NCBI GenBank assembly: GCA_002408205.1
Contig: DHQY01000003.1
Coordinates: 132 to 64,131 of the forward strand
Length of the DNA stretch: 64,000 bases
Origin: Bacteroidales bacterium UBA5326
GTDB lineage: Bacteria > Bacteroidota > Bacteroidia > Bacteroidales > UBA932
Direction: 5' to 3'
A model generated the notes under the pieces. It saw only the letters and a list, made by a program, of their open reading frames with translations. It ran no database searches and was not told the DNA's origin. The position numbers and the translations under genes are program-made. This document shows, in pieces, positions 1 to 64,000 of this stretch (position 1 is the first letter of the stretch; every line of letters starts with the position of its first letter).

Positions 1-33
1 ACTCTCTCTTCTTTCAATTATTTTATATTATTC

Positions 34-107
34 AGTCCCGTAGCTCAGTTGGTTAGAGCACTACACTGATAATGTAGGGGTCAGCGGTTCAACTCCGCTC
101 GGGACTA
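34..107 (+). tRNA. tRNA-Ile (anticodon GAU)
   Basis: Hand-folded cloverleaf: acceptor AGTCCCG/CGGGACT, D arm GCTC..GAGC, anticodon stem CTACA/TGTAG with loop CTGATAA (GAT at 68-70), T arm AGCGG-TTCAACT-CCGCT, discriminator A107. No CCA is encoded. Confidence 0.93.
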
Positions 108-123
108 CTACAGAGGACGCATT

Positions 124-197
124 GGGGGTATAGCTCAGTTGGCTAGAGCACCTGCTTTGCAAGCAGGGGGTCGTCGGTTCGACTCCGTCTATCTCCA
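124..197 (+). tRNA. tRNA-Ala (anticodon UGC)
   Basis: Cloverleaf: acceptor GGGGGTA/TATCTCC with the G3:U70 alanine identity pair, and anticodon loop TTTGCAA (TGC at 158-160). The T arm GTCGG-TTCGACT-CCGTC contains one U:U mismatch (174:188). Confidence 0.88.
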
Positions 198-207
198 CAA
201 AACTAAG

Positions 208-240
208 CCTTTCAAATTCAACGATTTGAAAGGTTTTTTC
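208..240 (+). terminator. Rho-independent terminator after the tRNA-Ile/tRNA-Ala pair (also faces the nadA 3' end)
   Basis: 10-bp stem CCTTTCAAAT (208-217) / ATTTGAAAGG (223-232), 5-nt loop, then TTTTTT (233-238). Confidence 0.8.
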
Positions 241-259
241 TTTTTGAGTTCCCACTCGT

Positions 260-1174
260 TTAAACTTCCAGCATACGCCTAATAGGCAATAAGGCTTGTT
301 CCTGTAATGTTTTATCAATAACAACCGGGGAGTATTCCATTTGCAGTGTATGCAAAACTTTCTCAAGAGTTACTCTTTTCATGTCCGAACAGACGATTGT
401 GTCGCTTACGGGAATAAATGTCTTTTGAGGGTTTTCCTTTTTCATCCGGTGAATGACCCCGGGTTCTGTAACAATTACAAACTCCTTTTTCCCGGATTGC
501 CGCACATGATTGATCATACCGGAGGTCGAGTAAAAGAAAACATTTTCCATGGCCATTATTTCCGGATCTGTGGAACAACTGCTCTCCGGATGAATGAGAA
601 TGTCTGCCCCGGGATATTCACGTTTTTTACTAATGATGGATGACCGGTCAAAAAAGCGGTGTACGCAACAGTCTCCCTGCCAAATTTCCATATCGCGCCC
701 GGTCCTGAGTCTGATATAACCTCCCAGATTTTTATCGGGAACAAAAAGAATTTTCTTTTCCGGAACAATATGTTCAACCACCCGCAGCGCGTTGGCCGAT
801 GTACAACAATAGTCGGAATACGCTTTCACGGCTGCGGAAGTATTTACATAGGTTACAACAACCCCGTCGGGATGTTTTGCCTTCCAATGCAGAATATCTT
901 CCGGTCCGATACTTTCCGCCAGAGAGCATCCTGCGCCGGGATGGGGGATTAGCACCTTTTTTTGAGGGCAAAGGATGGCTACTGTTTCGGCCATAAAATG
1001 CACTCCACAACAGACAATAACCGGAGCGGTCGTTTTGGCTGCCATTTGTGCCAGACCCAAAGAGTCTCCCAGGTAATCTGCGATATCCTGTACCTCGGGT
1101 CTAACATAGAAATGAGCTAAAATAACGGCTTTTTTTTCTTCTTTCAGCCTTGCTATTTCTTTGACAAGGTCCAT
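260..1174 (-). CDS. nadA: Quinolinate synthase NadA
   Basis: 304-aa ORF with a NadA-type sequence (MDLVKEIARLKEEKKAVILAHFY...). It is the last gene of a co-oriented nadB-nadC-nadA run. Confidence 0.93.
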   Translation of the reverse strand: MDLVKEIARLKEEKKAVILAHFYVRPEVQDIADYLGDSLGLAQMAAKTTAPVIVCCGVHFMAETVAILCPQKKVLIPHPGAGCSLAESIGPEDILHWKAKHPDGVVVTYVNTSAAVKAYSDYCCTSANALRVVEHIVPEKKILFVPDKNLGGYIRLRTGRDMEIWQGDCCVHRFFDRSSIISKKREYPGADILIHPESSCSTDPEIMAMENVFFYSTSGMINHVRQSGKKEFVIVTEPGVIHRMKKENPQKTFIPVSDTIVCSDMKRVTLEKVLHTLQMEYSPVVIDKTLQEQALLPIRRMLEV

Positions 1175-1175
1175 A

Positions 1176-2018
1176 TTACAACCCGGTTTGAATGTTCATG
1201 CTTATATCCAGTGCAGTAACTGAATGGGTCAGCGCTCCCACGCTGATGTAATCTACTCCGGTGGTCGCAACTTCCCTTATCCGGCCCAATGTCATGTTCC
1301 CCGAAGCTTCGGTTTTCGCCTTTTTATCCACCAGGCGAACGGCCTCGGCCATAAGGGAGGTGGACATATTATCCAGCATAATAATATCGGCTCCCGAGGT
1401 AAGAGCTTCCTTTACCTCTTCTATACATGTGGTTTCGACTTCAATACGTACGCCGGGCGTTATGTAGTCTCTTACCTGCTGTACAGCCCGGGTAATACTG
1501 CCCGCTACCTTAATATGGTTGTCTTTGATAAGGGCCAGATCGTACAGTCCCATCCGGTGATTGGTCCCGCCTCCGGCCTTAACGGCCATCTTATCAAGGA
1601 TTCTCATGCCGGGAGCCGTTTTACGTGTATCCAGAAGATGAGTTTGGGTTCCTTCTGTTTCCTTAACATATAAAGCAGTGGCCGTAGCAATGCCGGACAT
1701 ACGCTGCAATATGTTCAACACGGTACGTTCGGCTGTCAGCAGCGCGCGAAAATTGCCTTCTACTTTCAGAATTACATCTCCTTGTGAGACCTTTTCCCCT
1801 TCTTTAACATACGGCGTACAAATGATGTCTTTATCCAGTCGGCTAAATACTTTCCCGGCTATCTCAAGGCCGGAAACTATACCATTGGCTTTCATAGTAA
1901 GCGTGGCAACGGCACGTGAATTTTCGGGAATAAGGGCATTGGTAGTGATGTCCCCGGCAGCCACATCTTCTTCAAATGCCAGCGTAATTATCTGGTCAAT
2001 CAATTGTTCCCTGTTCAT
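1176..2018 (-). CDS. nadC: Nicotinate-nucleotide pyrophosphorylase (quinolinate phosphoribosyltransferase) NadC
   Basis: 280-aa ORF with family-typical sequence. It lies 1 nt from nadA and overlaps nadB by 23 nt. Confidence 0.92.
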   Translation of the reverse strand: MNREQLIDQIITLAFEEDVAAGDITTNALIPENSRAVATLTMKANGIVSGLEIAGKVFSRLDKDIICTPYVKEGEKVSQGDVILKVEGNFRALLTAERTVLNILQRMSGIATATALYVKETEGTQTHLLDTRKTAPGMRILDKMAVKAGGGTNHRMGLYDLALIKDNHIKVAGSITRAVQQVRDYITPGVRIEVETTCIEEVKEALTSGADIIMLDNMSTSLMAEAVRLVDKKAKTEASGNMTLGRIREVATTGVDYISVGALTHSVTALDISMNIQTGL

Positions 2019-3594
2019 GATTTGTGTTTTTTATTACGGGTTCTGTATAGATATCTTTATCTTTTTGTTGTATCAGGTGTTTTTCAAAGGCTGTTTCCGT
2101 GGAAGGAAAATCTTTCCTGAAATGACCTCCGCGGCTTTCCTTTCTGTATAATGCCGCCCGTATGATCAGACCGGCTACCGTGATCAGGTGATTACTTAGC
2201 AAAGTATAGTATTCGTTGTTGTCTGTGTGTATTTTCTGCCGTTCTTCTTTGAGCAGGGCCAGACCCTCTGACAGGGAAGAATCTTCCCGGATGATTCCGG
2301 CATGAACGCTCATAATATCTGCAATGTGTTTTTTCAGTCTTACATATTCTCCGGACAGGCTCTCGTCCCTGTATATATATTTTGTGAATGAAGGCCAGTC
2401 CGTTTTTGGTTGTTGATGTGCAACGGTGTGTTCTATAGCGCGGAAGCCGAAAACCAGGCATTCGAGTAAAGAATTGGAGGCAAGCCTGTTGGCTCCCATT
2501 ATTCCTGTTGAGGCCAATTCGCCGCATACAAACAGACGCCGGATGTTTGTTCTTCCGTATAAATCGGTTCTGACTCCGCCAACCATGTAATGTGCGGCAG
2601 GGGCAACAGGGATCCTGTTTGTAATATCTATCCCGAGTTGATCACATTTTTCGGAGATGTGCGGGAATCTTTCACGTATCCGTTTAGGATTCAGGTGGTC
2701 CAGTGTCAGGTATACGAAAGGTTGTTCCTGTCCGGAAATTTCGCATGCGATAGTCCGGGCTACGATATCTCTGGGAGCCAGCTCGGCATTCTCGTGAATG
2801 GCTTTCATGAAACGTTCTCCTTTCTGGTTTACCAGGCAGGCACCCTCTCCGCGCACCGCTTCACTGATAAGGTAATTTTTTTCTGAGGTGGTATACAGGG
2901 TCGTAGGGTGGAACTGGATAAATTCCATATCGGCAATCCGGCATCCTGCGTTATAGGCAATTGCTACTCCATCTCCAATAGTGGTCGCCGGGTTGGATGT
3001 ATGTGCATAAATGGCCGAAGCTCCGCCCGAGGCCAGAATGGTATTTTTTCCCAGGAAATGTTGCTCACAACAAGCCGCCGTATTCCATGTCCTTATTCCA
3101 AAGCAAATGCCATCATACATTAAAAGTCCCACAGCCTGATGATGTTCGAAAATATCGATGTTATGGCAGGCGCGAACTTTATTGATCATGAAATCTGTTA
3201 TGACCATCCCGGTGACATCGCCGCCTGCATGCAAGATCCTTCTTTTATGATGACCGCCTTCGAGCCCCAATAATAAGGTGCCGTCTTGGCGGTCAAAATA
3301 CATACCCTCCCTTTCAAGTTCTCTTATCCTTTCGGGGCCTTCATTTACCAGGATATCTACGGCAGGATGATCACACAGTCCCCTTCCGGCGGTAATAGTG
3401 TCGCTATAATGAAAAATGGGGGCGTCTTCTCTGTCCGTGACAGCGGCAATTCCTCCCTGGGCATAATATGAATTGCTTTCCCGGAGATCAGTTTTGGTAA
3501 TCAGGGCAACGGTCCCGTATTTTGCAGCCCTGAAAGAAGCATAAAGACCGGCCAATCCGCTCCCGATAACCACATAATCATACTTTGGCATCAC
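1996..3594 (-). CDS. nadB: L-aspartate oxidase NadB
   Basis: 532 aa. N-terminal FAD dinucleotide fold VVIGSGLAGLY, fumarate-reductase/succinate-dehydrogenase flavoprotein-like body, nad operon context. Confidence 0.92.
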   Translation of the reverse strand: MMPKYDYVVIGSGLAGLYASFRAAKYGTVALITKTDLRESNSYYAQGGIAAVTDREDAPIFHYSDTITAGRGLCDHPAVDILVNEGPERIRELEREGMYFDRQDGTLLLGLEGGHHKRRILHAGGDVTGMVITDFMINKVRACHNIDIFEHHQAVGLLMYDGICFGIRTWNTAACCEQHFLGKNTILASGGASAIYAHTSNPATTIGDGVAIAYNAGCRIADMEFIQFHPTTLYTTSEKNYLISEAVRGEGACLVNQKGERFMKAIHENAELAPRDIVARTIACEISGQEQPFVYLTLDHLNPKRIRERFPHISEKCDQLGIDITNRIPVAPAAHYMVGGVRTDLYGRTNIRRLFVCGELASTGIMGANRLASNSLLECLVFGFRAIEHTVAHQQPKTDWPSFTKYIYRDESLSGEYVRLKKHIADIMSVHAGIIREDSSLSEGLALLKEERQKIHTDNNEYYTLLSNHLITVAGLIIRAALYRKESRGGHFRKDFPSTETAFEKHLIQQKDKDIYTEPVIKNTNHEQGTID

Positions 3595-3678
3595 TTTGAT
3601 TTTGTGGCGCGAAATTACTCTTTTTTCTCATATTTCGGTGCTAAAAAGGGTGTTTGGTTAACCCAGGGGGGAAAAGGC

Positions 3679-4329
3679 TCAGAGAAGCGAGCGTTCCTGA
3701 CGGGAATAAAGAATAGTTTCCAGCAAAGGGCGCAACGGCTCACGGAAGACATAGACAATCAGCACAAGAATAACTATCAGTAAGATAATACCCAAAGTGA
3801 TCCACATTCCGCCCAGATGCCGTTGTTTCGTATCCCTATCCGATGATGCAAGTGCCGGAGGCGGTGTTTCGGCCGGGGTAAGTTCTTCGTGTTTTGGCGG
3901 CGAAACAGGGCTTTTGATTTTTGACGGAGCTTCCAGCGGACTGAGAGAAAGCGGGACGAGGCCGAAACCTCCCGGATTGAGTGTAATGCTTTTATCAATT
4001 ACAAAGAAGATATCCCCCTCCTTGGTACGGCGTAATTTTCCGAAATCTTCCAGCGTGACCGATTTTTCTTTGTTCAGGGAATGGTTTATCCTTACTAATA
4101 GTTCATTCAGTTCTGCTTTAGATTCCACGGCGTTTTCCAGCAGTCCGTCGTTCCATGTTTCAGAGGCCTTAAAAGAAATGCGACGACCCGGAGGCAAAAG
4201 TACATGCGAATCTCTTGTAAATGAGGCCGGTATATCTTCCGCAATAAAACTGCCCAGCGTGCCTAGCGACACACGGTTGCGGGTAAGCAGCAATTCCTTG
4301 CAATGAGAAGCTAATTGAGAGGTTTCCAT
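3679..4329 (-). CDS. Membrane-anchored protein with two HU-CCDC81-like (HU-fold) modules
   Basis: 216 aa. It has two copies of the 'L/FG.F....PP/NPG..I.F' pattern (VSLGTLGSFIAEDIPASF...LLPPGRRISF and VTLEDFGKLRR...ITLNPGGFG), a Pro-rich linker and a C-terminal TM helix (MWITLGIILLIVILVLIVYVF). Confidence 0.6.
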   Translation of the reverse strand: METSQLASHCKELLLTRNRVSLGTLGSFIAEDIPASFTRDSHVLLPPGRRISFKASETWNDGLLENAVESKAELNELLVRINHSLNKEKSVTLEDFGKLRRTKEGDIFFVIDKSITLNPGGFGLVPLSLSPLEAPSKIKSPVSPPKHEELTPAETPPPALASSDRDTKQRHLGGMWITLGIILLIVILVLIVYVFREPLRPLLETILYSRQERSLL

Positions 4330-4338
4330 TTTCGTTTA

Positions 4339-4346
4339 CAAAATTA
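4339..4346 (-). promoter_or_regulatory. TAnnTTTG -7 box (TAATTTTG on the minus strand) for the HU-CCDC81-like gene
   Basis: Plus strand reads CAAAATTA. The box lies 9 nt upstream of the ATG at 4329. Confidence 0.45.
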
Positions 4347-4389
4347 CACTTTTTTAGGAAAAGATTTTGCTGGTTCAGGAAAATCCGTT

Positions 4390-4397
4390 TATATTTG
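4390..4397 (+). promoter_or_regulatory. TAnnTTTG -7 box (TATATTTG) for tRNA-Asn
   Basis: Bacteroidetes sigma-A -7 consensus, 20 nt upstream of the mature tRNA 5' end. Confidence 0.5.
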
Positions 4398-4417
4398 CAC
4401 TCCCGTTTGGGAAAAAT

Positions 4418-4494
4418 TCCTCATTAGCTCAGTTGGTTAGAGCACCTGACTGTTAATCAGGGGGTCCAAGGTTCAAGTCCTTGATGAGGAGCCA
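4418..4494 (+). tRNA. tRNA-Asn (anticodon GUU), CCA encoded
   Basis: Perfect cloverleaf: acceptor TCCTCAT/ATGAGGA, anticodon stem CCTGA/TCAGG with loop CTGTTAA (GTT), T arm CAAGG-TTCAAGT-CCTTG, discriminator G, then CCA. Confidence 0.95.
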
Positions 4495-4498
4495 AATA

Positions 4499-4529
4499 AA
4501 GAGCAGTAAAACATACTGCTCTTTTTTTT
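4499..4529 (+). terminator. Rho-independent terminator after tRNA-Asn
   Basis: 9-bp stem AAGAGCAGT / ACTGCTCTT with a 7-nt loop, followed by a T run (4522-4529). Confidence 0.85.
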
Positions 4530-4563
4530 ATGCCCGGAGAATAGGTGTTATTTAAAAAAAAAG

Positions 4564-4571
4564 TATATTTG
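4564..4571 (+). promoter_or_regulatory. TAnnTTTG -7 box (TATATTTG) for the thr leader transcript
   Basis: Consensus box 9 nt upstream of the leader ORF ATG at 4581. Confidence 0.5.
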
Positions 4572-4580
4572 CCGCAGAAT

Positions 4581-4643
4581 ATGCATTATTTCGCCGGACA
4601 TATTATTATCACCATTACCATTATTACCCCTTTGGGGGTTTAA
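4581..4643 (+). CDS. Candidate thr-operon leader peptide (20 aa, MHYFAGHIIITITIITPLGV)
   Basis: ATG..TAA ORF, too short for the ORF track. Nine consecutive codons (4602-4628) are Ile x6 / Thr x3. It sits between a promoter box and the ApgM-like/thrC genes. Confidence 0.6.
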   Translation: MHYFAGHIIITITIITPLGV

Positions 4644-4663
4644 TTCTTTCGTTTCCGGCCAGG

Positions 4664-4681
4664 AAGGCTTAGAGCCTTTTT
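4664..4681 (+). terminator. Weak candidate attenuator hairpin plus U tract in the thr leader
   Basis: AAGGCT (4664-4669) / AGCCTT (4673-4678) with a 3-nt loop, followed by TTTTT. The stem is short and was not folded computationally. Confidence 0.3.
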
Positions 4682-4781
4682 GCTACAAAAATCCAAAACA
4701 AAATAAAATCTGATCTTCGGAACGGCCATTTGTGTCTCCGGGCGCCGTGTATGCAGATCGTTAATGGTAATGACAATAATC

Positions 4782-6038
4782 ATGAAATATATAATAATAT
4801 TGGGAGACGGAATGGCCGATGAGCCTGTTCCGGCATTGGGCGGAAAAACACCTTTACAGGCGGCCTTTACTCCATGTATGGATGCGATGGCCCGTGCGGG
4901 TCGTTGCGGATACCTGAGAACCATACCTCAGGGCTTTTCTCCGGGGAGCGAGATCGCCAATATGAGCCTCCTCGGGTACGATGTACGCACTCAGTTTGAA
5001 GGGCGGGGCTCTCTGGAAGCGGCCAGCATGGGAATAGAAATCCCCGCCGGTTTTATGGCTGCCCGGTGCAATCTTATTTGTGAACAAAACGGCCGGATAA
5101 AAAATCATTCAGCCGGGCATATTACTACCAGTGAAGCTACCGAGCTGATGCTTTTCCTGCAAAGGGAAATGGGGTCCGGCGAGGTGCGCTTCTTCCCCGG
5201 CGTCTCTTACCGTCATTTACTGTTAGTGAAAGGGGGCGATAAACGCATAGATTGTACCCCGCCGCACGATGTAGCTGGAACTGAGTGCGATAAGGTGATG
5301 GTGAAAGCACTCGTGCCCGGGGCGATGGGTACCGCGGACCTGTTAAATCACCTGATCCTGCGTTCCCGGGAATTGTTGCCCGGTCATCCCGTGAATTTAA
5401 AAAGAAAAGCCGAAGGCAAGGACCTAGCCAATTCCATTTGGCCCTGGTCTCCCGGTTACCGTCCGGTTATGAAACCTCTTACAGCATTATATCCCATAAG
5501 CAGCGGATCTGTTATATCGGCTGTTGACCTGATAAAAGGCCTTGGGGTGTATGCGGGCCTGGAACCTGTTGATGTTCCAGGTGCCACCGGATTGTATACG
5601 ACCAATTACGAGGGGAAAGCCCGTGCCGCGCTCGATGAGCTTCGCCGGAAAGATTTTGTTTTTTTACATGTCGAGGCCTCGGACGAGGCCGGTCACGAAG
5701 GCAACGTGGACCTGAAGATCCGTACCATTGAATACCTGGAACACCGTCTTATACGTCTCATTTACGAAGAAACGGCAAAATGGGATCACGAGGTAACCAT
5801 AGCCGTCCTTCCCGACCATCCCACATATTGTCGTACACGTACCCATGCCGCCGATCCGGTTCCTTTTTTGATTTATCGCCCGGGTAACCGGAATCAAAAA
5901 TCATCTGATGATTTTGAGGCAGATGCCGTACAGGTCTTTGACGAATTTTCTGTCTCGGAAGGTGCTTACGGAGTACTCGAAGGCGATGGCTTTATCCGTG
6001 CTTTTTTTAATCAACAACCTATAATTTTAAACAAATGA
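4782..6038 (+). CDS. ApgM-family (cofactor-independent phosphoglycerate mutase-like) metalloenzyme; probable non-orthologous homoserine kinase
   Basis: MKYIIILGDGMADEPVPALGGKTPLQAA... is the typical ApgM N-terminus. The ORF track start at 4764 was trimmed to the ATG at 4782. ATGA overlap with thrC. Confidence 0.8.
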   Translation: MKYIIILGDGMADEPVPALGGKTPLQAAFTPCMDAMARAGRCGYLRTIPQGFSPGSEIANMSLLGYDVRTQFEGRGSLEAASMGIEIPAGFMAARCNLICEQNGRIKNHSAGHITTSEATELMLFLQREMGSGEVRFFPGVSYRHLLLVKGGDKRIDCTPPHDVAGTECDKVMVKALVPGAMGTADLLNHLILRSRELLPGHPVNLKRKAEGKDLANSIWPWSPGYRPVMKPLTALYPISSGSVISAVDLIKGLGVYAGLEPVDVPGATGLYTTNYEGKARAALDELRRKDFVFLHVEASDEAGHEGNVDLKIRTIEYLEHRLIRLIYEETAKWDHEVTIAVLPDHPTYCRTRTHAADPVPFLIYRPGNRNQKSSDDFEADAVQVFDEFSVSEGAYGVLEGDGFIRAFFNQQPIILNK

Positions 6039-7342
6039 ACTATTACAGTACCAACCGACAATCCCCACACGTTAATCTCAGAGAAGCCGTTGTGAAAAGC
6101 CTGGCCCCGGACAGCGGACTCTATATGCCGGAATGTATCCCGATAATGCCGCCATCTTTCTTTGACCGGATTGAAAACAAAAGCTTTCAGGAGATCTCTT
6201 ACGACATTGCCCTGGCATTCTTCGGGGAAGATATTGACAAAGAAGCTCTTAGTCAGATTGTTTATGATACGCTTTCTTTTGATGTGCCTTTGCATGAAGT
6301 AAGCAGGGATATATACAGTCTGGAGTTATATTACGGCCCCACGCTGGCCTTTAAAGATATCGGGTCGCGCTTTATGGCGCGGTTACTTAGTTATTTTACG
6401 CAGGAAAACGGCCGCGAACGGGCCGATATTCTGGTGGCCACAACCGGTGATACGGGCGGTGCCGTAGCCAACGGATTTCTGGGAGTGGACGGAGTCCATG
6501 TACATGTGCTCTATCCCGGAGGGATGGTCAGTGATATACAGGAAAAACAGTTTACCACCCTTGGAGGTAACGTAACCGCGCTGGAAGTGGACGGCACATT
6601 TGACGATTGTCAGCGTTTGGTTAAAACGGCTTTTGTGGATAATGAGCTTCAAGGCAGACTTAACCTGACATCTGCCAATTCAATTAACGTGGCCCGTTTT
6701 CTGCCCCAGATATTTTATTATTTCCATGCCTGTGCCCAGTGGAAAAAAATGAATCCCCGGAGAAAAACAGAGCTTGTTTTTTCCATCCCCAGCGGAAATT
6801 TTGGCAATATTACGGCGGCTTCTTTCGCACGAAGAATGGGTTTGCCTGTGAAGAGACTTATTGCAGCCAATAACCGGAACGATGTGTTTTTTGACTTTCT
6901 CAGAACCGGACAGTACCGTCCCCGGCCTTCCGTTGCTACACTGGCAAATGCCATGGATGTGGGCGATCCGAGTAATTTTGCCCGCGTGCTCGATCTTTTT
7001 GATCATTCCCATGAGGCCGTGTGTCGCCATATACGCGGCGCCCGTTTTGATGACAGACAGATTGCAGAGACTATCTCCGCTTTGTATAAAGAGACCGGTT
7101 ATTTAATGGATCCTCACGGGGCCTGCGGCTATGCCGCTCTAAAAGAAGGCCTGGAGAACGACGAGACCGGAATCTTCCTGGAAACGGCACATCCGGCCAA
7201 ATTCAAAGAAATTGTTGAAAAGATAATCGGGGCAGAGATTGAAATGCCCGGGCAGCTAGCCTCATTTATGCAAAGTGAAAAACAAACCGTCCCCTTAAGC
7301 AGCCGTTATGAGGACTTTAAGGCGTATCTTATGGCCTGTTAG
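6035..7342 (+). CDS. thrC: Threonine synthase
   Basis: 435 aa. PLP-lysine motif GPTLAFKDIG and overall ThrC family features. Confidence 0.93.
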   Translation: MNYYSTNRQSPHVNLREAVVKSLAPDSGLYMPECIPIMPPSFFDRIENKSFQEISYDIALAFFGEDIDKEALSQIVYDTLSFDVPLHEVSRDIYSLELYYGPTLAFKDIGSRFMARLLSYFTQENGRERADILVATTGDTGGAVANGFLGVDGVHVHVLYPGGMVSDIQEKQFTTLGGNVTALEVDGTFDDCQRLVKTAFVDNELQGRLNLTSANSINVARFLPQIFYYFHACAQWKKMNPRRKTELVFSIPSGNFGNITAASFARRMGLPVKRLIAANNRNDVFFDFLRTGQYRPRPSVATLANAMDVGDPSNFARVLDLFDHSHEAVCRHIRGARFDDRQIAETISALYKETGYLMDPHGACGYAALKEGLENDETGIFLETAHPAKFKEIVEKIIGAEIEMPGQLASFMQSEKQTVPLSSRYEDFKAYLMAC

Positions 7343-7902
7343 AATGAGATCACGTTTAGATGTTCCAGAACAATCTTCACTCCGATAAGTATAAGAATAA
7401 TACCGCCGGCCAGTTCCGCCCGGGAACTGAGCCGGTTCCCGAAAACCGTGCCAATTTTTACACCCAGGAAAGACAGAAGGAAAGTAATTGCTCCTATAAG
7501 CGCCACCGCAAGCAAAATATTAGTCTGAAGAAAACCGAGTGTGATGCCAACGGCCAAAGCGTCAATGCTGGTGGCAACGGCCAGTACCAGCATGGTTCTG
7601 GCCGCAAAAGAACAATCCGTTTTATTATCCTTATCGAAAGATTCCACAATCATCTTGCCTCCGATGAAAACAAGCAAACCCAAAGCAATCCAGTGGTCCA
7701 CACCGGCTATCAGGGAATGAAGCCGGCTGCCCAGCAGATAGCCCAGAGCAGGCATAAGCGCCTGAAAACCTCCAAAGTAAAGGCCCGCTTTTAAGGCGTT
7801 TTTCCAGTTCATTTCTTTCATGGCCATGCCTTTGCAGACAGAAACGGCAAAGGCATCCATGGAAAGGCCAACGGCCATAAATAGGAGGTTAAGAATACCC
7901 AT
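7339..7902 (-). CDS. mntP: Manganese efflux pump MntP
   Basis: 187-aa polytopic membrane protein with the duplicated MntP motif (LSMDAFAVS / TSIDALAVG). Confidence 0.88.
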   Translation of the reverse strand: MGILNLLFMAVGLSMDAFAVSVCKGMAMKEMNWKNALKAGLYFGGFQALMPALGYLLGSRLHSLIAGVDHWIALGLLVFIGGKMIVESFDKDNKTDCSFAARTMLVLAVATSIDALAVGITLGFLQTNILLAVALIGAITFLLSFLGVKIGTVFGNRLSSRAELAGGIILILIGVKIVLEHLNVISF

Positions 7903-7917
7903 ACGGTATTAATTCAG

Positions 7918-7925
7918 TATTTTTG
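7918..7925 (+). promoter_or_regulatory. TAnnTTTG -7 box (TATTTTTG) for ansB
   Basis: Consensus box in the 56-nt divergent mntP/ansB spacer. Confidence 0.4.
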
Positions 7926-7937
7926 TTTTTTATCGCG

Positions 7938-7945
7938 CAAAGTTA
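7938..7945 (-). promoter_or_regulatory. TAnnTTTG -7 box (TAACTTTG on the minus strand) for mntP
   Basis: Plus strand reads CAAAGTTA, 35 nt upstream of the mntP ATG. Confidence 0.4.
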
Positions 7946-7964
7946 ACAAAAGATAGGTATGTAT

Positions 7965-9011
7965 ATGAAAAAAACATTAGTTGCAGCAGCCGTCCTGCTT
8001 TCCTTACAGCTTGCCGCCCAGCCTTTGCCACGCATTACCGTCATTGCCACCGGAGGCACCATTGCCGGGACGGCTCCCACCGCCACTCAGGCAGGCTATT
8101 CTCCGGCCCGTCTTACGGTAGAATCCCTCCTTGGGCAGGTCCCCCAGCTGGCATCAGAAGCGGATGTTTCCGGCTATCAGCTGTGTAATATTCCCAGTCA
8201 GGCCATGACCCATGACATCTGGCTTCGCCTGGCTTGTGTGATAGATTCGCTTTTTACGGGGGGACATTGCGACGGTGTTGTGGTTACCCACGGAACCGAC
8301 ACCATGGAAGAGACCGCCTATTTTCTTCATCTCACGGTTCCTCATGACCTGCCTGTTGTGCTTACGGGGGCAATGCGTCCGGCTACCGGCCTGAGTGCAG
8401 ACGGCCCGATGAATTTGTACAATGCCGTAATGCTGGCGGCCAGTCCCTTGGCGCGGGACCGAGGAGTTATGGTGGTAATGAATGATTATATTTTTTCTGC
8501 CGACGATATAGTTAAAACCAATACAGTCAATCCCAATGCCTTTGAATGTCCGAATTACGGTCCCCTGGGCACGATCAGGGGGGGCGTACCGGTTTTTTTC
8601 CGTAAAACCTTTACCAGGCATACTTCACGAAGTGAGTTTTCTATAAGGAAACTGTCGGGCAAACCGCTTTCGCATGTAGAAATAGTTCTTTCTTACGCGA
8701 ATGCTTCCGATATACAGTTAAATGCTCTGATTGACTATCCGGTGGACGGCATAGTGATTGCCGGCGTGGGTAACGGCAATTTTGCCCCCTCATTTATGAC
8801 AGCCATTGCAAAAGCCAATGAAAAAAAGATCCCGGTGGTGCGTGCCACCCGAATCATTTCAGGCGGGGTAAGTTCCGGGCTGGAAGATGTGTTCCCGGGA
8901 CAGATAGCCCCCGGCTGCCTGTCGCCGCAAAAAGCCAGGATATTGCTTATGCTGGCTCTTACACAAACAGACGATCCGGAACTGATAGGAAAAATATTCC
9001 TTGAATATTAA
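7965..9011 (+). CDS. ansB: Periplasmic L-asparaginase, type II
   Basis: Signal peptide ([19 protein letters not shown]), catalytic motifs ATGGTIAG and [10 protein letters not shown]. An alternative ATG lies at 7959. Confidence 0.9.
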
Positions 9012-11053
9012 TTTATTTTAGCTCCGTTGCCCAGGCGTTCTTCGGGTGAAACAATGCGCATATTGCCATCGGCCTCTTTGGCCATGAGGATCATTCCCCG
9101 GGATTCAATTCCGCGTATGGTACGCGGTTCCAGGTTGGCCAGAATGCAGATCTGTTTCCCGATGACCGACTCGGGCGTATAGTACTGTGCGATCCCAGAT
9201 ACGATAACTCTTTGATCCAGCCCCGTGTCTATAGTGAGCTTCAGTAATTTGTCCGTTTTGGGAACCCGTTCTGCCTGCAGTACGGTTGCGGTACGGATGT
9301 CCATTTTTTCGAAATCCCCGTAGGTGCATGGCTCAGAAGCCGGAGCAACGTCCGGGCCAGCCGGAGCCGTTGCTTTTGTTGAGGGCTTTACCAGTTTGGC
9401 TACCTGTGCATCTATAACACTGTCCTCGATTTTTTCGAACAATAATTCGGCGGGATTCAGTTGGTGACCGGGCTCTAAAAGGCGTTTGCCGGCAAAATCG
9501 CTCCATTGGTGTTTTTCCTGGATGTTCAGGATATGGCGGAGCTTGGCGGTTGAAAAAGGCAGGAACGGTTCCAGAGCAATGCTCAGCTGGGCGCAGATAT
9601 CGAGTGAAACATTCAGGATAGTGGCTACGCGGTCCATGTCTGTTTTGGCCAGCTTCCAGGGTTCGGTATCGGTCAGGTATTTATTGCCCAGACGGGCCAG
9701 GTTCATGGCTTCTTTTAGCGAATCGCGGAAGCGATAGTGTTCCAGGTTGTCCTCGAGGGCCGCCTTGATCTGGGGGATGGCTTCCTTAACAACGGCTTCG
9801 GCAGCCGTTTCCGGTCCTGCGACAGGCACTTTTCCGTTAAAATATTTGTGGGTGAGCACCACGGCACGATTTACAAAATTACCGAAAATGGCCACCAGTT
9901 CATTGTTATTCCGCGCCTGGAATTCTTTCCAGGTGAAGTCGTTGTCTTTGGTCTCCGGCGTGGTAGCGCATAATGCATAACGCAGTACGTCTTCTTTGCC
10001 CGGTAATTCTTCCAGGTACTCATGCAGCCATACGGCCCAATTCCTGGAAGTGGATATTTTTTCCCCTTCGAGATTCAAAAACTCATTGGCAGGTACGTTG
10101 TCGGGCAGAATATAGCCTCCGTGAGCCCTGAGCATAACCGGGAAAACAATACAGTGAAATACAATATTGTCTTTACCAATGAAATGGACCATTTTAGTTT
10201 CCGGGTCCTTCCACCATTTTTCCCAGCTATCGGGATAAAGTTCAATGGTGTTGGAGATATATCCGATTGGAGCGTCAAACCATACATACAACACCTTTCC
10301 CCCGGCGCCTTCCACCGGGACCGGCACTCCCCAGTTCAGGTCCCTGCTAACTGCGCGGGGCAGCAGCCCGCTGTCCAGCCATGATTTGCATTGCCCGTAA
10401 ACATTCGGTTTCCATTCCTGATGCCCTTCCAGTATCCATTCGCGGAGCCAGGGTTCGTATTGATCGAGCGGAAGGTACCAGTGTTTTGTTTTTCTTTTTT
10501 CGGGTTTGCTGCCGCTAATGGAAGAATGAGGGTCAATGAGTTCATCGGGGGACAGGGTGGAACCGCATTTTTCGCATTGATCTCCGTAGGCGCCAGGGGC
10601 CTGGCAACGCGGGCAGGTGCCCGTAATGTAGCGGTCTGCGAGGAAAGTCTGAGCTTCCGTGTCATAAAACTGTTCGGTCTCTTTTTCAACAAACTTGCCG
10701 TCTTCGTAAAGTTTACGGAAAAAGTCCGAGGCGGTTTTGTAATGTGTGGCAGAGGTAGTGCGTGAGTACACATCAAAGCTTATACCGAGCTTCTCAAAGG
10801 AATTTTTTATTAGTGTATGGTATTTGTCTACGATTTCCTGTGGCGAGACGCCCTGTTGCCTGGCTTTGATGGTTATGGGGACCCCGTGCTCGTCGGACCC
10901 GCCTACAAAGCAGACCTCCCGGCCTCGCAGGCGAAGGTATCTGACATAAATATCGGCCGGTACGTATACTCCGGCCAGGTGTCCTATATGTAGCGGTCCG
11001 TTGGCATAGGGGAGGGCCGAGGTAATCAGGTAACGTTTGTATTGTTCTTCCAT
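9008..11053 (-). CDS. metG: Methionine--tRNA ligase
   Basis: 681 aa. HIGH motif (PLHIGHLAG), Zn knuckles (CPRC..CEKC), KMSKS-like KISTS, C-terminal EMAP-type tRNA-binding domain. Confidence 0.95.
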
Positions 11054-11074
11054 AATAAAGGGAATGTTATTGTA

Positions 11075-12979
11075 TCAGTTGAGTCGTTTCAATTCTTTGG
11101 CAAATGAGTTGCGTACATCCATCATGGTGATGAGTTGTTTCATCAGTTCCTGCATCTGCAGTTCGTCCCCTGTGAGCTGGGCTGTGTGCAGCTGCCTGCT
11201 CAGTTCGGTGCAGGTACGGGCTACAATTCTTGATTTATATACCAGCACAGCTTTGGTCACGTTCTCTTTCAAAAGGGTTTCTTCCACCGGGAGGCTGTCC
11301 TTCAGTACTTTCAGATTAATCGGATGAGGATTGCCTAAAAGGCTTAGAGCCTGTTGAGACAGGGAAACATCCTGATGATTGTTAAAATGCTTTATCCGGG
11401 CTTCATCGTCTCCGGACAGATGCGTATATTCTTCCATTAATTTCCTGTAAACGGGGTCCTGGAATTCCAGATCATCTTCCCGGAGCGACGAAAATATGTA
11501 ATCTTCGACGGTTGTATTTTCAATGACAGCTTGTCCGAATTTAAGGAGATAATAAAGGATATCCCTTTCGGAGTGGCTCAGTTCATCGTCGCCTGGAGTG
11601 ACCTGCATTTCTTCGGTCGCGGGAGGGGGAGGCAATGTCTCCGCAGGATGTGCATATGCCGTCCTGTCCTTCCGGATTTTGATTACTTCCCTGGTCAGCA
11701 GGCTTTCCTGTATATCCAGATGGCGGCTGCATTCTTCTATATAAACGGTTCTGGTAATGGCATCCGGAACTACTGCAATACTGTTCATTACGTTCCTGAT
11801 AAGTCCCGATCTTTTTAGCGGATCCTGCATTTCATCGGCCATGAGGGCGATCTTGAAATGGATAAAGTCTGTTTCGTTTTTTTCCAGAAAGTCGAGTATT
11901 TCACTGGCATTGTGTTTCCGGGCAAAAGAGTCTGGGTCATCCCCGTCGGGGAATCGCACCACTTTTACCTGCAACCCTTCTTCAAGCAACATGTCAATAC
12001 CTCTGACAGAGGCTTTGATGCCTGCGTCATCTCCGTCGTACAGGACGGTAACCTGCGGCGCAAAGCGTTTAATAAGCCGTATTTGTTCACCCGTGAGAGA
12101 AGTTCCGGAAGAGGCCACCACGTTGCAGATGCCCGCCTGGAAGAGGGAAAGTACATCGGTATAGCCTTCTACAAGGTAACACTTCTGGAGCCTGGTAATA
12201 TACGATTTGGCAAAGTAAATACCATAGAGCGATTTACTTTTGTTATATATTTCGCTTTCCGGAGAGTTCACGTATTTTGCCACCTGTTTGTCTGTACGCA
12301 GCGTTCTTCCCCCAAATCCGATAATCCGTCCGCTGAGCGAGTGGATGGGAAACATGACCCTTTCCTGAAAACGGTCCAGCACGGTTTCGGGTTTGTTTTC
12401 CTGCGCCGGATAATGAAGTGTCAATCCGGTAGATACCAGCAGATCCTGCTTATATCCCGCGTCCAGTGCGGCTCTGGTTAAATGATCCCGTCCGCCGGGA
12501 GCAAATCCCAATTGGAATTGTTTAATTATTACGTCATTAAACCCTCTTTCCCTGAAATAGCCCAGTCCAATGGCTTGCCCGGCCGGATCTTCCCAAAGAT
12601 AACGGGAGTAGAATTCACAGGCAAAATTATTGACAATCAACATGCTGTCTCTTCTCATCCTGGATTCAATCTGTTCAGCGGATTCTTCTTTTTCCTCAAT
12701 GGGAATATTGTATTTGGCAGCCAGGAAGCGAAGTGCCTCGACGTAAGAAAGCTGCTCGTGCTCCATAATGAAACGGACTACATTACCGGCTTTCCCGCAA
12801 CCAAAACATTTAAAAATGCCTTTTGAAGGAGAAACGGAAAAAGATGGAGTTTTTTCATTATGAAAGGGGCAGCAGGCTATATAGTTGGCGCCACGACGTC
12901 TCAGGTTCACGTATTCACCCACCACTGCCTCAATGGGCGCGGCTTCGAGAATACGTTCTATCGTGGCCTGGTCTATCAT
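11075..12979 (-). CDS. dnaG: DNA primase
   Basis: 634 aa. CHC2 zinc finger (CCPFHNEKTPSFSV...FKCFGCGKAG) and a TOPRIM region (YLVEGYTDV...DGDDAG). Confidence 0.94.
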   Translation of the reverse strand: MIDQATIERILEAAPIEAVVGEYVNLRRRGANYIACCPFHNEKTPSFSVSPSKGIFKCFGCGKAGNVVRFIMEHEQLSYVEALRFLAAKYNIPIEEKEESAEQIESRMRRDSMLIVNNFACEFYSRYLWEDPAGQAIGLGYFRERGFNDVIIKQFQLGFAPGGRDHLTRAALDAGYKQDLLVSTGLTLHYPAQENKPETVLDRFQERVMFPIHSLSGRIIGFGGRTLRTDKQVAKYVNSPESEIYNKSKSLYGIYFAKSYITRLQKCYLVEGYTDVLSLFQAGICNVVASSGTSLTGEQIRLIKRFAPQVTVLYDGDDAGIKASVRGIDMLLEEGLQVKVVRFPDGDDPDSFARKHNASEILDFLEKNETDFIHFKIALMADEMQDPLKRSGLIRNVMNSIAVVPDAITRTVYIEECSRHLDIQESLLTREVIKIRKDRTAYAHPAETLPPPPATEEMQVTPGDDELSHSERDILYYLLKFGQAVIENTTVEDYIFSSLREDDLEFQDPVYRKLMEEYTHLSGDDEARIKHFNNHQDVSLSQQALSLLGNPHPINLKVLKDSLPVEETLLKENVTKAVLVYKSRIVARTCTELSRQLHTAQLTGDELQMQELMKQLITMMDVRNSFAKELKRLN

Positions 12980-13969
12980 TTAAAATGATTTGAAACCCAC
13001 GGCTTCCCGAACCAGTTTCATGGTGGCTCCGGCCGATTCGCGTGCCTGTGCGGTCCCTTTTTCTACAACGTAATGCAGGTAAGTGTCATTATTAGAGATC
13101 TCCATTATCCTTTCCCTGACGGGTAGTGTCCGCCGGCAAATATCCGCGGCCAATTGCTTTTTCAGGTCTCCGTAACGGATGGTACAGTTATTATATTGAT
13201 TGGTGAAATATTCAACCACATCGGGATCAGATACGATTCCGAGCAAAGTAAACAAGTTTTGGATGGGGTCGGTCATAGGCTCTCCCGGTGCAGCCGGTCC
13301 GCTGTCTGTAACGGCCCGCATAACCTTCTTTGTGATGGTCTTTTCATCGTCAATAAGGTATATTCCGTTCCCCTCACTTTTACCCATCTTGCCGCTGCCG
13401 TCCAGCCCGGGAACCTTCACCAGGTTTTCTCCAAAGTTATATGCCTCGGGTTCCGGAAATACATTGACGCCATAAAGATTATTGAACCTGCGTGCCAGCA
13501 GGCGGGTAATTTCCAGATGCTGTTCCTGATCTTTTCCAACCGGTACCCAATCGGGACGGTGAATAAGAATGTCTGAGGCCATCAGAACAGGGTAGGTAAG
13601 CAGTCCGGCGTTTACATTGTCGGGGTTCTGGCGTACTTTGTCTTTGAATGAAGCGGTGCGTTCCAGCTCTCCTTTATAGGAAAGCATATTCAACAATACG
13701 TACAGTTCACTGACTTCGGGAACGCTGCTTTGCACAAAAAGAGACGACTTTTCCGGATCAAGTCCTGCAGCCAGGTATTCAGCCAGAATGATCTTTACGT
13801 TAGAATGAAAATCGTCGGGTTTGGGGTGGGTGGTAAGTGAATGCAGGTCGGCAATAAAGAAAAAACATTTCGCCGTGTTTTGCAACTGGACAAAATTCAG
13901 CAGGGCTCCGTAGTAATTGCCCAGATGTAAATGCCCGGTGGAGCGGATGCCGCTCAGTACAGTCTTCAT
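12980..13969 (-). CDS. trpS: Tryptophan--tRNA ligase
   Basis: 329 aa. Class I motifs (GHLHLGNYYG, KMGKS). Its stop abuts the dnaG start. Confidence 0.94.
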   Translation of the reverse strand: MKTVLSGIRSTGHLHLGNYYGALLNFVQLQNTAKCFFFIADLHSLTTHPKPDDFHSNVKIILAEYLAAGLDPEKSSLFVQSSVPEVSELYVLLNMLSYKGELERTASFKDKVRQNPDNVNAGLLTYPVLMASDILIHRPDWVPVGKDQEQHLEITRLLARRFNNLYGVNVFPEPEAYNFGENLVKVPGLDGSGKMGKSEGNGIYLIDDEKTITKKVMRAVTDSGPAAPGEPMTDPIQNLFTLLGIVSDPDVVEYFTNQYNNCTIRYGDLKKQLAADICRRTLPVRERIMEISNNDTYLHYVVEKGTAQARESAGATMKLVREAVGFKSF

Positions 13970-14024
13970 AGGTAACAGATGTTCAAAATTAAGCCTACAA
14001 AGTTAGTGTTTTTTAGGTAAATGT

Positions 14025-14032
14025 TATCTTTG
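14025..14032 (+). promoter_or_regulatory. TAnnTTTG -7 box (TATCTTTG) for aroA-aroC
   Basis: The box lies inside the maximal ORF (14021) and 18 nt upstream of the ATG at 14051, which supports the shorter start. Confidence 0.45.
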
Positions 14033-14050
14033 CATATAGATAAAGGAATT

Positions 14051-15397
14051 ATGATTACTATCTCACAGGCCCGGTTGAAGGGAAAAATCTCGCTGCCACC
14101 ATCTAAAAGTATGAGTATAAGGGTTTTGGCTGCCATCTTTCTTGCCGGCAGAGACACCTTGTTACGAGGCGCATGGCCTAAGGACGGGACCCAGGTCTGT
14201 GAGGATGTACAGGCTGCTTACAGGGTGGTTCGGTCCGTTGGTTCACAGTTTGTAAAGGAAGACATCGGACCCCATGCCGTTCCCGGCAGGGAACATTCAC
14301 GCAGGCAACTGGATTGCGGCGAATCGGCCCTGGCACTCAGAATGTTTGCTCCCATCCTGGCTTTGTCATCGTGCATTTATTGTCTGCGGGGGCGTACCAC
14401 TCTTATTACCAGGCCGGTGGATTTTGTCATTCAGGGGCTCAGGGAGCTGGGTTGCTGGTGTGAGAGTCTGAACACGCTGCCCACACTTTCCATTATTGAC
14501 AACCTGAAAGAAACGGGACACTGGGAGTACAGCGACTCTTCGCTGAGTATGTCTCGTCCCATTTTATTAGTCCAGGGTCCGCTCCAGGGTGGAAAGTACA
14601 AGGTAAATGCGGGAGGCAGTTCGCAGTTTCTGAGCGGTTTGCTTATGGCTCTGCCCCTGGCAGGGGAAGATTCCATCCTGGAGGTGGAACATCTTGCCAG
14701 CCAGCCGTATATAGATTTGACACTGAATGTAATGGAATCATTTGGGGTACGTGCTACTCACGATAATTATAAAGTTTTCCATATACCCGGCAGGCAGGTC
14801 TACCGGGCCAAAAAAATTGCTATTGAAGGAGACTGGAGCGGAGGTGCTAATTTCATTGTAGGCGCGGCCCTGTTCGGAGACCTTCGTATTGGACCGTTAT
14901 GGAAAAACAGTCTCCAGTCAGATAAGGCTATTCTCGAAGCCATTGAGAAAGCTGGTGCCAGCTGGAGCTGGGTACAGGGAAGTCAGCTCAAAGTGTATAA
15001 ACATGATAATCTGCACGGATTCACTTTTGACGCTCAGTCTTGTCCGGACCTGTTTCCTCCCCTGGTTGCCCTGGCCGTACATTGTAAAGGCACCTCTTAT
15101 ATTCACGGCATAGATCGTCTTTTCCACAAAGAATCGAACAGGGCGCTGGCTTTATTGGAGGAATATACCAAAGTGGGAGCCAATATCAGACTCGAAGGCA
15201 ACAACATGGTTATTGAGGGAGGCGAACTGCCCGGAGGGGCAAAGATCTCGGCCAGGGGCGATAACAGAATTGCCATGTCTCTGGCTATTGCAGCACTCGG
15301 TGCACGAAATCCCATACAGATTGAAGGAAAACATACTGTAGCCAAATCGTTTCCGGATTTCTGGGAGGCGCTTGATAAAGTAATAAAACCTGTCTGA
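14051..15397 (+). CDS. aroA: 3-phosphoshikimate 1-carboxyvinyltransferase (EPSP synthase)
   Basis: N-terminal LPPSKSMSIR motif (LPGSKS type) and EPSP-synthase-like body. TGATG overlap with aroC. Confidence 0.9.
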   Translation: MITISQARLKGKISLPPSKSMSIRVLAAIFLAGRDTLLRGAWPKDGTQVCEDVQAAYRVVRSVGSQFVKEDIGPHAVPGREHSRRQLDCGESALALRMFAPILALSSCIYCLRGRTTLITRPVDFVIQGLRELGCWCESLNTLPTLSIIDNLKETGHWEYSDSSLSMSRPILLVQGPLQGGKYKVNAGGSSQFLSGLLMALPLAGEDSILEVEHLASQPYIDLTLNVMESFGVRATHDNYKVFHIPGRQVYRAKKIAIEGDWSGGANFIVGAALFGDLRIGPLWKNSLQSDKAILEAIEKAGASWSWVQGSQLKVYKHDNLHGFTFDAQSCPDLFPPLVALAVHCKGTSYIHGIDRLFHKESNRALALLEEYTKVGANIRLEGNNMVIEGGELPGGAKISARGDNRIAMSLAIAALGARNPIQIEGKHTVAKSFPDFWEALDKVIKPV

Positions 15398-16344
15398 TGA
15401 ATACATTCGGTAATAAATTCCGCGTGTCGGTCTTTGGGGAATCTCACGGTCCCGCCACAGGCATTGTGCTGGACGGTGTTCCTCCGGGCATTGCGCTGCA
15501 AGAGTCGGATATTATTCCCGATATTTTACGCCGCAAAAGCGGGGCCCGGGGAACCACACCCCGGACAGAAACTGACGAGCCGCATTTTCTTAGCGGCGTA
15601 TATAACGGATACACAACCGGAGCCCCTTTATGCATTATCTTTGACAATGCGGGAGCACGGCCGCAGGATTATTCTGAGCAACCCCGGGTGTTCCGTCCGG
15701 GAACGGCCGATTACACTGCTCAGGTTAAATTTCACGGGTATCAGGATCCCCGGGGTGGAGGTCATTTTTCGGGCCGGCTTACGCTGCCTTTAACGGCTGC
15801 CGGATCCATTGCAAAAAAGATCATTGCCCTGCATTATCCTGAACTGTCCATAAATGCACAAATAGTTCGCATTGGGAACTTTGTCGTAACAGACCCATCC
15901 GGCTTTTCTTCCCGTGTGGAGGCGCTGATTGACAAAGTGGTAACCGAGGGAGATTCGTTGGGCGCCGTTATCGCATGTTCTATTGAACAGGTGCCTGCAG
16001 GCCTGGGAGAACCTTTTTTCGATTCGGTGGAATCTGTGCTTTCCCATATTCTTTTTTCTATTCCCGGAATAAAAGGAATAACTTTTGGACTGGGTTTTGA
16101 GGAAACTCTCCTTAAAGGCAGTGAAAACCCTCATAAAGGCGGTATCGCCGGAGGAATAACCAATGGCGATACCCTGAATTTCCATCTGGCTGTAAAACCT
16201 ACGCCGACAGTAGGGACGAAAGGGCGTCACGATGCCTGTTTTGCTCTTCGTGTACCGGTTGTGGCAGAAGCCGCTGCGGCCATAGTGATGGCCGATTTTA
16301 TCCTATCTAAATCTGAGTTCCCCGTTCCTGAAGCGCAGCCCTGA
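15397..16344 (+). CDS. aroC: Chorismate synthase (unusually short, 315 aa)
   Basis: Motifs [23 protein letters not shown] and KGRHDAC. It lacks two segments present in E. coli AroC (see findings). Confidence 0.85.
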
Positions 16345-17347
16345 CCTTGGCTTCAATTTCTTCTTTCAGTTCGGGATTGTCTTTCAGTATCTGTTTAACG
16401 GCATCGCGACCCTGTCCGATCTTTGTTTCGCCATAAGAAAACCACGATCCGCTCTTTTTGATAATATCGAATTCAACGCCCAGGTCAACCAGTTCGCCCA
16501 GCAGCGATATGCCTTCGCCAAAAATGATGTCAAATTCGGCTTTTCGGAAAGGAGGTGCCATCTTGTTCTTTACCACTTTTACCCGTACGTGATTACCGGT
16601 CGCATCTTCACCGTCTTTCAACTGAGTGGTGCGGCGGACGTCTACGCGAACAGATGCATAGAATTTCAAAGCATTTCCTCCGGTTGTTGTCTCGGGGTTA
16701 CCAAACATGACCCCTATCTTCTCACGCAACTGGTTAATAAAAATGCAGCAGGTATTTGTTTTGCTGATATTGGCTGTCAGTTTACGCAAAGCCTGCGACA
16801 TGAGACGGGCCTGTAGTCCCATTTTGGAATCACCCATTTCTCCCTCTATCTCGGCTTTGGGAGTGAGGGCTGCGACGGAGTCAATGACCACAATATCAAT
16901 GGCTCCCGAGCGGATCAGATGATCTGTTACTTCCAATGCCTGCTCCCCGTTGTCGGGCTGCGAAATAAGCAGCGTATCTACGTTGACACCCAGCTGACGG
17001 GCGTAATTCCTGTCAAACGCATGTTCTGCGTCAATGATAGCGGCTATACCACCCAGTTTCTGGGCTTCCGCAATGGCGTGAATGGCTAAAGTGGTCTTTC
17101 CACTCGATTCGGGTCCATAGATCTCAACGACACGACCGCGGGGATATCCGCCTATGCCCAATGCGTAGTCTAACGCAATGGATCCGGACGGAATAACGGA
17201 AACGTCCCATTTGGGCTGATCCCCGAGTTTCATGATGGTTCCTTTCCCGAAATCCTTCTCAATCTTGTCCAAGGTAGCCTGGAGCGCTTTCATCTTATCC
17301 GGATTCACTCCGGCTCCCTCTTTAACTTCTGCACTTACTTTTGCCAT
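16307..17347 (-). CDS. recA: Recombinase RecA
   Basis: 346 aa. Walker [10 protein letters not shown] and full RecA-like sequence. Confidence 0.97.
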
Positions 17348-17372
17348 AATATTTCAATTATTGATTAACGAA

Positions 17373-17380
17373 CAAATATA
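17373..17380 (-). promoter_or_regulatory. TAnnTTTG -7 box (TATATTTG on the minus strand) for recA
   Basis: Plus strand reads CAAATATA, 25 nt upstream of the recA ATG. Confidence 0.45.
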
Positions 17381-17402
17381 CAAAAACGCATACAATTTCT
17401 CG

Positions 17403-17410
17403 TATCTTTG
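17403..17410 (+). promoter_or_regulatory. TAnnTTTG -7 box (TATCTTTG) abutting the rlmN start
   Basis: Only 4 nt separate the box from the ATG at 17415, which predicts a leaderless mRNA. Confidence 0.4.
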
Positions 17411-17414
17411 ACGC

Positions 17415-18443
17415 ATGAAAGAATGGTTATTGGGAAAAACCCAGGAAGAGCTTACTGCATTGTGTATTGGCATGGGGCTGCCTCGCTTTACCGGGGGGCA
17501 AATTGCCCAATGGGTTTATAAAAAGGGAATTACAGAGATAGGCCAGATGACCAATCTCTCCATGACCGCCAGGGAAAAGCTCGGTGAAAAATACCAGGTG
17601 GGAGGTCCGGAGCCCCTTACATCGCAGCTTTCATCTGACGGTACCAGAAAGTATTTATTTCCCTCACTTAAGGCCGCAACCACAGGAATAGAAGCGGTAG
17701 TTATACCCGATGACGACAGGGCTACTCTTTGTATTTCTTCACAGGCGGGTTGTCAGATGGGTTGCCAATTCTGCATGACGGCCCGGATGGGATTCCGGGG
17801 GAATCTGACTGCCGGCGAGATTGCAGGCCAGTTCTTAAGGGTTGAAGAAACCGGAAGTTTGACCAATGTAGTTTACATGGGTATGGGAGAGCCGTTCAAT
17901 AACTGGCAGGAGGTATCACGGTCGTTGGAAATCTTTACTTCGGACTGGGGATTTGCCTGGAGTCCCAGGCGCATTACTGTTTCTTCGGTAGGGATATTGC
18001 CGATGCTCGATACTTTTATGCATACCACACAGGTACATCTGGCTATTAGCCTTCATAATCCGTTCGATGCCGAGAGGACATTACTCATGCCCGTTCAGAA
18101 AGCTTATCCCATAAGCCGCGTGGTCAGGCAGCTGAGGCAGTACGATTTTCACGGACAGCGCAGACTTAGTTTTGAATATATAATGTTTGACGGATGGAAC
18201 GACACCCAACGTCATGCGGCAGCTTTACTGCAATTGCTCAGGGGACTGGAGTGCAGAATAAATCTCATCCGGTTCCATGCCATCCCCGATTTCCCGATGA
18301 AACCCTCTCCCGACCCGGTAATAGAAGCGTTTAAAGAAAGACTTAATAATGCCGGACTAATAACGACCGTAAGGGCTTCAAGAGGTATGGACATACTGGC
18401 CGCCTGTGGAATGCTGAGCGGCAAACAATTAAACGCACAATGA
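17415..18443 (+). CDS. rlmN: 23S rRNA/tRNA (adenine-C2)-methyltransferase RlmN (radical SAM)
   Basis: 342 aa. Radical-SAM cluster motif CQMGCQFC and RlmN/Cfr family layout. Confidence 0.92.
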   Translation: MKEWLLGKTQEELTALCIGMGLPRFTGGQIAQWVYKKGITEIGQMTNLSMTAREKLGEKYQVGGPEPLTSQLSSDGTRKYLFPSLKAATTGIEAVVIPDDDRATLCISSQAGCQMGCQFCMTARMGFRGNLTAGEIAGQFLRVEETGSLTNVVYMGMGEPFNNWQEVSRSLEIFTSDWGFAWSPRRITVSSVGILPMLDTFMHTTQVHLAISLHNPFDAERTLLMPVQKAYPISRVVRQLRQYDFHGQRRLSFEYIMFDGWNDTQRHAAALLQLLRGLECRINLIRFHAIPDFPMKPSPDPVIEAFKERLNNAGLITTVRASRGMDILAACGMLSGKQLNAQ

Positions 18444-18925
18444 CAGACAGGCAGGTACCCCGGGAAGCCCGTTTGCTCTCTATGATGCAGAGCCAGTGCA
18501 GCCGGCAGGAATTATGTCGCAATGATATTCGTCGCAGACTGGAAAAGAGGGGCGCTGAACCGGCAGTAATCGAAAGGATTATTGGACAGTTATGTGAAGA
18601 CCGTTTTCTGGATGAAGAACGGTATGCGGGAGCTTATATCAGAGATAAAATCCGGTTTCAGGGCTGGGGGCCCGCCAAAGTATCCGGAATGCTCAGAATC
18701 AAGGGAATACCGGATGATGTTATTCAGGAGGCTCTGTCCGTGACCGATCAAACGCTGTTCGAAGAAAACCTTAAAGATGCGCTGCTCAGGAAAAATAAAA
18801 CAATCAAAGAGGCTGATTCCCGGAAGCGCTACGCAAAACTCGTCCGGTTCGGTCTGGGAAAAGGTTATGGTTATCTGCAAATAGCCAGGTGTTTGACTCT
18901 TTTAAAAATATTCATGCCGGAATGA
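18440..18925 (+). CDS. recX: Recombination regulator RecX
   Basis: 161 aa. RecX-like helical repeats (..RRLEKRG....ERII..L.E..FLDEERYA..YIRDK). ATGA overlap with rlmN. Confidence 0.8.
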   Translation: MTDRQVPREARLLSMMQSQCSRQELCRNDIRRRLEKRGAEPAVIERIIGQLCEDRFLDEERYAGAYIRDKIRFQGWGPAKVSGMLRIKGIPDDVIQEALSVTDQTLFEENLKDALLRKNKTIKEADSRKRYAKLVRFGLGKGYGYLQIARCLTLLKIFMPE

Positions 18926-18954
18926 ATTATTTTTTGCTGAATAGAAATTCTTGT

Positions 18955-18962
18955 TATCTTTG
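18955..18962 (+). promoter_or_regulatory. TAnnTTTG -7 box (TATCTTTG), with TTTG at 18933-18936, for the small ORF
   Basis: Consensus -7 box 48 nt upstream of the ATG at 19011. A -33-like TTTG lies 18 nt upstream of the box. Confidence 0.5.
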
Positions 18963-19010
18963 TGTTTCATAAAAGAGGCCATTTAATTTATTAACTTAAA
19001 TATTTTTGTT

Positions 19011-19175
19011 ATGTTTATCACTCTTTCAACAATCGTTTCCGCTTGGTTGGAATCAATTATTACCTATTTTTGGGGAACAAGCGCTTGGGATACTCTCGAA
19101 GCATGGTGGCTTACCATTGTAGAAGTGCTTCAGAACATCTTCACATTCAGCTTTAGCGGTCCTACCCCTGTTTAG
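19011..19175 (+). CDS. Unannotated small hydrophobic Trp-rich protein (54 aa)
   Basis: ATG..TAG ORF read by hand: MFITLSTIVSAWLESIITYFWGTSAWDTLEAWWLTIVEVLQNIFTFSFSGPTPV. It has two hydrophobic or amphipathic helices and 6 Trp, and is bracketed by its own promoter box and terminator. Confidence 0.5.
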   Translation: MFITLSTIVSAWLESIITYFWGTSAWDTLEAWWLTIVEVLQNIFTFSFSGPTPV

Positions 19176-19212
19176 TATTTTATAAGCACCTGATCAGTGC
19201 CTGAATCATGAG

Positions 19213-19240
19213 GCTGTCTCGTACGAAGGCAGCTTCTTTT
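19213..19240 (+). terminator. Rho-independent terminator after the small ORF
   Basis: Stem GCTGTCTCG / CGA(A)GGCAGC (9 bp with 1 bulge), 2-nt loop, then TTCTTTTGTTT. Confidence 0.65.
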
Positions 19241-19244
19241 GTTT

Positions 19245-19799
19245 ATGGCGGTTCATATAATAGATGATATTCCTTTCACCCTCATCCGGTGCGCCAGACG
19301 TTCGGTAGGACTTTCGGTCCGTCCGGACGGAAGTGTACATGTCCGGGCTCCTTTATGGCTACCGGAGCGTACAATATACAAAATGATGAAAGAACGTATT
19401 CCATGGATCAGGGCAAGGCGGCAGGCGGCAGGAAAACAGATAATGATTCCGCCGGATGGTCCTGAATTAAAGAAATTAAAAATTGCGGCCCGGGAGCGAT
19501 TTATGTCTTTGGCTGCACCATGGATTGAAAGATTCGAAATCCGCTATGGAGTGTCTCCTCTCCGGTGGACCCTGAGGGATATGAATTCGAGATGGGGCAG
19601 TTGTTCCATGACCACGCGCAGAATCACGCTTAATCTTAAATTATTCCACAAACCCGATGAATGCGTGGAATATGTAATTGTACACGAGTTATGTCACTTA
19701 TTGTATCCCAATCACGGAAAGAAATTTTATGAACTTTTATCTTCGGAACTGCCCGACTGGAAATTAAAAAAGAAATTGCTGAACAATAAAATTATATAG
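19245..19799 (+). CDS. YgjP-like (DUF45) zinc metallopeptidase-fold protein
   Basis: Motifs NSRWGSCS and HEXXH (VHELCHLLYPNH). The ORF track start at 19239 is a TTG; the first ATG is at 19245. Confidence 0.8.
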   Translation: MAVHIIDDIPFTLIRCARRSVGLSVRPDGSVHVRAPLWLPERTIYKMMKERIPWIRARRQAAGKQIMIPPDGPELKKLKIAARERFMSLAAPWIERFEIRYGVSPLRWTLRDMNSRWGSCSMTTRRITLNLKLFHKPDECVEYVIVHELCHLLYPNHGKKFYELLSSELPDWKLKKKLLNNKII

Positions 19800-19801
19800 C
19801 C

Positions 19802-20885
19802 ATGTATTCACCCGATAATTATAAAAACCTGTTGCAACGCGGGCAACGGTTGAGGAGGTTTCTTTGACGTTGAAGCCAAAGAAATCCGCCTGGAGAGTCT
19901 GAGCCGGGAAATAGAAGCCCCGGGGTTCTGGAATAATCCCAAAACAGCGGAGCAAAGTCTTAAAATACAGGCTTCGCTTAAAGCTTCTGTTGATAAGTAT
20001 TACCGGATAAAATCAAATCTGGAAGACCTTCAGGTTCTTGCAGACCTTGAGGCGCCACAGGAAGAACTGAATGAGATGTACGACAATGTTGCCCGGCTAA
20101 TAGAGGACGAAGAGCTTAAAAGTATGCTTAGTGCCGAGGGAGATAACATGGGCGCCCTGTTAAAGATTAATTCGGGCGCCGGTGGTACCGAGAGCAACGA
20201 TTGGTCGGCCATGCTCATGCGAATGTACATAAGATGGGGGGAGCGGAACGGGTACAAGGTGCGTGTTCATGATATGCTGGACGGAGAGGAAGCCGGAATA
20301 AAATCCTGTACCATTGAATTCGAAGGATCGTATGCCTACGGTTATCTTAAAGCAGAAAACGGGGTGCATCGGCTGGTTAGGATATCTCCTTTTAATGCCC
20401 AGGGAAAACGGCAGACCACTTTCTCGTCTGTTTTTGTCTATCCGGCTGTTGATGACTCTATTGAAATTGAAATCAATCCTGCCGATCTGGAGTGGGATAC
20501 ATACCGTTCCAGCGGTGCAGGCGGTCAGAATGTCAATAAAGTAGAGACGGGGGTACGGGTACGCCATATTCCAACGGGAATCGTAGTGGAGAACACCGAG
20601 ACCCGGAGCCAGTTCGATAACCGTCAGAATGCCTTACGCATTTTGAAATCTCATCTTTATGAACTGGAGCTTGAAAAACGCAGAGAAAAAGAAGCCGAGC
20701 TGGAAGGTCAGAAAAAGAAAATTGAGTGGGGCTCCCAGATCCGGTCCTATACATTACATCCTTACAAAATGGTCAAAGATCACCGCACAGGGTATGAAAT
20801 GACCGATACCCAGGCTGTTTTGGACGGAGACATTAACGGATTTATCCATACATTCCTTCTTGGAGGGTCCGCCGATGGCGCTTAA
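19802..20885 (+). CDS. prfB: Peptide chain release factor 2, requires programmed +1 frameshift (join 19802..19864, 19866..20885)
   Basis: Frame 0 gives MYSPDNYKNLLQRGQRLRRFL, then an in-frame TGA at 19865-19867. The +1 frame continues DVEAKEIRLESL... into the 269-aa ORF, which carries SPF (RISPFNAQ) and GGQ (SGAGGQNVNK) motifs. Confidence 0.93.
19853..19868 (+). promoter_or_regulatory. prfB +1 frameshift cassette: SD-like AGGAGG, 3-nt spacer, CTT TGA C
   Basis: AGGAGG TTT CTT TGA C has the same architecture as the E. coli prfB site (AGGGGG TAT CTT TGA C). Confidence 0.9.
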
Positions 20886-23800
20886 GGTGTATAAAGCTTC
20901 TGCCGGTACGGGAAAAACGTACAGACTGGCGCTCACCTACCTTAAATTATTGCTGGGTGATGCCCGCTCTTTCGATCCCAATGCGTTTTCACGTATCCTG
21001 GCGGTAACATTCACCAATAAAGCGACCGAAGAAATGAAAACCAGGATCCTCGAAACGCTCAGGGCTCTTGCACTGGGCCGGGCCATTCCAATGGCAGATG
21101 ATCTTGTAAGTGAAACCGGCCTGTCTGTTGAAACAATAACCGAACGTGCACAGATTATTCACGAGCGAATCCTGCACCGGTATGCTTTTTTTTCTGTGTC
21201 TACGCTCGATGCATTTTTCCAACGTATACTGCATGCTTTTGAGCTCGAAGCCGGGCTGTCGCCCGGTTATTCAGTGGATCTGGACACACCCCTGCTGATT
21301 GAGAAAACTGCCGCTCAGGTTACCGATGAAGTCCTTGAAGATGAATCGTTGCGTGATTGGCTGAGCCGTTTGATCCGCGAAAAAGTCAACAGCTCGGAAA
21401 AATGGGACGTTAACAAAATATTGCAGGATGTAGGTTATGAAGTCGTAAGGGAATCTTTCCGTTCTTTTGGTAGTTCTTTTGCCGATAAATTATCGGATAA
21501 ATCTTTTTTAAAACAATTTTTAGACGATCTGCAAAATATCACGGGTTCTTTCAGAAAAACGATGGCCTCGTATGGAGAACAGGCTCTTACGATCATTCAT
21601 AAACATGGCTTCACGCCCGATGATTTTCCTTATAAAACATCTTCTTTTGCGCAGTATTTCAAGAAAATATCTCAACCTTCTCCGGCTGCAGATTTGTACA
21701 TACCCGGATCCCGTGTGCTGGACGCTCGCGACGGGGTTGATAATATGTGGAAAGGGAAGTCCTCTCCTCCGGGAATAGATCGTCTGCAGGATGAATTAAT
21801 GCCTGTTCTCATAGCATGTACCGGTCATTTTCAGGATCATTTTCCTGCCTATGCGACAGCTGTTTCTGTACTCGAACAACTGCCCAAAATGGGTCTTCTT
21901 GCTGATGTAAGCCGCACTATGAGACGCATTCAGGCGGAAGAGAACAAACTGAATATAGGAGATTCAACCTATCTGCTCAGCCAATTGGTAGGTGACGGCA
22001 ATGCTCCCTTCATATACGAAAAAATGGGGGCGTTCTTCTCTTCATTCCTGCTGGATGAATTTCAGGATACATCTTATTTACAGTGGAAAAATATCCGTCC
22101 TTTGCTTTTGGAAGGTCTTGCACAGGGAGACGACTCCCTGATAGTGGGAGATGTAAAGCAATCTATTTACCGCTGGAGAAACAGCGACTGGAGGATATTG
22201 GGAGAAGAGGTCGTCCGGGATTCTGCCCTTCAGATCCAGGGCATTGAGTGTAATACATTACGTATAAACTGGAGAAGCCGCACTGCAATTGTAGGTTTTG
22301 TCAATATACTTATAGACGGGCTCAGGGAATCCCTGACCGGGGAGATTAAAAAGAGGCTCTTGGAGTATACTGCGCTTGACCAAACGCAGAAAGAGTACCT
22401 CCAAACGTTATTGGAAAGGGCTTATGAATCGCACCGGGAGGATTGTTCGCCGGCAACGTCAGATCTTAGTCCCGGCTATGTCCGGACTGAGTCTTTCTAT
22501 GATAACGATCAGGAATCATCCTACCAGCAGTCGCTTGACGCCCTGCAGAAGTTGCTGGCTTCCCTGCAGGACAGGGGCTATTCTTTACAGGATATCATCC
22601 TGCTTGTAAGAACAAAAAAAGACGGACAAATCCTGATGGATCATTTTTTGAGGTATAGACGGGAAAATCCGGGAGATACGCATTGTTACGACTTTATTTC
22701 TGCTGATTCCCTGCGTCTGGACGCATCACCCTATGTTCGTCTGAGCGTTGCCCTGCTTAGAAAAGCACTCTATCCCGGTGACGACTGCAATACAGAGGTG
22801 GTACGTCAGCTGGAACGACAGCTCGGCGGCGCAAAAGTGTCTGACGATGAAGCCTTTACCCGGACAATGCGCACCATGCCTGTTTCAGATGCTTTTGAGG
22901 CCATTGTGCGCCGGATGGGCTGGATGGAATGTATTCAGGCACTCCCTTATCTGCAGGAATTACACGATGTGTTACTGGCTTTTTCAGACAAAGAGAGTGG
23001 TGGCTTGTATGCATTCCTAAGATGGTGGGAAAACAAGGGTCACGATACCATGCTGACCTCTGAATTTCCTGGTGCTGCCATCCGAATACTTACCATTCAC
23101 AAAGCCAAGGGACTTGAGGCTCCGGTCGTAATCGTTCCATTCTGTAACTGGAAGCTCGACACCCGTGCAGGTAACTATATTTTGTGGGCGGGCACAGAAC
23201 AGGCTCCATTCAATCGGTTGGAAAAACTCCCTGTAACATACAAAGACAATTTATTGCAAACGTATTTTGCCGGTGACTATTTTACGGAATATGCCCAGCG
23301 TCTGCTCGATGCGCTCAATATGCTATATGTGGCCATTACCAGACCCGCCGATGAATTGTATCTGTTCCTGGTGCAACAGAAAAAATCGACAAAAGAGATA
23401 GCGGGCCATATAGAAGATGTGCTGGGAGATCGGCGTGAATTCGGGGAACCGCTGTCCGCTAAGGATATTAGACAACGGCATAATAATAAATCATCCCTGA
23501 CTGCGAACAACGTTTACAGCTTAAAGGTATATCCTTCTGGTGATTTCAACGAGTCGCTCAAGCTGGCCTACAGGGAGGATGAATTTGATTTTTCCCAAGA
23601 CAGCTCCATGCGCCAGTGGGGTATTATTCTGCATAAGGCTTTATCGCGTATGACAGTGCAGGAAGATGCTCCGCGTGTGCTGGAAGAACTTGTCGCAGAA
23701 GGCGAACTCTCCGGCAACGTACAGACGGTGCAACAATATGCTGAGGCTATTGCCCGGGCTTTATCCAATTCTCCGGCCCGGGAATGGTTTGACGGATCGT

Positions 23801-24012
23801 GGACGGTGAGGAATGAAATAGCGATTCTCGGACCAAAGGGACAATTACGTCCAGACCGAATACTTGAAAAAAATGGGCGGATGGTGGTAATCGATTATAA
23901 ATTCGGGAAACCCCATCCATCACATCAACGCCAGATCAATTCGTACGTTGCCGCTCTGCGGCGAATGGGCTTTCAGGATGTACAAGGGCATCTGTGGTAT
24001 ATTACCCTTTAG
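20875..24012 (+). CDS. AddA/RecB-like UvrD-family helicase with C-terminal PD-(D/E)xK nuclease
   Basis: Walker A KASAGTGKTY, Walker B/DExx-like LLDEFQDTS, C-terminal nuclease motif RPDRIL..VVIDYKFGK. The first ATG is at 20875 and overlaps the prfB stop by 11 nt. Confidence 0.85.
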   Translation: MALKVYKASAGTGKTYRLALTYLKLLLGDARSFDPNAFSRILAVTFTNKATEEMKTRILETLRALALGRAIPMADDLVSETGLSVETITERAQIIHERILHRYAFFSVSTLDAFFQRILHAFELEAGLSPGYSVDLDTPLLIEKTAAQVTDEVLEDESLRDWLSRLIREKVNSSEKWDVNKILQDVGYEVVRESFRSFGSSFADKLSDKSFLKQFLDDLQNITGSFRKTMASYGEQALTIIHKHGFTPDDFPYKTSSFAQYFKKISQPSPAADLYIPGSRVLDARDGVDNMWKGKSSPPGIDRLQDELMPVLIACTGHFQDHFPAYATAVSVLEQLPKMGLLADVSRTMRRIQAEENKLNIGDSTYLLSQLVGDGNAPFIYEKMGAFFSSFLLDEFQDTSYLQWKNIRPLLLEGLAQGDDSLIVGDVKQSIYRWRNSDWRILGEEVVRDSALQIQGIECNTLRINWRSRTAIVGFVNILIDGLRESLTGEIKKRLLEYTALDQTQKEYLQTLLERAYESHREDCSPATSDLSPGYVRTESFYDNDQESSYQQSLDALQKLLASLQDRGYSLQDIILLVRTKKDGQILMDHFLRYRRENPGDTHCYDFISADSLRLDASPYVRLSVALLRKALYPGDDCNTEVVRQLERQLGGAKVSDDEAFTRTMRTMPVSDAFEAIVRRMGWMECIQALPYLQELHDVLLAFSDKESGGLYAFLRWWENKGHDTMLTSEFPGAAIRILTIHKAKGLEAPVVIVPFCNWKLDTRAGNYILWAGTEQAPFNRLEKLPVTYKDNLLQTYFAGDYFTEYAQRLLDALNMLYVAITRPADELYLFLVQQKKSTKEIAGHIEDVLGDRREFGEPLSAKDIRQRHNNKSSLTANNVYSLKVYPSGDFNESLKLAYREDEFDFSQDSSMRQWGIILHKALSRMTVQEDAPRVLEELVAEGELSGNVQTVQQYAEAIARALSNSPAREWFDGSWTVRNEIAILGPKGQLRPDRILEKNGRMVVIDYKFGKPHPSHQRQINSYVAALRRMGFQDVQGHLWYITL

Positions 24013-25651
24013 CCTGCAATATGTTACCTGCCAGAACACCGGTATGTTGTCCCTCAGATATGGTATGTACCCCGTTTACCCAAACATGATGAATTCCACG
24101 GGCAAACCGGTGGGGCTGATCAAAGGTCGCCGTGTCAATGATTGTGTCCGGGTCGAAAACGACCAGATCGGCTGCGTACCCGGGTATCAAAAGGCCTCTG
24201 TTTTTAAGTCCGAGACGGGACGCCGGAAGGGACGTTATCTTTCGAACAGCCTGTGAGAGATCCATCATTTTTTCTTCCCGGCAATATTTCCCGAGGAAAC
24301 GCGGAAACGTCCCGTAGGATCTGGGATGTGGTATGGTGGCAGACAAAGGCCCCCGGGGGGAGTAGACGCTTCCGTCCGAAGCCGGCATACCCAGGGGATG
24401 AGATAAAAACATTTTAACATTGTCTTCGGACATGGCAAAGGCAATAATATCGGTCCGCAAACGCTCTTCTACCAACAAATTACGGATAAATTCCCATAGG
24501 GAAACGCCTTTGACGGAGGCACACTGCTCCAGAGTCTTTCCCATACAGGTTTCTTTATTGGAAGGGAGTACGCAGGCGGAAATGATCACATTGCCCGGAC
24601 CGCCCAGTCTCTCAATACGCGAATTAGCATATTTTCCCAACTCTGTGGCTTTGGCCGGGTCAGTCAGACGGGCTATTACGTCGTCGGCGGATCCTTGTCT
24701 TTCAGACAGGGGCAGGAAACTGGAAAGGCCCGTTGAGAAAGCAATATAGGGATATCTGTCAAAAGCCACATCCAGGCCATCCCTTTGTGCCTGCTCAATT
24801 ATCCCGAGCATGGCCGGCCCTTTATGCCAGTTGGCGGGATTTTGTGCTTTCAGGTGAGATATCTGCAGCCGCACTCCGGCCTGTTTTGCCATATCAACGG
24901 TCTCGGTAATGGCTTCTTCCACACGATCGTCTTCGTTTCTCATATGGATGGCAAACAATCCGTCATGTACCGCAACCACCTTCAAAAGTTCTACCAGTTC
25001 CCGGTTACTCGCATACGCTCCCGGAGCATACTCCAGCCCGCATGAAAGCCCTATGCTTCCCATTGATAGCTGACGGTCCAGCAGCCGTTTCATATCCCGA
25101 ATCTGTTCATCGGTAGCCGGAGCAGCCCAATTGCCTATTACTGCCGAACGCAGTGAGCCCTGACCGGTAAATGAACAATAATTAATACCTGTTTTGCTTT
25201 TGTTAAGCGCTCCAAAGAATTGATCTGCATTTTCATACGGTCCTGCCGGAAATGGTGAATCACCGCAATTGCCGCCTGCCTCGGTTGTGATGCCCTGGAA
25301 AATGCGACTGTCTCCCTGCGGACAGGTCAGCAGGTTGGTATCTGTATGAGAATGAAGGTCAATAAAACCGGGACTTACGGCAAGCCCGTGGACATCTATG
25401 AGCCTGTCTGCACTGTCGCCCAAAGATCCAAGAGCGCTAATCCTGCCATCCCGGATTCCGATGTCGGCTGTAAAAGGTTGAGTTCCTTCTCCGGAATAGA
25501 CCAGTCCGTTCCTGATAATTGTATCGAAGCGTTGTGAAATATATAATATAGAAGATCTTCCGGCGAGTGTGCCGGAGGTTCCAAGCATTAGGCCTGATCC
25601 CAACAGGGCTCCCCTGCGGAGAAATTCTCTACGGGAAATACTGGATTTCAT
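24002..25651 (-). CDS. Tat-exported N-acyl-D-amino-acid deacylase (D-aminoacylase) family amidohydrolase
   Basis: Twin-arginine signal SRREFLRRGALLGSG, metal-binding DLHSHTD, D-aminoacylase-like length (549 aa). Confidence 0.82.
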   Translation of the reverse strand: MKSSISRREFLRRGALLGSGLMLGTSGTLAGRSSILYISQRFDTIIRNGLVYSGEGTQPFTADIGIRDGRISALGSLGDSADRLIDVHGLAVSPGFIDLHSHTDTNLLTCPQGDSRIFQGITTEAGGNCGDSPFPAGPYENADQFFGALNKSKTGINYCSFTGQGSLRSAVIGNWAAPATDEQIRDMKRLLDRQLSMGSIGLSCGLEYAPGAYASNRELVELLKVVAVHDGLFAIHMRNEDDRVEEAITETVDMAKQAGVRLQISHLKAQNPANWHKGPAMLGIIEQAQRDGLDVAFDRYPYIAFSTGLSSFLPLSERQGSADDVIARLTDPAKATELGKYANSRIERLGGPGNVIISACVLPSNKETCMGKTLEQCASVKGVSLWEFIRNLLVEERLRTDIIAFAMSEDNVKMFLSHPLGMPASDGSVYSPRGPLSATIPHPRSYGTFPRFLGKYCREEKMMDLSQAVRKITSLPASRLGLKNRGLLIPGYAADLVVFDPDTIIDTATFDQPHRFARGIHHVWVNGVHTISEGQHTGVLAGNILQAKG

Positions 25652-26633
25652 TACGGGGCAAAATGTTTTTAGTGGAAAATGTTTTGACTTCGTTTGCTTC
25701 TGAATAAAACAATAAAGCCTGGATCCCGGGGTTTTCGGACAGGTATTGCATGCTTTTATCCATACCCATGGTCAGAAAAGCATTACTGAGCACAGAAGCG
25801 GTAAGGCAATCGTCCATAATCACAAGAGCACAAAGTAACCGGTCGTCAAAAGGATAACCTGTCCGGGGATCAATAACATCCCGGAGTAATTTTTTTGTAG
25901 GATCTTTGTAATTAAAAAAATTACCCGATACAGACAAGGCTTTATCTGTAAGGTAGATGACATCTTGAGAGGCGTTGTCAATAATAATTCGCCAGGGAGT
26001 CCCGGACGGGTTAACCCCTCTGCAGACGGCCTCTTTTCCAATTTCTATCAGGAAGTTTTCTATCTGGAATTCGTTTAGCATTTTACTCATCATATCTGCT
26101 GCGTATCCCTTGGCGACCGGATTCAGATTAAGCTGAGCTCTCGGATCTGATTTGCTTATTCTGTCCCCAATGACACATATATTGTCCAGCCCGGAATAAT
26201 GTAATATTTCTTCAACATCCTGCGCCGTAACCTTGTCTGCATTGCCCATATTGTTTCCCCAGAGTTTTCGTAAAGGATCTATGGTGATATTTAACGGACT
26301 GCCTGTCTTTTGGGCGTATTCAACGGCCGTGTTCAAAACGGTAAGAAACATGGAATCCACTGTAAAATTACGATTATTGTTCACGGCGTTGATTGCAGAC
26401 CTGGTGTTATAAAGCGACATGGATTCGTCAATTTTTTTGGCCAGCCTTTCAGCAGAACGGCGGATATCCGCTTCGAATGTCCAGGGGACCACTTCGGGTG
26501 CCTGGTAAACGATCTGGTAAGAATAGCCGAGTACAATGCCTTTAACGGTTTTGTATTTTCCCGAGATGCTGCAGCTTACCAAAACAGTAAGAAAAGATAC
26601 GGTAATGATGAAAAACAGAAGGTATTTTTTCAT
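25629..26633 (-). CDS. apbE: FAD:protein FMN transferase ApbE (lipoprotein), copy 1
   Basis: 334 aa, lipobox LVSCS, ApbE family features (..GT.Y.I....; AKGYAADM; GNFFNY..). Confidence 0.85.
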   Translation of the reverse strand: MKKYLLFFIITVSFLTVLVSCSISGKYKTVKGIVLGYSYQIVYQAPEVVPWTFEADIRRSAERLAKKIDESMSLYNTRSAINAVNNNRNFTVDSMFLTVLNTAVEYAQKTGSPLNITIDPLRKLWGNNMGNADKVTAQDVEEILHYSGLDNICVIGDRISKSDPRAQLNLNPVAKGYAADMMSKMLNEFQIENFLIEIGKEAVCRGVNPSGTPWRIIIDNASQDVIYLTDKALSVSGNFFNYKDPTKKLLRDVIDPRTGYPFDDRLLCALVIMDDCLTASVLSNAFLTMGMDKSMQYLSENPGIQALLFYSEANEVKTFSTKNILPRNEIQYFP

Positions 26634-26640
26634 GGTTTTT

Positions 26641-27666
26641 TTATTGTCTGATTACTGAGGCAGCTATATTATCGGTAACAAAAGTTTCAAAAGATCCGTT
26701 GTGGTCATAAATCAGGAATGCTCCCAGCTCGGGATGCAACGAAAGGAATGTCTTACTCTTTTCTAATCCCATAACCATAAGAGCAGTGGCATATGCATCG
26801 GCCGTCATACAATCACTGGCAATTACCGTCACGCTTAAAAGGGAATGTTGTACAGGGAATCCGGTTACCGGGTCAATTATATGGGCATATTTTTTCCCAT
26901 TCTCCATATAATAATTTCTGTAATTGCCCGAGGTGGCCAGTCCTTTTCCCGAAGTCAGAGTAAGCACTGTCTGCAGATCCTTTCCCGGGGAATTGTTTCC
27001 GTCAACGGGACTGTCTATGCCAATCCGCCAGGATTGGCCCTGGGGATTTACCCCTTTGCAAACGATCTCGCCTCCGATTTCAACAAGATAATCAGGGATA
27101 CCCAGCGAATCGAGCCTGTGTCCGGCCAGATCGCTGGTAAATCCTTTGGCTATGGCGTTCATGCTCAAAGTTGCCTTAGGATGGGTTTTGGAAATGACCC
27201 CATCTTTCAGATTAAACAGGTGCATCCCGGTCTGTTTTTTTATTTCTTCTATCTGTGCCTGTGTTACCGGGATTCTGTCATGTTCTCCAAAACCCCACGC
27301 ATCAAAAAGAGGACCGGCGGAAATATCAAAAGCACCGCCCGTCAAAAGATTAATTTCGACAGATCTCCTGAATACAATGTTGAACAGACTGTCTGTGTTT
27401 ACGGTAAGATTATTGTTTAGTCTGCTGATTAAGGAATGATTATTGTATATCGACAATGAGTTGTTCACCTGATCAAAACAACCGTCCAGGGCCGTTTGAA
27501 CAGTTTGAGTAAAAGACGGGGAGGCTCCTTCCGGCATTTTGAAAGTGACAGCATAAGTGGTTCCCAAAGCGAATCCGTTTATCCGTCCGTATTCACTGTG
27601 GGGACTACAATACGAAAAAAGCAGGACAATTCCGGCAAATACACAAAAAATCGGTTTTGTTCTCAT
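26641..27666 (-). CDS. apbE: FAD:protein FMN transferase ApbE (lipoprotein), copy 2
   Basis: About 341 aa, lipobox FSYCS, ApbE motifs (ALGTTYAVTF; AKGFTSDL; SGNYRNY). The ORF track start at 27669 is a TTG; the ATG is at 27666. Confidence 0.85.
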   Translation of the reverse strand: MRTKPIFCVFAGIVLLFSYCSPHSEYGRINGFALGTTYAVTFKMPEGASPSFTQTVQTALDGCFDQVNNSLSIYNNHSLISRLNNNLTVNTDSLFNIVFRRSVEINLLTGGAFDISAGPLFDAWGFGEHDRIPVTQAQIEEIKKQTGMHLFNLKDGVISKTHPKATLSMNAIAKGFTSDLAGHRLDSLGIPDYLVEIGGEIVCKGVNPQGQSWRIGIDSPVDGNNSPGKDLQTVLTLTSGKGLATSGNYRNYYMENGKKYAHIIDPVTGFPVQHSLLSVTVIASDCMTADAYATALMVMGLEKSKTFLSLHPELGAFLIYDHNGSFETFVTDNIAASVIRQ

Positions 27667-27671
27667 CAATA

Positions 27672-27679
27672 CAAAGCTA
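27672..27679 (-). promoter_or_regulatory. TAnnTTTG -7 box (TAGCTTTG on the minus strand) abutting the apbE copy 2 start
   Basis: Plus strand reads CAAAGCTA. Five nt separate the box from the ATG at 27666, which predicts a leaderless mRNA. Confidence 0.4.
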
Positions 27680-27691
27680 CAAATTTTTGCC

Positions 27692-27699
27692 TACATTTG
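27692..27699 (+). promoter_or_regulatory. TAnnTTTG -7 box (TACATTTG) for the FISUMP-TPM-TPM cluster
   Basis: The box is 16 nt upstream of the ATG at 27716 and lies inside the over-extended ORF that starts at 27557. Confidence 0.45.
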
Positions 27700-27715
27700 C
27701 AGATCATTACAGGAT

Positions 27716-28774
27716 ATGAATAAGAAAAGCCTTCTACCGTACCTTTTTATTTTCGGTCTTTTTTTGCTTGTCTTTGCCGGATGCAAAGATGACGATGAGG
27801 ATGACACACTTTACATGTCGGGCACGCTGAGTTTTAATCTGCCCAACTATGCCTTTCCCGGAGACTCGTTCCTTGTCGAGGCTTCGGGCATTACTGCTCC
27901 TCAGGGCGACTCGGTGGTATATACGTTCAAAGGTGAATATTTTACTCCCGATTCTGTTGTCGCAAAATCCTTTCAGGTTAAAGTTCCTGAAACTACAGGT
28001 TCTTACAGTATGACCCTCCTGGCTACGGCAGAAGGATACAGCAGTTCTTCCAACACACGTACTTTAAAAGTCATTCCAGAAGAGTTTCTTGCTATGGTTC
28101 AGGGTTTTGACGTGCCGGACGATTCCATTGCCGATCCCCGCGACAATAAAATTTATTATTACAGATCCTATGGAAACCTGGACTGGTTTGTGCAGAATCT
28201 GGACTGGAGGGGTGCCGGAATAACCTATTCCAACGAAGAAGCCCTCGGATATATGACTGGCAGTCTTTACACGTGGAACCAGGCACTTACCGGAGAAGAC
28301 GCACCGTCATCCATTCCTGCTCCCGTATATGGTTTAGGCCAGGGACCACGCGGCGTATGCCCTCCCGGATGGCACGTACCTACGCCTGAAGACTGGGCTG
28401 ATCTGGCTTCTGCCGTCTCGGGAACACATAAGGTGTTTCTTGACCCCTGGAGCGGATTGGCAGAAGGGTTCAGCCTGGATGCCACAGTGAACGGAAACAA
28501 AATCTGGAAATATCATCCCGACAATGAAAAAACAAATACTACCGGATGGAATGCCCTGCCAGCAGGATATGCTTCCATGTCCGGTACGGATTTCGAAGGC
28601 TTTGGCCAAACTGCTTTCTGGTGGAGCACAGGGGCCGACGGCAGTCAGGGGTATTATCGTTTCATTCATTATGCCATAAATCGGTTTTCGTATGCAAGTA
28701 CAGATAAATCGGCCGTTTACGCTTCTGTAAGATGTGTCCGTACAACCGGGGTTGGCCCTCAAACAAACGAATAG
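27716..28774 (+). CDS. Lipoprotein with Fibrobacter-succinogenes-major-paralogous (FISUMP) domain
   Basis: Lipobox LVFAGCKDDDEDD. C-terminal FISUMP hallmarks: WFVQNLDW, GSLYTWNQA, CPPGWHVPTPEDWADL, FWWS, VRCVR. Start trimmed from 27557 to the signal-peptide ATG. Confidence 0.8.
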   Translation: MNKKSLLPYLFIFGLFLLVFAGCKDDDEDDTLYMSGTLSFNLPNYAFPGDSFLVEASGITAPQGDSVVYTFKGEYFTPDSVVAKSFQVKVPETTGSYSMTLLATAEGYSSSSNTRTLKVIPEEFLAMVQGFDVPDDSIADPRDNKIYYYRSYGNLDWFVQNLDWRGAGITYSNEEALGYMTGSLYTWNQALTGEDAPSSIPAPVYGLGQGPRGVCPPGWHVPTPEDWADLASAVSGTHKVFLDPWSGLAEGFSLDATVNGNKIWKYHPDNEKTNTTGWNALPAGYASMSGTDFEGFGQTAFWWSTGADGSQGYYRFIHYAINRFSYASTDKSAVYASVRCVRTTGVGPQTNE

Positions 28775-29206
28775 ATGGCTGCTTTTTTATCATCTCAGGA
28801 AAGAAAACAAATTGTGAGTGCCATTACTCAGGCCGAGCTTAATACCTCGGGAGAAATACGTGTTCATGTGGAAACGTACTGTCCTTCGTCTTCCATCGAA
28901 AGGGCAATTTTTGTATTCAACCAGCTTAAGATGTACAAAACGAAAGAACGTAATTCGGTGCTGATCTATTTTGCCACTGAGTCCAAGAAGTTTGCCGTTA
29001 TAGGCGATACAGGCATCAATGCTGTGGTGCCTGAAGATTTCTGGGAATCTATAAAGGAGACCATGCGTGTTTCCTTTATGGACGGATATTTTGTTGAGGG
29101 CATATGTAAGGGGGTTAAAGAAATAGGGCAAAAACTAAAGGCTTTTTTCCCTATTAGTAAAGAAGATGTGAACGAATTATCCAACGAAATATCTATTGGA
29201 GAATGA
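28775..29206 (+). CDS. Small TPM-domain protein (no signal peptide)
   Basis: 143 aa. Motifs ELNTSGEIRVHVE, LIYFATESKKFAVIGDTGIN and NELSNEISIG are typical of the short TPM/TLP18.3-like family. Its ATG directly follows the upstream stop. Confidence 0.75.
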   Translation: MAAFLSSQERKQIVSAITQAELNTSGEIRVHVETYCPSSSIERAIFVFNQLKMYKTKERNSVLIYFATESKKFAVIGDTGINAVVPEDFWESIKETMRVSFMDGYFVEGICKGVKEIGQKLKAFFPISKEDVNELSNEISIGE

Positions 29207-30018
29207 AAAAAAGCCGGTTAACAACAGTCTTCATATTATTACTGAGCGTTTTTTATTCACTGCAGGCCCAGGTTCCTGAACGCCCGGCGGTACAAAAACT
29301 TGTTAATGATTTTAGCGGACTGCTCACACTGGAGCAGCAGAATGAACTTGAGGCAGAACTGGTTGATTTTGATAATTCCACGTCAAATCAAGTATGCGTT
29401 GTGACAGTTCCGGATCTGCAGGGAGCAGATATAAATATGTCTGCTTACGAGATTCTTTCCGGCTGGGGTGTGGGATCTTCGGCCAATAATAACGGCGTTG
29501 TTTTGCTGGTGGAGCATACAATAGGCCGACAAGGGGGCAGGGTGGCCATTTCTGTAGGTTACGGCCTGGAGGGCGTTCTGACCGATGCACTCTCAAAAAG
29601 GATTATTACCAATGAGATACTTCCTAATTTCAGACAGGATCTTTACTATGAAGGCATACTGGCCGGTGTTCGGTCAATCAAGGCGGTTGCTATTGGAGAA
29701 TACAATACGGAACGCACCGGAGCAGATGATTCTCCGGTTGGTTTGATAGGTGTTCTTACAATACTGTTCCTTTTTGTATTTGTAGTGATTATTGTGCTCA
29801 TTGCCAATCAGCGAAAAGGGCCCACAAATATGGGCGGAAGTAACCGGAAAGGACCCAGTGTGCTCGAACTTATTCTTTTAGCTAATCTCTTGGGCGGTGG
29901 CCGGAGCAGAGGAGGCTTCGGGGGAGGATTCGGTAGCGGCGGATTTGGCGGTGGCGGTGGTTTTGGCGGATTTGGTGGTGGTCTTGGCGGCGGAGGGGGT
30001 GCCTCCGGCAGCTGGTAA
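29203..30018 (+). CDS. YgcG-like TPM-domain membrane protein with Gly-rich C-terminal tail
   Basis: Signal peptide, TPM domain (VNDFSGLLT...VCVVTVPDLQG...VVLLV), one TM helix, and the tail GGGRSRGGFGGGFGSGGFGGGGGFGGFGGGLGGGGGASGSW. Confidence 0.82.
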   Translation: MKKSRLTTVFILLLSVFYSLQAQVPERPAVQKLVNDFSGLLTLEQQNELEAELVDFDNSTSNQVCVVTVPDLQGADINMSAYEILSGWGVGSSANNNGVVLLVEHTIGRQGGRVAISVGYGLEGVLTDALSKRIITNEILPNFRQDLYYEGILAGVRSIKAVAIGEYNTERTGADDSPVGLIGVLTILFLFVFVVIIVLIANQRKGPTNMGGSNRKGPSVLELILLANLLGGGRSRGGFGGGFGSGGFGGGGGFGGFGGGLGGGGGASGSW

Positions 30019-30954
30019 AGTACCGAATGCGGCTACAATTTTCTTAACCAGGGAATGTCTTATAATATCTCCCTGATCGAATTGGACGAGAGCAATTCCC
30101 TTTATCTTTCCCAGTAATTCTATACAACATTGCAACCCGCTGTCGGTTTTCCGGGGAAGATCAATCTGTGTGGTGTCTCCGGTAACAATAAATTTGGCAT
30201 CGGCGCCCATTCGGGTAAGGAACATTTTGAGTTGCGAAAGACTCGTGTTCTGTGCTTCGTCCAGGATTACGCAGGCATTATCCAACGTCCGGCCCCTCAT
30301 ATAAGCCAGAGGCGCTATTTGTACAACACCTTCCTCCATAAATAATTCAAGTTTTTTTGCAGGGATCATGTCCCTCAGAGCATCGTAAAGAGGTTGCAGG
30401 TAAGGATCCAGTTTCTCTTTCATATCTCCCGGCAAAAAACCCAATTGTTCACCTGCCTCAACGGCCGGTCGGGTGAGGATAATGCGTTTGATCTCTTTAT
30501 TTTTCAGGGCTCTTACTGCAAGGGCAATTGCGGTATATGTTTTCCCTGTGCCAGCGGGACCTTCGGCAAATATCAGGTCATTTTTTTCGTAGGCACAAAC
30601 AAGCTTTTCCTGGTTTTTGGTACGGGCTTTAATCAACCGTCCGTTATTACCGTAAACTAGGACATCGTCAATGTCTTCCTCAGTGGACATGGGTGAGTTT
30701 ATGACTCCTTCCAGAACAGAACGAATGCTCTCTTCCGACAGGTGCTGTTTTCGCTCGTATATGTTAACAAGACAATCCAGTTTCTCCTCAAAGCGGGCTA
30801 TATGCTTCGGCGGCCCCTGGACTTTTATCTGCTCTCCCCGTGCGACGATCTTTAATTGGGGGAAAGCTTTTGTGATAAGTGGAAGAAACGGGTTGTTGCG
30901 TCCATACAGGGCAGAAGGATGGATGGTCTCCAAAATAAAGGTTTTCTCGTTCAT
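29878..30954 (-). CDS. phoH: PhoH-like ATPase with about 40-aa low-complexity C-terminal extension
   Basis: Walker A GPAGTGKTY, Walker B VILDEAQN, conserved end DIIRHSLVKKIVAAF. The tail TLPAAGGTPSAAKTTTKSAKTTATAK... is encoded antisense to the ygcG Gly tail. Confidence 0.88.
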   Translation of the reverse strand: MNEKTFILETIHPSALYGRNNPFLPLITKAFPQLKIVARGEQIKVQGPPKHIARFEEKLDCLVNIYERKQHLSEESIRSVLEGVINSPMSTEEDIDDVLVYGNNGRLIKARTKNQEKLVCAYEKNDLIFAEGPAGTGKTYTAIALAVRALKNKEIKRIILTRPAVEAGEQLGFLPGDMKEKLDPYLQPLYDALRDMIPAKKLELFMEEGVVQIAPLAYMRGRTLDNACVILDEAQNTSLSQLKMFLTRMGADAKFIVTGDTTQIDLPRKTDSGLQCCIELLGKIKGIALVQFDQGDIIRHSLVKKIVAAFGTLPAAGGTPSAAKTTTKSAKTTATAKSAATESSPEASSAPATAQEIS

Positions 30955-32038
30955 TTAGCGGATATCTTTTACGCTCCTTACAATCCGGAGCATTTTTTTT
31001 CATAAAGTTGCGCAGTGAATCAATAGTTGCTGCAATAAGTGAAACTTCCTGTTGGTTTTTAATAAGGTTCCTGTAAAGACGGGGATCCGAAACGGGTAAT
31101 ACATGATATCTTTTTCCCGTTTTACCGGCAGGACGCCATGTCCATACCCATTCATGAAATGGTTGCACAATTTGAACCCTGCCATTTTTCCGGACAAGAT
31201 CAAAACCCAGCAGCATGCCGGCTCTGGACATGGGCCCCGGTTGATTCGAAATGAAATTTCCCAGTGAATAAGCTGTAAGGAACTCTATGTTACCGTTGTG
31301 ATCATAGGTGATATCAACACCTTGTGGAACATGGGGGTGTGATCCTATTACAGCTCCGGTTCCCTGTTTTTTTAGCCATAAAGCCAGACGTTTTTGTTCT
31401 GCTCCGGGTTTCATGCTGTATTCAACCCCCCAGTGAAGGCAGCATACAATGAAATCGGCTCCGGCTTGCTGCACTTCACGGATATCACATGCGATAGCTG
31501 TTGTATCAAGTATGTTCAGGCAAATATCTTTTGGTATGCGGTGTCCGTTGGTGCCGTATGTATAATTGAGCAGACCCAAACGTATTCCGTTGTGTTCCAG
31601 GAGCAGCCACTTATTGCTTGTCCCGCAGTGATCTACGCCAATGGAATCGTATAAAGCAACAGATCGCTTAACTCCCCGGGGCCCTCTGTCCAGGATATGG
31701 TTGTTGGCCGTAAGAAAAACATTTATCCCTGCATCACGGGCAGCTATTGCCAATTCATTGGGTGAACAGAAAAGGGGATATCCCGAATATGGTGCTCCGG
31801 CAAAGGTGGTTTCCATATTTATTATCACAAGATGGGCTCGATGAAAGTGATCGCTTATATAAGAAAAACACGTATCATAAGCATATGCTCCGTCACTTTG
31901 TACGGCGGCTTTGAGTTGCGGACTGTGCTGCATAAGATCTCCGGCAAATAACACACTCATGTGTCCGGCGGGTTGCGTAAAACATAATGCCGGATTCATT
32001 AACGTGAATGACAACAATATAAGCTTGATTATATTCAT
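30788..32038 (-). CDS. CapA/PGA_cap family metallophosphatase-fold protein (secreted)
   Basis: Signal peptide MNIIKLILLSFTLMNPALC, then FAGDLMQH, TANNHILD and other CapA family features. The 3' 167 nt overlap phoH. The ORF track start at 32056 is a TTG. Confidence 0.78.
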   Translation of the reverse strand: MNIIKLILLSFTLMNPALCFTQPAGHMSVLFAGDLMQHSPQLKAAVQSDGAYAYDTCFSYISDHFHRAHLVIINMETTFAGAPYSGYPLFCSPNELAIAARDAGINVFLTANNHILDRGPRGVKRSVALYDSIGVDHCGTSNKWLLLEHNGIRLGLLNYTYGTNGHRIPKDICLNILDTTAIACDIREVQQAGADFIVCCLHWGVEYSMKPGAEQKRLALWLKKQGTGAVIGSHPHVPQGVDITYDHNGNIEFLTAYSLGNFISNQPGPMSRAGMLLGFDLVRKNGRVQIVQPFHEWVWTWRPAGKTGKRYHVLPVSDPRLYRNLIKNQQEVSLIAATIDSLRNFMKKNAPDCKERKRYPLNERENLYFGDHPSFCPVWTQQPVSSTYHKSFPPIKDRRTGRADKSPGAAEAYSPL

Positions 32039-32091
32039 TCTCAAATGCCGGTGCAAGGTACGAGTTTTTTTATTGTTAGCTGTTTTTCATG

Positions 32092-32099
32092 TATATTTG
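32092..32099 (+). promoter_or_regulatory. TAnnTTTG -7 box (TATATTTG) for the SPOR-gcvT-M28 run
   Basis: The box is 30 nt upstream of the ATG at 32130. Confidence 0.45.
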
Positions 32100-32129
32100 C
32101 GGTGATTATTCATCTAAAACTTATCACTC

Positions 32130-32603
32130 ATGAAGAAATTTTGCCCTTTGCTGATTGGACTCCTGCTGCTCGGAAGTTTGAATTCCTGTGACTGGATCCG
32201 TTCCAGGCTGGGAATGCCTACGTCTGATGAGTTGAAATTGAGACAATCGCTTATGCTTCGCGATTCGCTCGATAAAGTGGCCCGTGCGCGGGAAGATTCC
32301 ATTTTGGAGCAGACCCGCCTCGACTCGCTGGAACGGATTGTTGATCAAAATAAAACTAAACGCTATCATGTTGTGATGGGCAGTTTTATAATGGACAACA
32401 ATGCACAAAGAATGATGAAAACGCTTACAACATATGGTTTTACACCTCAAAAAATTGAGTTCGCGAACGGCTATGCAGTGATTTCTGCGTTTCAGACCGA
32501 CGATCTCTCCCAGGCGTGCAAGCGTATGAATGAATTATTTGATCTGGATATTACTCCACACGATATCTGGATCTATGATATTAACCAAAATCTTCACAAA
32601 TAA
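32130..32603 (+). CDS. SPOR-domain lipoprotein
   Basis: Lipobox LGSLNSC. C-terminal SPOR-like segment ([26 protein letters not shown]....YAVISAFQT). Confidence 0.7.
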
Positions 32604-32608
32604 TTATT

Positions 32609-33715
32609 ATGAAAACCACTGCATTTACCCGGTTCCATATTGAATTGGGCGCAAAAATGGCACCCTTTGCCGGTTATAATATGCCCATTGAATACAAGGG
32701 TATCAACACAGAACACATCCAGGTCCGTGAAAAGGTGGGTGTTTTTGATGTAAGCCATATGGGAGAGATCTGGGTAAAAGGACCGAATGCCCTTGCCTTT
32801 GTTCAGTATACCACTTCTAACGATGCCGCGTTACTTACTCCGGGCAAGGTTCAGTATTCCTGCTTCCCTAACGGAGAAGGTGGTATTGTGGATGATTTGC
32901 TTGTATATTGTATAGATTCCCGGACTTATCTTTTGGTTGTTAATGCGGCCAATGTACAAAAAGACTGGGACCACCTATGCCGTTTTGCTCCCATGTTTAA
33001 CCTTACTCCCGGCAAAGAACTCTACAATGCTTCCGATGAGATTTGCCAGTTAGCCATTCAGGGGCCTAAAGCGCTTGAAATAATGCAGAAGATATGTGAC
33101 ACTGCTGTTACGGATATGGAATACTATACTTTCAAAAAATGCACGGTTGCCGGCATACCGGAAGCTATCTTCTCCACCACGGGTTATACCGGAGCCGGAG
33201 GGTGTGAGGTATACGTAGCCAACGAAGACGGACCTAAATTGTGGAAAGCTGTATTTGAGGCCGGTGCAGAATATGATATTATGCCTATAGGACTTGGTGC
33301 CCGTGATACGCTGCGTTTGGAAATGGGCTTCTGTTTATACGGGAACGATATTGACGATTCCACTTCGCCTGTTGAGGCCGGACTTGGATGGATCACTAAA
33401 TTTTCCGATGCCAAGGGAGATTTTCTTGACAAAAACCTTCTTCTGGATCAGAAAACAAACGGCGTTTCCCGTAAGTTGGTGGGATTTAAAATGATAGACA
33501 AGGGCGTGCCGCGTCACGGCTATGAGGTTCTTACCAAGGACGGCAGAGTGATAGGTCATGTGACTTCGGGAACTATGTCGCCTATGTTAAAGATTGGCAT
33601 AGGAATGGCATATGTAGAAACGGCATATGCCAAACCCGGCACCGAAGTATTCATCGGGGTGCGTGACCGCTTATTGAAAGCCGGAGTGGTTCGTCCTCCG
33701 TTTTATAAAGTATAA
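32609..33715 (+). CDS. gcvT: Glycine cleavage system aminomethyltransferase (T protein)
   Basis: 368 aa, GcvT family sequence ([10 protein letters not shown]..., [18 protein letters not shown]). Confidence 0.94.
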
Positions 33716-35016
33716 TGAAACAACTGATCGTATTCTTTTGTCTGATCCTGAGTTTTGCCCGCGTGCAGGCTCAGGATTCTTTTGAAAAGTCATTGCAGAA
33801 ACATATTTCCGTTCTGACTGCGCCGCGAATGCAGGGAAGAGCCACCGGTACCAGGGGAGAAGCCCTTGCTGCTGAATACATTTCCGCTCAATTCAGCGAA
33901 GCCGGATTGGAGCTTTTGTATCCCAAAGGATACCAGGATTTTTCTATTGCAGATCCGGTTACCGGCGATACACTTTATTCCCGGAACATTGTGGCCGTGG
34001 TTCAGGGATACGACCCAAAACTACGTGAAGAATATATTGTAGTGGGAGCTCATTACGATCATCTGGGAAGCTATACAATGAAGGTTAACGGGCGTGATTC
34101 GCTCTGCATTTATTCCGGAGCCGATGCCAATGCTTCCGGAACAGCAGCCCTGCTTGAACTGGCAAAGGCTGCCCAGGGACGGTCCTTCATGTATAAACGG
34201 AGTATTATTTTCGTGGCCTTTGGTGCAGGTGAAAAGGGGGCAATGGGTTCGTGGTATTTTGCCAACCGGGCTTTTCCGGTTTCTTCGGTGCGAATGATGT
34301 TGAACCTGGACCGTATGGGGCGCCGTACCTTTGACAACTCCCCAATGGTTTTCACCGGGGTGCCCCACTATGAATCAGAAAGACTTTTGCGTCAGGTGGC
34401 AATGCAGCCCTATATGCCTCCTGTAACTGTGTTCGGGACGGACTACTTTGCCTCGGATCATCAGGCTTTTATAGATAAAGGAATTCCGGTGTGTCTTTTC
34501 ACAACAGGCCTCCATCCGCATCAGCAGACCTTGCGTGATACGCCCGAAATGATGGATTTTTCCCAAATGGATGCGTTCTGTCAGTATATCTCGGCCTTTA
34601 TTATGGAAGCGGCGAATGCGCCGGAAGATCTTTTCCGGTTTGAAAAGGCTCCTGCACCCGCCGGAACGGGAGGTGATAATCCCGTATTTGCATATTCGGA
34701 AGTGGATGTTCAGCCCAGGTTTTTGAATGCCGACATCCAGTCTTTTGTGGATAAATGGATCTACAAATATCTTGAATATCCCCGTGAGGCAGTAAAAGAG
34801 GGAATCAGGGGCAGGGTAATGGTCTCTTTCGTTGTAGAAGCAGACGGACAGATTACGCAAGTGGAAGTTACGCGTTCTGTGCATCCCCTGCTCGACAACG
34901 AGGCTATACGCGTGATATCTGCCTCGCCCAAATGGAAACCGGGCGAAAAATCGGGAAAAAAAGTAAGGGTGAAGATTGTGGTTCCTGTTTATTTTGAACT
35001 AACCAGAAACCGGTAA
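33715..35016 (+). CDS. Secreted M28-family peptidase fused to a TonB C-terminal domain
   Basis: Signal peptide. M28 features (VVGAHYDHLG, GADANASGTAALLELA, FGAGEKG). The last ~100 aa match Bacteroidetes TonB_C (YPREAVKEGIRGRVMVSFVVEADGQI..V.V.RS.HPLLDNEAIRVI...PKWKPGEKSGKKVRVK...PV.F). Confidence 0.8.
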   Translation: MKQLIVFFCLILSFARVQAQDSFEKSLQKHISVLTAPRMQGRATGTRGEALAAEYISAQFSEAGLELLYPKGYQDFSIADPVTGDTLYSRNIVAVVQGYDPKLREEYIVVGAHYDHLGSYTMKVNGRDSLCIYSGADANASGTAALLELAKAAQGRSFMYKRSIIFVAFGAGEKGAMGSWYFANRAFPVSSVRMMLNLDRMGRRTFDNSPMVFTGVPHYESERLLRQVAMQPYMPPVTVFGTDYFASDHQAFIDKGIPVCLFTTGLHPHQQTLRDTPEMMDFSQMDAFCQYISAFIMEAANAPEDLFRFEKAPAPAGTGGDNPVFAYSEVDVQPRFLNADIQSFVDKWIYKYLEYPREAVKEGIRGRVMVSFVVEADGQITQVEVTRSVHPLLDNEAIRVISASPKWKPGEKSGKKVRVKIVVPVYFELTRNR

Positions 35017-35922
35017 TTAACTTTTCAATACCTCAAAACCGGCTCCGTACACTCCAGTTACGCTTCCAACGGACATAAATGCGTTACGGTCAATCTCTTT
35101 TACGATCTTTGCCAGGGCATTTGATTCAGTTCTGCGCAGTATGACCATGAGGACTTTGTGTTCTGACTTGGTGTACCAGCCTTCAGACGTGATAACGGTC
35201 ACTCCCCGGTGCATTTCCAGGGTGATCCGGTCAGCTATTTCCGCATAATGCTCCGAGAAAATAAAATACTGGACAGAACGTTTTGCGCCTGAGAGGATCA
35301 GGTCTACTGAATAACTCGACAAGCCGATAATAAGGTACCCATAAAGTACGACCGCCAGTTTGAGACCAACGGTAGGCTCGTCCGAAAAAAAGTATGACGC
35401 GCCTATGATCACCAGGTCGCACCATAACATAATGCGTCCGGGAGATATGTTCCTGTATTTATTAACTATCTGAGCGACAATGTCGGTTCCTCCTGTGCTG
35501 CCACCCTGGGCAATTACAATACCTACTCCTGTCCCGGATATAACTGCCCCAATGAGAGCCGAAATAAGTTTCCCGTTATCAAGAGACATGGCTTGAATCA
35601 GGTCTTCGGGAAGGAATCCGGGAATCAGCTGAAATGCAAGCGAGGAGAACACCACGCCATATATGGTTTTGACTCCGAACCGCCAACCAATTGTTTTCAG
35701 ACCAATAAGTATAAGAACAGTATTGATCCCAAAATAAGTAATACTGATAGGAAGACCCGTGGAATAAAAGATAAGGGTGGCAATACCGGTTACGCCACCT
35801 CCAACCAGCTGGTTGGGGATCAAAAAAGTGTTCCAGGCCAGGACATATATGAGCAGTCCAATGGTAATAAAGGTATACTCTTTAACGACCGAGAATTTTT
35901 TTGATGAAAAAAAAGTTTTCAT
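35017..35922 (-). CDS. YitT-family membrane protein (with C-terminal DUF2179-like domain)
   Basis: 301 aa with multiple TM helices and a C-terminal soluble module (..[12 protein letters not shown]...VLMVILRR.E...). Confidence 0.8.
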
Positions 35923-38681
35923 ACGACAATATTTACAATTTTTCCCGGAACAATGATTATTTTCTTAACCTTACCTTCGCCGGTAAATTTAATGGTACGT
36001 TCGTCTTTTACTATTTCGGCTTCTATTTCTTCTTTTGTAAGATCTAAAGGCATTTCTTTTTTGAAACGTAGTTTTCCGTTAAATGAAACAGGGTATTCGA
36101 ACATATTCTCAATAGTGCAGGCCGGCTCGTATTCAGGAAACGATGCATCGGCAACTGAAGGTTCGTTACCCAGCAAAGACCATAATTCTTCTGCAATATG
36201 CGGGGCAAAAGGAGAAATGAGGATGACCAGCGGCTCCAGGATCCGGCGTTTGTTACACTTAAGATCCGAAAGTTCGTTAATGGCTATCATGAAAGCACTT
36301 ACCGAGGTATTATATGAGAAATGTTCAATATCGTCCTGTACTTTACCAATCAGTTTGTGTAAGATCTTCATTTCCTCCGGAACAGGAGCTTCGGGAGAAA
36401 CGCTCCAGCTGCCTTCCCTGTTTGTGAAAAGCCTCCAGAATTTACGCAGGAAACGATGAACTCCGTCAATTCCGTTGGTGTCCCAGGGTTTGGACTGCTC
36501 CAGCGGGCCCAGGAACATTTCATACATACGCAGGGTGTCGGCACCGTAATTGGAGCAGATAGTATCGGGATTTACTACGTTGAACATAGATTTGCTCATT
36601 TTCTCAATGGCCCAGCCGCAGATGTATTCTCCATTCTCAAGGATAAATTCGGCGTTCCTGTATTCCGGGGTCCATAGCCGGAAAGCTTCAAGGTCCAGCT
36701 TGTCGTTCGAGACGATATTCACATCTACGTGGATTTGTGTGGTGTCGTATTGGTCTTTCAGCCCGTAAGATACAAACGTGTTGGAATTCTTAATCCGGTA
36801 TACAAAATTCGACCGGCCCTGGATCATGCCCTGGTTGACCAGCTTCCTGAAAGGCTCGTCTTTGCATACGTACCCCAGGTCGAACAGGAATTTATTCCAG
36901 AATCTTGAATAGATTAAGTGTCCCGTGGCGTGTTCTGTGCCTCCGATATAGAGATCCACATCCTGCCAGTACTCGTTGGCTTCTTTGGAAACAAGCTGAC
37001 GGTCGTTATGAGGGTCCATATAGCGCAGGTAATAGGCCGAACTGCCTGCAAATCCGGGCATAGTGCTTTTTTCGAGCGGGTATCCTCCGTAGGTCCAGTT
37101 CCTGGCATGAGCCAGGGGTGGTTCTCCGTTCCTGGTGGGCTGAAAAGAATCAATGTGCGGTAACCTGAGCGGTAGTTCGCTTTCGGGCATTGGCTGGGCT
37201 ATCCCTTCCCGGTAATAGATAGGGAAGGGTTCGCCCCAATAACGTTGGCGGGAGAAGATGGCATCGCGCAGACGATAGTTCACTTTTCGTTTGCCGAGTT
37301 TTCTCCGCTCTACTTCCCGTATGGCGGCAGGAATGGCTTCCGCTACCGTCATCCCGTTCAAAAAACCGGAATTGCACATGATACCTTCCTTTGCATCGAA
37401 ACTTTCCCCGCTGATGTCACATCCTTCAATAAGGGGAATCACCGGCAAATTGAAATGATGGGCAAAAACGTAGTCCCGGCTGTCGTGTGCAGGTACGGCC
37501 ATTATGGCACCGGTCCCGTATCCTGCCAGTACGTATTCACTTATCCACACGGGAATTTTTTCTTCTGTGAACGGGTTAACGGCATACGATCCGCTGAATA
37601 CTCCGGTTACTTTTTGGTCGGCAATCCGTTCTCGTTCTGTTTTGGTTCTTACATAGGCCACGTATTCTTCAACCTCTTTTTTTTGTTCGCCGGTTGTTAG
37701 TTTTTCTACCCAATCACTCTCGGGTGCAAGGACCATAAAAGTAACCCCGTAGACAGTATCGGCGCGGGTAGTGAAAATGGTCATTGTATATGTTTTGTCT
37801 CCGTTACTTACCTGGAAATCCATCTCGGCACCTTCTGATCTTCCAATCCAGTTGCGTTGCATATCTTTGAGCGAATCGGACCATTCCAGCGTGTCCAGGC
37901 CGCACAGCAGCCTTTCGGCATAAGCCGAGACACGGAGTTGCCACTGGCGCATCTTTTTCTGTGCCACAGGATGTCCTCCCCGGATAGAAACCCCGTCTTT
38001 TACCTCGTCATTGGCCAGGACGGTTCCAAGTGCTTCACACCAGTTCACGGATGTTTCTCCCAGGTAAGCAATGCGGTATTCCATAAGGATGCCGGCTTTC
38101 TTTTCTTCAGGAAAAGCATTCCATTCGGCGGCAGAGAAAGCAGGCGGATTGCCGCAGGCGGCTTGTACATGGCCGTTGCCCTGCCTTGAAAAAGTAAGGA
38201 TAAGGTCTTCAATGGGTTCCGCCTTGTCGGTACGGATATTGTACCAATGGTGAAACATTTTCAGGAAGGCCCATTGGGTCCAGGCATAGTAAGATGGTTC
38301 GCAGGTACGTACCTCCCGGTCCCAGTCGTAGGAAAAACCTATTTTGTCCAGCTGTTCACGGTAGCGGCGTATATTGTTTTCAGTTGTAATTTCTGGTGCC
38401 TGTCCGGTCTGTATGGCGTATTGTTCGGCCGGAAGACCAAAGGCATCGTAACCCATAGGATGAAGTACGTTAAAGCCTTTCAACCGTTTGTACCGCGAAT
38501 AAATATCGCTGGCAATATAGCCCAGCGGATGTCCCACGTGCAGGCCTGCCCCGGAAGGATAGGGGAACATATCCAGAACGTAGAACTTTGGTTTGGAAGT
38601 ATGGATGTCTACTTTGTACGTTTTGTTTTCTGCCCAGTATGCCTGCCATTTCCGTTCAATGGCTGCGAAATTATATTCCAT
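35919..38681 (-). CDS. leuS: Leucine--tRNA ligase
   Basis: 920 aa. HIGH motif (LHVGHPLGY) and KMSKS (EKMSKSMFN). Confidence 0.96.
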
Positions 38682-38706
38682 GTGTGCCTTAGATTTTAAC
38701 AGGCCA

Positions 38707-38714
38707 CAAAGGTA
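38707..38714 (-). promoter_or_regulatory. TAnnTTTG -7 box (TACCTTTG on the minus strand) for leuS
   Basis: Plus strand reads CAAAGGTA, 25 nt upstream of the leuS ATG. Confidence 0.45.
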
Positions 38715-38884
38715 ATAAAAACAAGTAGGGAGAAAAATGTGTGAAACGTAAAAAGTTCAGGATATCCATTTTTTACGGATTCTTTTATCATAATTGAAAG
38801 TCAGCTGAATATCCTTTTAAAAAAAAGAAGACAATTATTTTTTTCCGTTTCTTTTCCTGTTGAAAGCAGTTCTGTAAGATATCA

Positions 38885-40123
38885 ATGGTAAATTTGGTTA
38901 ATCAGAAATTCACCACCATGATGTCATACTACTTAGACCTGGCAGGAAGTTTTGTTTATATGTCTTCCGCCGTACTATTGGCTGCAAAATTAAAAATCAA
39001 GTCAGCCATGCATTATGCCGCTGCGCCGTCGACCAGAGCTCTTATGTTTTCTTTCCTGATGTTGGCGATGTATTTAATTTTACGGATAATTTTATATGAT
39101 CTCAGTCCGGTTTTTCTTTACACTTATATGACGCATGATAATCTACTCAAGATCGCCCTGACATGCCTGCCCATGTATTGTATTGCCAGCGCCCCTTTAC
39201 CGGCCTGTGGAAAAAACATACCTGTAAGGAAATACTTCTTGTGGGTTTTTGTTTTAAGCTCTGTGATCACAGTAGGATTCTCTTTACTTTTCGGCCGTAT
39301 TCTTGTTCCTTCCCACGTGCTGTTAAGACTTTGGAATACGTTGTGTTTTTCTGTCGTATCAATGGGCTTCCTTTTTCTTTTTAATGTTATCAGGGAGGGA
39401 GGGAAAAGGATGATAACGATTTATTGCCAGAGCGCTTCGTTCAGATGGACCCTGTTCATTTCCTGGTTTTCTGCTACATTTGCTTTTTTGCTGGTGCTGT
39501 TTGACGTCCATCTGGCTGCCAGAATTTTTTCTGTTCTTAGTTTAGGTCTCTATCTGATTTTTCTTTATACGATACTCTTTAGAGAATCTGATGTTATATA
39601 CAGCAGGCCCGGGCCTGAAGAGACTTTTTCACCAAAGGGAGGCGCCTGGCTGGCCCTGGAAGAAGCCAAGAACCAAATGGAACGTATGTATGAGGAAATT
39701 TACAGGAAGCTTTGCCTTTATATGGATACGGAGAAAGCTTATAGGGACAACGGTATAACACGCAGTCAGGTAGCTTCAGCTATAGGAACTAATACCAGCT
39801 ACCTGTCTCGTTCGCTGAATGAAAAAGGCGGCATGAATTTCAAGCAGTTCATTAATCTTTACAGGGTACAGCATGCTCAGCAATACTATAAGGAAAACCC
39901 CGGGGTGAAACTTATTGATCTTTGTGTGGAATCCGGTTTTAAATCCATTACCGCCATTAACCTGGCTTTTCATCTGAATCTGGGAATGACGCCCGGGGAA
40001 TGGTGCCGTCTGTATACACTCAATAAATCTGGCCAAGACTCTGAGAAATCCATACAGGCACTTTTGCCACAGTACCCCACTATCCGCAAGCAAACCAAAG
40101 AGTTACATAAAACAACCAAGTAA
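38885..40123 (+). CDS. Membrane-embedded (about 7 TM) AraC-type HTH regulator
   Basis: About 7 predicted TM helices in the first ~230 aa, a short coiled-coil, then an AraC/XylS HTH module (ITRSQVASAIGTNTSYLSRSLN...FKSITAINLAFHLNLGMTPGEW). A TAAATTTG box at 38889-38896 suggests the real start may be the ATG at 38918. Confidence 0.72.
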   Translation: MVNLVNQKFTTMMSYYLDLAGSFVYMSSAVLLAAKLKIKSAMHYAAAPSTRALMFSFLMLAMYLILRIILYDLSPVFLYTYMTHDNLLKIALTCLPMYCIASAPLPACGKNIPVRKYFLWVFVLSSVITVGFSLLFGRILVPSHVLLRLWNTLCFSVVSMGFLFLFNVIREGGKRMITIYCQSASFRWTLFISWFSATFAFLLVLFDVHLAARIFSVLSLGLYLIFLYTILFRESDVIYSRPGPEETFSPKGGAWLALEEAKNQMERMYEEIYRKLCLYMDTEKAYRDNGITRSQVASAIGTNTSYLSRSLNEKGGMNFKQFINLYRVQHAQQYYKENPGVKLIDLCVESGFKSITAINLAFHLNLGMTPGEWCRLYTLNKSGQDSEKSIQALLPQYPTIRKQTKELHKTTK

Positions 40124-40599
40124 TGAATGCATTAGATAAATTATTCAGCTGGATTTACCGGCAATCGGAGGGATGGATGCTTATGGAACCTAACCTGTTC
40201 AGGAAAATTAACGATCCTTATCCCGAGAGCCCGGGAGAAATTGTTATAAAGGTGAGTAATCTCATGGATAAGAAAAAATATTACAAAGATCCGGATATTA
40301 CTATAGAAAAGCTTTGCACGTTCATTCATATCAACCGGTCTTATCTTTCACGGGCCATCCACAAGGTATACGGTATTAATTTTTGCGAATGGGTTAACCT
40401 GTACCGAATTGAAGAAGCAAAGATACTGATGAGAAAAGAAAAAGGAAATACGCTTGATCTGGAAGACCTGGCCGTACAATGCGGTTTCAATTCCGTTCGT
40501 TCATTTACCAGGGTATTCAGTGCCAAAGAGAATATGACACCGAGACAGTTCTTCAAGTCTGAAAGGTGGAAACGAACTAGACAAAAAATTTGTGGATAG
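40123..40599 (+). CDS. Small soluble AraC-family HTH protein
   Basis: 158 aa with an AraC HTH (ITIEKLCTFIHINRSYLSRAIHKVYG...GFNSVRSFTRVFSAKENMTPRQF). TAATG overlap with the upstream gene. Confidence 0.78.
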   Translation: MNALDKLFSWIYRQSEGWMLMEPNLFRKINDPYPESPGEIVIKVSNLMDKKKYYKDPDITIEKLCTFIHINRSYLSRAIHKVYGINFCEWVNLYRIEEAKILMRKEKGNTLDLEDLAVQCGFNSVRSFTRVFSAKENMTPRQFFKSERWKRTRQKICG

Positions 40600-41929
40600 T
40601 CTGTAGCGCGGATGGCAGCGAAAAGACGACAACCCGGTCGTAAGGTTTAATTTCCGTATCGCCGCGAACGATAATGCTGCTGTTCCCCCTGGTGATACCT
40701 CCAATAATGGCGTCTTTGGGAAATCCCAGATCCCTTACTTTTTTAAGCGTTGCGAGGCTTCTTGGTTTAGCTATAAATTCAAGAACCTCGGCATCGGACC
40801 CGTTAAGGCATTTCATTGAGGGGACGTCTCCGGTCATCGTAAAACGGAAGATACGGCTTGCGGTAATGAGTTTTTTGTTAATTGTGGCATCGACACCAAC
40901 GCTTTCGGCCAGTTTTATGTAATCCAGGTTTTCAACCTGGGCTATGGTTTTCTTTACTCCCACACGCTTGGCCGCCATACAGGAAAGAATATTTGCCTCG
41001 GCGCTCGATGTAACCGCAACGAATGCATCCATATGAGGCAGGTTCTCTTCCATGAGCAGGTCTGTATTGCGGGCGTCACCGTTAATAATCAGAGAACGGG
41101 GCAGAGATTCGGTCAGTTCCTGACAACGTTTGTGATCAAGTTCCACCACACAGACTTTTTCTATCCGGTTTTCCATGCTGTGAGCCACCATTTCACCCAC
41201 TCTGCCACCTCCCATAATCATCAGGTTTTTTACCACTACGTTGTCTTTTCCGGTCAGAACCATGGCAGCATGGGCGGCTTCTCTTTTGGTTATGATAAAT
41301 ACCAGATCCTGTAATTTAAATACAGTATCTCTTCTCGGGATTAGGGTATTGCCTTCCCGGGCAATGGCAACAGCCCTGTAAGGCAAATCCCCTCCATTCT
41401 CCTCGGAAACCTGCAGCAGACTCTTGTCTACAATAGATGAACCTTCCAGCAGTTTGAGCACGATCAGTTGCAATCTTCCACCGGAAAAGTCCATAAACTC
41501 AGAAGTGCCGGATTGCTTGAGCAGGTCGAGTATTTCATGCGATGCTATGCGTTCGGGATAGAACAACAAGTCAATGCCGAGCTCTGTGAAAATAACCCGG
41601 TTCTCATTTTTAAGGTATTCGTTGTTGTTGATACGCGCCGTTACACGTTTAGCCCCCATTTGCTTGGCTAAAAGTGCGCTGACAATATTCACGTCCTGCG
41701 CATCGGCCGGACTTACGGCAATAAACAGGTCGCATCTGCCAATGCCGGCTCTTTCAAGCGTGGCAACAGAAGTAGGAATCCCGGAAATAGGAACTACATC
41801 TGAAGTTTCCGCAATCTGATTAAGTCTAACTTCGTCCCGGTCAATAATGGTTATCTGGTGATTTTCGCCTGATAACATTTTGGCAAGGTGAAACCCGACT
41901 TCACCGGCACCTGCAATTATGATATTCAT
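40577..41929 (-). CDS. trkA: Trk potassium uptake system NAD-binding subunit TrkA
   Basis: 450 aa. Two RCK/TrkA-N Rossmann motifs (IIIAGAGEVGFHLA; LMIMGGGRVGEMVA), each followed by a TrkA-C domain. Confidence 0.92.
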   Translation of the reverse strand: MNIIIAGAGEVGFHLAKMLSGENHQITIIDRDEVRLNQIAETSDVVPISGIPTSVATLERAGIGRCDLFIAVSPADAQDVNIVSALLAKQMGAKRVTARINNNEYLKNENRVIFTELGIDLLFYPERIASHEILDLLKQSGTSEFMDFSGGRLQLIVLKLLEGSSIVDKSLLQVSEENGGDLPYRAVAIAREGNTLIPRRDTVFKLQDLVFIITKREAAHAAMVLTGKDNVVVKNLMIMGGGRVGEMVAHSMENRIEKVCVVELDHKRCQELTESLPRSLIINGDARNTDLLMEENLPHMDAFVAVTSSAEANILSCMAAKRVGVKKTIAQVENLDYIKLAESVGVDATINKKLITASRIFRFTMTGDVPSMKCLNGSDAEVLEFIAKPRSLATLKKVRDLGFPKDAIIGGITRGNSSIIVRGDTEIKPYDRVVVFSLPSALQTIHKFFV

Positions 41930-41938
41930 TGATTAGTA

Positions 41939-42160
41939 TTAGTATTCGTCTTCATTGAAGAAGAAGTCTTCTTTACTTGGATAGTCCGGCCAGATATCTT
42001 CTATACTGTCATAGATCTCTCCGTCATCTTCCAGGTCAGACAAATTTTCAATTACTTCAAGTGGAGCTCCTGAGCGTGTTGCGTAGTCAATCAATTCCTC
42101 CTTGGTTGCAGGCCAGGGAGCATCTTCTAATTTAGAAGCCAGTTCAAGTGTCCAATACAT
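41939..42160 (-). CDS. DUF2795-family small protein
   Basis: MYWTLELASKLEDAPWPATKEELIDYATRSGAPLEVIENL fits DUF2795. A TAACTTTG box (42188-42195, minus strand) favours the ATG at 42160 over 42190. Confidence 0.65.
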   Translation of the reverse strand: MYWTLELASKLEDAPWPATKEELIDYATRSGAPLEVIENLSDLEDDGEIYDSIEDIWPDYPSKEDFFFNEDEY

Positions 42161-42187
42161 TGATGCATAAATTTTTAAAAATGTGTG

Positions 42188-42195
42188 CAAAGTTA
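42188..42195 (-). promoter_or_regulatory. TAnnTTTG -7 box (TAACTTTG on the minus strand) for DUF2795-trkA
   Basis: Plus strand reads CAAAGTTA. It overlaps the stop of the upstream adenosyltransferase gene. Confidence 0.35.
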
Positions 42196-42744
42196 TAAAA
42201 AAAAGTCTTCTTTACTACCTGTAATCGTACACATATATCGTGCAAGTACAAATAGATAATCGGAAAGACGATTCAGATATATTATAACTTCGGGGGAAAC
42301 AATATCTGTGCCAAGAGCCGCAACCAACCGTTCGGTCTCTCTGCATACGGTGCGCGCCACATGGGTGAAAGCCGAGACGGAGGGGCTGCCGGGAAGAATA
42401 AATGATTTAAAAGCAGGAATATGAAGCTGGATTTCGTCGATAGATGCTTCCAGGTGGGCGGTGGCTTCAGCCAAAGTGGTGGCCCATTTTGGGTCAGAGA
42501 CTTCAGTGGCAAGCACGCAGGCAATAGTCATGAGCCGGGATTGAATGAATATAAGAGGTTCATTGAGCCAGGAAAGATCCGTACACTCCGGGAGAGCCAG
42601 GTAACTTCTCACAACACCTATCCACGAAATAAGCTCGTCTGCCTTTCCGTATGCCGCAATGCGGGGGTGTGTCTTGGAAACCCGTGTACCTCCCGCCAGC
42701 GAAGTTGTGCCGTCATCTCCTTTCCGGGTGTATACTCTACTCAT
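42193..42744 (-). CDS. PduO-type ATP:cob(I)alamin adenosyltransferase
   Basis: 183 aa with the N-terminal signature [16 protein letters not shown]. Confidence 0.88.
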
Positions 42745-43454
42745 TTCTTTTCAAGAACCGGACGGGGGTTTATTTCGTCGCTTTCAACGAGTCCGTCGCG
42801 CAAGCGAACAATCCGCCGTGCGTAACGTGATATGTCTTCTTCGTGGGTTACTACAATAATTGTATTTCCTTTTGCGTATACTTCTTCGAAAAGAGACATG
42901 ATATCCACAGACGTTTTGGTGTCGAGGTTTCCTGTAGGTTCGTCAGCCAGGATAATGGACGGGTTGTTAACCATTGCGCGGGCGACGGCAACACGTTGTT
43001 TCTGGCCTCCGGACAGTTCATTGGGTTTGTGTTCCATACGATCCCCAAGGTCTACGTTCATGAGGGCGTTTTTTGCCTCTTCTTCTCTTTTTGCCTTGGG
43101 TATTCCTGCATATATCAGCGGCAGGGCCACATTGTTCAGGGCATCGTAACGCGGAAGAAGGTTGAACGACTGGAATACAAAGCCGATTTCCTTGTTTCTA
43201 ACTTCTGCCAGCTGATCATCACGCATCTTGCTAACATCGGTATCGTTTAGAATATAAGTTCCGCTGGTGGGTGTGTCCAGACATCCCAGCAGGTTCATAA
43301 GGGTAGATTTTCCGGATCCTGAGGGCCCCATAATGGCCACGTATTCATTTTTATAAATGGTCAGGTCTACACCGTTTAGAGCGCGTACTTCCTGATTTCC
43401 TACCTGGTAGATTTTTTTGATACCTTTGATTTTGATAATAGCTTCTTTTTCCAT
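42741..43454 (-). CDS. ABC transporter ATP-binding protein (LolD/MacB/FtsE-like)
   Basis: Walker [10 protein letters not shown], signature LSGGQKQR, Walker B ILADEPTG. Confidence 0.88.
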
Positions 43455-43536
43455 GAGTGCGAATGTACGAAATAAATGCTTTGACTACGCTGCAGCCCTA
43501 AAGTTTAAGGATATCAGGCATACTCGTTTTTTTTCG

Positions 43537-43544
43537 TACTTTTG
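43537..43544 (+). promoter_or_regulatory. TAnnTTTG -7 box (TACTTTTG) for folE
   Basis: The box is 23 nt upstream of the ATG at 43568. Confidence 0.45.
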
Positions 43545-43567
43545 TCGCAAATTTCATTCCAACCGTT

Positions 43568-44155
43568 ATGTCATACAGAAAGGAAGATAAATACTCTGCG
43601 GATGTTACCGGTCAACTGGCCGAACACTACAAGGCCATACTCCATTTGATTGGAGAAGATCCGGAACGGGAAGGGCTCTTAAAAACTCCCGTGCGTGTTG
43701 CCAAAGCAATGCAGTTCCTGACAAAGGGATATCTTGAAGATCCCGCTGCCATATTAAATTCAGCCCGTTTTAAAGAAGAATACCAGCAGATAGTCCTTGT
43801 TAAGGATATTGAAGTGTATTCCCTGTGTGAACATCATATGCTGCCGTTTTATGGGAAAGCCCATGTAGGTTATATTCCCAACGGGTACATTACAGGCGTG
43901 AGTAAAATTGTCCGCGTGGTTGAAACATTTGCCCGTCGCCTGCAGATACAGGAGCGTCTGACCGTACAGATAAGGGATTGTATCCAGCAAACGTTAAATC
44001 CGTTGGGAGTTGCCGTGATTATTGAAGCTGAGCATATGTGTATGCAAATAAGAGGTGTCGAGAAGCAACATTCAAAGATGGTGACATCCGCTTTTACCGG
44101 CGCTTTTCTTAAAGATATGCGTACCCGTGAAGAGTTTATGCATCTTGTTGATTAA
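43568..44155 (+). CDS. folE: GTP cyclohydrolase I
   Basis: 195 aa with the motif [20 protein letters not shown]. Confidence 0.95.
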
Positions 44156-45539
44156 GACCGAGTTCTTTGGCTCGTTCTTGCATTAATGCAAATGCCTGGC
44201 TGAAATTATTGCCTATTCGTCCGTCAAGGATAGCCTCTTTAATATAGTCCTTTATCAGACCGACTTCTTTGCAGGGCTTAAGTCCGAACGTGCTCATGAT
44301 CAACTCACCCGAGACAGGGGGCTGAAAATTGCGGATAGCGTCTTTTTCTTCCACTTCTACCAGTTTCTGCCTGACCCGTTCGAAATTATCCATATGCTTG
44401 CGGACCGTTGCTTCATTTTTAGAAGTAATGTCGGCCCTGCATAAAAGCATTAGATCGTCAATATCGTCTCCGGCATCGAAAAGCAGCCTGCGTACGCCGG
44501 AATCGCTTACCTCGTTTACCAGGGCAATGGGTCTGAGATGAAGCATTACCATTTTCCGGACATACCGCATTTCTTCTGTTAAAGGAAGTTTAAGTTGCCG
44601 GAAAATGGGCAGGATCATTTTGCTTCCCAAAAACTCGTGTCCGTGGAAAGTCCATCCCGCCTGGGGCTGATATTGTTTGCTGGCCGGTTTACCAATATCG
44701 TGCAGCAGCGCGGCCCAACGGAGCCATATATTGTTGCTTTGTGCGGCTACGTTGTCAAGAACTTTCAAAGTATGACTGAAATTTTCTTTGTGGCCTTTTC
44801 CTTCCATTGTCTCAACCCCTTTAAGATGAGCAAGCTGCGGCAATATGATTTTAAGCAATCCCGATCTCTCAAGCAATACAAAACCGATTGAGGGTTTTTC
44901 AGCCGCCATGATCTTTTGCAATTCGTCTGTAATCCTCTCCTGGGAAACGATACTTATCCGTCCAGCATTGTGTTTAATGGATTCAAAGGAATTTTTTTCA
45001 ATGGAAAATCCGAGTTGTGTTGCAAAACGAATAGCCCTGATCATTCGCAGCGGATCGTCGCTGTAAGTGACATCGGGGTCAAGCGGAGTGCGAATGATTC
45101 TGTCCTGAAGGTCCTGCATCCCGTTGAAAGGATCGATGACATTTCCATAATCATTTTGCTGCAGGCTGAATGCCATGGCATTGATAGTAAAATCCCGCCG
45201 CTTCTGGTCGTCTTCAATAGATCCGTCCTCAACAACCGGCTTACGCGAGTCCAATCGGTAGGATTCTTTACGGGCTCCCACAAATTCAACTTCAAGCCCC
45301 CTGTACCTGAGCATGGCAGTTCCAAAATTTTTGAAAACGGTAGTTTTCAGGCCTAATTCCTGTGCCACCGCATCGGCCAGCTCAATTCCACTGCCCTCTG
45401 CCACTATGTCTATATCTGTGCATGGACGGCCAAGAAAGAAATCCCGCACATATCCTCCTATTACAAAAGCACGAACTCCCAAAATAGCGGCTTGTCGGGC
45501 AACTATGCCGAAAATTTTAAATCTCAGGGGCGCTTTCAT
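44136..45539 (-). CDS. cca: CCA-adding tRNA nucleotidyltransferase / poly(A) polymerase family protein with HD domain
   Basis: 467 aa. Nucleotidyltransferase head (IGGYVRD..DIDIV) and HD motif (LLHDIGKP). Confidence 0.82.
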
Positions 45540-45551
45540 TCCGCAAAAGTA

Positions 45552-45959
45552 CTATAAAAGCTGTTCGAAAGATGGTATTTCATTAAGAAATTCGTAAGCC
45601 TGACTGTTTATATTGAATTTGCAGAAGTATGTCTGACGGTTGTTTCCAATCAACAGGTATGGTGCCAGAAGTACGGTATTGTAGCGTTTTAACTGATCAA
45701 GCGCACTGGGTCCCAAAGCCACCTGCGGGGCTTTGAATTCAGCCAGAATCAGCGGCTCAGCGTGGCGGTCGTGAAGCACCAGGTCTGCCCTGAAGGACCT
45801 CCCGTTCAATTCAATGGGGTATTCACAGGCCATCAGGTGCAGCGGAGCTCCGCAAACCAGGTGAAGGTGACGGATCATATTCTGGCGTACTTCTTCTTCG
45901 GGTGTGCGTACAATCCATTTCTTCCTTACAAGGCAATAGATGAGATTTGGGTCGTTCAT
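45552..45959 (-). CDS. HsdR_N-like (type I restriction enzyme R N-terminal, PD-(D/E)xK-fold) stand-alone protein
   Basis: 135 aa. EEVRQ..I..L.........ACEYPIELNGRSFRADLVLHDR...LILAEFK fits the small HSDR_N_2 family. Confidence 0.65.
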   Translation of the reverse strand: MNDPNLIYCLVRKKWIVRTPEEEVRQNMIRHLHLVCGAPLHLMACEYPIELNGRSFRADLVLHDRHAEPLILAEFKAPQVALGPSALDQLKRYNTVLLAPYLLIGNNRQTYFCKFNINSQAYEFLNEIPSFEQLL

Positions 45960-45966
45960 TAGATCC

Positions 45967-45974
45967 CAAAGATA
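45967..45974 (-). promoter_or_regulatory. TAnnTTTG -7 box (TATCTTTG on the minus strand) for the HsdR_N-like/cca run
   Basis: Plus strand reads CAAAGATA, 7 nt upstream of the ATG at 45959. Confidence 0.4.
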
Positions 45975-46026
45975 ACAAATTGACAGAAAACAGGTTTTTT
46001 ATTATATTTACGCAAATAACATTACT

Positions 46027-46314
46027 ATGGACAGAGAACAATTCAAAAACAATGCGAAGAAAAGCATTGACGACATTTTTGCCAGAATTGACCGTCTTGA
46101 AGCAGAAAAAGACAAAACGGCCGGCAAGATAAAAACTGAGTATGAAGAAAGAATTGCAGAACTGAAAGCAAAAAAAGATGAACTGAAGGCCCGGTATGAT
46201 AAGCTAATGGACGCCACTGAAGAAAACTGGGATGAGATAAAAGGCGCTTTTCAATCTGCCAGCGAATCTTTTAAAGAGGGTTTTTCCAAAATCGGATCGC
46301 TCTTTAAAGATTAG
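46027..46314 (+). CDS. Small coiled-coil protein, function unknown
   Basis: 95 aa, strongly charged heptad-like sequence (RIDRLEAEKDKTAGKIKTEYEERIAELKAKKDELKARYDKL). No family recognised. Confidence 0.6.
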   Translation: MDREQFKNNAKKSIDDIFARIDRLEAEKDKTAGKIKTEYEERIAELKAKKDELKARYDKLMDATEENWDEIKGAFQSASESFKEGFSKIGSLFKD

Positions 46315-46328
46315 TCGGGTGGATTGCT

Positions 46329-46336
46329 TAATTTTG
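46329..46336 (+). promoter_or_regulatory. TAnnTTTG -7 box (TAATTTTG) abutting the holA start
   Basis: Four nt separate the box from the ATG at 46341, which predicts a leaderless mRNA. Confidence 0.4.
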
Positions 46337-46340
46337 CTGC

Positions 46341-47387
46341 ATGGCCGTAAAAACAACAACAAAAGACACCTTTTCTGCATATAAGCGTATATTATCTGAT
46401 CTGCAGTCCGGAGATTATAAACCTTGTTATCTGTTGATGGGCGAGGAATCTTTCTATGTAGACAAGCTCAGTTCCTATATTGCCGAACATACCCTGCCCG
46501 AAGACCAGAAAGCTTTTAATCAGCTTATTCTCTATGGGAATGCAGTGACTGCGGCCCAGGTAATTGACAATGCCAGAAGGTATCCCATGATGGCAGACCG
46601 TCAGGTGGTTATTGTGCGTGAGGCTCAGCAAATGAAAGGCCTTGAATTGTTCATCCATTATTTTAAGGCAGTCAATCCATCTACGGTGCTTGTGCTCTGT
46701 TTTATGGGTAAATCCGTTGACAAGAGGAGCGCCTTTTGGAATGCAGCACAAAAAGTATGTGAAGTGTTAGATTCCAATCCCCTGAGAGATTACGAAGTGG
46801 CTAACTGGATAACCGGTTACCTCGGGGAAATGAAATATAAAATAGAACCTCAGGCTGCCGGAATGATGGCTGACTTCCTGGGAACCGATCTTCAGCGCAT
46901 TGCCATGGAACTGGATAAGTTGTTCCTTCTTATGCCCCAGGGAACCGATACCGTAACCACAGAAACCGTGGAACGGTCAGTAGGGGTGAACAGAGATTAC
47001 AGTCCGTTTACATTATTCCGGTATCTTTCAGAAAGAAACTTTGCCATGATCCAGCCCATTATTGCCTACTATTCGGACAACGATAAGAAATATCCCCTGG
47101 TAATGCTTATAAGTCTCATGTATACCCATTTTTCCCGTATTCTCAGGTATCATGCCGTGAGTATGGAAAATCCATCCCTTTCTCCGGAAGAAATAGGAAA
47201 GAAAATGGGAGGCAATTTTTATTTTTTCAAGGAAATTGCAGCTGCTGCACGTAATTATTCCTTTAAAAGAACGTTATACGTGATTGACCTTTTGGGCCGG
47301 TACGATAATTTGTACAAATCGTCTAACCGCGGTGAAGCCACAGACGGAGAACTGTTGACGGAACTGGTCTGCAGGATAGTAGCCTAA
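46341..47387 (+). CDS. holA: DNA polymerase III subunit delta
   Basis: 348 aa with HolA-like N-terminal layout (CYLLMGEESFYVDKL...). Confidence 0.82.
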   Translation: MAVKTTTKDTFSAYKRILSDLQSGDYKPCYLLMGEESFYVDKLSSYIAEHTLPEDQKAFNQLILYGNAVTAAQVIDNARRYPMMADRQVVIVREAQQMKGLELFIHYFKAVNPSTVLVLCFMGKSVDKRSAFWNAAQKVCEVLDSNPLRDYEVANWITGYLGEMKYKIEPQAAGMMADFLGTDLQRIAMELDKLFLLMPQGTDTVTTETVERSVGVNRDYSPFTLFRYLSERNFAMIQPIIAYYSDNDKKYPLVMLISLMYTHFSRILRYHAVSMENPSLSPEEIGKKMGGNFYFFKEIAAAARNYSFKRTLYVIDLLGRYDNLYKSSNRGEATDGELLTELVCRIVA

Positions 47388-48487
47388 TCTATATAGACAC
47401 GGGGCACTCTATAGGCTACTGAGGTCAGGATCTCATAGGGAATAGTCCCAAGTGTTTCTGCCAGGGTAAAAATTGAGGGATTCTCTCCAAAAACGGTCAC
47501 CATATCACCTTCTTTGACGTCAATGCCGGTTATATCTATCATGCACATATCCATGCATATATTGCCTACTGTCGGAGCCAGGTGCCCGTTAACCATGAAC
47601 GAGGCGCGTCCTCCGCTCAGGTGACGGTTTACGCCGTCGGCATAGCCGATGGCCAGAGTGGCAATTCTGGCAGGACCCGAGACGATTTTCCCCGCTCTTC
47701 CGTAGCCTACGGTCTCACCAGCGTTTACCGTTCTTATCTGAAGTACGGGAGTTCGCAGGAAGGCAGTGGGTTTAAGCCTTGTACGGTCAACGTAGGACAT
47801 GCCGTACAATCCAATGCCCAGCCGGGCCATGTCGTATGCCGCTTCTTTGGCAAACCTTTCAATCCCCGGTGAATTTAGAATATGACGCAATGGATGGTAG
47901 GGCAGTGCTTTCATAATGATTGAGCTTCCTTTTTCGAAGAGGGATATCTGCTGACGGGTAAAATCATCGTGAACAGGATCTCCCGAAGCAACAAAATGAG
48001 TAAATACCGATGCAATACGTGCGTACGGAGAGGGCAGTTCGTCTGTTAAGGTGCCAAGTTCGGAAAGTTCGAATCCCAGGCGGTGCATGCCCGTATCGAG
48101 CTTGATGTGAACGGGATATTCCTTTATACTCATCTCACGGGCCGTTCTGACAAACCTCAGGAATGATTCCATGGTTGGGATACTTGGCTCCAGATTGTAT
48201 TCCATGAGCAGCGGAAAATGTTCAACGCCTGCAGATAGAACGATAATGGGTAATTTGACGCCGGCTTTTCTTATTTCCACACCTTCCTGTGGAAACGCCA
48301 CGGCCAGATAATCAACGCCATTTTTTTCCAGGATCTTTGAAAATTCCCCTGCTCCGTGGCCGTATCCGTAAGCCTTTACCAGTATAAGGAGTTTTTCGGT
48401 GGGAGGCAGGCAGGATCTAAAATAGGCAAGATTGTGTTTCAGGTTAGAGATGTTAATCTCCAGATGTGTGTGGTTAAGTTCTTTCAT
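47384..48487 (-). CDS. alr: Alanine racemase
   Basis: 367 aa with the PLP-lysine motif [11 protein letters not shown]. It is stand-alone, not fused to murF. Confidence 0.92.
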
Positions 48488-49046
48488 TTTTCACTTTGTT
48501 GAAACAATGCCGGCAGAGAGGTTCGTAGGTGTCTTTTTCGCCCAGTTCCACCAGCCGGGTACTGGTGCTGAGTCTGTGGGAGTGTTGTGCGGAATCTCCG
48601 CAGCGGACACATATGGCGTGGACTTTTGTGACATGTTCGGCTACGGCCATAAGATTGGGCATGGGCCCAAACGGATTGCCCAGGTAATCCATGTCAAGTC
48701 CGGCTACTATTACACGTATTCCATTATCTGCAAGCATCTGGCAGACTCGGATAAGATTCATGTCAAAAAACTGCGCTTCATCTATCCCCACAACCTCTAC
48801 GTTATTTGCCAGTAATAAGATACTTTCGGCAGAATCGACCGGTGTCGAAAGGATGCTGTTACTATCGTGAGAAACCACCTCCTGGGTGGAATAACGCGTA
48901 TCAAGCTGGGGTTTGAATATCTCGACCCTTTGGTTGGCAAACTTGGCCCTTTTTAATCTTCTGATCAGCTCTTCGGTTTTTCCGGAGAACATAGATCCGC
49001 AGATAACTTCTATCCAGCCGGATCGTTTATGATTTTCCAGAAACAT
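48474..49046 (-). CDS. tdk: Thymidine kinase
   Basis: 190 aa. Walker [12 protein letters not shown], Zn-binding Cys pairs (CVRCG...CRHC). Confidence 0.94.
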
Positions 49047-49057
49047 AGTATTCTGTT

Positions 49058-49867
49058 CTAAAAATTAATATCAATGCGCCCCGTATATACCGTGTTGGCT
49101 CCTGTCTGCACAATGGTAACGTCTTTTCCTTCCAGATTCAGACAATGCTCCGCGTTTTCAAGAAATGTATGGGAATGGCCTCCAATAATTAGATCAATAT
49201 TTCGTGAATTTTCCGCGAGAACCCTGTCGGTTTCCAGCCCCAGGTGGGTAAGACAGATGATCATACGGCAGCCTTTTTTCTTCAGTTTAATGGCCAGTTC
49301 TTCTGCCACCTCAACCGGGTCGTGGTAGGTAAGTTTTTCCAAAACGGTCCCCGAGGTATATCCTGTAAGATCCAAAGTCAGGCCTATAACTCCTATCTTA
49401 ATATCTCCTGCCTTAAAAATAGCATAGGGTTTGACCAGCCGTTTGAGGGGACGATAATGGATATCGTAGTTTGCACATAAAGTCTGGTATTTTGCCCGGG
49501 AGAGCCTTTTAACCAGATCTTCCATCCCGTTGTCGAATTCATGGTTCCCCAGTGTGGTTGCATTCAGTCCCATAGTATTCAGCAGCTCCACTTCCATCAT
49601 ACCCCCGAAAAGATTGAAATAGGGAGTCCCCTGATTGTAATCTCCGGCATCGAGATAAAGGACATGATCATTTTCTTCACGCACCTGGCGAATGTAGCCC
49701 GATAAGGCCAGCATGCCGCCTGTGCCGGCGTTTCTTCCGGAAGTGAATGCCTCCATCTGGCTGTGCATGTCATTTGTGTGCAGAATGACAAGATCCTGAG
49801 CGTTCAATTGGAATGCACAGAAGCAGAACAATACGGTAAGCCGGGGTAGTATAAGTATTTTGTTCAT
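49058..49867 (-). CDS. Secreted metallophosphatase (5'-nucleotidase/UshA N-terminal domain only)
   Basis: Signal peptide. Motifs HTNDMH, DAGD, GNHEFD, GGHSH. Confidence 0.85.
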
Positions 49868-49869
49868 GA

Positions 49870-50658
49870 TTAATGATCTCCTGATGCCTTGTCAACCGTT
49901 ACCCGTCCGTCTGTTTTAGCGGGAATAGGCTCGCCGTTGCGTGTAAAAACTTCTATATAACGGAGAATAACATCGCGTACGGTAATCCCGGAAAAATTCA
50001 CTTTCAGATTATCTTTCAGGGCAGAAACCTTGTCTCCTCCCGACAAAAGAAAGTCTATGGTGGCAACCCGGTAGATTTTGTTATCGTCAAGAGGTTTCCC
50101 GTTAATAAGCAATTCCGTAACGGAACGATTATTTATTTTTAGAGATACCCCGCCCAGCACTTCAACACGGGTACGGGCAAATGCGTTGAATAATTCACGA
50201 ACCTGGCTTCCCTTCATGGATATAAGCACCAACGTGTTTTCAAAAGGGAATACAGCATAGATGTCGTACAGACGAACATCGCCTTTGGGCAGGGAAGTGC
50301 GGATACCTCCAAAGTTAGTCAGACTAAAATCTACTCCATCTTTTCCGTACCGGGTCCTGGCTACGGCGAGCAATGCATCGGCGGCAAGATTGGATAACGG
50401 GCTCTCCGGGGAATACGATCGCATTTCGCTGACCGTATATCCGACCACTTTTCCCATTTGCTTGTGCAGTTCGGGAGAGTATGTGTCCATTATCCGTTGT
50501 ACGGCAGGCATGGCATAACCCGCAAACACAACGGTATCCATAAGAATACGGCTTGTCTTGATGGACTGGGCCTGCACAGGCAGGGCCCAGTCCATCAACA
50601 TTACCGTCAAAATGAAAAAATGCAGAGATCGTTTTATCCGTTTTTGTAACGCATCCAT
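49870..50658 (-). CDS. Secreted 5'-nucleotidase C-terminal (substrate-binding) domain protein
   Basis: Start trimmed to the ATG at 50658, giving the signal peptide MDALQKRIKRSLHFFILTVMLMDWALPVQAQS. 5_nucleotid_C-like body (..NFGGIR..L..GDV...D.Y.VFPFENT). Confidence 0.8.
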   Translation of the reverse strand: MDALQKRIKRSLHFFILTVMLMDWALPVQAQSIKTSRILMDTVVFAGYAMPAVQRIMDTYSPELHKQMGKVVGYTVSEMRSYSPESPLSNLAADALLAVARTRYGKDGVDFSLTNFGGIRTSLPKGDVRLYDIYAVFPFENTLVLISMKGSQVRELFNAFARTRVEVLGGVSLKINNRSVTELLINGKPLDDNKIYRVATIDFLLSGGDKVSALKDNLKVNFSGITVRDVILRYIEVFTRNGEPIPAKTDGRVTVDKASGDH

Positions 50659-51974
50659 TTCCAAAGTTCTTTCCAGGTGATCTTTTTTCCGTACATCAGA
50701 ATTCCTACGCGATAGATCTTTGCCGAGAAGTGTACCACGGCAATAAATGTGGCAAATAGCAGAACAAGGGATAGAAGCAACTGCCACAGAGGAACACCCC
50801 CAAAAGGCAGCCGGGCAAGCATCACCATGGGAGAGGTGAACGGGATCATTGAGGCCCAGACAGACAATGAACTGTCGGGATGCTGGAAAGTGTGCATCAT
50901 AATAAACAATCCAAGGATCAGCGGAATGGTTATGGGCAGCTGGAATTGCTGTGTATCGGTTTCAGCGTCGGAAACCGATCCGACGGCTGCAAACATAGAT
51001 GCATACATAAGATAACCGCCAATAAAATACAGGCAGAAACTCAACAGAAATTGTCCCAGACGGATTTGGGATAATGTGCTGGCAATGCCGGTGAATACAC
51101 CGTCTCCCGAGTCGAACGAAGCAACAAGTGAAGGAATCCCGCCCTGGATCTGTTGTGCAGTATCTGCGTTTGGCAGCATGCCGGTGCCCGCCAATGCCAT
51201 AACAACCACTACAATGATTCCGGTAAGCAATATCCAGAGAAAGAATTGAAGCAGAGCCACAAGAGCCACACCCACTATCTTGCCCAACATAAGCTCAACA
51301 GGTTTTACGGAAGAAATAATTACTTCTACAATCCTGTTTGTTTTCTCTTCAATGACACCGCGGATGACCATGGAACCGTACATGAAAATAAACATATAAA
51401 TGAGGAAGCTGCTTATATAGGCGATAGCCATATATACTTCCGTTACGGTCTCTTTTTCGTCGCCCTCTTCGGTCCATTTAAGCGATTTTATCTGTATATC
51501 GGTAGAAATATCCCTGAGGATCTCTTCCAATTGCGGAATGTTGTAAGAAGCCAGTTTCCTGTTCTCAACCTCTTGTCCTATCTGCTGTGCGATATATCGT
51601 TGAACATCCGAATCAATTTGAGCCGTGCTGTACATCCGTACTTCCACAGAATTGTTTTGTGCAGGTTCAATTACGCATACGGCATGCAAACCGCTTTCGG
51701 CAAAATGGGTCTTGTAGTATTCCAGATCACCCTCAGTTTTGAATATGAATTCGGTATTGTTGCCGTTCTCAAGCACCTGCTGCGCTATCCCAGTAGGGTC
51801 GATCACTTCTATACGTTTTTCGTTGCTATCCTTAAGAGTCGCCATCAGTGTAGGAACGGTAACCAGGGCGGCCATAAGCAGCGGCGTCACAAACGTGGCT
51901 ACAAGAAAAGATTTCTTGCGAACGCGGATAAGAAATTCCCGGCCAATGATAAGATTTACTTTTTTCAGATTCAT
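50634..51974 (-). CDS. ABC-2 type transporter permease (NatB-like)
   Basis: 446 aa with an N-terminal TM helix, a large extracytoplasmic loop and about 5 C-terminal TM helices. It follows an ABC ATPase. Confidence 0.8.
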   Translation of the reverse strand: MNLKKVNLIIGREFLIRVRKKSFLVATFVTPLLMAALVTVPTLMATLKDSNEKRIEVIDPTGIAQQVLENGNNTEFIFKTEGDLEYYKTHFAESGLHAVCVIEPAQNNSVEVRMYSTAQIDSDVQRYIAQQIGQEVENRKLASYNIPQLEEILRDISTDIQIKSLKWTEEGDEKETVTEVYMAIAYISSFLIYMFIFMYGSMVIRGVIEEKTNRIVEVIISSVKPVELMLGKIVGVALVALLQFFLWILLTGIIVVVVMALAGTGMLPNADTAQQIQGGIPSLVASFDSGDGVFTGIASTLSQIRLGQFLLSFCLYFIGGYLMYASMFAAVGSVSDAETDTQQFQLPITIPLILGLFIMMHTFQHPDSSLSVWASMIPFTSPMVMLARLPFGGVPLWQLLLSLVLLFATFIAVVHFSAKIYRVGILMYGKKITWKELWKWMRYKNG

Positions 51975-51977
51975 ATA

Positions 51978-52901
51978 CTATGCCTCCTTATCCGTTACAA
52001 GTTTAATAAATATGTCGTGCATCCGGGGTATGATTTCATTCACCCCCACAATGGATAATTCCGGTAACAGGACTTTTATTATATCGTTCGTGCTGAACCC
52101 TTCCCTGATGGCCACGGTCATGCTGTAAGAACCGTCTTTTGTCCCATCAGAAACCACCGAGAAAGGAAGATCGGATGTGGACAGGGGAGCATAGGGGGCC
52201 GAAGACCTGTAGAGAATTTCAATGTTGTTGTCACCGTGTATGCGCCTGATATCGTGAACTTTACCCGCAACCACCAGCTTTGCTTTGTTGATAAGGGCAA
52301 TTTCGTCGCACAGTTCCTCTACCGATTCCATATTATGAGTAGACAGTATGACGCTCGTCCCATTGGATTTGAGACGGAGAATTTCGTTGCGTATGAGATC
52401 TACGTTAATCGGATCAAATCCGCTAAAAGGTTCGTCAAGAATCAGCAACCTGGGATTATGCATAACGGTTGTGACGAACTGGACTTTCTGGGCCATACCT
52501 TTTGACAGTTCAGTAATTTTTTTATTCCACCATGCCTGGATTCCAAACCGCACAAACCAGGATTTCAGGCTGGAAAGAGCAGCTGCCTGAGACATCCCTT
52601 TCAAACGGGCCAGATACATTGCCTGATCGCCTATTTTCATTTTTTTGTATAAACCGCGTTCTTCCGGAAGATATCCAATCTTGAATACATCGTTTGCTTC
52701 CAGGGGACGGTTATCAAAAAGGACCGATCCGCTGTCAGGCGCAGTAATTTGATTTACTATGCGTAACAGTGTGGTTTTTCCGGCGCCGTTGGGGCCCAGC
52801 AACCCAAAGATCTTTCCTTCGGGAACGTCAATACTGACGTTGTCGAGAGCCAGTTGCCCTTCAAAGCGCTTTACTACATTTTGAGTAATTAAAATGCTCA
52901 T
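51978..52901 (-). CDS. ABC transporter ATP-binding protein (NatA-like)
   Basis: Walker A GPNGAGKTT, signature LSKGMAQK, Walker B LILDEPF. The ATG at 52901 is favoured by the promoter box at 52938-52945. Confidence 0.88.
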   Translation of the reverse strand: MSILITQNVVKRFEGQLALDNVSIDVPEGKIFGLLGPNGAGKTTLLRIVNQITAPDSGSVLFDNRPLEANDVFKIGYLPEERGLYKKMKIGDQAMYLARLKGMSQAAALSSLKSWFVRFGIQAWWNKKITELSKGMAQKVQFVTTVMHNPRLLILDEPFSGFDPINVDLIRNEILRLKSNGTSVILSTHNMESVEELCDEIALINKAKLVVAGKVHDIRRIHGDNNIEILYRSSAPYAPLSTSDLPFSVVSDGTKDGSYSMTVAIREGFSTNDIIKVLLPELSIVGVNEIIPRMHDIFIKLVTDKEA

Positions 52902-52937
52902 TATTCCGATATATAAATGTTGAGAAATTGCTTCGGG

Positions 52938-52945
52938 CAAAGATA
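52938..52945 (-). promoter_or_regulatory. TAnnTTTG -7 box (TATCTTTG on the minus strand) for the NatAB-like operon
   Basis: Plus strand reads CAAAGATA, 36 nt upstream of the ATG at 52901. Confidence 0.4.
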
Positions 52946-52949
52946 GTAA

Positions 52950-53597
52950 TTACCGACACACATACAACGCAATTTTTGTCGCCTGGACCTGCGAAAGGAT
53001 TTTTTCTTTAACAAGAATCTCCAACCGGCAGGAGTCGGCTCCCGCCAGTTCCCGGAAACGAACAATACTTCTGGCCAGGTATTTGCCAATGTATGGGTGG
53101 CTCGCAAGATGAATTTCCGGCGCCTTTTGCAGATCTATATATTGTATAAGCGAAGCATCTGCTCTCAGACGATCCCTGAACCCGTTGAACCGCTCACGGT
53201 CAATTCCGTCGATTTCCAGCAATTGTTCCGGATGAACATATCCGCCCAGCCTGTCTCTGTACAAAAGTATTTTCCGGGCATAATAGGGCCCGATTCCGTA
53301 AAGTTTCAACAAATCCAGGCTGTCGGCCGTATTGAGTTCCAGTCGTTCTTTTGCGATGACGGTTTTTCTTTTTTGTTTCTCCGGCAGCGTGTCTCCGGGA
53401 TGTAGTACCGTTCGTGTATACGCGACGGCAACAGTCCGCGGCCTTATGTAATCCTGAAAAGCATCTGTAATTTCCCGCGCCGGTGGATCGTGCCGGGGTG
53501 TATTCCGGTATGAAACAATCCTGATCACTATGATGATGGCAATAATACTTACCCCTCTGGCATGAATAACATACCTTTCCCTATTCTTCCATTTCAT
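52950..53597 (-). CDS. ComEA-like helix-hairpin-helix DNA-binding protein
   Basis: N-terminal TM helix, then two HhH repeats (LNTADSLDLLKLYGIGPYYARKILLYR ; ...LASHPYIGKYLARSIVRFR). Confidence 0.7.
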   Translation of the reverse strand: MKWKNRERYVIHARGVSIIAIIIVIRIVSYRNTPRHDPPAREITDAFQDYIRPRTVAVAYTRTVLHPGDTLPEKQKRKTVIAKERLELNTADSLDLLKLYGIGPYYARKILLYRDRLGGYVHPEQLLEIDGIDRERFNGFRDRLRADASLIQYIDLQKAPEIHLASHPYIGKYLARSIVRFRELAGADSCRLEILVKEKILSQVQATKIALYVCR

Positions 53598-54276
53598 TGT
53601 CCTTCCCTCTTCCCTTCACTACGATGACAATTTCTCCTTTTGGTTCATTTTTGCTGTACCAGCCATGCAATTCAGACAGGGTCCCGCGTCTGTTCTCTTC
53701 GTGGACCTTGCTCAATTCCCTGGAAACACAAGCCATTCTTCCGGGGCCCATTACTCCTGCCAGCTGTTCCAGCGTTAAAACCAGTCTGTATGGCGATTCA
53801 TAAATAATAATAGTTCGTGTTTCTGAAGCCAGTATTTCAAGGCGGGTCTTACGTCCTTTCTTTGCCGGCAGAAATCCTTCAAAACAAAACCGGTCAGAAG
53901 GTAATCCGCTATTAATGAGTGCAGGTACAAAAGCAGTGGCTCCGGGAAGAGTCTCTACTTCTATACCGCATTCCAGACAGCAACGAATCAGCATAAATCC
54001 CGGATCGGAAATACCCGGAGTTCCCGCATCGCTTATCAGGGCAACGTTCAAACCGCCCAGAATCCGATTGGCAACTAATGCGACGTTACGGTGTTCATTG
54101 AATTTATGATGAGATTCCATGCGTGTGCCAATTCCGAACTTTTTCATAAGTACACTGCTGGTCCGGGTGTCTTCCGCCAATACCAGATCGACTTCCTTGA
54201 GGACCCTCAGCGCACGCAGTGTGATGTCCTCAAGATTTCCCACCGGTGTGGGCACGATATAAAGTTTAGCGCACAT
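53581..54276 (-). CDS. rsmI: 16S rRNA (cytidine1402-2'-O)-methyltransferase
   Basis: 231 aa with the N-terminus LYIVPTPVGNLEDITLRALRVLKEVDLVLAEDTR, typical of RsmI. Confidence 0.9.
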   Translation of the reverse strand: MCAKLYIVPTPVGNLEDITLRALRVLKEVDLVLAEDTRTSSVLMKKFGIGTRMESHHKFNEHRNVALVANRILGGLNVALISDAGTPGISDPGFMLIRCCLECGIEVETLPGATAFVPALINSGLPSDRFCFEGFLPAKKGRKTRLEILASETRTIIIYESPYRLVLTLEQLAGVMGPGRMACVSRELSKVHEENRRGTLSELHGWYSKNEPKGEIVIVVKGRGKDNEMEE

Positions 54277-54766
54277 GATCCTCCAGTTGGCATAGAAATC
54301 TGTGTACAGCAGGTGAAGTAACGTCCCAGTTGGGGAAGTGCGTTCCCAGGTATGATTCCACTTCGCGCATGGAGGTCATGGGCTCCAGGATATCGATGGT
54401 ATTATTAAAGAGCCCGGCGTCCTGATTAAAAAGGACTTTTGTAAACAGGTATTTGTCGTTGAAAGAAATTCTTTCTTTCAACGGGTTTCTTGAGTTGCTC
54501 CTGGCCAGAACCTCTGCTACGGTGGGCCCCGGGTTCATATTCGTAAACAAGTCTCCAATAGTAGGAACCGGTTTGGGTTTTGTAACGTGAACCCGTTCGG
54601 GCTCCGGCTTAGCTTCGGGTTCGGGTTCAGGTTCGGGAATGAACTCGGGTTCTGTTTCATCCGGGACAATCAGTTCAAAAGCCGGCTTGTCCTGGTACAG
54701 GGCATCTATCCGTTCATTGAGTTGTGCCAGTAGTGCCTTTATTTCCGAATATTCTTTCTGATCCAT
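54266..54766 (-). CDS. Hypothetical protein with PE-repeat linker
   Basis: 166 aa with an N-terminal helix, an EPEFIPEPEPEPEAKPEPE linker and a C-terminal globular part. No family recognised. Confidence 0.55.
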   Translation of the reverse strand: MDQKEYSEIKALLAQLNERIDALYQDKPAFELIVPDETEPEFIPEPEPEPEAKPEPERVHVTKPKPVPTIGDLFTNMNPGPTVAEVLARSNSRNPLKERISFNDKYLFTKVLFNQDAGLFNNTIDILEPMTSMREVESYLGTHFPNWDVTSPAVHRFLCQLEDHVR

Positions 54767-54790
54767 AGGCCAAATTTACAAAAACTGTGG

Positions 54791-55504
54791 TTATTGTGGA
54801 ATAAACCGGTATACTATTTCTCCGCTCTGACGCGGAGGAGCATTCGTAGAAGAAGTAAACCGGCTCTGACGGGCAGCCCGAATGGCGAATTCCTGAAGGC
54901 AATGATCCATGGAAGAAAAATCCGCAACTATAAGCGCTTCCACAACCATCCCCTTTCTGTCTACTTCTATGGCAACGGTTACATCGCCTCCTCCAAGGCA
55001 TTTATAAGCAGGAATGGGCAGGTTCATGGCTTTCCGGCCATCGAGCCTGTACTCCAGAACAGAGGGTCCGGTATAGGCTTCAGTCTGTGTCTTTTTCTGG
55101 TCAATCCTGTCGGCCGGGACCATTTCTTCCTCTCCCTGTTGTTCCCGGACGGCTTTTCGGGCGGCATCGAGTCTTTCCTGCAACGACTTTGCCTCATCAT
55201 ACACCTGCTCGGGATTTCGGTTTCTGTCGTCTTTCAGGTGACGCTCCCTTTCCGAAATATCTACAGCAACATTTCTTGACTGTTGCTGGATACCGGCAAT
55301 CAGGTCTTCGAGTTCGGCGCTCAGTTCTTCGCGCCGTTTTTCTTTCTCTGCCTTTTCTTCTCTTTCTTCCTGTTTAGTGAAATCCAATACAAAAGTTGAC
55401 TCTTTCTGCACCAGAGAATTGATCTGATAGAGAAGAAAGCCTATCAGCACCAGAAGATGCAAAATAACCGTAAGGTAAATGCCTACTCTTGTCTCCTTCT
55501 TCAT
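54791..55504 (-). CDS. TonB/TolA-like membrane-anchored protein
   Basis: N-terminal TM helix, charged coiled-coil (EEREEKAEKEKRREE), and a C-terminal domain loosely resembling TonB_C. Confidence 0.55.
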   Translation of the reverse strand: MKKETRVGIYLTVILHLLVLIGFLLYQINSLVQKESTFVLDFTKQEEREEKAEKEKRREELSAELEDLIAGIQQQSRNVAVDISERERHLKDDRNRNPEQVYDEAKSLQERLDAARKAVREQQGEEEMVPADRIDQKKTQTEAYTGPSVLEYRLDGRKAMNLPIPAYKCLGGGDVTVAIEVDRKGMVVEALIVADFSSMDHCLQEFAIRAARQSRFTSSTNAPPRQSGEIVYRFIPQ

Positions 55505-55512
55505 GCGGAACT

Positions 55513-56130
55513 TTATTTGGTGAGCAAGGCCTTTTCTATGATGGCCATAAGCATGGTTATGGCTACCGTATTATGGCCTCCCTGAGGCACAATGATATCT
55601 GCATAACGTTTGGTAGGTTCTATGAATTGCAGGTGCATGGGTTTTACCGTCTTGTCATACCGCTCCAACACCTTGTTTACCGAACGTCCGCGTTCAATGA
55701 TATCTCTGGAGATGACTCGTGACAAACGATCATCTGCATCGGCATCTACAAAAATTTTAATATCCATACAGTCACGCAGGGCCGGATCTGAAAAAATAAG
55801 GATCCCTTCCAGAATAATGACGTGTGTGGGTTCAATATGTAAAGTTTCCCGGGAACGGGTACAGGTAATGTAGGAGTAAATGGGTTGTTCAATTGCATTT
55901 CCAGATTTCAGCATCATAACCTGTTGGACCATAAGCCCCCAGTCAATGGAGTCCGGATGGTCAAAATTCAATTCCTGTCTTTCTTCAAGGGGCAAATGAG
56001 AGTTGTCCTTGTAGTAAGAATCCTGGGGAATAACGGTAACCTGATCTGTATGCAGACGTTCAACAATTTTTTGTACGACCGTTGTTTTGCCCGATCCGGT
56101 TCCACCGGCAATACCAATTACTAGCATCAT
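55513..56130 (-). CDS. udk: Uridine kinase
   Basis: 205 aa. P-loop IGIAGGTGSGKTT and Udk-like body. Confidence 0.93.
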   Translation of the reverse strand: MMLVIGIAGGTGSGKTTVVQKIVERLHTDQVTVIPQDSYYKDNSHLPLEERQELNFDHPDSIDWGLMVQQVMMLKSGNAIEQPIYSYITCTRSRETLHIEPTHVIILEGILIFSDPALRDCMDIKIFVDADADDRLSRVISRDIIERGRSVNKVLERYDKTVKPMHLQFIEPTKRYADIIVPQGGHNTVAITMLMAIIEKALLTK

Positions 56131-57521
56131 TAAAAATCAGCTGATTTAGGGGTTCTTGGAAAAGGAATGACATCGCGTATGTTGGACATGCCTGTTACAA
56201 ACAACAGGAGGCGTTCAAAGCCAAGCCCAAACCCTGAATGGGGTGCCGTACCAAATCTCCGGGTGTCGAGATACCATTCCAGGGTTGTCTCCGACATTCC
56301 AGTTTCTTGAATGCGTGCGGTCAATTTTTCATAATTTTCTTCACGCTGTGAACCGCCTATGATTTCGCCGATCTTTGGGAAAAGCACGTCCATGGCCCTT
56401 ACAGTCTTGTTATCGGGATTCTGTTTCATATAGAAAGCCTTGATCTCTTTTGGGTAATCGGTAAGGATAACCGGTTTCTTAAAATGCTTCTCCACAAGGT
56501 ACCTCTCGTGTTCGCTTTGGAGATCGATGCCCCACGATACGGGATACTCGAATTTTTGTCCGCTTTTTAGCAAAATGTCTATACCTTCTGTATAACTGAG
56601 CCGGACAAACCGTGTGTCACAGACACTTTCGAGTCTTTGAATTAGCTCCTTGTCAATCATATTGTTCAGGAACTGAAGGTCCGGTGCGCAATTCTCTATG
56701 GCGTAGCGGATGAGGTATTTGATGAAATCTTCCGCCAGGTCCATATTGTCTTCTATCTCATAAAAGGCCATTTCAGGTTCAATCATCCAGAATTCAGCCA
56801 GATGGCGGGGAGTATTGCTGTTCTCGGCGCGGAAAGTGGGGCCGAACGTGTATACTTCTCCAAGGGCCATGGCACCCAGTTCTCCCTCGAGCTGTCCGCT
56901 TACAGTGAGACTGGTCTGTCTGCCAAAGAAATCCTGGGAGTAATCAATGCTTCCGTTTGGGAGTCTGGGCGGATTCTTCAGATCCAGGGTAGTAACCTGA
57001 AACATAGCACCGGCCCCTTCACAGTCGGAAGCCGTGATGAGCGGCGTGTGCAGGTAAACGAACCCTTTGTCGTTAAAATATTTATGGATGGCAAAAGCCA
57101 TAGCGTGACGGATCCTCAGGACGCAACCAAACGTGTTGGTACGGGGTCTCAGATGAGCGATTTCCCTGAGAAACTCCATGCTGTGTCCTTTCTTCTGGAG
57201 TGGGTAGGTGTTGGCGTCGGCCGTACCATAAATTTCAATCTCACTGGCCTGGACCTCTACGTCCTGACCGCTACCGACCGAGGGAATAAGCTGCCCGTTT
57301 ACTCTCAGGCAGGCTCCTGTGGTAACGGGACGCAACTGTTCGTCTGTAAAAACAGACATGTCACATACTATCTGAATATTATAAATAGTGGAACCGTCGT
57401 TGAGGGCAATGAAAGTAATGTTCTTGTTGCCGCGTTTGGTACGTACCCAGCCTTTCACTTGAACCCGAACGCCGGGCTGCATTTTTAAAAGGTTATTGAT
57501 TTTAATGCGAGAAGTAGTCAT
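56130..57521 (-). CDS. asnS: Asparagine--tRNA ligase
   Basis: Class II aaRS with an N-terminal OB fold. Start trimmed to the ATG at 57521 ([10 protein letters not shown]...), 13 nt downstream of the ahcY stop. Confidence 0.93.
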
Positions 57522-57534
57522 AGAGGGTTCAATA

Positions 57535-58929
57535 TTAGTATCTGTAATAATCCGGTTTATAAGGGCCACTGACGGGAACTCCAATGTAACTTGCCTGTTT
57601 GGGTGTCAAATTGGTTAATTCAACGCCCAGGTAATCCAGATGTAACCGGGCCACTTCTTCGTCTAGTTCTTTTGGAAGCTGATAAACGCCCAGCTTATGG
57701 GAATTCTGCCACAGGCTTAGCTGAGCAAGGGCTTGGTTTGTAAATGAATTACTCATAACAAAGGAGGAGTGTCCGGTGGCACAGCCCAGGTTAACAAGGC
57801 GTCCTTCTGCCAGCAGCAGGATGGCTTTGCCGTCGGGAAAAATATATTTGTCTACCTGGGGTTTGATATTTACTTTGCTTATTCCGGGGTATGTCTCCAG
57901 TTTGTCAACCTGGATCTCGTTGTCAAAATGGCCTATATTGCATACAATAGAATGATCTCTCATTTTTTCCATGTGTTCTATACGCACTACGTCGCAATTT
58001 CCGGTAGCAGTAACAAATATCCGCCCTTCTTCCAGGCAGTTTTCAAGTCTGCGGACTTCAAAGCCTTCGATACCTGCCTGCAGGGCACAGATTGGGTCCA
58101 CCTCGGTAACAATCACGCGGGCACCGTATGAGCGGAGGCTTCTGGCACAACCTTTTCCCACATCGCCATACCCGCATACGACAGCTACCTTGCCTGCTAT
58201 CATAACATCGGTAGCCCTTTTGATACCGTCTGCAAGCGATTCGTGACATCCGTACAGGTTGTCGAATTTAGATTTGGTAACCGAATCATTTACATTAATG
58301 GCTGGAAAAAGCAGCTCGCCCCTGCTGAACATTTGGTACAGGCGGTGCACACCGGTAGTGGTTTCTTCACTGACACCCTTAATTTCTGAAACCATGGCCG
58401 TCCACATGCCAGGGTATTCCTTAAGGCTTTTACGCAGTGTGGAGGCAATGACTTTTTCTTCCCGGCTCCCGTTTAGAGAATCGAGGACCGACATGTCTTT
58501 TTCGGCGGCAACTCCCTTATGGATAAGTAACGTCGCGTCACCGCCGTCGTCAACGATCAAATGGGGCCCCTGACCATTAGGAAATCTTAATGCCTGCAGG
58601 GTACACCACCAATAATCTTCCAGTGTTTCCCCTTTCCAGGCAAAAACGCTTATACCTGCTTTGGCCATAGCTGCAGCTGCGTGGTCCTGGGTGGAAAATA
58701 TATTACAGGAGGCCCAGCGCACCTCGGCGCCCAGTTCTTTAAGAGTTTCTATAAGAACGGCTGTCTGGACAGTCATATGAAGGCTGCCGGTAATACGGGC
58801 TCCTTTCAGTGGCTTGTCTTTTCCGTATTTTGCCCTGATGGCCATTAAACCGGGCATCTCGCGTTCGGCCATCTCAATTTCCTTTCTTCCGAAATCCGCG
58901 AGTAGGATATCTTTGACTTTATAATCCAT
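57535..58929 (-). CDS. ahcY: Adenosylhomocysteinase
   Basis: NAD-binding motif GYGDVGKG and full SAH-hydrolase-like sequence. Start trimmed to the ATG at 58929 ([14 protein letters not shown]). Confidence 0.95.
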
Positions 58930-58941
58930 TATTTTTTGTTG

Positions 58942-58949
58942 CAAAGGTA
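58942..58949 (-). promoter_or_regulatory. TAnnTTTG -7 box (TACCTTTG on the minus strand) for ahcY
   Basis: Plus strand reads CAAAGGTA, 12 nt upstream of the ATG at 58929. Confidence 0.45.
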
Positions 58950-58969
58950 AGCAAAATTCAAGACGCTTC

Positions 58970-59740
58970 TCAAATTTGCAGCGCATCCTTAAGGAGTCTG
59001 TATCCCGGAGCGCTTATCCTTACCTGGTGCCCGTTCTTCAGGAGAATCAGCTGTTGTTGTCCGTACCGCTCAATGCGGCTTATACTGGATATATTCACAA
59101 TAAACGAACGGTGAATACGTATAAATTGAAGCGGGGAGAGTTGTTCCTGGATGCTTTTCATGGTCTGTTCTTTCATCCAATGTCCCTCCATGGTATAAAA
59201 CGATATATAGTCTCCGTCTGCCTGGATGTACAACAACTCATCAATGGGGATTACTTTAATTCCGGTTCCTGTTTTGACGGAAATTCTGTCAATTGAAGAA
59301 GATACCGTTTCGGGTGCAGGAAGAATGCGGACGGGTTCCTTAACAGAGGACTTGTTCAGGGCTTCTTTCAGAAGTACGGTTTGCTTCCAGATCATAAAAA
59401 CGGCAGAGAACAGACAGACAATTAAAGCTCGTACCCATAGCCCCGATACAAAGTGATTATAATAGAAAGAGGGCGTCAGGAAGTAGAAAGCAATGGCCTC
59501 GAAGCCTATTACTGCCCCGATGAAAAGAATGCACTGTACGTACCAGGGCATCCCGTATCCCTGCATCCTTTGCAAAAAGATTCCCACCGGTCCGGCACTC
59601 AGCAGACAGGCTGCAGCATCGGCAAAAATAGATCTGACGGAAAGTTCCTGAAACCTGCCCAAAATAAAAGTGTATATCAGCGATGTCAGTATGACAACGC
59701 CGATATACACCAAAGTCCGGTATTTACTTAACCTCTCCAC
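58970..59740 (-). CDS. Membrane-embedded (about 4 TM) LytTR-domain DNA-binding protein, no receiver domain
   Basis: Four N-terminal TM helices, then a LytTR domain ([31 protein letters not shown]....MKSIQEQL....[11 protein letters not shown]). The start is non-ATG (GTG 59740; alternatives TTG 59713 and GTG 59710). Confidence 0.75.
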
Positions 59741-60521
59741 CGCCGAAAACGCATTCTGCTTCTATAATGAGTCTTTTGTTGTTGTCCTTATTGTTTACCG
59801 GGTAGGCACGTTTGTCGTTAAATGCACCAAAAACGGAGTCGGAGCGGATCTCCACATACCAGTCCTCGGGTACGTATATGGTTACTCCTCCAAATACCAT
59901 GCTGATTTTAAGGTATGTACTGCCTTCATTGAGGTCGGTACGGCGAAGGTCCAGTGACATGCCTCCAAAGACCGTTTCAATGGATCCTCCTTTAAAATAC
60001 GGATCCAGAAAGACCTGATCCGAGCCGCTAAAAACGTGGCTGATACGAACGTATCCGTTTCCCGAATTATGGTAGCTTGTATATCTGCCGTTCCTGCCAT
60101 GTTCTTTGTCGAATGTGTTTCCGCATGGTTTACCGGAACGGGCCCTGGCAAAAATGAGAATTCCCACAATGATTAAGGCGACCGGCCAGATAGTATGCCA
60201 ACCAAGGCCCGAGATCCAGTCGAACCCATAGAATCCTGCAAGGGATGCAATGCGGGGAAGTATAAAGAAAAACCCGATGGCACACAAAATGATCCCCTGT
60301 GTGATCTGCCGTTTAGCCAGCGATACCAGACCAATGGCTATAAGAAGCATTTGCCACGATATGATAACATGTCTCCATTCATAAGACATCCATCCGGCAT
60401 GATAGGCGGTAAATACAAGCCCGATGGTTATTAACATCAGGCCAAAAACGATTCCTCCGGTAGGGAAATGTTGAGGCCTTCTTTCATAATTTTTTTCTGG
60501 TTGTTGATCAAGAATTTCCAT
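59724..60521 (-). CDS. LiaF-like (cell-wall-active antibiotic response, DUF2154-type) membrane protein
   Basis: Four TM helices, then a C-terminal repetitive beta-rich domain (VFGGMSLDL..., ISMVFGGVTIYVPEDW.VEI.S.SVFG...). Confidence 0.7.
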   Translation of the reverse strand: MEILDQQPEKNYERRPQHFPTGGIVFGLMLITIGLVFTAYHAGWMSYEWRHVIISWQMLLIAIGLVSLAKRQITQGIILCAIGFFFILPRIASLAGFYGFDWISGLGWHTIWPVALIIVGILIFARARSGKPCGNTFDKEHGRNGRYTSYHNSGNGYVRISHVFSGSDQVFLDPYFKGGSIETVFGGMSLDLRRTDLNEGSTYLKISMVFGGVTIYVPEDWYVEIRSDSVFGAFNDKRAYPVNNKDNNKRLIIEAECVFGGGEVK

Positions 60522-60555
60522 AATATATAAATTGTTTTGTGAATGATTTCCGGTG

Positions 60556-60563
60556 CAAAACTA
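60556..60563 (-). promoter_or_regulatory. TAnnTTTG -7 box (TAGTTTTG on the minus strand) for the liaF-like/lytTR pair
   Basis: Plus strand reads CAAAACTA, 34 nt upstream of the ATG at 60521. Confidence 0.4.
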
Positions 60564-60640
60564 GGCGCCAGATCATCCGCAATCAATAATAAATCGGTGA
60601 ACACCGGTCAATATCCCGACGAACAAACGGATTAAGGGGT

Positions 60641-61855
60641 CTAATATGCGACGCCCATGGCCTGGCATATCTTCTTTGGGATCTCGGTGTTATCCATTCT
60701 TCCCCCGAAAAGATTGCTGCCGGTTCCTGTGGCATATACCGGAACAGGGATGCCGGTATGGGCCGATGTCGTCCAGCCGATTTTTGCCATAGCGTTCATT
60801 TGGCTGACAAGGAGGGCCTCGTCTTTTTTTCCGTTGGCGAACAGCGCATCTTTCGACTGGCTTTGTGGACCCAATTCGTTGAAGAGCATTACATACTCGC
60901 TTACCGAGCCCAGCGCCAGTCCTCCGGTTTCATGGTCGGCAGTAACCACAATGAGTGTCTCGTCGGGATGTTTCTGTGCAAAAGCAATGGCCACCTGCAC
61001 GGCGTCAGCCATATCGAGAACTTCCATCAGCGCCGTTTTCCCGTCATTGGAATGACATGCCCAGTCTATTTTTCCCCCTTCACTCATAAGGAAAAAACCT
61101 TTTTCGTTGTCCAAAAACTCAATGGCGGCAGCCACAATCCCGGCCTGCGTGAGATCCCCTTCTTCCCTGTCAATGGCATAAGGAAGGTCTTTCAGGTAGT
61201 TCCGGTCTTTATTTTGGAGCAAGATCATTTTTTCGTTCTTATCTTTTAGCTCGTTAAACTCAGCGGCCCCATAGGCAACCGTATAACCGGCCTTTTCTAT
61301 CAATGTAAAGACAGATTCCTGGTTATCCTGTGCACCGGATGGTTGCAAAAAGCCTCCGCCCCCGAAGAAATCGAATCCCGAAACCGGAAGTTGGACTGCA
61401 ATGGAATAGTAATCGCTTCTGGCGCCGGCATGCGCATAGAAGGCACCCGGGGTGGCATGGTCGAGCGTAACGGTACTGGTAACGCCCACCTTATAGCCTG
61501 CATCCTTTATTTTATAGGTTATGGCAGTAAGGTCCGACGTGTCGGGCCGTACGCCCAGCATACCATTATTGGTCTTCTCGCCTGTAGCCAGGGCAGTTCC
61601 GGCCGCAGAAGAACAGGTAATGATATTGCTGGCGCTATAGGTTGTGGCTGTCCCCAGGACCGGAAACTGCGAAAAATTCAGGGGATAATTTCCTATTTTC
61701 CCGTCTTGCGCAGCCTGGTATGCTTCTGCCAGGGCAACCTGACCCAGGCCCATGCCGTCACCAATAAAGAAGAAAACATACTTTGCGACAGGTGTTTTTT
61801 CCTGACAGCCTGATAAACAGATAAGAAATAATAATATGGATAAAAAACGTCTCAT
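60641..61855 (-). CDS. Alkaline phosphatase family lipoprotein
   Basis: Start trimmed to the ATG at 61855 (MRRFLSILLFLICLSGCQEK, lipobox). Motifs FFIGDGMG, TADHETGG. Confidence 0.88.
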   Translation of the reverse strand: MRRFLSILLFLICLSGCQEKTPVAKYVFFFIGDGMGLGQVALAEAYQAAQDGKIGNYPLNFSQFPVLGTATTYSASNIITCSSAAGTALATGEKTNNGMLGVRPDTSDLTAITYKIKDAGYKVGVTSTVTLDHATPGAFYAHAGARSDYYSIAVQLPVSGFDFFGGGGFLQPSGAQDNQESVFTLIEKAGYTVAYGAAEFNELKDKNEKMILLQNKDRNYLKDLPYAIDREEGDLTQAGIVAAAIEFLDNEKGFFLMSEGGKIDWACHSNDGKTALMEVLDMADAVQVAIAFAQKHPDETLIVVTADHETGGLALGSVSEYVMLFNELGPQSQSKDALFANGKKDEALLVSQMNAMAKIGWTTSAHTGIPVPVYATGTGSNLFGGRMDNTEIPKKICQAMGVAY

Positions 61856-61875
61856 TATAAAAAAATATGATGTAA

Positions 61876-61883
61876 CAAAAGTA
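61876..61883 (-). promoter_or_regulatory. TAnnTTTG -7 box (TACTTTTG on the minus strand) for the alkaline phosphatase gene
   Basis: Plus strand reads CAAAAGTA, 20 nt upstream of the ATG at 61855. Confidence 0.4.
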
Positions 61884-61924
61884 AAAAAAAGAGAGCCAAT
61901 GTCAAGACACGGCTCTCTTTTTTC
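61883..61924 (-). terminator. Rho-independent (bidirectional-type) terminator after the exbB-exbD-exbD operon
   Basis: 8-bp stem AGAGAGCC (61890-61897) / GGCTCTCT (61911-61918) with a 13-nt loop, flanked by an A run and a T run. On the minus strand the stem is followed by TTTTTTTT. Confidence 0.8.
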
Positions 61925-61937
61925 TTTAGATAAAAAA

Positions 61938-62417
61938 TCAGAATGATGTGTTTTCAACCTTTTTACGTGTCGAATACATGATCTTAAGTGCAGAACAACG
62001 GCGAAGCTCTTGCTTTACGTCAGTTACGATACCCATACGGACACTTTCATCTACTTTTAGATTTACTGTCATAAAAGGACGGTCTGCTTCCGACATGGAT
62101 TCGCGGGCAGCTGCCACAAAGTCACGGATATCTTCCACAGTACTGAAAGAATCGTTCAACTGGATGCGGGCATCGGTTCCGTATTGAGCCTGATAGACCT
62201 GAAGAGGAGTTCCTATGTTAATGTAACTGGCCAGGTCCTTACGCTCCAATTTGGCAATTTCGGTGGCCTCAGGTACTTTAACCATAACAACCCGTTCGGT
62301 CTGACGGAAACTAACACTGACCATAAAGAAGAACAAAAGCATGAACACTACGTCGGGCAATGAAGCCGTACTGATAGGTTTTAAGCCTTTATCACGTTTG
62401 GTTTTGAATTTTGCCAT
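61938..62417 (-). CDS. exbD: ExbD/TolR family biopolymer transport protein
   Basis: 159 aa. N-terminal TM helix (SLPDVVFMLLFFFMV), then an ExbD periplasmic domain. Confidence 0.88.
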   Translation of the reverse strand: MAKFKTKRDKGLKPISTASLPDVVFMLLFFFMVSVSFRQTERVVMVKVPEATEIAKLERKDLASYINIGTPLQVYQAQYGTDARIQLNDSFSTVEDIRDFVAAARESMSEADRPFMTVNLKVDESVRMGIVTDVKQELRRCSALKIMYSTRKKVENTSF

Positions 62418-62429
62418 AGTACTTGTCTC

Positions 62430-63011
62430 CTATCTTCTGGTTTTAGTAACTTCTCTGGGCTCTTGTTCGGAAATGTTCTGAGGAATGGCCTCACGCGCAA
62501 TTTCCTGTTGAGTTTCGTCCAGCGCAGCGTATTTCTTTCCCCAATGTTGCATGGCGAATTCGTCCCGAACTTCATTGAACGCTTTCATTAATTCGTTTTG
62601 CACCTGTATATAGGCTTCATAAGAAGTACCACGGTCATTCTGAAGGGATACAACGGCCCGGGATACCATGTAGGGCCCGAAGCCTTCTATGTTCTTTTCC
62701 TTTTTTTCCGGAAGGTTAGGCAGATTCGCAGGGTTGGTGATGAATTCCTTGACTTTGTCTTTTAACATGTAGATCTCCATTGGCTGTCCTCCGGCAAACA
62801 AACGGTCACTCCTGTTGATCAGTACCACCATGATATTCCGTTTGTTAATTTGCTCGGCTTCTACTTTTTGATTTTCGTCCGGCATAGGAGGGAGACGGCG
62901 TTGAATACCTTTATCCACGTCCATGGAAGTCGTCACCAGAAAGAAAATAAGCAGCAGGAAAGCTATATCTGCCATTGAGCCTGCATTAATTTCCGGTGTT
63001 GGTTTTGCCAT
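62430..63011 (-). CDS. exbD: ExbD/TolR family biopolymer transport protein
   Basis: 193 aa. N-terminal motif NAGSMADIAFLLLIFFLVT, then an ExbD-like domain. Confidence 0.88.
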   Translation of the reverse strand: MAKPTPEINAGSMADIAFLLLIFFLVTTSMDVDKGIQRRLPPMPDENQKVEAEQINKRNIMVVLINRSDRLFAGGQPMEIYMLKDKVKEFITNPANLPNLPEKKEKNIEGFGPYMVSRAVVSLQNDRGTSYEAYIQVQNELMKAFNEVRDEFAMQHWGKKYAALDETQQEIAREAIPQNISEQEPREVTKTRR

Positions 63012-63031
63012 AATATAATAGTTTTACTGAA

Positions 63032-63457
63032 TTAATTTTTTTTAAGGCCATTAAATACAGAACCGCCAACAATGGATATTAATGCAACTCCAAGAAGGAA
63101 GTATGTTACTAAAAGGCCTGTCTCGGTTAATTTCACGGCAGAACCTTCATGAACTGCTCCCGAGGCCAGGACGACCGGAGTTGCAGGGGCAAGAAGATAT
63201 GCACCTCCAAGGACAACAATAGTCCCGACAAGGATTAAGATGACGGACTTGAAATTAGTCTTGCGTTGCCTGAAGGTCAGTATAGGCAATGCAATGATTA
63301 ATACAATCGCAAGCGCAAGCATAATATATGCCCAATCAAGAAAGGCATATGTCCAGCCTTCCACGTTATTCCCGCCTATATTGATATAATATAAAACGGT
63401 CATAACCAAGCTGACAGCCATGAGGGCAATAAGGGATATTTTCGCTAATTTATTCAT
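63032..63457 (-). CDS. Small 4-TM membrane protein embedded in the exbBD cluster, function unknown
   Basis: 141 aa with four hydrophobic helices, located between exbB and exbD. No family recognised. Confidence 0.6.
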   Translation of the reverse strand: MNKLAKISLIALMAVSLVMTVLYYINIGGNNVEGWTYAFLDWAYIMLALAIVLIIALPILTFRQRKTNFKSVILILVGTIVVLGGAYLLAPATPVVLASGAVHEGSAVKLTETGLLVTYFLLGVALISIVGGSVFNGLKKN

Positions 63458-63466
63458 TGTTGCGAT

Positions 63467-64000
63467 TTATTTTTCGTATTTTACCAACATATCAATGAGG
63501 GCAATAGAGGCATCTTCCATCTGAACGGTGATCTTCTCGATTTTTGACAGCAGGTAGTTGTAAAAAAGCTGGAGGATGATAGCTACAATCAAACCACCAA
63601 TGGTTGTGATCAAAGCAACTTTAATACCACCGGCAACAACGGTCGGGGAAATATCTCCGGCAGCTTCGATGGCGTCGAATGCAGCAACCATCCCGACAAC
63701 AGTACCAAGGAATCCCAACATAGGGGCAATGGCAATAAAAAGCTGGATCCAGGAAAGGTTCTTTTCAAGGAATGTCATTTGAACACCTCCATAAGAAGTC
63801 ACTGATTTTTCTACAGCTTCAAGGCCCTGATCTGCACGGGAAAGTCCCTGATAGAAAATACTGGCCACGGGGCCACGGGTGTTGCGGCATACTTCCATTG
63901 CTGCAGGAGCACCTCCGTCTTTCAGTGCTGCGTCAATTTTAGGAAGGAATTTTTCTGTATTGGTCTCTGAAAGTGTTAGATAAAGGATACGCTCAATAGC
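63467..64000 (-). CDS. exbB: MotA/TolQ/ExbB proton-channel protein (5' end beyond the window)
   Basis: C-terminal ExbB signature (LIAIAPMLGFLGTVVGMVAAF...GGIKVALITTIGGLIVAI). The reading frame appears to stay open upstream of the first listed Met to the window edge. Confidence 0.85.
   Translation of the reverse strand, partial: AIERILYLTLSETNTEKFLPKIDAALKDGGAPAAMEVCRNTRGPVASIFYQGLSRADQGLEAVEKSVTSYGGVQMTFLEKNLSWIQLFIAIAPMLGFLGTVVGMVAAFDAIEAAGDISPTVVAGGIKVALITTIGGLIVAIILQLFYNYLLSKIEKITVQMEDASIALIDMLVKYEK

Follow-up and report, generated by a model that had tools for sequence, protein, structure and literature searches.

A conserved Thr-rich leader family of Bacteroidales and its predicted attenuator upstream of a putative homoserine kinase gene and thrC

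The window analyzed here, to which all positions refer, is a 64-kb stretch (64,000 nucleotides) of a Bacteroidales contig and contains two threonine-biosynthesis genes that are preceded by a short open reading frame (ORF) and a series of potential RNA structures (Table 1). The start codon of the first gene, at position 4782, agrees with the MKYIIILGDG N-termini of homologues of the encoded ApgM-like kinase; the TIGR02535 model itself carries the label "proposed homoserine kinase". A search across the 64-kb window found no thrA homologue, and because thrA is missing in the window lineage, the leader directly precedes the genes for the ApgM-like kinase and threonine synthase (hsk-thrC).

Table 1. 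Positions of the leader, its candidate RNA elements, and the neighboring genes in the window.
Feature	Positions	Strand	Basis or remark
tRNA-Asn	4418-4494		upstream of leader; strong terminator of its own
Bacteroides-type -7 promoter box TATATTTG (TAnnTTTG)	4564-4571	+	sequence
Leader ORF, 20 codons	4581-4643	+	encodes MHYFAGHIIITITIITPLGV, then stop; homologous ORFs ending ...T-P(-x-G-V)-stop in 52 loci
GCCGGA, 5' half of enclosing helix, proposed anti-antiterminator "region 1"	4593-4598	+	pairs with 4654-4659
Control codons, 6 Ile (AUU/AUC) and 3 Thr (ACC), consecutive	4602-4628	+	sequence
P1 hairpin ACCCC-UUUG-GGGGU	4626-4639	+	spans last Thr, Pro, and Gly-Val codons; -7.9 kcal/mol
Pyrimidine-rich segment UCUUUCGUUUCC	4645-4656	+	begins 2-3 nt past stop; P2 (proposed antiterminator) pairing with GGAAGG 4662-4667
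UCCGGC, 3' half of enclosing helix	4654-4659	+	pairs with 4593-4598
T2 terminator-like hairpin, core AAGGCU-UAG-AGCCUU (4664-4678) then UUUGCU	4660-4684	+	sub-stem scan positive
Structured spacer: outer GAUCU/AGAUC, inner hairpin 4717-4722/4736-4741, loop ...CAUUUGU...	4712-4760	+	folding
TAATGGTAATG, exact complement of control codons 4613-4623	4762-4772	+	10 nt upstream of kinase start codon
ApgM-like putative homoserine kinase	4782-6038	+	TIGR02535, 501 bits; NF003242, 513 bits
thrC, threonine synthase	6035-7342	+	TIGR00260, 300 bits; 4-nt overlap with preceding kinase gene

A preliminary description of this DNA had placed a promoter box, a leader ORF, and a run of nine Ile or Thr codons where Table 1 lists them; the box was present with the noted sequence, and the coordinates of the ORF and of its control codons were confirmed. 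None of the 644 short ORFs in a six-frame scan of the window had a longer run of this kind, the runner-up having 5 codons, and over the whole six-frame translation of the 64 kb the leader held the only Ile/Thr run of seven or more codons. The position of the promoter box implies a very short 5' UTR of ∼5 nt, with a putative transcription start site placed by the published Bacteroides promoter consensus. The leader ORF starts 9 nt after the box in the window, the corresponding box-to-AUG distance in relatives being 19-38 nt; that the inferred UTR of the window leader is shorter than the distance in relatives is a feature unfavorable to an attenuator. Homology of the window to its relatives of 97% protein identity begins ∼35 nt upstream of the promoter box, and the comparison with these relatives gave 1 substitution in the leader-to-T2 segment (102 nt) and 5 in the spacer (99 nt).

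In 1.4 Mb of related Bacteroidales DNA, 52 loci were found to carry a short Thr-rich ORF that terminates at the hairpin ACCCCUNNGGGGG, which is nearly invariant, and the motif ACCCCTNNGGGGG occurred 52 times in the same DNA, always at leader ends. Outside the window lineage, these loci belong to MAGs and genomes labeled Barnesiella, Parabacteroides, Bacteroides, and Proteiniphilum, as well as to further Bacteroidales, and all of the leaders there lie upstream of thrA. The conservation in relatives for which the preliminary description had called was thus found across the 52 loci, in the position of the leader ORF and in its regulatory codons. On these sequence comparisons, the ORF is a genuine, conserved leader, and the window carries its lineage's version of a Bacteroidales-wide thr leader consisting of a short Thr-rich ORF with P1 at its last codons. 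Over the corresponding 12 codons, the thrA-linked relatives average 3.8 Thr, 0.8 Ile, and 1.0 Met, and the window lineage is unusual in being without thrA and in having Ile-dominated control codons. Codon content tracks operon content, with Thr and Met found where thrA is present and Ile and Thr, but no Met, where the operon consists of hsk-thrC only.

P1, which had been described earlier as a CCCC-UUU-GGGG hairpin at the leader stop and was confirmed at 4627-4638, is the hallmark of the family (near-invariant ACCCCUNNGGGGGU); its stem is invariant and its loop variable across all members. The residue after Pro varies with the loop (W, L, A, M, or stop), and the GGGGG is retained even in those members where it falls after the stop codon, indicating that P1 is constrained at the RNA level. 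We propose that P1 acts as the 1:2 or pause hairpin of an attenuator. No Rfam match was obtained for the leader regions (cmscan of positions 3500-8000 with a cutoff of E ≤ 10, and of six related loci with a cutoff of E ≤ 1), and overlaps of the leader with P9 and STnc410 (E of 0.7-9) were judged to be due to chance. Candidate leader-peptide attenuators of amino-acid operons in Bacteroidetes/Chlorobi were reportedly surveyed by Vitreschak et al. 2004 (FEMS Microbiol Lett) and Lopatovskaya et al. 2010 (Mol Biol). The literature that we searched, which excluded these two surveys, contained no description of a Bacteroidales thr leader. Lopatovskaya et al. 2010 is cited in PMC4833913, the Bacteroides thetaiotaomicron transcriptome paper mentions leader-like short ORFs only generically, and its table of start sites places one 10 nt upstream of BT_2403, which is uninformative for the window leader.

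The GCCGGA/TCCGGC and AAGGCT/AGCCTT matches noted earlier were both confirmed. The GCCGGA:UCCGGC helix had a probability of 0.98 in the ribosome-free leader and was lost in constrained folding once the first Ile codons carried a ribosome. In the nearest thrA-linked clade (the L001 clade), a comparable enclosing helix with another sequence, CGAAAGA/UCUUUCG, was read by eye. On the alignment with that clade, 91% of the P2 cells were paired, and the changes comprised a single compensatory one (C-G/G-C) and two wobbles. T2 was paired in every cell of both clades, window and L001, and likewise had a single compensatory change (U-A/C-G). In both elements, this covariation is drawn from about three effective sequences. 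P2 overlaps the 5' arm of T2, and the two are therefore mutually exclusive. The pyrimidine arm of P2 begins 0-4 nt past the stop codon in the group A relatives (the group that includes the window; read by eye) and so lies inside the footprint of a terminating ribosome. The energy of P2 is weak (∼-4 kcal/mol) and the C4650A change in the 97% relatives costs it one pair; T2 reaches -5.4 kcal/mol for its core and -10.4 kcal/mol when extended into the U run. T2 is a short stem with 3-5 U after it, flagged by a sub-stem scan but not by the standard terminator scan.

At equilibrium, T2 formed with a probability of ∼0.96 at every ribosome position, and constrained equilibrium folding did not produce a clear alternation between terminator and antiterminator. 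In nascent folds, sequestration of the T2 5' arm was 0.60-0.76 with a ribosome on the first Ile/Thr codons, as opposed to 0.43-0.48 with a ribosome at the stop codon or none. Of the mutually exclusive structures that the preliminary description expected from folding, the overlap of P2 and T2 fits, but the formation of T2 in all equilibrium states does not. Across the family, terminator-like hairpins followed the leader at 14 of 29 loci against 3.9 expected, with about half of the matches being P1 itself, and many loci have no strict terminator downstream of the leader. Three substitutions set the structured spacer apart from that of the 97% relatives, namely 4717 U>C, 4736 C>U, and 4738 C>U; all of them preserve pairing, and an RUUUGU loop motif resembling the spacer loop occurs upstream of thrA in group A relatives. 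Two further pairings were set aside: that of the P1 GGGGG with UCUCC at 4735-39 was rejected on finding UUUUC there in the 97% relatives, and a mimicry of the tRNA-Thr anticodon loop by AUGGUAA (4765-71) is a probable coincidence, the loop not being conserved in the L001 clade.

We conclude from the sequence evidence that the leader is probably a ribosome-mediated leader-peptide attenuator that couples hsk-thrC expression to charged tRNA-Ile and tRNA-Thr. Transcription would begin a few nucleotides before the leader AUG, and P1 together with the U-rich stretch would hold or slow RNA polymerase until the ribosome reaches the control codons. A ribosome stalled at the first hungry Ile/Thr codons would cover GCCGGA, leaving 4645-4656 free to pair with GGAAGG, the 5' arm of T2, and the polymerase would read through into the operon. 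A ribosome reaching the UAA (4641-43) would instead cover 4645-4656, so that T2 would form and transcription would stop; with no ribosome, GCCGGA:UCCGGC would close, T2 (4664-4678 plus the U run) would again form, and transcription would likewise stop. The predicted layout corresponds to classical attenuator geometry, with antiterminator energies that are weak in the models. The ribosome-mediated attenuation proposed in the preliminary description is upheld as to an Ile/Thr leader of a threonine operon with 52 homologous loci, and the hairpin and U run that it noted at 4664-4681 fit a classical attenuator; its layer of translational sequestration, considered next, does not share this standing. 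We know of no demonstration of transcription-translation coupling in Bacteroidetes.

The preliminary description took as its headline that the control codons sequester the initiation region of the first gene. The 11-nt reverse complementarity on which this rested, between CATTACCATTA (4613-4623) and the segment upstream of the kinase gene, is exact; it extends to 22-nt arms at 82%, and the perfect 11 bp amount to -11.7 kcal/mol and the duplex to -15.7 kcal/mol. Perfect 11-nt complements arose in 62 of 5000 dinucleotide shuffles of 4742-4800 (1.2%), in 105 of 5000 shuffles when the whole ORF was compared with the whole spacer (2.1%), and in 0 of 2121 genomic 59-nt windows, making the match moderately unusual before any look-elsewhere correction. 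According to this alternative, the pairing would form in full-length transcripts and repress the SD-less kinase start, and a stalled ribosome would open the start region, as an additional or as the main output of the leader; we regard it as unlikely. In its favor, thermodynamic modeling makes T2 look constitutive, so that a different output is conceivable, and the helix is present in the MFE and centroid structures of 4575-4800, with a probability of ∼0.9 for every 3' end through 4815. Furthermore, 20.5 pairs are expected between the ORF and positions -20 to +12 of the start, versus 8.2±5.2 in shuffles (p=0.02), but with Ile codons and start regions both rich in AU, composition alone produces pairing, and the null already stands at about 8 pairs.

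The dependence of the helix on the folded region weighs against it. Once 4811-4818 were included, its probability fell to ∼0-0.4 as it was replaced by GCCGGA:UCCGGC and a duplex of 4723-39 with 4803-18, between the UTR and the coding region. The latter (p ∼0.06 in the window and mixed elsewhere) was rejected as a conserved feature on these mixed results and remains only as a competing fold. With 4600-4630 masked, as by a ribosome, opening the start region within 4575-4800 took 3.9 instead of 8.3 kcal/mol; the predicted gain in accessibility was 3-4 kcal/mol when a short region was folded and zero when the region was longer. The folding check suggested earlier, with and without a ribosome constraint, therefore bore out the helix and the opening of the start in the shorter region, but the effect was lost when 4811-4818 were included.

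Comparison with relatives gave the sequestration helix little to build on. The helix is identical in the sole close relatives (L081, L082, and L086, at 97% protein identity), so no covariation can be read in it; otherwise only relatives of 70-78% identity exist, a search with the N-terminal 80 aa returned nothing else above 78% and no intermediate-distance relatives in the databases searched, and the contigs of 90% relatives end 20-40 nt upstream of the start codon. The nearest thrA-linked clade is without the pairing (base-pair probability test, p=0.34 for L001 and 0.92 for L085). Of the ∼14 lineages compared, two stood out, that of the window (p=0.02) and a Barnesiella lineage, which pairs analogously with different sequences (L019 p=0.007 and L024 p=0.026, with L040 at p=0.05). 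Duplex tests, too, reached significance in no more than a few lineages. A Fisher combination by hand of the lineage median p-values gave ∼0.12, from which we conclude that leader:start pairing is not family-wide. RNAalifold returned only P1 and poorly aligned helices for the Barnesiella and Bacteroides groups, with no conserved helix of this kind in the Barnesiella group. The companion match of ATTATT with AATAAT is present as described, but it is broken by T4777C in the 97% relatives, consists of low-complexity AU only, and has several alternative partners. Moreover, AUGGUAAU is older than the window lineage: L001 also has it upstream of thrA, inside a local hairpin, and the loop of this hairpin differs among L001, L087, and L085. 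The headline claim thus finds no support from relatives and depends on the extent of the folded region, and the covariation sought in the 4613-4623/4762-4772 helix met with no informative variation and a nearest clade without the pairing. The 11-bp complementarity may provide an additional, translational layer specific to this lineage, but nothing in the evidence calls for one. A combined scheme, which we consider doubtful, would make the leader a dual-output attenuator suited to an SD-less phylum: the same Ile/Thr codons would sense charging and mask the start of the first gene, one stalled ribosome would both prevent termination and unmask the start, and such pairings would have evolved independently in the window lineage after the loss of thrA and in at least one Barnesiella lineage (L019/L024).

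A further alternative places the decision at P1 itself, which with its AUUA/UAAU extension and U-rich flank would be a pause site or terminator whose 5' arm a ribosome stalled on the control codons directly occludes, or assigns it to Rho acting on the G-poor spacer 4683-4715, with T2 minor or stabilizing. P1 is the sole universally conserved RNA element, P1 together with TTAATTCTTT is picked up in the window by the standard scan, and the spacer beyond T2 is indeed poor in G and rich in A and C. Half of the family, the 'TTP*' members, has its stop codon within the loop of P1, and for these the best candidate terminator is the extended P1 with U6-8, at -10.7 to -13.9 kcal/mol. However, P1 of group A, including that of the window, has 5 bp only and a 3' flank that is not a clean U tract, and the compensatory changes lie in T2 and P2. 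Terminating and stalled ribosomes would, moreover, both occlude P1; because the terminating ribosome does so equally, direct occlusion of P1 alone cannot discriminate between Thr supply states, and we judge this alternative quite improbable. Least credible by far is the reading that the ORF and its complementarities arose by chance in AT-rich intergenic DNA and regulate nothing: the whole-region fold is unexceptional (z=-1.5, with 18 of 200 shuffles as stable) and AU-rich repeats easily find complements, but this reading is strongly disfavored by conservation at the family level. The Ile/Thr run is unique in 64 kb, the ORF and hairpin stand at the head of thr operons in 52 loci with the motif nowhere else in 1.4 Mb, and the leader is better conserved than the spacer.

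Leader-peptide attenuation needs ribosomes close behind RNA polymerase, and Bacteroidetes initiate translation without Shine-Dalgarno pairing. Because it is found in Bacteroides, Parabacteroides, and Barnesiella loci, the leader family offers a natural handle for testing whether gut Bacteroidales couple transcription and translation and how they sense amino acids. The family is widespread, easily recognized by its hallmark hairpin, and absent from Rfam. The window lineage amounts to a natural experiment in which the leader was retained through the loss of thrA and Ile/Thr took the place of Thr/Met among its codons. Should the control codons prove to act by pairing directly with the start region, this would be a compact new way of combining transcriptional and translational control.

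Among known systems, translational attenuators of the erm/cat type resemble the proposed sequestration in that leader occupancy would likewise gate the downstream initiation region. Their stall is caused by a drug and the nascent peptide and uncovers an SD through the rearrangement of four segments, whereas the window would rely on tRNA starvation and direct pairing over ∼140 nt, with no SD and with comparative support absent. The Bacteroid-trp leader (RF01692) has a leader ORF with Trp codons and a terminator in Bacteroidetes. It shares with the window leader the phylum, a short ORF with regulatory codons, a hairpin with a U run, and an amino-acid operon, and it provides a precedent for leader-peptide attenuation in SD-poor Bacteroidetes; it differs in amino acid and motif, and cmscan of the window and six relatives gave no match to it. 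The window leader also resembles the thrL leader of Escherichia coli and other enterobacteria (RF00506, Thr_leader), which likewise places a short ORF with a run of Thr/Ile codons before threonine-biosynthesis genes and follows the same dual Thr/Ile logic; the alternative hairpins of thrL, and the terminator hairpin and U run that separate leader from first gene, have predicted counterparts in the window. There is no homology to thrL in sequence or structure, with no RF00506 match even at E ≤ 10; unlike thrL, the window family has an invariant CCCC/GGGGG hairpin at the end of the ORF, the window leader lies 9 nt from a Bacteroides-type box and precedes an ApgM-like kinase gene and thrC without thrA, and its predicted antiterminator is much weaker than that of the enterobacterial model. 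The window leader adds one member to the well-known class of amino-acid-sensing leader switches, within a conserved Bacteroidales family.

All features listed in the preliminary description, which proposed an Ile/Thr leader ORF with control codons complementary to the downstream start region, were found in place, including GCCGGA/TCCGGC, the CCCC-UUU-GGGG hairpin, and AAGGCT/AGCCTT with its downstream U run. The unbroken Ile/Thr codon run is far beyond chance expectation: the longest other run among 644 short ORFs in the six frames of the window was 5, and no second run of at least 7 codons occurred in its whole six-frame translation. No thrA homologue was found in the entire 64-kb window. By comparison, in most of the 165 related Bacteroidales loci gathered via the ApgM-like protein, thrA (811 aa) is the first operon gene, immediately 5′ of the ApgM-like gene; loss of thrA with the leader abutting the ApgM-like gene was seen only in the window and in its relatives at 97% identity (the "97% relatives" L081, L082, and L086). 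In the 12 codons preceding Pro, the leader of the window lineage has 3 Thr and 6 Ile codons and no Met, versus means of 3.8, 0.8, and 1.0 in thrA-linked leaders, and among the leaders compared an Ile-dominated one was confined to the window and the 97% relatives. ThrA supplies the Met, Thr, and Ile branches; homoserine kinase and ThrC supply Thr and, via Thr, Ile. The Ile-rich, Met-free leader agrees with the pathway because homoserine kinase and ThrC serve just Thr/Ile. Aspartate-family functions are abundant around the locus (window 1996-9011).

Features of the locus (window coordinates)
Feature	Position	Strand	Basis or occurrence
Promoter box TATATTTG	4564-4571	+	sequence read
Leader ORF, 20 codons, MHYFAGHIIITITIITPLGV then stop	4581-4643	+	sequence read
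Control codons, nine Ile/Thr in an unbroken row	4602-4628	+	sequence read
ApgM-like "proposed homoserine kinase"	4782-6038	+	TIGR02535
thrC	6035-7342	+	
nadB, L-aspartate oxidase	1996-3594	-	
mntP, manganese exporter	7339-7902	-	
Type II asparaginase	7959-9011		
UTR:coding pairing block, 7 bp	4717-23:4826-32		
UTR:coding pairing block, 8 bp, perfect	4723-30:4811-18		
UTR:coding pairing block, 6 bp	4734-39:4803-08		
RUUUGU-loop hairpin, window form CAUUUGU	4712-4760		
RUUUGU-loop hairpin, GGRC-RUUUGUNN-GUCC-GAC	~40-60 nt upstream of thrA		L004, L005, L007, L089, L090

Upstream of the leader lies a tRNA-Asn with a strong terminator of its own. In L086, the tRNA-Asn and terminator (window 4330-4530) are replaced by ∼1.8 kb carrying two ORFs (183 aa, minus; 269 aa, plus; L086 2414-4275). 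Because window/L086 homology restarts ∼35 nt 5′ of the promoter box, the promoter, leader, and operon form a block kept together while the upstream neighbor differs.

The leader ORF proved to be conserved in relatives: 52 loci have a short Thr-rich ORF heading the operon, in every case upstream of thrA except in the window lineage, and they are assigned to Barnesiella, Parabacteroides, Bacteroides, Proteiniphilum, and other Bacteroidales. The ORFs end in T-T-P-stop or T-P-x-G-V-stop, always with the near-invariant nucleotide motif ACCCCUNNGGGGG(U), which occurred 52 times in 1.4 Mb of related Bacteroidales DNA, each time at a leader end. The residue following Pro varies (W, L, A, M, or stop) along with the loop of P1, the hairpin at the ORF end, and GGGGG is kept even 3′ of a UAG stop in that loop; the constraint is thus on RNA rather than peptide. 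No Rfam family matched the leaders of the window or six relatives, and no description of a Bacteroidales thr leader was found in the literature searched; older surveys may cover Bacteroidetes attenuators. We place the element in a thr-leader family of the Bacteroidales that has no Rfam entry; the window holds a thrA-less, Ile-rich variant of it. Two architectures were apparent, with the stop just past P1 (TPxGV) or a UAG stop within the P1 loop (TTP). Strict terminator-like motifs were present in 14 of 29 loci versus 3.9 expected, about half being P1 itself. In the TTP half, the best terminator-like candidate is the extended P1 with U6-8 behind it, which resembles the terminator proper; the output stage thus varies by lineage. 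A Rikenellaceae MAG has a different candidate thr leader upstream of thrA (MTTTLPLAPQRSLAHF then stop; L068:1380-1440), with a GGCUCC-ACAGC-GGAGCC hairpin and without the CCCC/GGGGG motif. In three Muribaculaceae loci (L041, L060, and L080), no leader was detected and thrA immediately follows another gene.

In P1 (4626-4639, −7.9 kcal/mol), the stem is invariant and the loop varies. Alignment of the window with the nearest thrA-linked clade (L001, L087, and L085) revealed clear homology from the control codons via P1 to the terminator-like hairpin T2 (AAGGCU-UAG-AGCCUU, 4664-4678, then UUUGCU). T2 keeps all its pairs in both clades and shows a single compensatory U-A/C-G exchange. In P2, the proposed antiterminator, a pyrimidine segment (4645-4656) 2 nt past the stop can pair with GGAAGG (4662-4667), the T2 5′ arm; P2 is 91% paired on this alignment, which shows a single compensatory C-G/G-C exchange and two changes to or from wobble pairs, and in other TPxGV relatives, read by eye, the pyrimidine arm starts 0 to 4 nt past the stop codon. 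Pairing of GCCGGA (4593-98) with UCCGGC (4654-59) has P = 0.98 in the leader without a ribosome and is abolished in constrained folding with a ribosome on the first Ile codons. The 97% relatives differ from the window by 1 substitution in the 102 nt from leader AUG to T2 and by 5 in the 99-nt spacer.

We infer that the window leader switches by classical attenuation. A ribosome stalling at the first hungry Ile/Thr codon would mask GCCGGA, so that 4645-4656 could pair with the T2 5′ arm and transcription would read through; a ribosome at the UAA would mask 4645-4656, and T2 would form; without a ribosome, GCCGGA:UCCGGC would exclude P2, and T2 would again form. P1 and the U-rich stretch after it may best be read as a 1:2/pause hairpin synchronizing polymerase with ribosome. 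Energetics are the weak point of this model: T2 is a short putative terminator, it formed at every ribosome position in equilibrium folding, and candidate antiterminators reach about −4 kcal/mol, against −5.4 for the T2 core and −10.4 for its extended form. In nascent transcripts ending at 4669-4672, predicted pairing of the T2 5′ arm was 0.60 to 0.76 with an early-stalled ribosome versus 0.43 to 0.48 otherwise, a modest shift in the expected direction.

The proposal that the control codons pair with the start region, adding a translational layer, seems to us unlikely. The complementarity itself is real: CATTACCATTA (4613-23) and TAATGGTAATG (4762-72) are exact reverse complements, a moderately unusual match, somewhat above chance (11-nt perfect complement in 1.2% of dinucleotide shuffles when the start region is shuffled, 2.1% when the whole ORF is set against the whole spacer, and 0/2121 genomic windows). 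Both the MFE and the centroid structure of 4575-4800 contained the 11-bp helix, with P ∼0.9 at all 3′ ends up to 4815; expected pairs between the ORF and −20 to +12 were 20.5 versus 8.2 ± 5.2 in shuffles (p = 0.02), and masking 4600-4630 lowered the start-region opening energy by 3 to 4 kcal/mol in such windows. However, in RNA extended through 4811-4818, its probability dropped to 0 to 0.4, GCCGGA:UCCGGC and a duplex of 4723-4739 with coding 4803-4818 displaced it, and a stalled ribosome left start-site accessibility unchanged. The helix is identical, hence uninformative on covariation, in the 97% relatives, the sole close ones; the databases searched held no relatives at intermediate distance; and the nearest clade lacks such pairing (p = 0.34 and 0.92). 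Just two of ∼14 lineages stand out, that of the window and a Barnesiella one (L019, p = 0.007; L024, p = 0.026; L040, p = 0.05), and RNAalifold recovered no conserved helix in the Barnesiella group. AUGGUAAU is present upstream of thrA in L001, within a local hairpin whose loop differs in L001, L087, and L085; the target box is thus older than the Ile-rich leader. The companion 6-bp ATTATT/AATAAT match (4602-4607 with 4775-4780) is present but is AU-only, of low complexity, has several other partners, and acquires a central A·C mismatch from T4777C in the 97% relatives. We conclude that the 11-bp complementarity is specific to the lineage and lacks comparative support, and that the locus can be explained without leader:start-region pairing. 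In-frame ATGs ahead of the kinase gene occur at 4764, 4770, and 4782 (4764-4784); homologues begin at MKYIIILGDG, equivalent to 4782, whereas initiation at 4764 or 4770 would place the start codon itself within the 11-bp helix.

Three blocks of the UTR segment UCGGAACGGCCAUUUGUGUCUCC (4717-4739) have complements in the early kinase coding region (4803-4832). This fold competes with the 11-bp helix and prevails when 4811-18 is present; pairing survives each of the three substitutions that the 97% relatives carry in 4717-4739, and the duplex test gave only p ∼0.06. TPxGV loci also have a hairpin with a conserved RUUUGU loop motif between attenuator and start codon. A 4-bp stem, GUUA/UGAC (4761-4775), can be drawn so as to close AUGGUAA (4765-71) into a 7-nt loop; the likeness of this loop to the tRNA-Thr(GGU) anticodon loop is probably coincidence, the L001-clade loops being different (UAUGGU, UAAGGU, and CUUGGC).

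A thr leader peptide as such will not surprise specialists; the family is useful in that it has a conserved hairpin as its hallmark, comes in two architectures, and implies that transcription and translation are coupled in a phylum that is SD-less. A dual-output reading, in which one stalled ribosome would both block termination and open the start site, would be of markedly greater interest if it held. The 11-bp helix would work in the manner of erm/cat translational attenuation. The window leader is not a member of the enterobacterial thr-leader Rfam family, which it does not match, but resembles the enterobacterial leader in its Thr/Ile control codons, predicted alternative hairpins, and putative terminator. 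Inside the phylum, we take the Bacteroid-trp leader to be the closest precedent.
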